The notes beneath the pieces were generated by a model. The model was not told where the DNA came from. It was given only the letters and a program-made list of their open reading frames with translations, and ran no database searches. A DNA stretch of 64,000 nt, from contig CP068257.2 of assembly GCA_009914755.4 (NCBI GenBank), positions 33,056,001 to 33,120,000 of the forward strand. Direction: 5' to 3'. This document shows, one piece after another, positions 1-64,000 of the stretch; positions within the stretch are counted from its first letter, which is position 1, and each line of letters starts with the position of its first letter. Both the position numbers and the translations under genes were made by a program. This DNA is from the human T2T-CHM13v2.0 reference genome, Homo sapiens.

Positions 1-189
<189 letters not shown>

Positions 190-707
190 TGAGGGGTCAC
201 TTATCATGAGCCTCACAGTATTGATATTGTGTCTCAGTTTCTTCTTATCCTACCAATTATGCTCTTTGAAAACAAAATGAAACAAAAACAAAAAAGACAG
301 ACATCAAAGCAAAAAACAAAACTAAACAAACAAACAAAAAAACACCCTTTAGACTCATATTTTCTGAGTTTGAAATACTTGATGTAAAATCTGGAAATTA
401 GTTCAGAATAGGATTTCTTTGCCAGAATTAGCCTTTTCTAGGCTCCTTTTTTGGGCTCAGTTTTGTCTGGGTTCTATTCTACAGTGGACACCTGAGCTGG
501 GTTTTGTGAACATGCCTAGATGCGTCTTCATGGTGGGTTTTGTATGGCATAGCTGGAGTGTGGAATTCACAGCTGGGTTTAAAGGAAAGTACTGCAATAT
601 TCTCTCAAACATTCTCCTAGCCTTCATATGACAGCTGAGCAAACACATTTTAAAATCAGTTAGCCCATATTTTATTTGGGAACTCCTAGCTTTCACATTT
701 CTTCCAA

Positions 708-990
<283 letters not shown>

Positions 991-3900
991 TAAAAATAAA
1001 TATATTGGTTACAAATATACCAGAAAGTCATGGCTAACTATGTAGTAACATGTAATAATAATTGTCCCACATTTGCTTCTAATTAGCCATCTAATATATT
1101 CTCCATCTTTATGAGAATTGTCATGTTATTAATTTGTCAGTTTGTTTTATTTTACAAGCATGCAAGGATGCATTCTTGTACAGAAGCCAGGAACATATAG
1201 AACCAGCCAAGAAAGGTCTTAAATTATTTTGTGGTAAATTAATTGCTGATTATGCTAATTTTTAGTTTTGTTTTCTCAAAGAAGTGTTAATTATTTGTCA
1301 TCAAATTATAGGGTAACTCTGCAATATATTTAGTAAGAAAGGTTCTTTTTCTTTCCTCATAATAACAAAGGGTAACAACATAATCACATAATCACACAAC
1401 AACATAATAACAACAGGCAAAACACTAGCAGCAGAGAGTTAAGTAAGAACTTCATTTAAGTAAGGAGTTCAGCGGTAGTGGAGATTTAGTCGCCAAGGAA
1501 GTCTTGCTTACGGCTTTGGTTCCCCTAATCTGGCGTGTAAGCTTTGAGTCAGGGTCTTTGGGTGGGACAGTCTGAGCTACGGCTTTCCTGGCAAATTTGA
1601 CATGACTTAAAAAACTTCAGTGTTGACCAGTGATTAGTCCTGGGCCACCCAGGATTTAGACACCACCTGTTTACTTGTAAACATGCAGTTATTGCTGAGC
1701 TAAAAAAACTTGCATTTGTATTCACATTTGGGTTCTCCAAAGAGGTGAAACTGACCCGATGAAACACAGTAAAACTCAAGAAGGACATGGCCTTTGAATA
1801 AGCACTGTCACCCAGAAATGAGCCCCCGCCCCTCCAAAAAAAAAAAAAAAAAAGAGCCTTCCAAGCATTGCCATACCACAGGGCTGGGCAAGAATGAGCC
1901 AGGACCAGCGTCTGATGGACTCCTGGTAGAACGGTAAGCTGTGGCTCTCTGTGGACATGTCACTGGGAGAGAGCATGTTGGGACTTGTTCTATGGGGCTT
2001 GGTCTCCAGGGAGCTTGAAAGGGAGATGTTATTTTCACAACTATGTGTTCTGAAGGAAAGTGAGCAAAGATGCATTTCTGAGACTTTAATTCTCCCCTAA
2101 AAACAAATTTTTTGTAATTTTTTTTTATTGTCTTAGAAAACCTGCCTACAAATTACACATATGAAATCAGTACCGGGTTACTTGGGGGTGGAAACAGGTG
2201 GAGCATGATGTTTTGCGTAACCTCTTGCATACAAACAGGTGCAGGTGTGCACATGCATGCTGGGGGTGGGGATACCCCTGCCACACTCAGTGAGAGCCCT
2301 ATCGTCATTGCCTCTCGGTTCTCACCACCTGCCACTGCAGTGGGCTCATGGCAGGCCCTCCACTGTGCTTTTTGGTGCAGATAAATAGTGGGTCGGGTGG
2401 ATGGCTAATTGGTAAGACACAAGCCCAGTTCTCCACTGTCCCAGCCCAGTGTCCCTTGTGAGAGAAACAGAGCCACCTTTTTCCATGAAGGCCTCTTGGC
2501 AGCAGGGTTACAGGATGCTGGTGGCTTTGGGAATTTGAAGCTCTTTCCTGCCATGTGCACACATCACAGCTCCCGTCTCTGTCTGGGCTGACAGGCCATG
2601 TGCTTCATGAGAGCAATTATGTTTCTTTACCTTCAGCACGGGTTCCTCCCCTCACATGGGGTTTCCTTTGTGTCCTTGGTTTCACACAGCCAGCCTTTGT
2701 CGGGCCGACTCAGATATCCCATTTCCTTGAATATCTAAAGACCCACAGAAAACCTTCAGAAATACTACACTGGGTCCTTTAGTCATGTGAATGTATTGTG
2801 TCCTTTCGGACACCTAGATAAAACCTAGAAGTGGAAGGAGTATGTAAAAGCCAACACTCCAATCCATGCTTGAGGCTCAGAGGGATCCTCATGCTATGGG
2901 TCCATATATTAATTCAATACATATGGATATATTACCTACTGTGTGTTGGACTCTGTGCTAGATTCTGGGGACACATTGGTAAGCAGGACTGACAAGCTTC
3001 TTGCCCTCCCAGAGTTTACCATCTAGCACAGAAGACAGACATTGGGCAATGTAGTACATTATGTCTGTAGCATCTCCACTGGGCTGCAAGCCTGCACTGC
3101 AAAGACCATGTAGTTTTTCCCATCATTGTTCTTTCAGCCCTTTGCATGCTGTTTGACACATAACAGCCAGCCAGTTAATGATGGTATGAAGGGAAGGGGG
3201 ATGGACGATGAGCAGCAGGCCATAGGAGCATGCAGCAGCAGCAGGAGGACCTGCAGACACAGTGGTAATCACTAAATAGTTGTTGATTTAATTACATTTG
3301 GGGAGACACAACCATTTTCCTTTCCAGTCCACAGAGTAGTGGGATCCTCTGATAATGCCTAGTATAGATTCTTCAGGATTTTCTAAAACAGGTGATCTTT
3401 GGTCTATCATTCTCTGAACTCCTGTCATATTAGTAAAGAAAAAGTTTTTGTGAGAGTTATAAAGGTATTCAAATCTTCTAAAATTTTCCAGCATTAATTT
3501 TGTTTTTTTTTTTCTGCCTGAGTGTTGATTTATAAAGTGGGCCCTATATCTGGGCATAGTTGGGGGAGACATTTTCTTCACAATATAGAGAGTTTCCAAA
3601 AGACCACCCCCATGCTTTTTGTCAGCCCTTTTCTCCTCCCCACAGGGAGACGGTATCCAAGTCCATCTTCGGCTAAAATCCGTGCTTGTATTGACAGCCC
3701 CACTTCCTCCTTCTGAAAGCAGCATTTTAATTTGGAGCTGTTGGTGCTTAGGTATAAAATCTATTTCATTTAATGCTGCTATGAAAATTTCCCAGTTTTG
3801 AATTTAAGACAGTCTCTTATTGTTTTTTCCTGCTCTTGCATGGGGGACCATCTGCTCTGCCAAGCTTTCAAAACTTTGCTCTCAAGTTAGGTGGCAAATG

Positions 3901-4731
3901 GGCTAACAATTTGGTATATGTTAAGAGCTTGTTATAAAGAATACTTTTGCCCCAGCTGGTACTACAGTATGGTATTTAATGTTGAAGAGAACACCATTAA
4001 GAGTGTGTTCAGCTGCAATTAATAAACTATCCAGTAGCAAGTGCCTTTAATCAGAAATATATTTTTCTCATACAACAAGAAATCCAGAGATAGGTGGATA
4101 AAGCATCTTACCCATGTCATCAAGGGCTCAGATTAGTTCCTTGTGTTCTGTCTCCCTGTATCATCAAAAAATGGATGCCTTAGTCTTAAGCACCAAATCC
4201 TGACCAGCAATATCTCAAGTAGGAAACTAAAGGGAAGGGTCAGGATTTTTCTTCTTATTCCCATTCCTCCTTCATCAGGGAGGAGAAATGCTCCTGACAA
4301 CTCTTGCAGCAGACTTTTCTGTGTCTAATGGCTAGAACTGGATTCTGTGCCCCAACCCCCTCCAGGCCTTTTACAAGCACAAGGGTATGAGACTGGCGTA
4401 TATATACCAGGGGTTAGCAAACTGTGGCATGCAGGTCCTATCTAGCCTGCCACCTGTTTTTGTACACCTACAACCTAAGAATGACTTATGTTTTTAAATG
4501 GTTGGAAAACATTAAAAGAAGAATAATTCATGACTCATGAAAAATATATGAAATTCAAATTTCAGGGCCCATAAACAAACTTTTTTTTGGAACCCAGCCA
4601 TGCTTGTTCTTTGATGTATCCTGTATGACTCCTTTCACTTTCAACAGCAGAGTTGAGTAGATGCAACAGAGACTCTGTGGACCACAAAGCCCACAATATT
4701 TATTACTGGGCCCTTTAAGAAAAAGTTTACT

Positions 4732-5025
4732 GGCTGGGTGAGGTGGCTCACGCCTGTAATCCCAGCACTTTGGGAGGCTGAGGCGGGCAGATCACGAGGT
4801 CAGGAGATTGAGACCATCCTGGCCAACACGGTGCAACCCCGTCTCTACTAAAAATACAAAAAAAAAAAAAAAAGTCACCCGGGCGTGGTGGCGTGTGCCT
4901 GTAGTCCCAGCTACTCAGGAGGCTGAGGCAGGAGAATGGCGTGAACCCAGGAGGTGGAGCTTGCAGTGAGCCGAGATTGCACTCCAGCCTGGGCAAGAGA
5001 GAGACTCCATCTAAAAAAAAAAAAA
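4732..5025 (+). mobile_element. Alu SINE (AluS/Y-like), full length with TSD gaaaaagtttac
   Basis: ggctgggtgaggtggctcacgcctgtaatcccagcactttgggaggctgagg ... poly-A tail. The direct repeat aaaagtttac flanks both ends. Confidence 0.95.
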
Positions 5026-5667
5026 GAAAAAGTTTACCGATTCCTAGCTTATACCTACTTTTATTCATCATCTGGGGCTAGATACAATGCCATTCATACA
5101 AAATTGGAGTTCGATTTAGAAGGAAAAAGGATAACTGTTGTAGAAGAAAGAACTGGCAGGTTCTTTCACAGTGAATAAGAAATATTTAAGACACTAAACA
5201 TCTATATATTGTTAGAAATGGTTGTTTTTTGCCTACAAAAACCATAAAAATTTTGATTTATATAAAGTCAACATAAAATGTAGGTTAAATGTATTTATAC
5301 AAATTTTAGTATAACATATTTATGTAGTCCATGGGATTATTTTGTAAAATTTACTTACCATTTTTTTGGAAAAGATAATACATTGGAATAGTAAAATTTA
5401 GAAACATAAAAAGATATAATATAATGAGAATTAAGTCTTCTTTCGCCCATGAAGCCCAACCTCCCAATTTTTCTCCCTAGAGATAACCACCAAATATTTT
5501 TCCAGAGATATTCTATGCAAGTTCAAACATATCCTCAATGTATTATCTATTTCTGTGTAACAAATTGTCCCAAGACCTAGAATCTTAAAGCAACAAACAT
5601 TTTATATTATTCATAGTTTTCCAGGGTCAGGAATTTGTGAGTTGCTTAGATGGGATTTTTGAGTTGC

Positions 5668-7988
5668 TTAATCTGTTCTCACGCTGTTGTGAAGAACTGC
5701 CCAAGACTGGATAATTTATAAAGGAAAGAGGTTTAATTGACTCACAGTTCTGCATGGCCTGGGAGGCCTCAGGAAACTCACAATCACGGCAGAAGGGGAA
5801 GCAAACACATCCTTCTTTGCATGGCAACAGGAAGGAAAAGTGCCAAGTGAAAGGGGAAGCTCCTTATAAGCCATCAGATCTGGTGAGAACTCACTCACTA
5901 TCACGAGAACAGCATGGGGGAAACTTCTCTCATGGTTCAATTATCTCTACCTGGTCTCACACTTGACACTTGGGTATTATTACAATTCGAGGTGAGATTT
6001 GGGTGGAGACATAGCCAAACCGTATCATTCCACCCAGGCCCCTCCCAAATCTCATGTCCTCACATTTTAAAACACAATCATGCCCCTCCAACAGTCTCCC
6101 CAAAGTCTTAACTCATTCCAGCATTAACCTAAAAGTCCAAGTCCAAAGTCTCATTTGAGATAAGGCAAGTCTCCTCCACCTATGAGCCTGTAAAGTCAAA
6201 AGCAAGTTAGTTACTTCCCAGATACGATGGGGGTACAGGCATTGGGTAAATACACCCACTCCAAGTGGGAGAAGTTGGCCAAAACAGAGGGGCTACAGGT
6301 CCCATGTAAGTCTGAAATTCCACAGGGCAGTCATTAAACCTTCAAGTTCCAAAATGATCTCCTTTGATCCCATGTCTCAATCCAAGTCACACTGATGCAT
6401 GAGGTGGGCCCCCATGGCCTTGGACAGCTCCACCCCTGTGGCTTTGCAGGGTACAGCATCCCTCTTGGCTGCTTTCACGGACTGGTGTTGAGTGTCTGTG
6501 GCTTTTCCAGGTGCACAGTGCAAGCTATTGGTGGATCCACCATTCTGGGGGCTGGAGGATGGTTGACCTATTCTCACAGCCCTACTAGGCAGTGCCCCAG
6601 TGGGGACTCTGTGTGGGGGCTCTGACCCTACATTTCCCTTCTGTACTGCCCTAGCAGAGGTTCTCCATGAGGGCTCTGCCCCTGCAGCAAACTTCTTCCT
6701 GGACATCTTGGCATTTCCATATATCCTCTGAAATCTAGGCAGAAGTTCCTAAACCTCAATTATTGACTTCTGTGCACCAGCAGGCCCAACACCACTTGGA
6801 AGCTACCAAGGCTTGGGGCTTGCACCCTCTGAAGCAATGGCCTGAGTTGTACCTCGGCCCCTTTTAGCCATGGCTGGAGCAGCTGGGATGCAGGGCACTA
6901 AGTCCCTAGGCTGCACACAGCAGGGGGTCCTGTGGCCCATGAAACCATTTTTCCCTAGAAGACTTCCAGGCCTGTGATGGGAGGGGTTGCCACAAAGGTC
7001 ACTGACATGCCCTGGAGATATTTTCCCCATTGTCTTGGTCATTAACATTCAGCTCCTTGTTACTTATGCAAATCTCTGCAGCAGGCTTGAATTTTTCCTC
7101 AGAAAATTGGTTTTTCTTTTTCTATCACATCATCAGGCTGCAAATTTTCCTAACTTTTATGCTCTGTTTCCTCTTGAATGCTTTGCCACTTAGAAATTTC
7201 TTCCACCAGATACCCTAAATTATCTCTCTCACATTCAAAGTTCCACAGATCTCTAGGACAGGGGCAAAATGCTGCCAGTCTCTTTGCTAAAGCAAAACAA
7301 GAGTCACCTTTATTTCAACTCCCAATAAGTTCCCCATCCCCATTTGAGACCAACTCAGTCTGGACTTCATTGTCTATATCACTACCAGCATTTTGGTCAA
7401 ATCCATTCAACATGTCTGTAGGAAGTTTTGAACTTTCCCACAGCTTCCTGTCTTCTGAACCCTCCAAATCTCTAGGAAGTTCCAAACTTTCCCACATTTT
7501 GCTGTCTTCTTCTGAGCCCTCCAAACTGTTCCAACCTCTGTCTGTTTTCCAGTTCCAAAGTAGCTTTCACATTTTCAGGTATCCTTATAGCAGCATCCCA
7601 CTCTCTTCAGTACCAATTTACTGTGTTAGTCCATTCTCATACTGCAATAAAGAACTGCCTGAGACTGGGTTATTTATAAAGGAAAGAAGTTTAATTGACT
7701 GACAGTTCCGCATGGCTGGGGAGGCCTCAGGAAACTTGCAATCGTGGCAGAAGGGGAAGAAATCATGCCCTTTTTCACATGATGGTGGGAAGGAGAAGTG
7801 CTGAGTGAAGGCGGAAGCCATTTATAAAGCCATCAGATCTCATAAGAACTCACTCACTATCACAAGAACAGCATGGGGGAAACTGCCTCCATGATTCAAT
7901 TATCTCTATTTGATCCTGCCCTTGACACATGGTGATTATTATAATTCAAGGTGAGATTTAGGTGGGAACACAGAGCCAAACCTTATCA
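5668..7988 (-). mobile_element. Full-length THE1-like MaLR (ERVL-MaLR) element: LTR 5668-6027, internal 6028-7616, LTR 7617-7988
   Basis: Two ~360-370 bp same-orientation LTRs share the THE1/MST motifs (tgttctcacgctg..., gataatttataaaggaaagaggtttaattgactcacagttctgcatggc..., ...gagatttgggtgg...gccaaacc.tatca). They flank ~1.59 kb, close to the expected THE1-int length. Confidence 0.75.
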
Positions 7989-8036
7989 GTTGGGTAGTTC
8001 TGGCTCATGTGGTTGCAGTGAGGATGTCAGTCAGAG

Positions 8037-8150
8037 CTGTGATCTCATCTGAAGGATTAATTGGGGCTAGGGCTGTGGTTTCATCAGAAGGATTGATTGG
8101 GGCTAGGGCCATGGTCTCATCTGAAGGACTTATTAGGGCTGGATAATCCA
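8037..8150. repeat. 36-bp tandem repeat x ~3.3 (gatctcatctgaaggattaattggggctagggctgt-like)
   Basis: Periodic copies visible in the sequence. This explains the repetitive peptide PINPSDET.ALA in the minus-strand ORF 8005..8247. Confidence 0.7.
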
Positions 8151-8539
8151 CTTCCAAGATGGCTGGCTCACATGTCGTTTGGCAGGAGGTGCAGTTAGTT
8201 TTTTTTACCACTTGGGCCTCTTCATAGGACTTCTTTAGTGTCCCCACAACATGGCATCTGGCTTTTTCCAGAGCAATGATCTAAGAGAGACCAAGGAAGA
8301 AGCCATAATGCCTTTTATGACTTTGTCTCAGAAGTTACATGCTGTAACTTCTGCCTTATTTTATTCATTAGAAATATGATCACTAAGTCCAGTCCTCAAG
8401 GAAAGTGGAATTAGGCTCCACCAATTAAAAGAAAAGGCAAAGAATTTGTGGACAAATCTTTAAAATACCACATCTACTTTTTTTTCCACAAAAAATAGTA
8501 CACTGGAAATACATTGGTTTACATCTTGCTTTCTTCCCT

Positions 8540-9290
8540 TAACAATATGTCTTGGAAATCACTCCTTATCAGTGCCTCTAGCTCTGTCACATTCTTGTGA
8601 AAAATGTCATAGTATTCTGGTGATGTGTATACTCTATAATCATTTTCTTGTAGGTAGTTGTTTAGGTAGCTTCCTCTTTTTGATATGTTAAATAATGGTG
8701 TAGTGAATATCCCTCCACAGATGCATAATAATATATGGGAGCTAAATTCTTAGAAATGGCATTGCTACGGGAAAGGGTGTGCATATTTAAGATTTTGATA
8801 ACCATTACCAAATTTCCTCTTCAAAGAGGTGATACCATGTAATGCTCCTCTGACACTATATCAGTGCCATGCTTATTTCCACAAACTTCTCTGCTGAGGT
8901 ATTATCAAATATTTTGAATCTGAGAGGTGAAAATAATGTCCATTGTCATGTAATTTGCATTTCTTTTATTATGTGTGAGGTCGAGTATACTTTTATATAT
9001 TTAAAAAGTATATAAGTATTCTTTTATATATTGATATTTGTTTTTCTGTGAGATGGCTGCTTATATTCTCTGCATTTTTCTTATGGGCTTTTGACCTATT
9101 CTTTCTGATTTTGATGTTAAAGAAGTTAGACTTTTGTCTGTCACATGTGTTCCATATATTTTTATAAGAGTGTGCTGACTGTTTGCACTTGAAAATGTAT
9201 CCTTTTAGTCTTAGTAATTTCTTGTAATTGATGCATGGGAAAGCAAAGTGTGGATGATGATGGCACTCTTAGAATCTCCAACTTCATTCA
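8540..9290 (+). mobile_element. Ancient L1 (L1M-like) 3'-region fragment
   Basis: Resembles the 3' part of old L1 consensus (..aaatggcattgctacgggaaagggtgtgcatatttaagattttgataaccattaccaaat.., ..gtaatttgcatttcttttattatgtgtgaggtcgagtatac.., ..gtcacatgtgttccatatatttttataagagtgtg..). Confidence 0.6.
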
Positions 9291-9303
9291 TTGACATCTT
9301 TAA

Positions 9304-9691
<388 letters not shown>

Positions 9692-10112
9692 CCCTTTCCC
9701 TCTATTTTTAATTAACAGGTACATTTTATCAAGTGTATGCCCTTTTAGAATGAAACTCCATGTGGCATGGTAAGAATCCCTTTTCAAAACAAAGTTTAAA
9801 CTGTACAGACAGGAGGATCACTTCATGCCTATATCACCCCATCTTCAGATGTAAGATATATCGCTTTGATCTTTGCATAATATCTACTGAAATTTATTTG
9901 ATTCCCATAAATCAAAACCATTGTGAAAATATCACCTGTGATGCAGTGATATAAAAATATTGCCTCTGAGGTTGTGTCTCTTGGCCAGATATTCTATTTG
10001 TGCTCCAGTCTGTTGAAAGAATTGACCAAAATTTATAGAGAATGAGGAGATCCAGAGAATTGTGGAGGACAATGAAGCCTACCTATAGCTTATGTTTACG
10101 GAGTGGGAGGGT

Positions 10113-10470
10113 GATATGGTTTGGCTCTTTGTCCCCACCCAAATCTCATCTCGAATTGTAATCTCCACATGTTGAGGGAGGGATGTGGTGGGAAGTGATT
10201 GGATGATGGAAGCAGTTTCCTCCATGTTGTTCTCATGATAGTGAGTGAGTTCTTATGAGATCTGATGGTTTAAAAGTGTGGCACTCTCCCCTATCCCCAC
10301 CCTGCTGCCATGTAAGATGTGCCTTGCTTCCTCTTCACCTTCCACCATGATTGTAAGTTTCCTGAGGCCTCCCCAGCCATGTGGAACTGTGAGTCAATTA
10401 AACCTCTTTTCTTTATAAATTACCCAGTCTCTGGTAGTTTTTATAGTAGTGTGAAAGTGGACTAATACAG
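10113..10470 (+). mobile_element. Solo MaLR LTR (THE1/MST-like), plus orientation
   Basis: tgatatggtttggctctttgtccccacccaaatctcatctcgaattgtaatctcc ... ccatgattgtaagtttcctgaggcctccccagccatgtggaactgtgagtcaattaaacctcttttctttataaattacccagtctctggtagttttt...ggactaatacag. Confidence 0.9.
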
Positions 10471-12702
10471 AGGGAGAACTGAAATGCTCAAATATCAAAG
10501 GTTGTTTGAAAAAATAATTTTGAAGCTTTTGTGGAAAACACAGACTCTGTTGACATATTCCAGATTTTTACTAGGTTTGTGGATTTTATCCCTCAACTCA
10601 CTGTTTCTCTTCTTTTAATAGTATATGGCTGTTCACATAAAAATAAGTAGGGAGAAGTAAACGCTGCTTTTTTTTTTTTTGTCCTTCACACTACCAAGTG
10701 CTGTTTTGCACCCAAATGTATATTTTAAACAAATATTTATTGATTACCTGCCAAGTAGCAGACATTGTGCTTGGGGCTGGGGGTGTAACAGTGATTAGAA
10801 CAAACACAGCCCCTGCTTTTCTGGAGAACTTCAGCCTAGACAGTGATCCAGAAAGAAACAACTACTATGCAACATGAGGAAGAGGACCACAGGAGATTGC
10901 TGGGCCGGGTGGGAAGAGCAGGCTGGCAGGCTGGGCAGTGACAACAGTCTAGGGGAAAGTTAGATTCTAGATCTCTGACCATGAGGCCTGGCCCCCTGCC
11001 ATGTGCCTGTCTATTTGGAAGATGAATCAATTTATCCATCTATCTGCACAACAGATGGATGTATGAATGACAGCCATGTAGAAATAGCTACTCTGTCAGG
11101 TGGTCCATTTTTAATTATACATTTTGTAGAATGTAATTTTATATTACTATCCATAAGTTCTTTTCACCTAAGCCAGTGATGTCTCAGCAGCCAGATTGTG
11201 TTTACAGACCTTGACTTTGAGCACAGTAACTTTACAACTATTAAAGCTCTATGGCACATGAAAGATTATTTCCTTCTTCCTCTTTCTACGGTAGGAGACT
11301 ACAGTGAGGAGTGTAAGTGAAGGCCAAAATGAGGGAGAGGAAAATAAATCACTGTAATTATAGTACACAAGCAAGGAGGACCTGGAAATGTGACCTAGGT
11401 CATTCCATGTCCCCTTTCTGCAGTTATTTCTTTAAGGAGCAGCCCTTATTTTTACAAAGGAGAGGCAACACAGTGCTGATGAAGTGGCTGTCAGTTTCAG
11501 GGCACCCTTTTGGTTTCCAGGTGTGAGAGTTCAAAACTGTCCTGGAGAAGCCAGGCAGTTGGGTCCTTTTCCATAAACCTAGATTTTGCCTTCCAGCTAG
11601 GGAGACTCTCCACTGGAGAGGGTACCTGGCTACTGAGAGAGAAGAAAGCCTGGACCCATTGTTCTCAAGGCTTTATGCTTTTATTTTCCTAGCTTTGGTG
11701 GGGTGGCAGGGTGGGGGGTGGTGTGTAGGATGCTGCAGTCCAGTAGGAAGAAGCTGATATGCACTCCAGCAATCCCCCAAGCGGTGACCCTGGTCCTCCT
11801 CTAGCCACCTGGGGACATGGGGATGATGAATCAAAGCAGAGATGAACAGAGGACACTGTTTTATTCCCTGGCTGGAACACACAGTGATATTCTGATGGGG
11901 TCCTTAGGGTGAAGGCCATATGGCCTGTCCAAGACGTCGGCACATCACAGCCATCATCTGCTTTGAAGGCCGCACAAACTAAAGGTGTTATTGGTCTGGA
12001 GATCCAGTGATACTCTTTCTCCCTAAATAAGAAAAATCAACACTTTTTTGGTGCCTTTGGTGTGAGAGCCTTGGAGGTGAGTTCAAAGAACCTTGGAAAG
12101 ACTTAACTCTCTCCCCCAGCTTTGTTCTCTTTGTTTTAACTCCGGGTTGGATGTCTTCAACTCTCTTCCCATAAATGATCAAACTGGATGAAGTTTTAGG
12201 TTGCACTCGGCGGCTTCTCTGTGTCATGTAACTCTCCAAACAGAGAATCCAGTGCTTAAAGAAACACAGAGCTATTAACACATCAGACATGGAGGGGGAC
12301 ATTTTTTTGTTAGCTGCCCTTTTTACTAATATATTATAATGCTTTGAATCATAAATAACAGCAATAAAGCAAGAATGTTCTGTCACTCTCCAGGTATTGA
12401 GGCTCTGGCTAAGGGAAGTCCTGCACATATGTAGCTCCACCCATGGCTGAGTACAAAACAACAACTCCATTGCTTTTAGACACTACTAAGGTTTTCTTAA
12501 CCCATTTATGCCTAGTATTCCATTATTGGACCGCTAAGCTTGTGGAAGTTATTTATATCCTACTGCTCAATGTCATCACCAAGGTCTGCTTTTTCACACA
12601 AAAAATTTGCAACCTCAGGCATAAATGGGTTAAGCCAGTTCAACTTAGTAAATAACTAAAATGCTCAAAGCATTTATTAATATGATTAAGAACATATGCT
12701 TT

Positions 12703-13012
12703 GGCCGGGCACGGTGGCTCACACCTGTAATCCCAGCACTTTGGGAGGCTGAGGTGGGCAGATCACGAGGTCAGGAGTTCAAGACCAGCCTGGCTAACAT
12801 GGTGAAACCCTGTCTCTACTAAAAATACAAAGTTAGCAGGGCATGGTGGCACTCGCCTGTAGTCTCAGCTACTTGGGTGGCTGAGGCAGAAGAATCACTT
12901 GAACTCAAGAGGCAGAGGTTGCTGTGAGCTGAGATCACGCCACTGCGCTCCAGCCTGGGTGACAGAGTGAGACTCTGTGTCAAACAAAACAAAACAAAAA
13001 CCCAAAACCAAA
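12703..13012 (+). mobile_element. Alu SINE (AluS-like) with TSD aacatatgctttg
   Basis: ggccgggcacggtggctcacacctgtaatcccagcactttgggaggctgaggtgggcagatcacgaggtcaggagttcaagaccagcctggctaacatggtgaaaccc ... A-rich tail. Flanking direct repeat. Confidence 0.95.
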
Positions 13013-13324
13013 AACATATGCTTTGAGCATTTTGGCACAGCCTGGAATCATATAGTGTGGTGGATTAAAGATGGCTGCCATTTCTTTAATACTCCTATTA
13101 AGAAGTGAGGTTTGATTCTCCTCCCTCTGAATCTGGCCTGACCTTAGTGACTACTTCGTAACCAGCAGAATATAGTGGACGTGATGCTGGGTGATTTTTG
13201 TCCTGCAAGACTGTGTGGCTTCTGCCTTATTCACTGACCATCCTGAGGTCACCATGCTGGAGGGGCTACCTGTGGGTGCTCCATTTGACAATCCTAGCTG
13301 AGCCCAGCCTTCCAGCCATCTATG

Positions 13325-13493
13325 CAAGATGATGGGCATGTGTGTGAAGCTGTCTTGGCCCCCTCAGACCAGCCCATCCGCAAGACACTGGGCACATGTG
13401 TGAAGCTGTCTTGGCCCCCTCAGACCAGACCATCCACAAGACACTGGGCATGTGTATGAAACTGTCTTGGCCCCTCAGAGCAGCCCATCTGCC
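13325..13493. repeat. 56-bp tandem repeat x3 (caagacactgggcacatgtgtgaagctgtcttggccccctcagaccagcccatcc)
   Basis: Three near-identical head-to-tail copies are visible. Confidence 0.85.
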
Positions 13494-14829
13494 AGCTGAA
13501 CACTGCTGAGTAACCTTCGTCAGTGCCACACGGAACAGAAGGATCGCCCAGGCAAACCTCGCTCAAATCCTTCACTCACAAAATCATGAGATACTATAAA
13601 CCAGGTACTCTAGGCTGATAAATTGTGGGTAATTTGTTACGTGGCAATTGGTGACTGGGATATGCCATGACTGATGTCTCCTCTAAGCTAGTGAAATCTG
13701 AGTGGGTGAAAAGACAGGGCCAGATGGGAGGTGTGGAGTAACAGTTGAAAGCAATTCTAAAGGGGAGGGGGCAATCAGAGGAAAGGAAGGAGGCTCCATG
13801 CAGCCAGTTCTTCCATTTGGTGCCTGCATTTTTTCCCTTTTGAGTCACTGTAGGGATTGGACTACTCTGTCATTCAAGAACCTAAACCACTGGGATATAT
13901 AAAAACAGGCTGCAATATTAAGCAGGCTTTCTAGAACAAGATGTTCCTTTGTTGCAATAATTCCTTGTGAGAATTTCACAAGGAAATAAGCTTTTCATCT
14001 CCATGTAAAAGCTTCAGTTGGTATCAGGCCATATTATTAAATATGGATTAAAAATAGCCCCGGAGTTTTTAAAGCATAATTCATATATAAGAATAGATGG
14101 CAAATACCAGTTTGTTTGCTCAAGGACTTCTTATGCCTTGATTCCACCTGCTGTTACAATGAACACTAACATAATTAAGCCTTTTGCTAGAATTGAAAGC
14201 TAGGAGCAATGTGGTTCAGTAATTAATCAATGTGAGTCGAGGGTAGTCACCCACTTAATCCATTGAATAATAAATTAATTGTTACAACAGCTGAAAAGAA
14301 AAAATACTATACATACTTAGGAATATGTTTAGGATTAGTAGTTTTTTTTAAATGTTTACACCTATGTTTGAAAGTGTTAAGATCTAAAATATATTTCTTA
14401 GCATCTAAATGTAGGAGTGAATAAAGTTAATTTCTAAGTTTTAATGAAGAGTGAGAAGTCTGTTTTAAGGGAAAGCCTAGCTCCTTTTATGGCCTGGAAT
14501 GAGGAATCTGGCAATAAATTTTACTGATAATTACAGACAACGAGCATTGGGATGGAGCTGTCCGCTCCACTGGGGGTATGCAGTGTAAAGTATTGGTTGA
14601 GCATGCAAACAAAGTCAGTCTAGAAAGTGTGGACTTTTATTTATTTACAAAAAAAAATTTCTTTTCTAAAATAGGCCTTGCTGCAATGATGATACATGTT
14701 TCCTTTATAGACTTACAAGAAGTGTGATGCCTACTATTTGTGTCATAGTTTGAGCTGGTATAATAACAATGGACAATACTAGCAAAGATGTGAAAACGAG
14801 GGGACACAATAGTCTTTCCCCTCAATTCT

Positions 14830-15200
14830 CATCAGTGTGGCCGCCCCCCACCATTGGTTTGACTCTTATTCGGCTCGGAGCCTTATTTCTGCTGCTGGGT
14901 TTTGCTGGCTGTTGCTGTCCTCGCTGTCTATTTTTTCTCCCCACTAGAGCGCAGGCGAGGGAAGACAAAAGACGGAGAACGACGGTTCACCCGGGTGGTC
15001 TCCTCTGCGGCTGGCGTTCCCCTGGCCTTACAGAGAGGCTAAGAAGCAGAGACGCCTTACAGATAGTCTGCATAGACGCCCTGTATGGCCCATCTGCTCT
15101 GCCCTTGTCCCTTTCATTGTACGATGGCTTGACGCCTGCTCCACCTCAGGTAGCTCCATCTTGCGCCTAACCAAGAGGTGGGGGATAAGACCAGCGAGGG
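14830..15200. other. Unexplained CpG-dense block (~18 CpG in ~370 bp) in CLIC6 intron 1; unmethylated CpG island or young retroelement-derived segment
   Basis: gtggccgcccccaccattggtttgactcttattcggctcggagcc...agagcgcaggcgagggaagacaaaagacggagaacgacggttcacccgggtggtctcctctgcggctggcgttcc...gacgcc...tacgatggcttgacgcctgc...tgcgcct. CpG retention is far above the flanking intron. I cannot assign it to a repeat family from memory. Confidence 0.3.
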
Positions 15201-18200
15201 TCTCTAGTTTGCTAATATAGACTGTAGAGGAAGAAGGGAGAAGAAGGTGACTGAGCTGAGAAAGGCTTGGGCAGAGGGTGCAGGGAGACAGCTGAGCGGA
15301 CCTCAGTGGTGGGTCTCATGACTGGGATGCAATGAGACTGATTTTCCTCCTTCTCTAAGGGAGACTTGACTTGTTTCTAAGGGGAAACAGAAATTCCAGA
15401 ATTTGAGCTGAAGTAGCAAATTCTGATGGCCGCAATGTCAAAATTTCCCCCAAAGAAGCCTGCTTGTATTCTATGACTCCTTCGAAGGTGTCCAAGTCCC
15501 TTCTAGAAATTGTGAAATAGGTTTGGCGTGGTGGTGTGAGCCACTTGTCCAGCCAGGATCTTCCTTTCTAATCTCTCAGGGCACCTTTGTGAAGCTGCTC
15601 TCAGTGTGGGGTGAGGGAATGAGGTGGGCCAGCTCTCTCGCAGTTCAAAGAGAGAGCAAAGGGCTCCTTCTTTATTCTTCCCTTGCCTGAGGAGGACCCT
15701 GCCCACACCTGCATCTTTGAAGCCAACAGCCCTCTTGTTTCTTCCTCATGAACTGCAGTTCCAGATGCAGGGAGAGGGTGGAGCAGAGAAGGAGATGGAT
15801 TTCTGGGCAATGCACCTCCCCTTTGGTTTTCCACACCTCCAGCAGTCGTGGTGAGACCCACTCTTAGGAAGACGTTGTCAGTGCTCAGCACAACCCCACA
15901 GGTGCGTGTTGACATTGGAGAAGCCCAGGTGAACTGGTGTTCGAAGGTACTTGGATGAAGAATGATGTTTTTCCTTTGGGGATTGGGAGGTGCGTGCAGA
16001 ACAACACCAGAGATGGCTTCCACGGTCTGTGTTTCAAACCACGTGCCTTGTATCTCACTACCATTCGGAGTATTATTGTTTATTATTATGTCTTGCTCAT
16101 TCTCATTGCAAGTCCACTTTCTTATATAGAAGGTGCTCTAACAAGTGTCTCGTTTGGTGAGTTAAGGGATCTGAAGCTTTTTTTTTTTTTCCTGAGAATC
16201 TTCTGGGGCTGGATGGACTTGGTGTCCACTGATACTGCTTGACACAGCTCCAGGGGCACTAAACTCCCCAGTGCAGGCTGGAATACAAATGCGCCCTGAG
16301 ACGCTGTGCAATGTCAGGCTGGGGCCTTCTCTGGGGACTGCGGCTGCTGAAGATTTTTCTTTTCAATCCACTTTCTTAGGTTTGGCAGAAGCTTTCGGAC
16401 AACTCCATGTCTTTGTTGGCTCTCTGATGTTTCCTTGAACGCTTTATCATTTTTGATTCACCCCAACACAGCGTGAAATTATGCTTCTTGCTCCACACTG
16501 TCTTATCCAAACAGATTCTTCTCTTTTCCTTTTAGGAGCCATTCTGACTCTAGCTCTCTAGTCTTGAGGCTAGACAAGTTTCTTCTCCTTTATTCTTGGA
16601 AAAGACTTTCATTATTTTCTGAGTCTGTTTCCCATAGTTGGATCACAGGAACTTGTTTGGAGCTTCCGGCAGGAATGTCCAGACCCTTGTATATTCCCTG
16701 ACAAAGGACAGACCTCTTGATGGGTGAGGGTGGGGTGAGTGGGGATCTTTCTCTGGTCCGGCTCACAGCTCAGAGAGGGTGAGGGCACAGCGCTGCCTGG
16801 ATATCCAGCGGTGCAGGATCAGCCTCGAGGCCAGTGCTGTCACCCCACAGCACAGCCAAGTTATCATCACATGACATTTTCTTCTCGAAATAGACAAGCA
16901 CATATCTTTCCCTATTTAATTGCCTGCTGGTACCTTATTGTAAAATATTTGCAAGTTATTCTCTGTAGAGAATATATTTTATCGCCTCCTTTTCGAATTC
17001 CAGTTTTCTAAAGCCTCACTTTCCTTTATCCCTTAACACAGGACTGAAATATGGCAGTTTCTTAAGTCACTGGACTTGCCTAGATTGGATTTAGCGTAAC
17101 ACATGAGCTTATTTGGAAAATGCCAGCCTCTCCTTTGTGTGGTGTAGGTGTGTTTGTTCATCTGCAGGTGGCAGATGAAGTGACTCATTACCCTGACACT
17201 GGGTTGCTGTGTTCGCCATATGATTCGCAGCCAGTTAGGGACATTGGTTTCCTGGTCACTGAGCACAACTGCCCCCTTTGAAAACAGGAGCCTTTGAATA
17301 TCTGCTCCTCAACTGCTTTATGGACAATTACATGAAGCTGATTTCAGCCTGGGTCAGGGTTAGTGAATCCTGAAATAGTGTGGGTGCCCCCTCCTTTTCT
17401 TTTCCCCAGGGTGAGGGTGGGAAAGGAGTTATAATACATGTCAAAAAAAAAAAAAAAAAAAAAGCATGTGGCACAGAAAAGAATTCCTTATAATAAAGCC
17501 CAGACTTGGCCAGTCAGGCTGGTGTTTCTCCCTGTTTGGAGAGCAGCTGATCCCCTTTGGTCTTGGGCCACGGCCTTCCTCTCGTGTGGGTCAAACCAGG
17601 CCATATAGTTGTAGTCACTCACAGTGGAAAATGGGGGAAGGTAAAGTTTCCAGATAATTCCATAATGTCTGAGGTATCCTAAAGCTCTCTCTCTAAATTG
17701 CTAACTTCTACAGGGAGGTATTGTATGTCTTTGCTCACTGACAAAGAACTTTCAAGGTTAGCAAATAAATTTTCCATGAACTAGGAACCCTTTAACTTGT
17801 AAAGATTCAGAGACTACAAGGAAATGCAAAACTGGAATCTAACAGTTAAAACTGGAGAAGTCACTCCTCTGAACATATTGATAGTTCTAATAAAATGTTG
17901 TGATTTCCCTAAATGCCACACTTTTTTTTTGATTCTGACCCTGATTTCCCTTCTCTTGAAGCTTAAAGCCAAGTTTTCTGATTTAATACATAATATGATT
18001 TTTATGCACTCCTGGTTGATTCTTTTGTCTGCTTTCACCAATGCAAAATGTCAGGCTGGCTTAAGTGTAAAGCTTGTGAAACCCGAAGTTTTGGTTTAGT
18101 AATACAGGCTTTCCTTTCAATCTCTGTGGCCAGGAAAAAAAAAAAGGGAGTGTCGGGGAAAACTAGCAGGTTGATACAGATGAGGTTTCTTAAACATGAG

Positions 18201-20512
18201 GATATAGGGCAAGGTTTACCAAATTTGCATTTAAATGAAAAATACCATCCCACTCTACCATTGATCTGGTGTTTGGTCCTACAGCACATTGTGCAATTGC
18301 CTTGCTCCTTTACAAGCAATTTTGTTTGTGCTGAGAGCCGTTCATTTGCGTGCTTTTTTTGTTGAAATTGTTCCATTAAGGAAGGCAACTGCAGGAGAAA
18401 CTGATGATGTAATTGACTACAGGTGGCTCTTGTTCTTTTTGCCCTTTAAAATGAAGCAAAACTTTTCAATGAACGTGTCATCCATGAGATCTATTGAGAA
18501 CTTTAATTTAGCAATCCAAATCTTCTTAGTATTTTAGGTTGCTATTTTTTTCAGTATTCCAGGTGACTTAATTTTAACATTTGAATACTAGGATACTTTA
18601 TGGTAACAATGACCAGCTGTAGTCACTAAGACAGTTTCTCAAAACTGCCTCAAACTTTTTAGAAAGAGATCTGACAAGCATGTCTTTACAAAATGTAATT
18701 TATTAAGACAAGAGTGCTCATTTAGCTTTGCCACTTCTTCAGCCACCTCTGAGAAGGTGTCACCGTTGAGAAGGTATAGAAAAGTTATGAAAACGAACAC
18801 CTTCACTTTGTGTATAAGGAAATGGACAGATAGTGTCAACTCATGGGGAGGTTAGAGGTCACTGGAGCTGGTGCCCCCTTTTAGTTTGGCCTGAGGGAAG
18901 ATGACCACATATGTAGCTTGACGGACTGTGGCTTTTTTCTAGACAATCCTCTGTGATTCAGACTTTCATGAAAGGCTGGTGGGGGCATTTGTAGATAGGT
19001 GGATTCTCCCAGATCTCGCAAATCATACCACATAGATGATCACCTGCTTTCTACCTGACTGCAAAGCCTCTGATTTCTGGAGTCTTTTAAAAGGAAGTGT
19101 TCTAAAATCTATATTGGCTCTAAACCTGATCTCATAATAATTCCCTTAAGAACCCTTAAGATATTTCTGTTTACTCACTAGTTTCAGTGTAAACAAAAAG
19201 TACTATACAATTCCCAGCTCCCAGCTGCAGAGAAGTTTCATATATTGGTCATTGAAACTGACCTGAGTATGTTTGAAGGACTGGACTTTTTTCATTGTTA
19301 ATAGATTGCTCTAGGCCTTTGGCCTCTTTAAAACTTAAAAACATTATAAGGAAAGAGGAAGAGAAGGCAGGTGCCTCCCCGGACCCCCACCTCCAGGGAG
19401 CTGTGCATTTCTAAAGAACTTTGCAGAAGAGCTGGGGAATTCTGAACCAGTTGAGAAAGCTGAGTCTGAACACTTTTAGAGATAATTAGAATTTCTTTTT
19501 CTTGGTCTGCTCTGCCAGCATATGGGGTGACCCTACTCTCCCACCACTGGACTTCCTCCCCAGCCCCACCCCTTGTTCTTTAATGAGAGTCGAGAAATAA
19601 TTTACCAATCGTAAATTGCTGTTTTCCTAACATAAGGCAAAGTATGCACCATCTAGCTGCTGACCTCAAATCAAGATGCATTTTTAAAAGCACACTGTTC
19701 AGGTCCTAATTCTGTTTGAGGTGCCTAGACAAAAAGACATTGCCTTCTTCCGGTGATTCTTTTGTGAAGTCTAGGAGGTCTGTCAGGGGTTAGAAAGACC
19801 AGCTTGTCCTAGTTTTTCCAGGACTTTCCTGGTTTTAAAACTGAAAATCCTGTGTAGCAGGGAATCACTGAGTCCCAGGGAAATCTAGATGGTTTAGTCC
19901 CCCACTAGGGGCTAAAAACTAACTTGTAGCATTTTCCCACAAAACCTAATTAGGAATGGAGACCGTAAAAGGGAAAGTGATAAATGAGTGCATCTCTTGA
20001 CCACTAGGGGGCACCAATGGCCTCCAGAAGTTGTTTCCCTACCTTGACGTTTGAGGGTAGGTTCTAAAAACCATAGTAAGGAACCAAGATTTAAAAAGGC
20101 AAAATGTCATGGGTAGTCCCTTCATCCTCTTGTGGTGATGATCCAGGTCTGTGCCCTGTTAGATTTTTGGCTAGAGGGACCTCAAATCACTCTTGCCAAG
20201 TTGAAAAATTGGCGAAAAATAACCATGTGAAGCCAAATAGAAAGTTCCATTTGGAGCTTGTCCATTAGAAGCTGTGGCCCCAAAGGTGATGTGAAGGAAC
20301 AAGCAGGCCTGCCCACAGTTCAGGTCGAAACAGTTACTATAGTTCACAAGTCGACGTAGAGGAGTTGTGGTCTTGCCTTGTGACAGGGTTTGGATCTGTG
20401 TCCCTGCCCAAATCTGACAGCGAATTGTGATCCCCAGTGCTGGAGGAGGGGCCTGATGGCGGGTGATTGGATCATGGAGAGAACTCCCCCCTTGCTGTTC
20501 TCTTCATAATGA

Positions 20513-20860
<348 letters not shown>

Positions 20861-20871
20861 AAGATCTGGTT

Positions 20872-21108
20872 ATTTTTTTGTTTCTCTTTTTTATTTTTGA
20901 GACAGGGTCTCGCTCTGTTGCCCAGGCTGAAGTGCGGTAGTAGAGCAGTGTGATCTCAGCTCACTGCCGCCTTGACCTCCTGGGCTCAAGCAATCCTCCA
21001 GTCTCAGCTTCCCAAGTAGCTGAGACCACAAGTGCATGCCACCATGCCCAGCTATTTTTTGTTTGTATTTTTTTGTAGTGACAAGTTTTCACCATGTTGC
21101 CCAGGCTG
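20872..21108 (-). mobile_element. Alu SINE, 5'-truncated (~235 bp), minus orientation, second insertion at the same LTR target site
   Basis: ttttgagacagggtctcgctctgttgcccaggctgaagtgcggtag...tgtatttttttgtagtgacaagttttcaccatgttgcccaggctg. Flanking direct repeats aagatctggtt / aaatctggttg. Confidence 0.9.
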
Positions 21109-24100
21109 AAATCTGGTTGTTTAAAACTGTGTGGCACCTCCTCCTTTGCTCTCTTCCTCCTTCTCCAGCCATGTAGGATGTGCCTGCTTCCCCTTCACCT
21201 TCTGCCATGATTGTAAGTTTCCTGAGGCCTCCCCAGCCATGCTTCCTGTACAGCCTGCAGAGCCATGAGCCAATTAAACATCTTTTCTTTATAAATTACC
21301 CCATCTCAGGTAGTTCTGTGTAGCAATGTGAGAATGGACTAATACACCTTGGTTGTTAGAGGTTTGGTGCAGGGATTCTCACTTTTTCTCCATGGCATCC
21401 ATGGCCATCATGCAAGTCTTTGGAAAATGAGCAGAGTGGCTCTATGCAGGAAGTTTCTGAAATAGGCTAAGTACTACCTGCTTCAGGGTTTCCTCCCTCT
21501 GCAAGTTGATGAGTAGTTGACCTGCTGAACTGTGCTGGGGAAAAGTTGAGGATTCCCATGTGGAAATTCAGCTGTATTCATTTTCTATCATTGCCATAAC
21601 AAATTACACCACAAGCTTGGTGGCTTTGAATAACTCCAATTTATTAACTCACAGTTCTGTTGATCAGAAACTTGACATGGGTCTCACTGAACTAAAATCA
21701 AGGCACTAGCAGGGCTGCATTTCTTTCTGGAGGCTCTAGGAGATAATCCAGGTCCTCACCTCCCCAGCTTCTAGAGGCTGCTTGCATGTCTTGGCTCATG
21801 GCCCCATCCTCCGTCTTTACTCCAGCCATATTTCATTTCTCCGACCCTTCTTCCCTAATCAAACCTGTCCTGACCACAGCTGGGAAAGGTTCTCATTTTC
21901 AAGCGCTCATGTGATGAGATTGGGTTTGCCTAATAATCCAGGATAATCTCCCCATGTCAAAATCCATAACCTTGATATCATTTGCAAAGTCATTTTTGCC
22001 ATGCAAGGTAATGCATTCACAGATGCTGTGAACTAGTACATGGACATCTTTGAGAGGTCATTATTCTTCCTACTGCACGAGTAAATGCCCCAGAGCTTGT
22101 TCTCTCACATTCTGTCATGGTCATTCCAGGCCATGGCCAGAGAGAGTGTGGTCAAGGGTTGACCTATTTGGAAAGTCAGTTTGTGGTTATTTGCTTGGCT
22201 GTGTTGGGGATTGCCCTATTGACCCTAACCAGTGTCTTCTCAGACTCTGAAATGAGAAAAGCAAGTCTGAAAAGTCCCTTTCCTACATGAGGAAGTGGCC
22301 TTACTTGGTGTGCTATGCTCTCTGGGTGCTTTTATTGAAAGCTATTCATAGCCAAGGCAGACATTGGTTTTACCTGCCTTAAAAAATTCCAGACCCAAAT
22401 TCTTTTGGCTAAACGACATGAAATGTGCTACTTGGGGCCATGATGGCCTGGATTAAAGCAGATTCGATGAGATTTTCCAAGGAGATCCATGGCCCTGCCT
22501 GCCTTGTTGGAAGAAAGGGTGGAATTGTTTGCCCAGATGCAGGCTTTGCAGGACTTCCTGGTTTCTGCATGTGGATGTCTGCCCCACTAGGTTGTCTAAG
22601 GGCATGGGAATGGAGGATGAGGCCTGTTGTTAATAAGGCAGAAGGACATTTTGCACTCTAGGTGTTGGTGTGGGGGAATGCAACATCAAACCCATTGTCA
22701 TCTGGAGTTGTAGCAAGGGTTTCCTACAGAGGGGACAGAATATGCACACATGACTAGAGACCCCCCCCATCCCTGGCCTACCTGGCCACCAAAGTTGTCC
22801 ACCAGGGCTGCCGAATGTTTTCTCTCCAATGCCCCAAGCACACAGGGCATGCATGTTTTACAGCCTCAACCCAGCTCCATTTTCTGTCCTAACCACTGTT
22901 TGTACTTTGCACTTTCCACCTGCTTCTGATATGTGTTCTCTTATCACCATGGATTCCAAACCTTACAGAGCAGAGCTGGGTAAAACAAACAAACAAACAA
23001 ATAAACAAGCCAACTCCCATCACTCTGAGGAAGGACCCTGCTGGCCCTGGGGTCCCCTCCATTTGTCCAGGGTGGGAATGAGAGAATGGATCCTAGCTGA
23101 CTGCCTGGGTTCAAATCCTGCTTTGTGACCTTGGACAAGTTTCTCTACCTCTCTGTGTCTTGGTTTTCTTAAATGGAGACAGTAGTAGTACCTACACCTG
23201 ATAGGGTTGTTGCTAGGATTAAATCTGAGTTGATACAAGTGCTCAGAACCATGAGTAGTACAGAGCACATGCTCCATATGTGTTAGTTGCTATCATTATC
23301 ACTTTCATCATTACCATTATTATTTTGCAACATAACCATTTTGCTCATCATCACATTTGTAAAAGACAGAACTGGAATCTGCGATCTTCTTAAGGCCTCA
23401 GGTGTATTATTTTGAGAAATGCATGTAATTATGTATCTCCTTTTTAGAATGAGAATTGGGGGCATGTTCCAAGGTGGCATGTATGAATCGATACTGATCT
23501 TTTGATCTCTAAATTCCTGGGACGCGGCACCCGTTCAGGTACACAGGGCACTCTTTTCTCACCAGCTGCTGATGGGTTGGGGATGCCTGCAGGGTCTTCT
23601 GATTGGACTTGGACAGAGATTCTTGCTTTTCTCTTTAATCCAGGGACAGTATAGAGGATCAAAGAGAAATTGCAGCCTTTGTTGAGAGTGATTTAGAGAT
23701 TCAGAAATGAGGAGGGCCTGGTGTCTGGCCCATTTGGGTGGTGCCCTTTGGTCTGGAGTGTCTGTCACAATTCTGGGGTAGGTTTGCCACCTGTGCTACG
23801 CCAGTGATTTTTTTAACTGCATCTCTAGTTGAGCTGAGCAGCAGACTTTTCCAAAGGTGGCCAAAGCCAGGAGGGGAAAGGCCGTCCCTGTATTAGCTGG
23901 TTCTCCACAGACTTGGGGAGTTTGTTAGGCTTGTCTTAAATTCTCATCTCTTCCCTGAACACTGACAGACCTCAGCCCTGTTTATCTGGTCCCTTCCCCT
24001 CCCCTCCCCTTCCCTTCTCTTCTCAGCAGCTGTTATTTCCCTATCTTTGGTCCCACCTCCTCAGCATTCAAAGTGTTAACCATCAAGTCTGATGGATGCA

Positions 24101-24435
24101 TCTATGCTGGTGTTTTCATTAGCGAGGAGCAAAGGCCTGCTTCTTGGTGAGGAAAACATCAACAATGGTATTTCCCCATCTAAAAATAAGGCTTTTATCT
24201 GGGCAGACAATAGGGTGACCAATAATCCCAGCTTGCCCAGGACTTAGGGGGAGATGGTGGGATTTTCAGTTTTAAAATCAGGACAGTCCTGGGCAAACCA
24301 GGGTGAGTTGGTCACGCAGTGATTGTCATTTTGGGTGGGTGGAGAAAGGAGCCCCTGACAGGCAAGCTGGGGAGACATTTGGGGATAGTTGAGGCCAGGA
24401 GAACTGCGGGGCCTGCCAAGGCTCTCCTTCAGGAG

Positions 24436-24745
24436 GAGTGGTTTTGCTGTCTCTGGCTGCCTGTGATGAGGAATCTCATAGGCCTGTGAGGACAGGGTTT
24501 TGCTGTCTTTATAGGAGCTCACTGTGATGAGGAATCTCATAGGCCTGTGAGGACAGGGTTTCGCTGTCTCTATAGGAGCTCACTGTGATAAGGAATCTCA
24601 TAGGCCTGTGAGGACAGGGTTTCGCTGTCTCTATAGGAGCTCACTGTGATGAGGAATCTCATAGGCCTGTGAGGACAGGGTTTCATTGTCTCTGTAGGAG
24701 CTGCCTGTAATGAGGAGTCTCATAGACCTGTGAGGACAGTGGTCA
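24436..24745. repeat. 60-bp minisatellite, ~5 copies (gaggaatctcataggcctgtgaggacagggtttcgctgtctctataggagctcactgtgat)
   Basis: Perfect and near-perfect 60-bp periodicity is visible at 24475, 24535, 24595, 24655 and 24715. Confidence 0.9.
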
Positions 24746-24940
24746 TGTGCTCCATGATGTGAGTTTTCATGGGGTACCTTCCGTGGTCCTGGCCCTGTGC
24801 TTCCATGGGGAGTGGGAAGAAAATTCACATGGGCCACGCCACAAGGAGGCATTAGCACTTGTTCTGTAGGGAGGCTGACACTGTCCTGCTCTGAAGGAAT
24901 GTCACCTACAGGAAACAATTAGTAACCAATTGGGTGCTAA

Positions 24941-25153
24941 AGGAAGGAAGGAAGGACAGAAGGAAGGAAGGAAAGAGACAAAAGGAATGAAGGAGGAAGG
25001 AAGGGAGGGAGGGAGATAGGGAAGGGAAGGAAAGGGATGGAAGGAAGAAAGGAAAGAGAAAGACAGAAGGGAGGAAGGAAGGAAAGAGGAAGGAAGGAAG
25101 GAAGCAAGGAATGAAAGAGAAAGACAGACGGAAGGGAGGATGGAAGGAAGGAG
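24941..25153. repeat. (GGAA)n / (GAAG)n-rich interrupted microsatellite, ~210 bp
   Basis: aaggaaggaaggaaggacagaaggaaggaaggaaagagac...gaggaaggaaggaaggaagcaaggaatg. Pure purine strand on +. Confidence 0.9.
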
Positions 25154-25805
25154 AGCAGATTATCCAAGGTCCTAAGTGTTGTGTCAGGCATTGTTCTAGG
25201 CGTCGTATGTGTACCATCTCATTTAATTCTTATCCAGCACTAAGAGGTAGGTACTATTATGCTTTCATTGTACATGAAGAAAGACAAGACACTAGAAGGT
25301 CAGGTGACTTGCCAGTGGTCACACTGCCTGGGAGCACTGTGATTCCAATTTGCATTTTAATAACATTCCAGCAGAATGACCTAAGGAAAATGGCATCTTA
25401 TCAGGGTTAACCTTGTCCAGGATACGGGTTAGGAATTCCAGCCAGAGAGACCCCCCAGGCCCGAGGCTCTGAGACCCGGCAAGAGTGGCTTCAAAAGCAG
25501 AAACGCTGTGCTGGGCAAGAGACTGATGATCAGGTAAAGGGTAGGGAAGAGTCCAGTTTCCATCTTGAGCACCAGGAAAAACAGTGGGGCCATTGAGTGG
25601 AGAGAGGAGAGCGAGAGAGAGAGCGCACTTTATTCTTTGAAGTCTATTTGCATCTTTGGCCAGGTTATTTAGCATCTCTGAAGTTCAGTTTCCTTGTTTA
25701 TAAAATGGGATGAATAATAGGACATGTCTTACACGATTTTAAGAGGATTAAATTCAACAACATCCACAAATGATTTAGAACCTTACCTGAAGTCAGAGTA
25801 GGTAG

Positions 25806-26147
<342 letters not shown>

Positions 26148-26792
26148 TATTATCTGTTTTTAAAGTCACCTTAGAAATTGTTGCTTTTTGGAGGATATTC
26201 TCCTTAATTCCTGTTCTGCAAAGGAATGGGCTAGTTTGTTCCTCCTGCATCTTGTTATTGAAGCAGCATCGTTCGTAATACTAGAGGTTCGTTGCCTCAT
26301 GCCAAGGAAATCAAGGACACAGATACACGTGAAGTGAGGTTAAGAACGGAGGTTTAATAGGCAAAAGAAAGAGAAAAAAGAATAGCTCTCCTTCCTGCAG
26401 AGAGACAGGGGCACCCCAGTGGGTCTTCTGTTCCTGTGGTGAAGTGCATGGGGTTTTATAGACTGGCTTGAGGAGGTGGTGTTTGATTTAAATAGAGCCC
26501 AAAGATTGGTAGGACTGGGCATGATGTTTACATAGGGCAGGAAGAAGCTGGCTACCACCCCACCCTAATCTTTTTTTAAGCCGGCTGGAGCCACGTTGCC
26601 TGTTCCTTCACTGTACACGTGGTTGATAAAGCAAAGGGAAGATGGAGCCGCCATGTTGAACATACCTGGCCCCCAGGTGGCCTTTTCCTATTGTCACATC
26701 TGCCGGCATTCACCGGTGTCAGCTTCCAGCTTGCTTATCCGTGTTTGCAGCTTGATTTTATAGGCTGCTTTTTGTTAGAAAAGAAATGATTT

Positions 26793-27085
<293 letters not shown>

Positions 27086-27646
27086 TTATTAAAAGGGAAA
27101 CCTTAGTGAGGACTTCCTTACCTCACTACCTGCCTAAATAATTTCTTTTTAACTCCTGTATCATTATAACCCTTCTTCACGTGCTTCCGCATTCCCATGG
27201 TGTTGAACTTCAAGCTGTCATGGGGAGTGGCTGTGTTCTCCTCCCATTCCTTGGAATTCCCTCTCTTCGAGGGGGTGGTAGGAAAAGTCAGCCGCCCACT
27301 GCTCAGGCTTTCTTAACACCGACCCCAACAGTCAGAAGGGACCTTAGCCTTTTCACCGCTACAGAGGACTGTGGTGTCATTTCTGGAAAAGGAAGCAGTT
27401 CTCTGGACGCTTGCCACCTCCGCCACGGGTCAAGGTGTGCTCAGCCGTCCAGGTGAGCCCTTCTCTGGACCTTTCACAAGAGGTTTGTCTGGCTCCTAGA
27501 TACGAATGCCTGGCCAGGGATTTTTGCCTTTTTGTCTCCTGGCTGAAGATCTGTTTGCTTTGCAATTTAGAAAGGGACTTAAGTTTTTAATTTTCACTTG
27601 GAGTAGGTATAGGATGTGTTACTTTTTAGGAGAAAAAAAATCAGTG

Positions 27647-27918
<272 letters not shown>

Positions 27919-28022
27919 TCAGTGGTTCTTTAAGGACTGCACAATTTGGCATAAAAATCTCACTAATTGAGGCTCGTTAAAAGGCACCCTGCACTCCGTA
28001 ATTGTCTGCTCTGGTGTGTTCA

Positions 28023-28075
28023 GGTTTGGAAGAGTAATGATGATGATGTTGATGATGATAATGACAATAATAGCT
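28023..28075. repeat. (ATG/ATA)n-like trinucleotide simple repeat
   Basis: aatgatgatgatgttgatgatgataatgacaataatag. Confidence 0.8.
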
Positions 28076-28639
28076 ACCTTTATTGGGTGCCCAGGGATTC
28101 CAGTGTATCACACACAGATCTTGCATGATGTAGGTGCATGTATCCCTATTTTTTTAAAAAAGGGAGAAACTGAGGCTCAGGGAGAACAACTGAATCGCCC
28201 GAGGCCACACAATTAGTAAGTAGGGGGCCAAGGTTCCAACAGCTCTCCCTGGCTCCAACGCCAGCACCCATTCCCGTCCACCATGTTGCCTTGGAGAAAC
28301 CTGATGTTGCCTGAAAAGGGAAATTTCAACTCCTCAGGCAAATGGATAAACTCATAATTTTTTTTTAATTTACAGAACTATTCAAAATCAAGAAGTCTCA
28401 TCAATTTAAATATTGCATTTTAAGTTATAACCATCAGACTGGGGGCTGGGCACAGAAGGCAGCCTGGCGGACTTGCTGCGGGTGACTCAGGCCCTCTCAC
28501 TTTCTCTCCCACCTCCTCTTCTCCTCCTCCCGTAGATGTGACTCTCGGTGGGTGATCTCTTAGTAGTGAGAATTTGTGAACTTCTGGAAGGGAAAAAGCT
28601 CATGGACTTTGGCCCAGGAAAGAATGAGCAGGGAGGAGC

Positions 28640-29300
28640 TGTGAGGCACTTTCTACGGGGGACCCGGCCCCAGGCGCATGGGAGCCACTGGATTCAGGCC
28701 CCCGTCATTTTGTGAGCGTTTCCTGTGCTCTAGGAACACCCTGATGACCGAAGATGGGGGGCTGTTGACTCCGGAAACCCTCATAGAAAGGGGCAGAGAG
28801 ACCCCAGCTCCCCCACCTTTTCCTCGTGGAAGCAATGGAAGACCCAATAGGGCTGAAACCTGCCCGTGTCCCAGGACCGTCTGCAGGGGATGGGACAATC
28901 TCTGGGTCCTGTCTTGATCCAAATATCAGGCCTCCATGCAGAGGCGTGGGGGCGCAGGCTGGGGGCGTGGCGAGCAGCCAGGGCTCCCGCGTGTCTCTTT
29001 CACAAGCACCCGCCATTCCATATGCCAGATGCTGACAGTAATATCCCTCAGGCTCTCCTGGGTTGAGTTTACAACTCACACATTCCACGAGGGGTGTTCA
29101 TCAACCCCGTACGTCAACCCCCTAGCGTCAGTTGTACATGCAGTGAAATTTCCTGTGCTTCAGGGACTGACACCCAGCCTCCATGGGCAGGGCAGGCGCA
29201 GCGGAGGTGGGGAGGGCTGGCTGTGTGGCTTGAAGGCCAAGATCTTCCTGCTTGGCCACGAAATGCATGCTTGACTGCCAGTGTCCAAAGTGTGTGAGGC
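28640..29300. promoter_or_regulatory. GC-rich block (~60% GC, ~22 CpG in 660 bp) in CLIC6 intron 1; candidate intronic CpG island, enhancer or alternative promoter
   Basis: Base composition and CpG count read directly (ccggccccaggcgcatgg..., gggcgcaggctgggggcgtggcgagcagccagggctcccgcgtg...). The overlapping ORFs are Pro/Gly/Arg-rich junk. No recognisable repeat. Confidence 0.3.
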
Positions 29301-32300
29301 CACTGGGCATCCAGCAAAAGGCCGGGAAGGGATTCAGGGAAGTGTGTGGGTGGGACTGGGAGGAGGGAGTCACCTCCCGTCTGATCTGCCTTAACTCTTT
29401 CTCTCTGGCTTTTCATCAGTTTGGTTCAGCTGCCAACAGAGAGAGCCCTGGCTGGGTCTTCTGGCCCCTTTGTTCCCCTCTGAGGACAACTCTCTGGCCT
29501 CCCACACCTCACTCTGTCTCTGACTCTGGCCTCCTCTGGTCACCTACTGTTTTTATTCAGCCTGAAGTCCCCCTGGCACGCTGGAATGGAGCGGCCCATT
29601 ATCACTCACTCACTCTCCACATCCTGCGATGGCAAATCAGCTGCTTGCTCCCAGATCCCTCCACCAGACGCCATGTCTTTCTCCTGGTTTTCTGCAGGGA
29701 CTGGCATCCTTCCCTGCACACGGATGCATTTCCTGCCTCCTCGGTTGAAAGCCAGTTATCAGAAAATACCCAATTAAAATATTACCGCTTTGTGGCCTCT
29801 TTATCTTCTCTCCACCACCTCCAAATTGTTTTTCATTATATTTGGGCAGAGTAGAGAAAAGTGCTTACTTGATGGAACGTGTTCACCATGTAAGCCCACA
29901 CAGAATTTTCTAGAAAGATGGTAGAATCAAGAAGGTGGTAGGGGGTGGCTTGCTCTGGTGAGAAGGAGAGTGTGGGGTGTTGAGGAGCAGCCAGGAATGT
30001 CTTGGGGAGTCATCGCCCCGTCAGGTCTGCGTCGGGATGCCAGGTGTTTGGTCCTTTGAAGGCAGTGGTGGGGCAGAGAGCTGTCTAGTGGGAGGTGGCT
30101 GTGTGGGTGGTGCCCTGTACATGTAACTCCAGACCACTGGAGAGGCCATTTGCCTGAACAAAAAGAAGGAATTAAGAAAAAGGCCTTTTTTCTAAATTTG
30201 GGTAGAGTAAGCATGAAAAGAGCCGGCAGGAGAGTCTGTAATTTAGAGAGGGCGTGTGGTGAGGAGGAACTGGTGACCTCGTGGTGCCATTTGGACCCAT
30301 ACGACTCGGACCTTGGTGGGGAGCCCTGAGACAGGGAGGTTCACAAGGCCAGGACCCAGCAGAATCCCCAGGTTCTCAGATGACGAGGCTGGTATCCCGA
30401 GAGCTTTTCGGAATGTGGTGTCAGAGGCTTTGGAGGCACCGTTTCTTTCTTTCGAGAATTACCTTTGGAGGAACTCAACAAAGTTGAATTCGAAAGGCAA
30501 ACATGCAATTCTGGGTTATCCAAGCACCTAAGTCTTCGCTGGAAACAAGACACTCTACATTCTCAAACTGCTTACTTTGATTTGATCAGAAATGTATATG
30601 TACAAAAATTTCCTTCCTAAGCTGAGAATCCTGCTGAGAAATTTTAGCCCAGAGTGCACTTAGCCTGAGAGAGTTATCAGCACTGGGGGAAAATGAAGGC
30701 TGTGTATGATAAAATGTCCCAATTATGGCGACAGTGTCAGTTATTCCCTCGGAATATATGTCTTTATCCCATCATCTTGTCGGGCTAATGAATATGACCA
30801 AGGCCATCCTCTCCCATTATTGCTCAATAATGGGCAATGGAGATGGCGTATCTTCGCCTTTATTTTTGCTGGCACATCCAGGCCCTGAAGCACATTAAAG
30901 TAATAAAATTAGGCAGCAAGTCATCCCAGTCACTCCCACCATGTTCCCGTAACCCCCTCATTTACAACAGACTGAGACAGAAAGGAATTTTTTAGAGCAA
31001 TTTGCGATGAGGCAATACTGGATATGTAAATTCTGTTTTATTGGCAGTCACTGCTGCTGGCTAATTCTAAATGCCTAACAGCCTTTGGTTCACTAGCCAT
31101 GCTGGGTCGGGACACAGTTTGGTTTTAAGGCCACAAAGGGGGAAATGTATAATTGCAACTTTCTTCCGTGTCTTAAGCTGTGGCCGAACAGATATTGTCC
31201 CATCCTGTTTCTGGCCAGATGTTCCATTCCAGTGGCAGATCCGAGAAGGAGCCTGTTAAGAAGTTTAAGTTTTTACTGAGTTGGCTGACTAAGGCAGTTT
31301 TTATTTTTTGAAAAATTTATTGCTCCTACCGGCTTTATTCCCCCTAAAGAAGTAGCTGCCAGAGTTCAGGAAATAGCAAGAAAAACAATTTCAAGGGAAA
31401 TCACTAACTTGAGTTTGAGACCAGAGACCGAGCAGGCGGAGAGCCCCGTGCAATATAATTATTCTGCAGATGCCACGGTGGAAAGAGGCCACTGCAAGAA
31501 GGGTCCATTCCAGAGGCAGAGCTTTGTCTAGGGGTGCTTGAACAAGATGCCCCTCACTGGAACGGGACACACACACTCAGGAGAGATTTGCCACATACAC
31601 AGTGAGTTATAAGAGGGTTCCAAAAGTTAGAGAGACGGGAGAAAAAACGAACACAGTTGCCCCACTTCGCAGAACTTATTTTAGACTTTGCTGTGCTTCA
31701 TGTAACTACTATAAAAATGAGAGGTTTACAAGCTGCAGAGCAAGTCGGGACTGGCCAAAACATGCGTCCTTGCACTTTCTTCTCCCCGCTCCGCCTTTGC
31801 TTGGCTTGACTGCTCAAACCTGCAGTAGTTAAGAAAGTTCCACGGTTTAAGAGGGTTCCCAGGTCATCAGCCACTGGGAGTTTTCTCTGACTCAGCTCTG
31901 CACTTCCACTTGCTCCAGAACAGGGAGTGAGGAGGAGATGGGGGTGGCCTTCGAAATGGCCATAGGGTGGTGGGACCCCAAGGTGGGGAACAGCCTCAGG
32001 TGGACGAGGGGATGCTTTTCAGGGCCCATCTGCCGGGACTTGTTGTGACCACTTGGATGTATGTGTCATAACTGTCCACCTTCCACCCTTCAGGCTCCCA
32101 GCAACTTCAAGATACCTGGAGAGATTCTCAGACCCTCCCCTCTAATAGGCAGAGAGGAAATTAATGCTGGCGTGGGGAGGGGAGAGTGGGAGAGGATGTG
32201 ACGCACAGGCCCAGAGCTTAGGGACTCTGAATTCAGTAATCTGGGTCTATTGGTGCCCCTTCATATGCAGTAAGGTCACCTATTAACTCTGTGTTTATGG

Positions 32301-32621
32301 AGCTGTATTTATCACCTGGAAAGTGATATCATCCTGCAAGTCTTCTTATCAATGGATCATCCAATTGGGGGTTCACATTGTTTTGTCTTACACATTGACA
32401 ATAATGCTGGTAGCATCAGCCTTATCTCTTGCCCGAGATTGGACTAAGGCTGAACTTCTCACAGCATGGTTTCTGACCACTGGCATTGTATCACTTTGGA
32501 GGAACATGTTAAAAATTCACATTCCTAGGCCCCATGCAGCAGGACCCACTGAATCAAACTCTGTATATTTTTTAAATTACTATTTTAACATTCTTTTCTT
32601 TTGTATTTAGGTAAAACTTAC

Positions 32622-33049
32622 TGCATTAGGCTGTTCTCGCATTGCTATAAAGAAATACCTGAGAGTGGGTAATTTATAAAGAAAAGAGGCTGAATTGGCT
32701 CAAATGCTGCAGGCTTTGTAGGAAGCATGGTGCTGGCATCTGCTCAGCTTCTGGGGCAGCCTCACAAAGCTCACAGTCGTGGAGGAGGGCAAAGGGGGAG
32801 CAGGCACGTCACATGGCCAGAGCAGGAGCAAGAGAGAGGGAAGTGCCACGTACTTTTCAACAGCTCAATCTTGTCAATCTTGCAAGAACTCACTGACTAT
32901 CGAAAGGGCAGCAGCAAGGGGATGGTTCTAAACCATTCATGAGAAATCCACCCCCCGACCCAATCACTTCCCGTCAGGCCCTGCCTCCAATACTGGGGAT
33001 TACAATTCAACATGAGATTGGGGCTGGGACAAATATACAAACCATATCA
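32622..33049 (-). mobile_element. MaLR LTR (MST/MLT-like), minus orientation, ~0.8 kb upstream of CLIC6 exon 2
   Basis: tgcattaggctgttctcgcattgctataaagaaatacctgagagtgggtaatttataaagaaaagaggc...tggggattacaattcaacatgagattggggctgggacaaatatacaaaccatatca. Confidence 0.85.
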
Positions 33050-33289
33050 CTTATATTCAGTAAAGTACCCAAACCTTAAGACTTTTATCACTCACATACA
33101 CCCGTGTAGCCACCGTGCAGATCAAGACATAGAACAACATTGCCACCACCCAGAAGCCTTCCTTTTGTCCTTCTGAGACAATAGTATCTTCCAGGGACAT
33201 CTGCTGTTGACTTCCACCATCATAGACAAGTTTGCCCTCTACCTACCCTGAATCATGCAGGAAGCTTTGAGTCTGGTGTCTTTCTCTCA

Positions 33290-33480
33290 ACATTGTGTGT
33301 GTGAGATGCACCCACACTGTTGCTTGTATAATAGCTAATTCTTTTCCATTGTGGTGTAGTATCTCAAGGCATGGAAATACTACACTGACACAAGTATTCT
33401 ACTCTTGATAGTATCTGGGTTGTTTCCAGGTTTTAGCTATTATACCAAAGCTGCTAAGAATAGTTGATCCTTGGAGAGGA
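33290..33480 (+). mobile_element. Possible old L1 fragment
   Basis: ctgggttgtttccaggttttagctattataccaaagctgctaagaat resembles the L1 motif ttgtttccagtttttggctattatgaataaagctgctatgaacat. Weak. Confidence 0.35.
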
Positions 33481-33863
33481 TCGAGAGATAGAGGGAAGGA
33501 AAGGGCGTGTCTTTCTTTTTCACATTGGTGATAAAGGGAGTTCCCATTGCTGCTCCTTCCATCAGTGAGCTGCTGCTCAGAGGCCCAGTGTGGCAGGCAG
33601 TGGTGAGGTGGTGGGGAAGGAAGAAAGAAAATGCTCAGTGCAGTGCATACATGTGCATGTGCGTGCGTGTGTGGTGTTCTCTCCCCTAACCCCTACATCC
33701 ACCGCCAACTCCACATTGAGGCTGGTAAAATGGCCTCAGGAGGATATTCGCAGCATCCTGACCGTTCTTATCAACCTGCAATGATTTTGCATGTGCATGT
33801 TGTGGTGTTGGCACTTATAATTGTGAGACTGGCTCAGATAGAAATCTCCTTCTCCACTTGTAG

Positions 33864-33973
33864 GCTGGTTATGATGGTGAGAGTATCGGAAATTGCCCGT
33901 TTTCTCAGCGTCTCTTTATGATTCTCTGGCTGAAAGGCGTTATATTTAATGTGACCACAGTGGACCTGAAAAG
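33864..33973 (+). CDS. CLIC6: CLIC6 coding exon 2 (110 nt), encodes [36 protein letters not shown](R); acceptor ttgtag|GCT, donor AAAAG|gtaag
   Basis: Hand translation matches the CLIC N-terminal thioredoxin-fold motif ([16 protein letters not shown]). Phase-0 start, ends after 2 nt of an Arg codon. The 110-nt size is the conserved CLIC exon 2. Confidence 0.85.
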
Positions 33974-34018
33974 GTAAGACAAGGCGTCTGCCTTACTGAA
34001 ATAACTGTACCTAGTTCT

Positions 34019-34021
<3 letters not shown>

Positions 34022-34066
<45 letters not shown>
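34022..34066. repeat. (CA)22 perfect dinucleotide microsatellite in intron 2, 48 bp downstream of the exon 2 donor
   Basis: gcacacacac...acacacctga read directly; exon 2 ends at 33973. Confidence 0.95.
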
Positions 34067-34068
<2 letters not shown>

Positions 34069-34539
34069 GAGGCCAACGGTGCTGCATGGGCACGTCCATC
34101 CTCAGTCGGAGTCTGAACTGAAGCCCACATGTGGGCCAAGCAGTCATGACAGGGTCGGCTGGGCTGGAGTCAGGAAGGAGGAGGAGTTGGGGGTGCCGTG
34201 AAGAACCTGCTTCTCCAGTTGCTGGTCAGCTGTGACTCTCCCAAGCCTGTCTGAGCACCATCCCTGGCTGATAACACTGGGGAGAGTTAACTTTTTCACC
34301 TCTGTTTGTTGATATGCCCCTTTGTGCTCCGTATTCACAAAGGGGCACCTCAACAAGCCCATCATTTGTTAATGAATGCCTTTACTTTCATCGCCAGCAA
34401 GACATTTTCATAAACCCACCATCTACTTTGCAGTTCTCAAGAGTTGCTTCTCTTAAACTGGTGAGGACGCGGCTAAGCCCTGGAAATGAGTCCAGATTCT
34501 CGCGGTGGCCCATAAACACTGCTGTTTCCTCCCACCTAG

Positions 34540-34665
34540 GAAACCCGCAGACCTGCAGAACCTGGCTCCCGGAACAAACCCTCCTTTCATGACTTTTGAT
34601 GGTGAAGTCAAGACGGATGTGAATAAGATCGAGGAGTTCTTAGAGGAGAAATTAGCTCCCCCGAG
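34540..34665 (+). CDS. CLIC6: CLIC6 coding exon 3 (126 nt), encodes (R)[41 protein letters not shown](R); acceptor cacctag|G, donor CCGAG|gtagg
   Basis: Completes the AG|G Arg codon from exon 2. The peptide is typical of the CLIC family. The 126-nt size matches CLIC exon 3. Canonical AG/GT boundaries. Confidence 0.85.
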
Positions 34666-35295
34666 GTAGGCCTCAGAAAACCAGTGTTCATAACTCGATT
34701 GTCACTTTCCCCCACTAGTAGTCAGTTCTAAAGCTCTGGGCAGTGTGTGTGTGTGTGGTTTTCTGCAGCCCACGGTGCTCACTTCCTTAATCATAACCCT
34801 GGTGTAACCAGATTAGAGTTCGGGGACCTGGGTTTCATTGTGCTGCACCTGCAGCTTGGCAATCACAGTTTGATGGCAGGAAGTGGGAGGAGATGGGTCC
34901 AGGGTGGGTGGTTGGCTGTATCCTAGACACCCTGCTGGAAGCTATGGAGTATGTGTTAGGAAGAAGTATCATGGATTTTTGGACCTCGGGGGAGCTATTT
35001 CTACTCCATCCCCTTCGTTTTACTAGGGAAGCACCTGAGACCAGCAAGGCCAGGTGGGGTCCTGTGTCCCAGAACTGGCCACTGCCAGGAAACAGCAACA
35101 ATCCAAACCTCTCCGTCCAGTGCCATTCTCCTAGATGTTGTTACTTCCCAACCTTTGAGAGGAAAAGGGTCAGGAAAACGTTGAAGGAAAGCTTTTCATT
35201 TTTATACCCAGAGAAAGCTGTTTTTCTCCATTGTATAGTATTATCTTCACTAAAACATCACTTGTCTGTGATCCTCCAATTTTGAACTTTTCAAG

Positions 35296-35402
35296 GTATC
35301 CCAAGCTGGGGACCCAACATCCCGAATCTAATTCCGCAGGAAATGACGTGTTTGCCAAATTCTCAGCGTTTATAAAAAACACGAAGAAGGATGCAAATGA
35401 GA
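35296..35402 (+). CDS. CLIC6: CLIC6 coding exon 4 (107 nt), encodes (R)[35 protein letters not shown](I); acceptor tttcaag|G, donor GAGA|gtgagt
   Basis: In-frame continuation. The provided ORF 35231..35446 contains this peptide. 107 nt matches CLIC exon 4. Strong GTGAGT donor. Confidence 0.85.
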
Positions 35403-35952
35403 GTGAGTACCTCCCATCCTCCTGTTTTGTTTCAACACAGACTTGAGTCTTAGCATGGCGGCCCATACGCTCCTGGGGTATTCCCATCTATTTCCCAGTG
35501 GGTAGAGAAGTGAGTCTGGAGCTACAGAAAAAGTGCCTCCAACTTTGAATCTGCACGTGGGCTTCAAGAGATGAATGCTTCTTTTGAGGCTGGGAACTCA
35601 GAAAACAACATTTTTAGGGAAAATAGTCATCACCCAGGTGTTCCGGACACACCATGGGAATCATGTTCAATGATGTTTCTGCCAGTCCACGTCTCCCCAC
35701 AGGCTTTCCATAAGTATTTTTGAATAAATAAATCACTTCTAGAAGGAGCAATATTGTGTAGACAGCAGTGTGATTTTCCAGGGAGGAGTGAGCCCTTTAT
35801 TCAGATATTCTACATCCACCTGCTGCCTTCCCAGCACCCATTGCTTGCTGGCCACATCTCAGCGAGGAAGGGAAGCAAACTCCATCACAGCTGGTGAAAA
35901 GTGACATGCACTTGCAAACCTCTGTTTGTGATTTCTTGCCCTTCTGTTTTAG

Positions 35953-36134
35953 TTCATGAAAAGAACCTGCTGAAGGCCCTGAGGAAGCTGGATAATTACT
36001 TAAATAGCCCTCTGCCTGATGAAATAGATGCCTACAGCACCGAGGATGTCACTGTTTCTGGAAGGAAGTTTCTGGATGGGGACGAGCTGACGCTGGCTGA
36101 CTGCAACCTCTTACCCAAGCTCCATATTATTAAG
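35953..36134 (+). CDS. CLIC6: CLIC6 coding exon 5 (182 nt), encodes (I)[60 protein letters not shown]; acceptor ctgttttag|TT, donor AAG|gttcat
   Basis: The provided ORF 35901..36443 reads through this exon in frame. The peptide contains the CLIC signature [18 protein letters not shown]. 182 nt matches CLIC exon 5. The donor is weak (GTTCAT). Confidence 0.85.
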
Positions 36135-36586
36135 GTTCATCTTCCCTCCCGACACGTGTGCCGAGTACACGAACGGGGCTTTGTTTTATTTTGTTTTTAC
36201 TTGTGTTTGGGCCAGACATTTAAACAGTCTGAAATGTGGAGACTTGGATTAAAAACACTAGTTCTGTTCGGGGCAGCCAAGCCCCAGCTTTCACACACAC
36301 AGAAGATGGGCTTCGGGTGTTCTCAGAAAGTGCCTGGGAACATGGCCCCACCTTCTGCTTCTCTCTCAGCCTTACTCACACAGCCTAAAGACAGGTTATG
36401 TGAAAGCAGCCTGAGGAATTTCGTAGATTATACCTGGTGTTAGCAATTGAGAATTAGAGATGAGGCTCGTAGAATCTGGGGCTATTCAAATGTGAACGCA
36501 GTCTACTGTTGGTGATTGTAGGGCTCCACATGGCCCCTTCTAGGGATGACAGAGGAGTGTTCTATTAGCTTTTAACAGTGACCCTT

Positions 36587-36880
36587 GGCCAGGTGCAGTG
36601 GCTCATGCCTGTAATCCCAGTGATTTGGGAGGCTGAGGTGGGAGGATTGCTTGAGGCCAGGAGTTCAAGACCAGCCAGGGCAACATAGCGAGACCCCATC
36701 TATACAAAAAATAAAAAAAAAAAATTAGCCGGGCATGGTGGTGTGTGCCTGTAGTCCCAGCCACATGGGAGGCTGAAGCTGGAGGATCACTTGAGCCCAG
36801 GAACCTGAGGCTGCAGCAAGTTAAGGAGGTGGCACTGCACTCTGGCCTGGGTGACAGAGTGAGACCCCATCTCTAAAAAC
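36587..36880 (+). mobile_element. Alu SINE (AluS-like) in intron 5
   Basis: ggccaggtgcagtggctcatgcctgtaatcccagtgatttgggaggctgaggtgggaggattgcttgaggccaggagttcaagaccagcc... Confidence 0.9.
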
Positions 36881-37126
36881 AATTAGGTTATTAATTATTT
36901 ATTTATTTTAAAAAAACATTGACCCTCAACATCCAGGAAGCAGCTGGCAGCTTTTGGCTGAGTCTCTGCCATATTTGTTGCCCTGCCTTCCCATATAGTA
37001 GCTGAACATGATTTAAGAGCCATGAGTCATGTATTATTAGGGCTTAAAGACCTGCCAGACCCGTGGTTCTCCAATGTTAGTAGGCATACAAACTGTCTGG
37101 GGAGCTTTTTAGAAATGTGAGTCCCC

Positions 37127-37593
<467 letters not shown>

Positions 37594-37829
37594 CTATCAC
37601 TTATAGAAGTTGAATGTGATTGCTGTGATGAGATTGCTATGTCCTTGGCCCTTAGCAGCTCCAGATACCTCAGGAAGAAGCCCATGCCTGGCTCTGGGGC
37701 ATTTTTATGATTAAAATCCTGCCAGGGCCAGAGCCAGGTGGTTGGTATAAGTGTAGGGGAGATGGGAGAAACACCAGGAAAAATAAGTCATGGACTGTTT
37801 GTTCTAATAACACATTTAGTTAGCATTTA

Positions 37830-38150
<321 letters not shown>

Positions 38151-39423
38151 CATGTTAGCTTCACACAGTCTATGGTGCTGAGGCTCCTGTGGGCTCCCGG
38201 CCACCCCTGGTGACTCTGCTTCATTCTTTTGCCTTTGTCTTCCTGCATTTCTTCTTTCTATCCTCTTCCCCTCTCGGTCCTGGCCCTGTTGCTCCCTTCT
38301 TCTCCCTTCCTTTTTGTGCGTGAGGATACTGACTTGAAATGCAGGCCTTCAGGAGGTTGCTGATCCCTTGGGCAGATGTCTTTTCAATAGCTTTGCCAGT
38401 CCACCAATATCCAAAATTTAATGAAAGCATCTCCACCCCTCAAAACCTGCTAAATTTGGGAGCTGCCTTCTAACAGGATATTTATGTAGCTGTGTTTTGA
38501 TTGAGTCCCTTTTGGTAAATGCTTTTTAGTCCCTACTGTGACCAGCGTAGCATTGCAGAAACACATGAAACTTGAAGAAGAGGGGGAGAAATATCCCAGC
38601 CACAGAGCATTCATGGCCCCTTGTTTAGCTCCCATGAGAAAAGATGATTTTAAATTTCAGTAGAAAGGGTAAGCTTTAGAGTGAGATTGCAGTTCATGGC
38701 TCCACTATAAGACCCAGAAGAAAAATCTGCAAGGCCATTTAGCACTCACAATACCCAACAGCTTAATGATCTTCCAGGATGGAGTACTTCTGAAAGGAAA
38801 TGAGAATCAATCTAAGGGAATTATGGTAAAAGATGAGAGTGTGAAGGGATTTATAATTTATTCCCCTGCCAGAAACCCAGCAAAAACAATATCAAAATAG
38901 GGTATTAGCTTCATCTTTTTTGTAAAACTACAAAGGGATGACAGATCATCGACTTAAAGAGTAGGAAGCTTCTTTCAGTGGGAGGAGCCACAGAACCATT
39001 ACATGTTTCTCCGTATCTTTAGCAAAGTTCAGATTTCTCAAAAGGTAAAGAACACAGTCCTGAAATACCCAACTCAAACTTCTTTGCTTGAGGCCTAGAG
39101 CATGAGATGGGCCAGGAGGGAATCACAGAACTTCCCTATAGAGACCCTTGTTGAGCTGAGATCTCTAGGGAGGCAGAATTGAAGGAGGAGCCACACAGAG
39201 ACGCCATCTTTCTAGGCTGTGACCCAGCACCTAATCCAGAGGAACAGTCTGGAGGGGAGGTAAAGAGGGAGGAAAGGAGGGAAGTGGCATTTTGCATTGT
39301 GACTGCTGAGCAGAGAAAAGAATCTAGGCCCCAGCCAGTCAAGAGAGAGACTAGAATTGCCCAAACTTCGTTTCTAGCCACAGTGGCCTTCTGCCTAATC
39401 TGTGAGCCTCAGAGTGGAGGATG

Positions 39424-39500
39424 CCCTAACCCTAACCCTAACCCTAACCCTAACCCTAACCGTAACTCTAACCCTAACCCCAGCCCTAACCCCAACTCTA
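39424..39500 (-). repeat. Interstitial telomeric-like repeat: degenerate (TTAGGG)n on minus strand = (CCCTAA)~13 on plus, in intron 5
   Basis: ccctaaccctaaccctaaccctaaccctaaccgtaactctaaccctaaccccagccctaaccccaactctaa. Confidence 0.9.
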
Positions 39501-39779
39501 ATGTGTCTCTCTGGGGCAGAGCAGTGGTTGGCGACAAGGTGCTTGGGAGCAAATATTCCAGTTGGTTGGCCACCTGCCCTGTCTCACTCCCTTTGCCCTC
39601 CCCACTGCTTTTAAGCAAATGATAGGTCCAGTAGATCTGCCTCATTCAAAGAAGGCCAATACCAGAGAGAATGCCAGTGAGACCTTGGGGTAGACAGAGT
39701 TGATTGAAAAGAAGGGGGTGGGGGGAGGAATGATAAAGACAAGAAACAAAAACAGAAAAAGACAGATGGGAAATACATA

Positions 39780-41620
<1,841 letters not shown>

Positions 41621-41789
41621 TCACATTGCATCAATGACTGCTGGCCTCCAAAGTCTGCGCAGTAAGCCCCAAAGATCTTCTCATTAACCCCATGCCTGCA
41701 TCATGCAGACATCCTGGGAACCAGTGGGACAGGAGGCAGCAAAGCCCAACTGGCCTTTATGGCTCTGGGTCTCCACTTCAGGTTGAATT

Positions 41790-42200
41790 GTGCCCTCCTC
41801 CCAATTCCTGTGTTGAGATCCTAACCCCCAGTAGCTCAGAATGTGACCTTATTTAAAAATAGGATCTTTGCAGATGTAATTAGTTAAAATAAAGTCATCG
41901 TGGAGTGAGATGGACCTAATCCAGGATGGCCAGTATCGTTGCAAACTGGGGAAATTTGGAAAGAGAGACACAGGGAGAAGGCTCTGTGAAGATGGAGTTA
42001 TGCTTGCACAGCCAAGGCACTGCCAGAAGTGGAGAGAGAGCCTTCCCTAATGCCTTCAGAGGATCCATGACCCTGCTGATACCCTGATCTTGGACTTCTG
42101 GCCCCCAGAACTAGGAATCAGTAAACTTCTGTTGTTCTAAGCCTCCCAGCATGTGTTACTTTATTATGGCAACCCTAGCAAACTGGTACAGTCCCCAGTG
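41790..42200 (+). mobile_element. MLT1-like MaLR LTR in intron 5
   Basis: ...atttaaaaataggatctttgcagatgtaattagttaaaataaagtcatcgtggagtgagatggacctaatcc...cctgatcttggacttctggcccccagaactaggaatcagtaaacttctgttgttctaagcctcccagcatgtgttactttattatggcaaccctagcaaactggtacag matches the MLT1 3' consensus. Confidence 0.75.
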
Positions 42201-42891
42201 TTCTGCACATCTTTGTGACTAATTCCCCAACTGTACCCCTCTTGCTAGAGGAAGTATCTCACACTGCTGTGTTTCTCTTGGTGCTGTCTCTCGACTGCTT
42301 CTTCCTTACACCCACCATCCCCATGAGGGTAGGGATTTGCATCTGCTTTGTTCATGAATCTCTCCTCCGCACAGGCGGGCCCCACGATCAGACGATGCTC
42401 TTAGTGGCAGCATGATGGCATTCAGGAGGATTAACATGCACAGATGTTTGGGACTGGAGAAGTGAGGTTCAGCAAGTAGGAAGAAGAGAGGGCACCATTT
42501 AAACAGCAGATCCACCATGCGTCTTTATTCACATAGCACCAAGTAACACAGTAGCACAACATATGGAAAGAAAGTAACAGGCAACACAAAGAGAAATCCA
42601 CCAGAGTCCAGAGCATACTCGTGCCAGCGGATTCCAAGACCCATCTGTGACAAACTGGTGGGCAGAACTATGTGCAGTCACTGTAGTGAGTACAGGAACT
42701 TCATAGCCCTCCTCACACCCAAGATGGCCCTATGCAAGTCAAGATGCCGTGGTGGGTAGCCCGGATGACTGTGGGATGACATGGGAAACTGGGAAAGAAT
42801 GTATTGCATGCCTCAGAAGAATGGACTGTCTGACTTGGGAGCCTACCTTAGCAAGTTTTCCCTTTACTGATCATTTTCTCTTCATTTTCAG

Positions 42892-43053
42892 ATTGTGGCC
42901 AAGAAGTACAGAGATTTTGAATTTCCTTCTGAAATGACTGGCATCTGGAGATACTTGAATAATGCTTATGCTAGAGATGAGTTCACAAATACGTGTCCAG
43001 CTGATCAAGAGATTGAACACGCATATTCAGATGTTGCAAAAAGAATGAAATGA
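42892..43053 (+). CDS. CLIC6: CLIC6 terminal coding exon 6 (coding part 162 nt incl. stop), encodes [53 protein letters not shown]; acceptor ttcattttcag|ATT
   Basis: Phase-0 exon ending in TGA at 43051-43053. The C-terminal peptide is the conserved CLIC tail ([27 protein letters not shown]). It matches my memory of the CLIC6 C-terminus (...[11 protein letters not shown]). Confidence 0.85.
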
Positions 43054-43400
43054 AGCTGGGCTGTTTTCTGTCTTATTTCTCAGTTGAGTGAGCAAGGATA
43101 CGAAAACAGTGTGTTTGAAAACAAATTAGGTTTGGGTTCAATTCCTTCAATTTTTAAAAAACTGGTCTCTGAGAGTTTTTTAAATCATTGAGAGCCTGTT
43201 TTTCTTCTCTAAAACATTAGTTTAATTTTCTTCAAAATGAAAATACTGCTTTGTAATTACAAAATGAGACACACCTATCTTGATATTTTAAAGCAATATC
43301 AGAGGGTGTAAAGAAGGACATTTTAACAATCGCCTTCAATTTTACTCCACTTAATTACCGAAAACTTACTGGAGAACATGTTCCAAATCTTCAGTATCTT

Positions 43401-43402
<2 letters not shown>

Positions 43403-59257: not shown

Positions 59258-62200
59258 CAAAGCAGCTGGGATTACATGAGAGAACACATAGGAATGCAAG
59301 GTGTAACACACGTGTTCATTATGTTGATGGTTATCTGGTTAGTCACTAACTTTCTAAATTAATTGAGAAACTTTTTTAAGAACCAGAATAGAGATGGGCG
59401 TGACTAAGAGAAAATGTTTAAGACCAAAGAACATCAACCCTCCTTTTAACCCACTAGTTGAGAGCTACACTACTTACCTCCCAAAAATGGCTTTTGTGTC
59501 CAGGAGCTCCAGGCCCTGAAGGATGCTGCTTTGCTTAGGAAGAAAGAGTGGCAGACTTCTCATGGGCTGATGTGCCAAGAATGGCTGAGGTTGGGTCTCA
59601 GTGGATGGCAGGGCTTGCAGGGAAGGCAGCAGACAAAACCCTGGAAATCTGGCTCAACACAAAAGTTAAGAATGGGTCTTACATGAAATACATTGGGTGT
59701 CAGTGTCAAGAATGCCAAGGCCCTAATTTTTACATTATCGTCTCCTAAAGACAACCATGGGGGCTGGCTTGTCATCTCTGTATGTCAATATTCCATATTT
59801 GCCCTTTCCTTTTGAGGATATGGAACCAGTCCTGGTAATTCTCCCCACTTGAGTATGTCTGAGGACGGATACCTCTTCATATACTCAGTCATGGGTGAAG
59901 ATTACATTCTTGAGTGAAACGCATCCTTGGAGATGCCAAAGAGAAAAACAAAGGTACAATTTTTTGATCTATTCTAGAGACAGGAGAAGGACCCGTTTTC
60001 TATATCTGGTCCCAGGATCATCTCTCTTGGGGCATTGGCCATGGAGCCAACACTGGGTTCTGTGGAGCCCGCAACTTTAGCTTCCTAAAAAACTCCTTCA
60101 GGACTTGCTGCACAGGGACAGCATCTCAACTTAGATCAGGCTCTGAGTCCATACTAGAATCTGGTCTGGCCTCCTTCAAGGGGATCTCCTGCCCCTGTGA
60201 GTTTCCTGAGTCCTGGCCTCAGTTTTCTCCTCTTTTACTGAGCTCTTTCCTGGCCCATCACTTGGGGCTGATCTCTGTGAGTTCAAGATTTGAAAAGTGG
60301 TTGCTGTTCTGACTGGTGCCTTTGCTGCCTAAGATTTCATGAAGATGATAGCACTGCAGATGACACAAGGAAGGGTACTTTAGACCTTTTCTGCTCAGAT
60401 AACTTTGGAGATAAAGGCAACATTAGCAATTATACAAGACAAATTTCAGCTGAAGAAGCCCAGAGAGCTTAAATTACTTGCCCTAGGTCCCTTGGCCACA
60501 TACAGCAATGCTGGAACTAGTATTCAAACCTTGTGATTCATAGTTGACAACAATCCATGCGTGGTTGGGGTTCTCGAAATGTAGTCCTTGGACCAGCAGC
60601 ATCATATCATCTGGGAAAGCATTAGAAATGCAAATTATCAAGCCCCATCCAGACCTACTGAGTCAGAAGCTCTGCAATCTCTGCTTTAACCAGCCCTCTA
60701 GGGAATTCAAATACTTGCTACGGTTTGAGAAACAGTGTTCTGTGCCGTGCTAAATTAAACCTTTTGTGGGACAGTTCAGTATTTTTCATCATTTGTAGAA
60801 GAGTTGAGTGCTTACCAATGATCTCTATCACACTTGATTCTTTTATTCATTTCTACACTTAATCTTGAATGCCCATTCCCATATTAGGCACCATATGGAT
60901 CAGAAGGACATATTGAACAAAGATCCTTCCTTCAAGGAGCTCATAGGAGTCACAACATAGACCAAGGAGGCTTTGATACTGAGAAGTAAGGCAAAATATG
61001 ACGGAATTTTGGAATGATGCAGACACCACGGGCGATATGAGTTTGCTAATGCTTTGGGCTATAGAGATGAGGTTGGGAATATCAATAGGAGAAGAGAATT
61101 AGCAACCAGGTGGTAGAAATGGGCCTAGTGAGTTGTAGAAAGAATAAGGAGATTGATCAGGTTGGAGGAGAGGCCTTGTGCTCTCTTAGGAGATTTATGA
61201 GAAGTTATGAGACTGAATTTCTCCCTAAATTATGAGGACCCCTAAGGTACTTGCCTCAGTGACTGAAGAGAATGGGTGGTTGGCTGTAGATCCACCATTC
61301 GGTGATTGATTCTGGAAGCATCTGTCTGGTAGGGAGGGCGAGAAGAACTATTTTCAGACTTTACTCTGGTACAAGCCTCAAGCAATTTGTCATGACTCAG
61401 GTGGTTGGGAAACAAGTGTGCTCTCAGGACAGCTTGACATGTCACTCAGCAGCCTCCTGGGGCCAAGCTGTTCTTTTAAAGGAAGAGTTTTGTGTTGACT
61501 CTGAACTTGGAAGAATCCAAAAACAGCAAGTGACAACAGAAGGTTGAGTCATGAGTGCATACCGCATCCAGGCCAGGCTTTGCTTCCAAGCACGAAGTAG
61601 ACCATGGCGTTGGGTTGACGTTTTCACATTGTAACCGTAAATTCTCTGTGACCCATTTCCACTGCCTGTATCATTTTATAGACCTGTATAGTTGCATGGA
61701 AATTAAATTGGTATTCATTATAAGGTGCCACCAGATGCCCAAAGGCCTTCTAGATTGTCCAAGAAAAGCATCTATCGAGCATCCAACTCCAGCATATTTT
61801 ATTATGTTTAAATTTCTGAAACATAAGCACTTGTGATATATGTGACAAATATAGTTATCAGCATTTTTTCTTAATCAGGAAACTTTGTTTTCAACCATGC
61901 TGGATAAGAGAGAACTTACTGCAGTTACAACTATGCATTATTTTTGAAATAATCCCAGCTAGCATTGATTTACTGTGGTCACAGGCCCTCTATGTCTGCT
62001 TCAAATTCATTCTCTGTGTCATGCCCACAATTATCCTCCTACGAAGGAGGCATTATTGTTGTCTCCACCTTACAGGTGAGTAAACTGAATCACAGAGAGG
62101 ACAAATAATATCTTCGAAGCCATGCAGCAAATAAGCGGTGAAGACTGGATCATACATACACATGTGCACACACACACACCATTCAGAATCATGGTGGAAG

Positions 62201-63179
62201 ATGGAATAGTATGTTGGAGAAAGATAAGGATTTCAAGCTAACGTCTGGTAATTGACAGGCTGAGCAAGTTGGGGAAGCCACTTTTAAATCCTAGAATATT
62301 GGTTGCCTAATCAATAACACAGAAGCCTTTACTCATAGGTTAATTTTGAGGAATGAATGAGATAATATGTTGAAAAGTTTTGTTCTATAAACTAACCTCC
62401 CCAACAGCCATATCCAGAAATCGAATTTTTACTGGGAGGTCATGAACATAGGCTCAACCTCGGAATTTTCTGCTCTGACTTCCTTTTCCCAACTCGAATG
62501 GGTTGATTATGTTCCTAACCCATTAGTGCTTAGTTGATGATACGTAATCATCTGTCTGCCCAGGTAACCTGGTAACTCAATTAACCAGCAGTTTGACATG
62601 GAACTTTGTGGAGTGCCAGGCATGGTGATGCAGACTTGGACCTGCTCAGGGCTCTGACAGATGGACACCAGCATCCCTGAAAATAAAGATGTCTTGTCTT
62701 TGGGTCTGTGTGTTTGGTTACCTAGTTGCTTCTCTGCTCTGTGGAAGTCACATTTTCCTCTGTCTCTTCAACAGTCCCTGCACCCGGTGGGTCAGTGCCC
62801 CGGGGACATACCATGGCTTCACATCCTTGTTTTTTCCAGCATCTGGCATCTCAGGAAGCCACTGACTAATTCCCTTGGCCCCATCCCACCCCTACTGCCG
62901 TGCACTCATTGGCTTCTAGCTTTTGATGAATTCAGGGAAATAGGGGTTCCCGTGAGCCCATGTTTTTCAAGAGCTCATAGTTTATGCCTGGAATGCAGAT
63001 TTGCACTCCAGCTTTCTGAAATGAGCAGAACTTCGGAAATACCCTTTAGTGGATCCTGTCTGAACTCTAAATGTCTCCGAGTTTGCTTTAGAGACAGAAG
63101 GGAGAATTCTTGAATTAACAATGAAGCTCCAGTGAAATCCTCCTATGGAATTTGAAATGTAGCCATTATGACAAATAGG

Positions 63180-64000
63180 CTTTTACCTTTTATTGTGGTA
63201 AAATATACATGCATAAAATTTACCATTATTGACATTTAGTCCATGCACAATGTTGTGCAACCTTCACCACTGCCTACTTCCACAACATTTTCATCACCCC
63301 TAAAGGAAACTCTGTACCCAATAAACAGTCCCTCTCCATTCCTCCCTCCTCCTGGACTCTGGCAACCACTCATCTGCATTTTGTCTTTAGAGATTTGCCT
63401 ATTCTGGATATTTTCATCTAAGGCAGATCAGTTTGTTCATTGAAAATTTTCAACATGCTAGACATTCACATTGCTTCAAAATCTAAAAGTCTAAAAGGGT
63501 TTCCTTTCTTTTACTTCTCCCCCATCGGCCTGGGCTCCCTTCCCACAGATGACTTCTTTGTTTGTGGAGGCATATGTATTCTAGAATATGTGTATCCCAA
63601 TACAAACAAATATGACACACACTCTTATCTCCCCCTTTTATTACATGAAAGGTAACATCCTATACACAATATTCTGTACCTTGTTTTTCAGCCACCTTAC
63701 AAAATGTCCTGGAACTTCTGTCCCCATCAGTACACAGAGAGCTTCCTCATTCCTTTTTAAAGCCGCATAGTAGTTGTTTGAATCTAGCATGCTTTATTTA
63801 ACTAATCCTTTCTTGATGGACATCTAGGTTTGTTTCCAAGTATTTGCCATCACCAGCAAAGCTGCCATGAATTATCTCACACACATGTCATCTTAAAAGT
63901 GTCTCGGCAGCACAAATTCCCAGAAGATGAATGACTGGGTCAGAGGGCATGTGGATTTGTAGTTTTGTTAATGATCACTCTGTTTCTTTCTGCAGGGGTT
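63180..64000 (+). mobile_element. Ancient L1 (L1M-family) 3'-end fragment, runs off the window
   Basis: ttttattgtggtaaaatatacatgcataaaatttaccattattgacatttagtccatgcacaatgttgtgcaaccttcaccactgcctacttccacaacattttcatcacccctaaaggaaactctgtacccaataaacagtccctctccattcctccc...gatggacatctaggtttgtttccaagtatttgccatcaccagcaaagctgccatgaat. This is the classic old-L1 3' region. Confidence 0.85.

What the first reader, a model, noticed from the sequence alone, without database searches (positions are those of the whole stretch)
39424..39500. Interstitial telomeric sequence: degenerate (TTAGGG)13 in CLIC6 intron 5
Thirteen tandem hexamers of telomeric type appear deep inside a gene. Six are perfect and the rest are single-base variants (ccgtaa, ctctaa, ccccag, ccccaa). 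The array is not attached to a poly-A or a recognisable repeat, and the orientation is TTAGGG on the minus strand. Short interstitial telomeric sequences are thought to arise by telomerase-mediated repair of double-strand breaks. They can bind TRF1/TRF2, behave as fragile or recombinogenic sites, and are informative for dating because they are often lineage-specific.
Basis: partly seen in the sequence, partly recalled or inferred. Interest (0 to 1): 0.5.

Follow-up and report, generated by a model that had tools for sequence, protein, structure and literature searches.

The report
Ancient telomere-like repeat in CLIC6 intron
A 78-base stretch of telomere-type repeats sits in the middle of the last intron of the CLIC6 gene; it is real, but it is an already catalogued, shelterin-bound interstitial telomeric sequence that is about 90 million years old rather than a recent lineage-specific insertion.

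Summary
The array is real: 13 CCCTAA-type hexamers at 39424-39501 (+), with TTAGGG on the minus strand. It is the only telomeric array in the window. It lies mid-way in intron 5 (36135-42891) of a gene whose exons 2-6 encode CLIC6. Small corrections: 8 units are perfect, not 6; CCCCAG differs at two bases; the array ends at 39501.

It is not lineage-specific. The array sits at the same junction (GGAGGATG|array|TGTGTC) in macaque, owl monkey, tarsier, lemur, colugo, squirrel and horse. A manatee has 14 unrelated bases there; the sloth locus is uninformative.

Outside catarrhines, each array differs from a perfect repeat about as much as that lineage's flanks have diverged. This fits neutral decay of a once-perfect insertion. 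The perfect (CCCTAA)6 block in the window is best explained by later slippage expansion.

The locus is already published:
- human ITS chr21:36085146-36085229, 84 bp with 6 mismatches;
- horse orthologue chr26:32420315-32420368, noted as shared for more than 90 My;
- TRF1/TRF2 and UCHL1 ChIP peak in "CLIC6 intron 5 of 5".

Origin by telomerase-mediated break repair is inferred, not shown. Verdict: already known, low interest.

The parts
39424..39501 (-). Whole interstitial telomeric array: 13 hexamers, with the G-rich TTAGGG strand on the minus strand. The CLIC6 pre-mRNA therefore carries CCCUAA.
   Evidence: It matches the published human ITS entries (84 bp, 6 mismatches) apart from one perfect unit fewer.
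39424..39459 (-). Perfect block (CCCTAA)6. This is the length-variable part: 7 units in macaque and at most 2-3 consecutive perfect units in the six non-catarrhine species.
   Evidence: The probability that 36 nt stay unchanged at the flank divergence of 0.146 is 0.003, so the block must have been regenerated by slippage.
39460..39501 (-). Degenerate block CCGTAA CTCTAA CCCTAA CCCCAG CCCTAA CCCCAA CTCTAA. This is the old part of the array, with variant units shared with other species.
   Evidence: It has 6 mismatches in 42 nt against 6.2 expected from flank divergence. The terminal CTCTAA is shared with macaque and tarsier, CCCCAA with macaque and owl monkey, and CCCCAG with colugo.
39384..39423 (+). 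Left junction flank ...CTTCTGCCTAATCTGTGAGCCTCAGAGTGGAGGATG. It is present in all nine alignable species, including the array-less manatee.
   Evidence: most conserved 40-nt bin, 0.88 mean identity to the window.
39502..39521 (+). Right junction flank TGTGTCTCTCTGGGGCAGAG, orthologous to manatee GTGTTCTCCTGGGAAAGAG.
36135..42891 (+). CLIC6 intron 5 (last intron, 6757 nt), which hosts the array near its midpoint.
   Evidence: GT...AG borders; CLIC6 identity. PMC5681776 lists the ChIP peak as 'CLIC6, intron 5 of 5'.
35953..36134 (+). CLIC6 exon 5.
42892..43053 (+). CLIC6 exon 6, coding part through the stop codon.

Best explanation
This is a 'short' interstitial telomeric sequence (ITS). A run of TTAGGG repeats was inserted in one step into unique intronic DNA of CLIC6, at or shortly before the common ancestor of boreoeutherian mammals (primates, colugos, rodents, horses). 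By analogy with other ITS loci, the insertion most likely occurred when telomerase extended a broken DNA end that was then rejoined. Since then the array has behaved as neutral DNA. It has picked up point mutations at the same rate as its flanks, and it has gained and lost units by replication slippage. One result is a re-expansion of perfect units in Old World monkeys and apes, which gives the (CCCTAA)6 block seen here. According to published ChIP data, the array binds TRF1, TRF2 and UCHL1 in human cells. There is no sign that its sequence is kept by selection. Shown here: the array, its position, its presence at the same junction in eight boreoeutherian species, its absence in manatee, and the match between array decay and flank divergence. 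Taken from the literature: protein binding and catalogue entries. Inferred: the break-repair and telomerase origin, and the exact branch of insertion.
For: Anatomy and significance. Host gene and intron.

Orthologous arrays at the identical junction GGAGGATG|array|TGTGTC..CTGGGGCAGAG:
- macaque L001, 54 bp
- owl monkey L002, 43 bp
- tarsier L003, 71 bp
- lemur L004, 30 bp
- colugo L005, 160 bp
- squirrel L006, 33 bp
- horse L007, 54 bp

Manatee L008 has 14 non-telomeric bases between the same flanks. Their edit distance to a telomeric repeat equals that of shuffled sequence.

Neutral clock, as array edit distance per nt versus lineage flank divergence:
- owl monkey 0.186 vs 0.170
- tarsier 0.113 vs 0.132
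- lemur 0.133 vs 0.145
- colugo 0.144 vs 0.147
- squirrel 0.303 vs 0.275
- horse 0.148 vs 0.170
- degenerate half of the window array: 6 mismatches observed, 6.2 expected

The flanks are not a transposon and not repeated. No telomerase-RNA fragment is present.

Literature:
- Human ITS #207 is chr21:36085146-36085229, 84 bp with 6 mismatches. Horse ITS #126 is chr26:32420315-32420368, 54 bp with 8 mismatches, which is exactly the length and mismatch count of my horse array. The paper states it has a human orthologue shared for more than 90 My (PMC7215372).
- Human/chimpanzee entry #66 is HSA21q22, 84(6)/66(5) (PMC2246262).
- A UCHL1 peak at chr21:36,085,122-36,085,247 in 'CLIC6 intron 5 of 5' was shown aligned with TRF1/TRF2 ChIP tracks. 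The published primers match the window exactly at 39450 and 39533 (PMC5681776).
- The CLIC6 ITS was used as a TRF1 ChIP positive control (PMC6264879).
- One-step insertion at breaks, often with small deletions, and microhomology to the telomerase template are documented for other ITS loci (PMC2246262).
Against: - Only one array-less orthologue was obtained, and it is not a clean pre-insertion site. The manatee 14-mer CTGGGAGCAGAGAA resembles the neighbouring right-flank motif CTGGGGCAGAG (11/12, shuffle p about 0.004). It could therefore be a repair patch left after loss of the array.
- The sloth locus has no homology at the site. No marsupial or second afrotherian could be fetched. One gain on the boreoeutherian stem and one loss in the manatee lineage are thus equally parsimonious.
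- The clock argument is approximate. Slippage can rejuvenate arrays, and the 'confident majority' sites underestimate divergence.
- Nothing in the sequence distinguishes telomerase synthesis from capture of a telomeric DNA fragment.
- The 40 nt left of the array are somewhat better conserved than the rest (0.88 vs 0.70-0.79), so weak constraint nearby is not excluded.
Confidence: 0.75

Rival explanations
1. Same kind of element, but older. The array was already present in the placental ancestor (or earlier) and was lost in the manatee lineage. The loss would be a deletion repaired with a short templated patch copied from the adjacent flank.
For: The manatee 14-mer at the array position is a near copy of the right-flank motif 8 nt downstream (11/12, p about 0.004). 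This is what templated end-joining leaves behind. With one afrotherian and no informative xenarthran, loss and gain are equally parsimonious.
Against: The deletion would have had to remove the whole array and essentially nothing else on either side. Slippage contraction normally leaves residual units, and none remain in manatee. Array decay matches flank divergence measured from a roughly boreoeutherian consensus. That fits an array still near-perfect at that time, although it cannot separate two nodes only a few million years apart.
Confidence: 0.35
2. The repeats were not synthesised by telomerase at the break. Instead, a pre-existing fragment of telomeric DNA was captured and ligated into a double-strand break by end joining.
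For: The original authors proposed this as an alternative for ITS loci in general (PMC2246262). On the G-rich strand the variant units lie at one end and the pure units at the other. This superficially recalls the variant-rich proximal part of real telomeres (my own knowledge, not tested).
Against: The variant units are explained by neutral decay: 6 observed against 6.2 expected. They arose after insertion, because horse and primates do not share them. Published genome-wide evidence for in-register microhomology at other loci favours telomerase.
Confidence: 0.2
3. The array is a functional shelterin-binding element, for example a TRF2-dependent regulatory or chromatin-anchoring site for CLIC6 or neighbouring genes. 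On this view selection has retained it for about 90 My.
For: It is retained as a recognisable array in all eight boreoeutherian lineages sampled. It is bound by TRF1/TRF2/UCHL1 in human cell lines. The adjacent 40 nt are the best conserved stretch of the surrounding 800 nt. The authors of PMC7215372 raise the question of function for the six human-horse shared ITSs.
Against: In six lineages the array has decayed as fast as the flanks. Its length ranges from 30 to 160 bp, and perfect runs long enough for strong binding exist only in catarrhines. The flanks are retained equally well, so persistence needs no selection.
Confidence: 0.07
4. An ordinary microsatellite that grew in place by slippage from a chance CCCTAA-like seed, with no insertion event.
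For: The array clearly does change length by slippage: 30-160 bp among species, and 78 bp here against 84 bp in the published human entry.
Against: The only array-less orthologue has no telomere-like seed at the site (edit distance equals shuffles). The oldest inferred state is already a multi-unit array shared by primates, rodents and horse. ITS loci in general are documented to appear in one step.
Confidence: 0.03
5. A relic of an ancestral chromosome fusion, or part of a subtelomeric duplication or satellite.
For: None found.
Against: The array has a single orientation and is only 78 bp long. It is the only telomeric array in 64 kb. It lies inside an intron whose flanks are collinear with the same intron in nine mammals, including one without the array. 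The flanks are unique in the window.
Confidence: 0.01

Closest known systems
Short interstitial telomeric sequences (short ITS / s-ITS) as defined by Azzalin, Nergadze, Giulotto and colleagues
   Same: It is a few to a few dozen TTAGGG units in one orientation, at an internal euchromatic site, flanked by unique sequence, with fewer than one mismatch per unit. It is length-polymorphic like a microsatellite. This exact locus is in their catalogues: PMC2246262 supplementary entry #66 and PMC7215372 supplementary entry #207.
   Different: It is much older than the typical entry: it is one of only two horse ITSs whose human orthologue is on their list of 229 well-conserved human ITSs (four more have only degenerate human counterparts). 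The window's copy has 13 units where the published human entry has 14.
Shelterin-bound ITSs (TRF1/TRF2 ChIP-seq sites of Simonet et al. 2011; UCHL1 sites of PMC5681776)
   Same: This locus is one of them. The UCHL1 peak in CLIC6 intron 5 was shown aligned with TRF1 and TRF2 ChIP tracks, and the published qPCR primers lie at 39450 and 39533.
   Different: Nothing differs; binding was not testable here. No function of the binding at this locus has been reported in the papers I could read.
TERC-ITS (telomeric repeats co-inserted with a retrotranscribed fragment of telomerase RNA; PMC2246262, PMC8537989)
   Same: Same presumed pathway: telomerase acting at a break.
   Different: No telomerase-RNA-derived flank is present. 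Both flanks are orthologous to the array-less manatee sequence, and an Rfam scan finds no telomerase RNA match.
Fusion ITS at human 2q13-q14, and subtelomeric ITSs
   Same: Only the repeat unit.
   Different: It has no head-to-head arrangement, no hundreds of bp of degenerate repeats and no subtelomeric context. It lies in a conserved intron.

Membership tests
Short ITS (Nergadze/Giulotto criteria) | [quoted passage not shown] | tested here: met
   13 units with 6 mismatches, or 0.46 per unit.
Short ITS (Nergadze/Giulotto criteria) | Internal chromosomal site flanked by unique, non-telomeric, non-subtelomeric sequence | tested here: met
   The array is mid-intron 5 of CLIC6. The flanks are unique in the window and are not MIR. 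They are collinear with orthologous introns.
Short ITS (Nergadze/Giulotto criteria) | Single orientation of the repeats | tested here: met
   All units read CCCTAA on the + strand.
Short ITS (Nergadze/Giulotto criteria) | Appeared in one step relative to a conserved, array-less orthologous site | tested here: inconclusive
   Manatee lacks the array between conserved flanks but carries 14 other bases there. Sloth is uninformative. No further outgroups were obtainable.
Short ITS (Nergadze/Giulotto criteria) | Nucleotides at the 3' end of the ancestral break in register with the inserted repeats (the signature of telomerase) | tested here: inconclusive
   Manatee has ..GAGAA|GTGT.. where others have ..CTCTAA|TGTGT... 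The two A's could be in register, but the ancestral state is uncertain.
TERC-ITS | Fragment of telomerase RNA outside the template, co-inserted next to the repeats | tested here: not met
   No Rfam telomerase RNA match in 38400-40500 at E up to 1. Both flanks pre-exist in manatee.
Fusion ITS | Head-to-head (TTAGGG)n/(CCCTAA)n arrays flanked by degenerate subtelomeric sequence | tested here: not met
   Single orientation, with no TTAGGG runs on the + strand anywhere in the window.
Subtelomeric / heterochromatic ITS | Hundreds of bp to kb of degenerate repeats in a subtelomeric or pericentromeric context | tested here: not met
   78 bp inside a single-copy intron.
Shelterin-bound ITS | TRF1/TRF2 occupancy in chromatin immunoprecipitation | not testable with these tools
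   Reported for this locus in PMC5681776 (Fig. 4b legend and binding-site table) and PMC6264879 (S13 Fig).
CLIC6 (host gene) | Spliced exons encode a protein closest to CLIC6 rather than CLIC1-5 | tested here: met
   6ERY CLIC6 at E 4.9e-149 against CLIC4 at 1.4e-121. The protein is identical over 228 aa to chimpanzee and gorilla CLIC6.

The most novel reading that the evidence does not exclude
The array, or the array together with the well-conserved 40 nt on its left, is a selectively maintained shelterin-docking site that has influenced chromatin, replication or expression around CLIC6 for about 90 million years. On this reading the catarrhine re-expansion to six or seven perfect units strengthened TRF1/TRF2 binding.
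Probability: 0.06. Interest if true: 0.55.

Novelty: already known. Interest (0 to 1): 0.15.

Why it matters
It matters little as a discovery. The locus is already in published ITS catalogues, it is a standard positive control for TRF1 ChIP, and its human-horse conservation has been noted.

The modest added value here is threefold:
- The array is traced through eight boreoeutherian lineages at one identical junction.
- An afrotherian lacks it.
- Its decay tracks the neutral rate of each lineage, while the perfect block bound by shelterin in human cells is a later catarrhine expansion.

This makes the locus a clean worked example that old ITSs are neutral relics renewed by slippage. It also cautions against assuming that a partly perfect ITS is young.

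Tried and rejected
- **MIR origin of the flanks.** By eye the left flank (..tgtgagcctcag..) resembled the MIR core. A MIR consensus recalled from memory found 10 MIR copies elsewhere in the window. It gave no hit on the flanks, and local alignment scores equalled shuffles. Rejected.
- **Flanks repeated elsewhere in the window.** Only trivial short matches were found.
- **Short CLIC6 isoforms as handles for orthologous DNA.** Marmoset P0003 was not on record. Chimpanzee P0155 and tree shrew P0234 also failed.
- **Exact-pattern scans for the left junction in metagenome contigs and GTDB genome contigs** (hoping for host contamination from further mammals or other human alleles). Both gave 0 hits.
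- **Sloth locus.** Homology resumes only about 140 nt to the right of the array. A sensitive local alignment of horse, manatee and colugo flanks against the 2 kb upstream scored like shuffles. Uninformative.
- **Rfam scan for a telomerase-RNA fragment or any structured RNA around the array.** Only sub-threshold chance hits appeared.
- **Simonet et al. 2011.** The paper could not be read, so TRF1/TRF2 binding is cited second-hand.
- **Mondello et al. 2000 and Nergadze et al. 2004.** These are not held. I therefore could not establish whether the 'unstable 21q22 ITS' in that literature is this locus or one of the other two 21q22 entries.

Full report
**Observation.** Window 39424-39501 on the + strand reads (CCCTAA)6 CCGTAA CTCTAA CCCTAA CCCCAG CCCTAA CCCCAA CTCTAA.
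- Tandem Repeats Finder reports period 6, 13.0 copies, 84% matches and score 114.
- The 12-mer CCCTAACCCTAA with at most one mismatch occurs eight times in the 64-kb window, all inside this array. Dinucleotide-preserving shuffles give 0.36 expected, and none of 100 shuffles reaches eight. Elsewhere there are only isolated single hexamers.
- So the array is real and is the only one in the window.
Eight units are perfect, not six. CCCCAG differs from the canonical unit at two positions. The array ends at 39501.

**Host gene.** A tblastn with a CLIC1 sequence found five collinear exons on the + strand.
- With canonical AG/GT borders they are 33864-33973, 34540-34665, 35296-35402, 35953-36134 and 42892-43053.
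- Spliced, they give a 228-aa open frame ending in a stop. Its best match among solved structures is CLIC6 (6ERY, E 4.9e-149, against 1.4e-121 for CLIC4).
- The large first exon is not in the window.
- The array lies in intron 5 (36135-42891, 6757 nt), 3290 nt from exon 5 and 3391 nt from exon 6. The G-rich strand is the template strand of the gene.
- The 228 residues are identical to chimpanzee and gorilla CLIC6 and differ from orangutan, gibbons and monkeys. The window is therefore from an African ape or human, most likely human (see the literature paragraph).

**Surroundings.** There is no poly-A run, Alu or other recognisable repeat at either border. The nearest A-rich tracts are more than 1 kb away. 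By eye the left flank looked a little like the MIR core, so I tested it. A MIR consensus written from memory recovered ten MIR copies elsewhere in the window. It gave no hit on the flanks, whether the array was present or removed, or in the orthologous manatee, horse or colugo sequence. Local alignment scores were the same as for shuffled flanks. The flanks are also unique within the window. An Rfam scan of 38400-40500 found nothing above chance and no telomerase RNA fragment.

**Comparative evidence.** Full-length CLIC6 proteins from a homology search were used to fetch the whole gene from other genomes:
- macaque (L001), owl monkey (L002), tarsier (L003), lemur (L004)
- colugo (L005), grey squirrel (L006), horse (L007)
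- Amazonian manatee (L008) and two-toed sloth (L009)

The window aligns with macaque and owl monkey along the gene at about 91% and 88%. A 1-kb query centred on the array aligns straight through the site in macaque, owl monkey, tarsier, lemur, colugo and horse. In squirrel the alignment reaches the site from the left and ends inside the array, resuming about 300 nt further on.

In all of those, and in squirrel, a CCCTAA-type array sits at exactly the same junction..GAGTGGAGGATG | array | TGTGTC..CTGGGGCAGAG... Array lengths are:

| Species | Array length (bp) |
|---|---|
| window | 78 |
| macaque | 54 |
| owl monkey | 43 |
| tarsier | 71 |
| lemur | 30 |
| colugo | 160 |
| squirrel | 33 |
| horse | 54 |

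By the established mammalian phylogeny, it dates at least to the boreoeutherian ancestor.

**The outgroups.** In manatee the same flanks are present, but between GGAGGATG and GTGTTCTCCTGGGAAAGAG there are only 14 bases, CTGGGAGCAGAGAA. These are no more telomere-like than shuffled sequence.
- This is the only array-less orthologue I could obtain, and it is not a clean empty site. The 14-mer resembles the right-flank motif CTGGGGCAGAG (11 of 12, shuffle p about 0.004).
- One possibility is that those bases are ancestral and were deleted when the array was inserted. Deletion is the commonest class at other ITS loci (PMC2246262).
- The other is that they are a templated repair patch left when the manatee lineage lost the array.
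- In sloth the homologous segment is missing.
I favour the gain, at roughly 0.6 against 0.35. Precise loss of a whole array with no residual unit and no flank loss is unlikely, and the clock result below also points that way.

**Neutral clock.** For 400 nt on each side I estimated how far each lineage has diverged from the majority consensus of the distant lineages. I also computed the edit distance of each array to a perfect CCCTAA repeat, per nucleotide.

| Species | Flank divergence | Array edit distance per nt |
|---|---|---|
| window | 0.146 | 0.077 |
| macaque | 0.157 | 0.037 |
| owl monkey | 0.170 | 0.186 |
| tarsier | 0.132 | 0.113 |
| lemur | 0.145 | 0.133 |
| colugo | 0.147 | 0.144 |
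| squirrel | 0.275 | 0.303 |
| horse | 0.170 | 0.148 |

- In the six non-catarrhine lineages the array has decayed about as much as the neutral flanks. This is what is expected if a perfect array existed near the boreoeutherian ancestor and has been unconstrained since.
- The two catarrhines are purer only because of a block of six or seven perfect units next to the left junction.
- In the window, the remaining 42 nt carry 6 mismatches against 6.2 expected. The chance that 36 nt stayed unchanged is 0.003.
- The perfect block must therefore be young. It was regenerated by replication slippage, the known behaviour of ITSs as microsatellites (PMC7215372).
- Variant units at the right-hand end are inherited. 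The terminal CTCTAA is shared by window, macaque and tarsier. The penultimate CCCCAA is shared with macaque and, as CCCCAC, with owl monkey. CCCCAG is shared with colugo. Horse shares none of these, consistent with a perfect array in the common ancestor.

**Mechanism.**
- *Shown:* a single-orientation telomeric array, inside unique intronic sequence whose flanks pre-exist in an array-less species.
- *Inferred:* a one-step insertion at a double-strand break. This follows the documented behaviour of short ITSs in primates, rodents and horse: one-step appearance, small deletions or additions at the junction, and non-random microhomology to the telomerase template (PMC2246262; PMC7215372).
- *Likely course of events:* telomerase probably extended the 3' end of the minus strand at the right flank (..CCCCAGAGAGACACA-3'), and the product was then joined to the left flank.
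- Manatee ..GAGAA|GTGT.. against ..CTCTAA|TGTGT.. allows up to two bases in register, but this is too uncertain to count as evidence.
- Capture of a telomeric DNA fragment cannot be excluded.
- A fusion relic, a subtelomeric duplication, a satellite and in-place microsatellite birth are each contradicted by the data (see rival explanations).

**What is already known.** The locus is published.
- PMC7215372 lists human ITS #207 at chr21:36085146-36085229 (84 bp, 6 mismatches) and horse ITS #126 at chr26:32420315-32420368 (54 bp, 8 mismatches). My horse array is 54 bp with 8 mismatches.
- PMC2246262 lists the human/chimpanzee pair as HSA21q22 84(6) and PTR22 66(5).
- PMC5681776 reports a UCHL1 ChIP-seq peak at chr21:36,085,122-36,085,247, annotated 'CLIC6, intron 5 of 5'. 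It shows this peak aligned with TRF1 and TRF2 ChIP tracks from Simonet et al. 2011. Its CLIC6 primers match the window exactly at 39450 and 39533.
- PMC6264879 uses the CLIC6 repeat as a positive control for TRF1 ChIP.
- The window's array has the same six mismatches as the published human entry but one perfect unit fewer (78 vs 84 bp). This fits a length allele or a different assembly.

**Function.** Protein binding in human cells is documented, but I found no reported consequence at this locus. The comparative data give no sign of constraint on the array itself. The only hint is that the 40 nt to its left form the best conserved bin of the surrounding 800 nt (0.88 against 0.70-0.79). I put the probability that the array is a selected functional element at about 0.06.

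**Verdict.** The implied recency is wrong. The finding is already known and is of low interest as a discovery.

Noticed in passing
window 39384-39423: The 40 nt immediately left of the array (..CTTCTGCCTAATCTGTGAGCCTCAGAGTGGAGGATG) are the most conserved bin in the 800 nt examined. Mean identity to the window across eight species is 0.88, against 0.54-0.79 for the other bins. The stretch is retained in the array-less manatee.
   Followed up: partly
window 39424-39459 versus published human entry chr21:36085146-36085229 (hg19): The window has 13 units (78 bp), whereas two catalogues give 84 bp with the same six mismatches for the human reference. That is one perfect unit fewer, suggesting a length allele or a different assembly.
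   Followed up: partly
L008 37499-37512 (manatee): The 14 bases that replace the array, CTGGGAGCAGAGAA, look like a copy of the flank motif CTGGGGCAGAG lying 8 nt downstream in other species. This could be a templated repair patch.
   Followed up: partly
L008 about 37660-38080 (manatee): A tRNA-like SINE-type insertion (..ggtgcagtggttaagag..ttcgaatcc..) interrupts the manatee intron about 150 nt to the right of the site. It explains why the BLAST alignment breaks there.
   Followed up: no
L001 44515-44568 (macaque) versus window 39460-39483: Macaque lacks the four units CCGTAA CTCTAA CCCTAA CCCCAG that the window shares in part with colugo and tarsier. This is probably a 24-bp contraction in the macaque lineage.
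   Followed up: no
L005 39497-39656 (colugo): The colugo array is the longest at 160 bp. It contains several CCCAAA, CCCCAA and CCAAA variants, suggesting lineage-specific expansion of already mutated units.
   Followed up: no
window 35296-35402 / 35953 (exon 4/5 junction), residue 116 of the 228-aa C-terminal fragment: His at this position is shared only with chimpanzee and gorilla CLIC6. Orangutan, gibbons, Old and New World monkeys and tarsier all have Tyr.
   Followed up: no
window 23078-23289, 25180-25345, 25651-25821, 28124-28270, 61970-62150 and others: MIR copies detected with a consensus recalled from memory (E 1.6e-24 to 1e-10). Alu-like translated matches also appear near 4754-4801, 12695-12772 and 40965-41039. 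This is ordinary interspersed repeat content.
   Followed up: no
window 38113-38148 and 41254-41281: An (AAAT)9 run and a 27-nt A-rich run, probably tails of retroposed elements. Neither is adjacent to the telomeric array.
   Followed up: no
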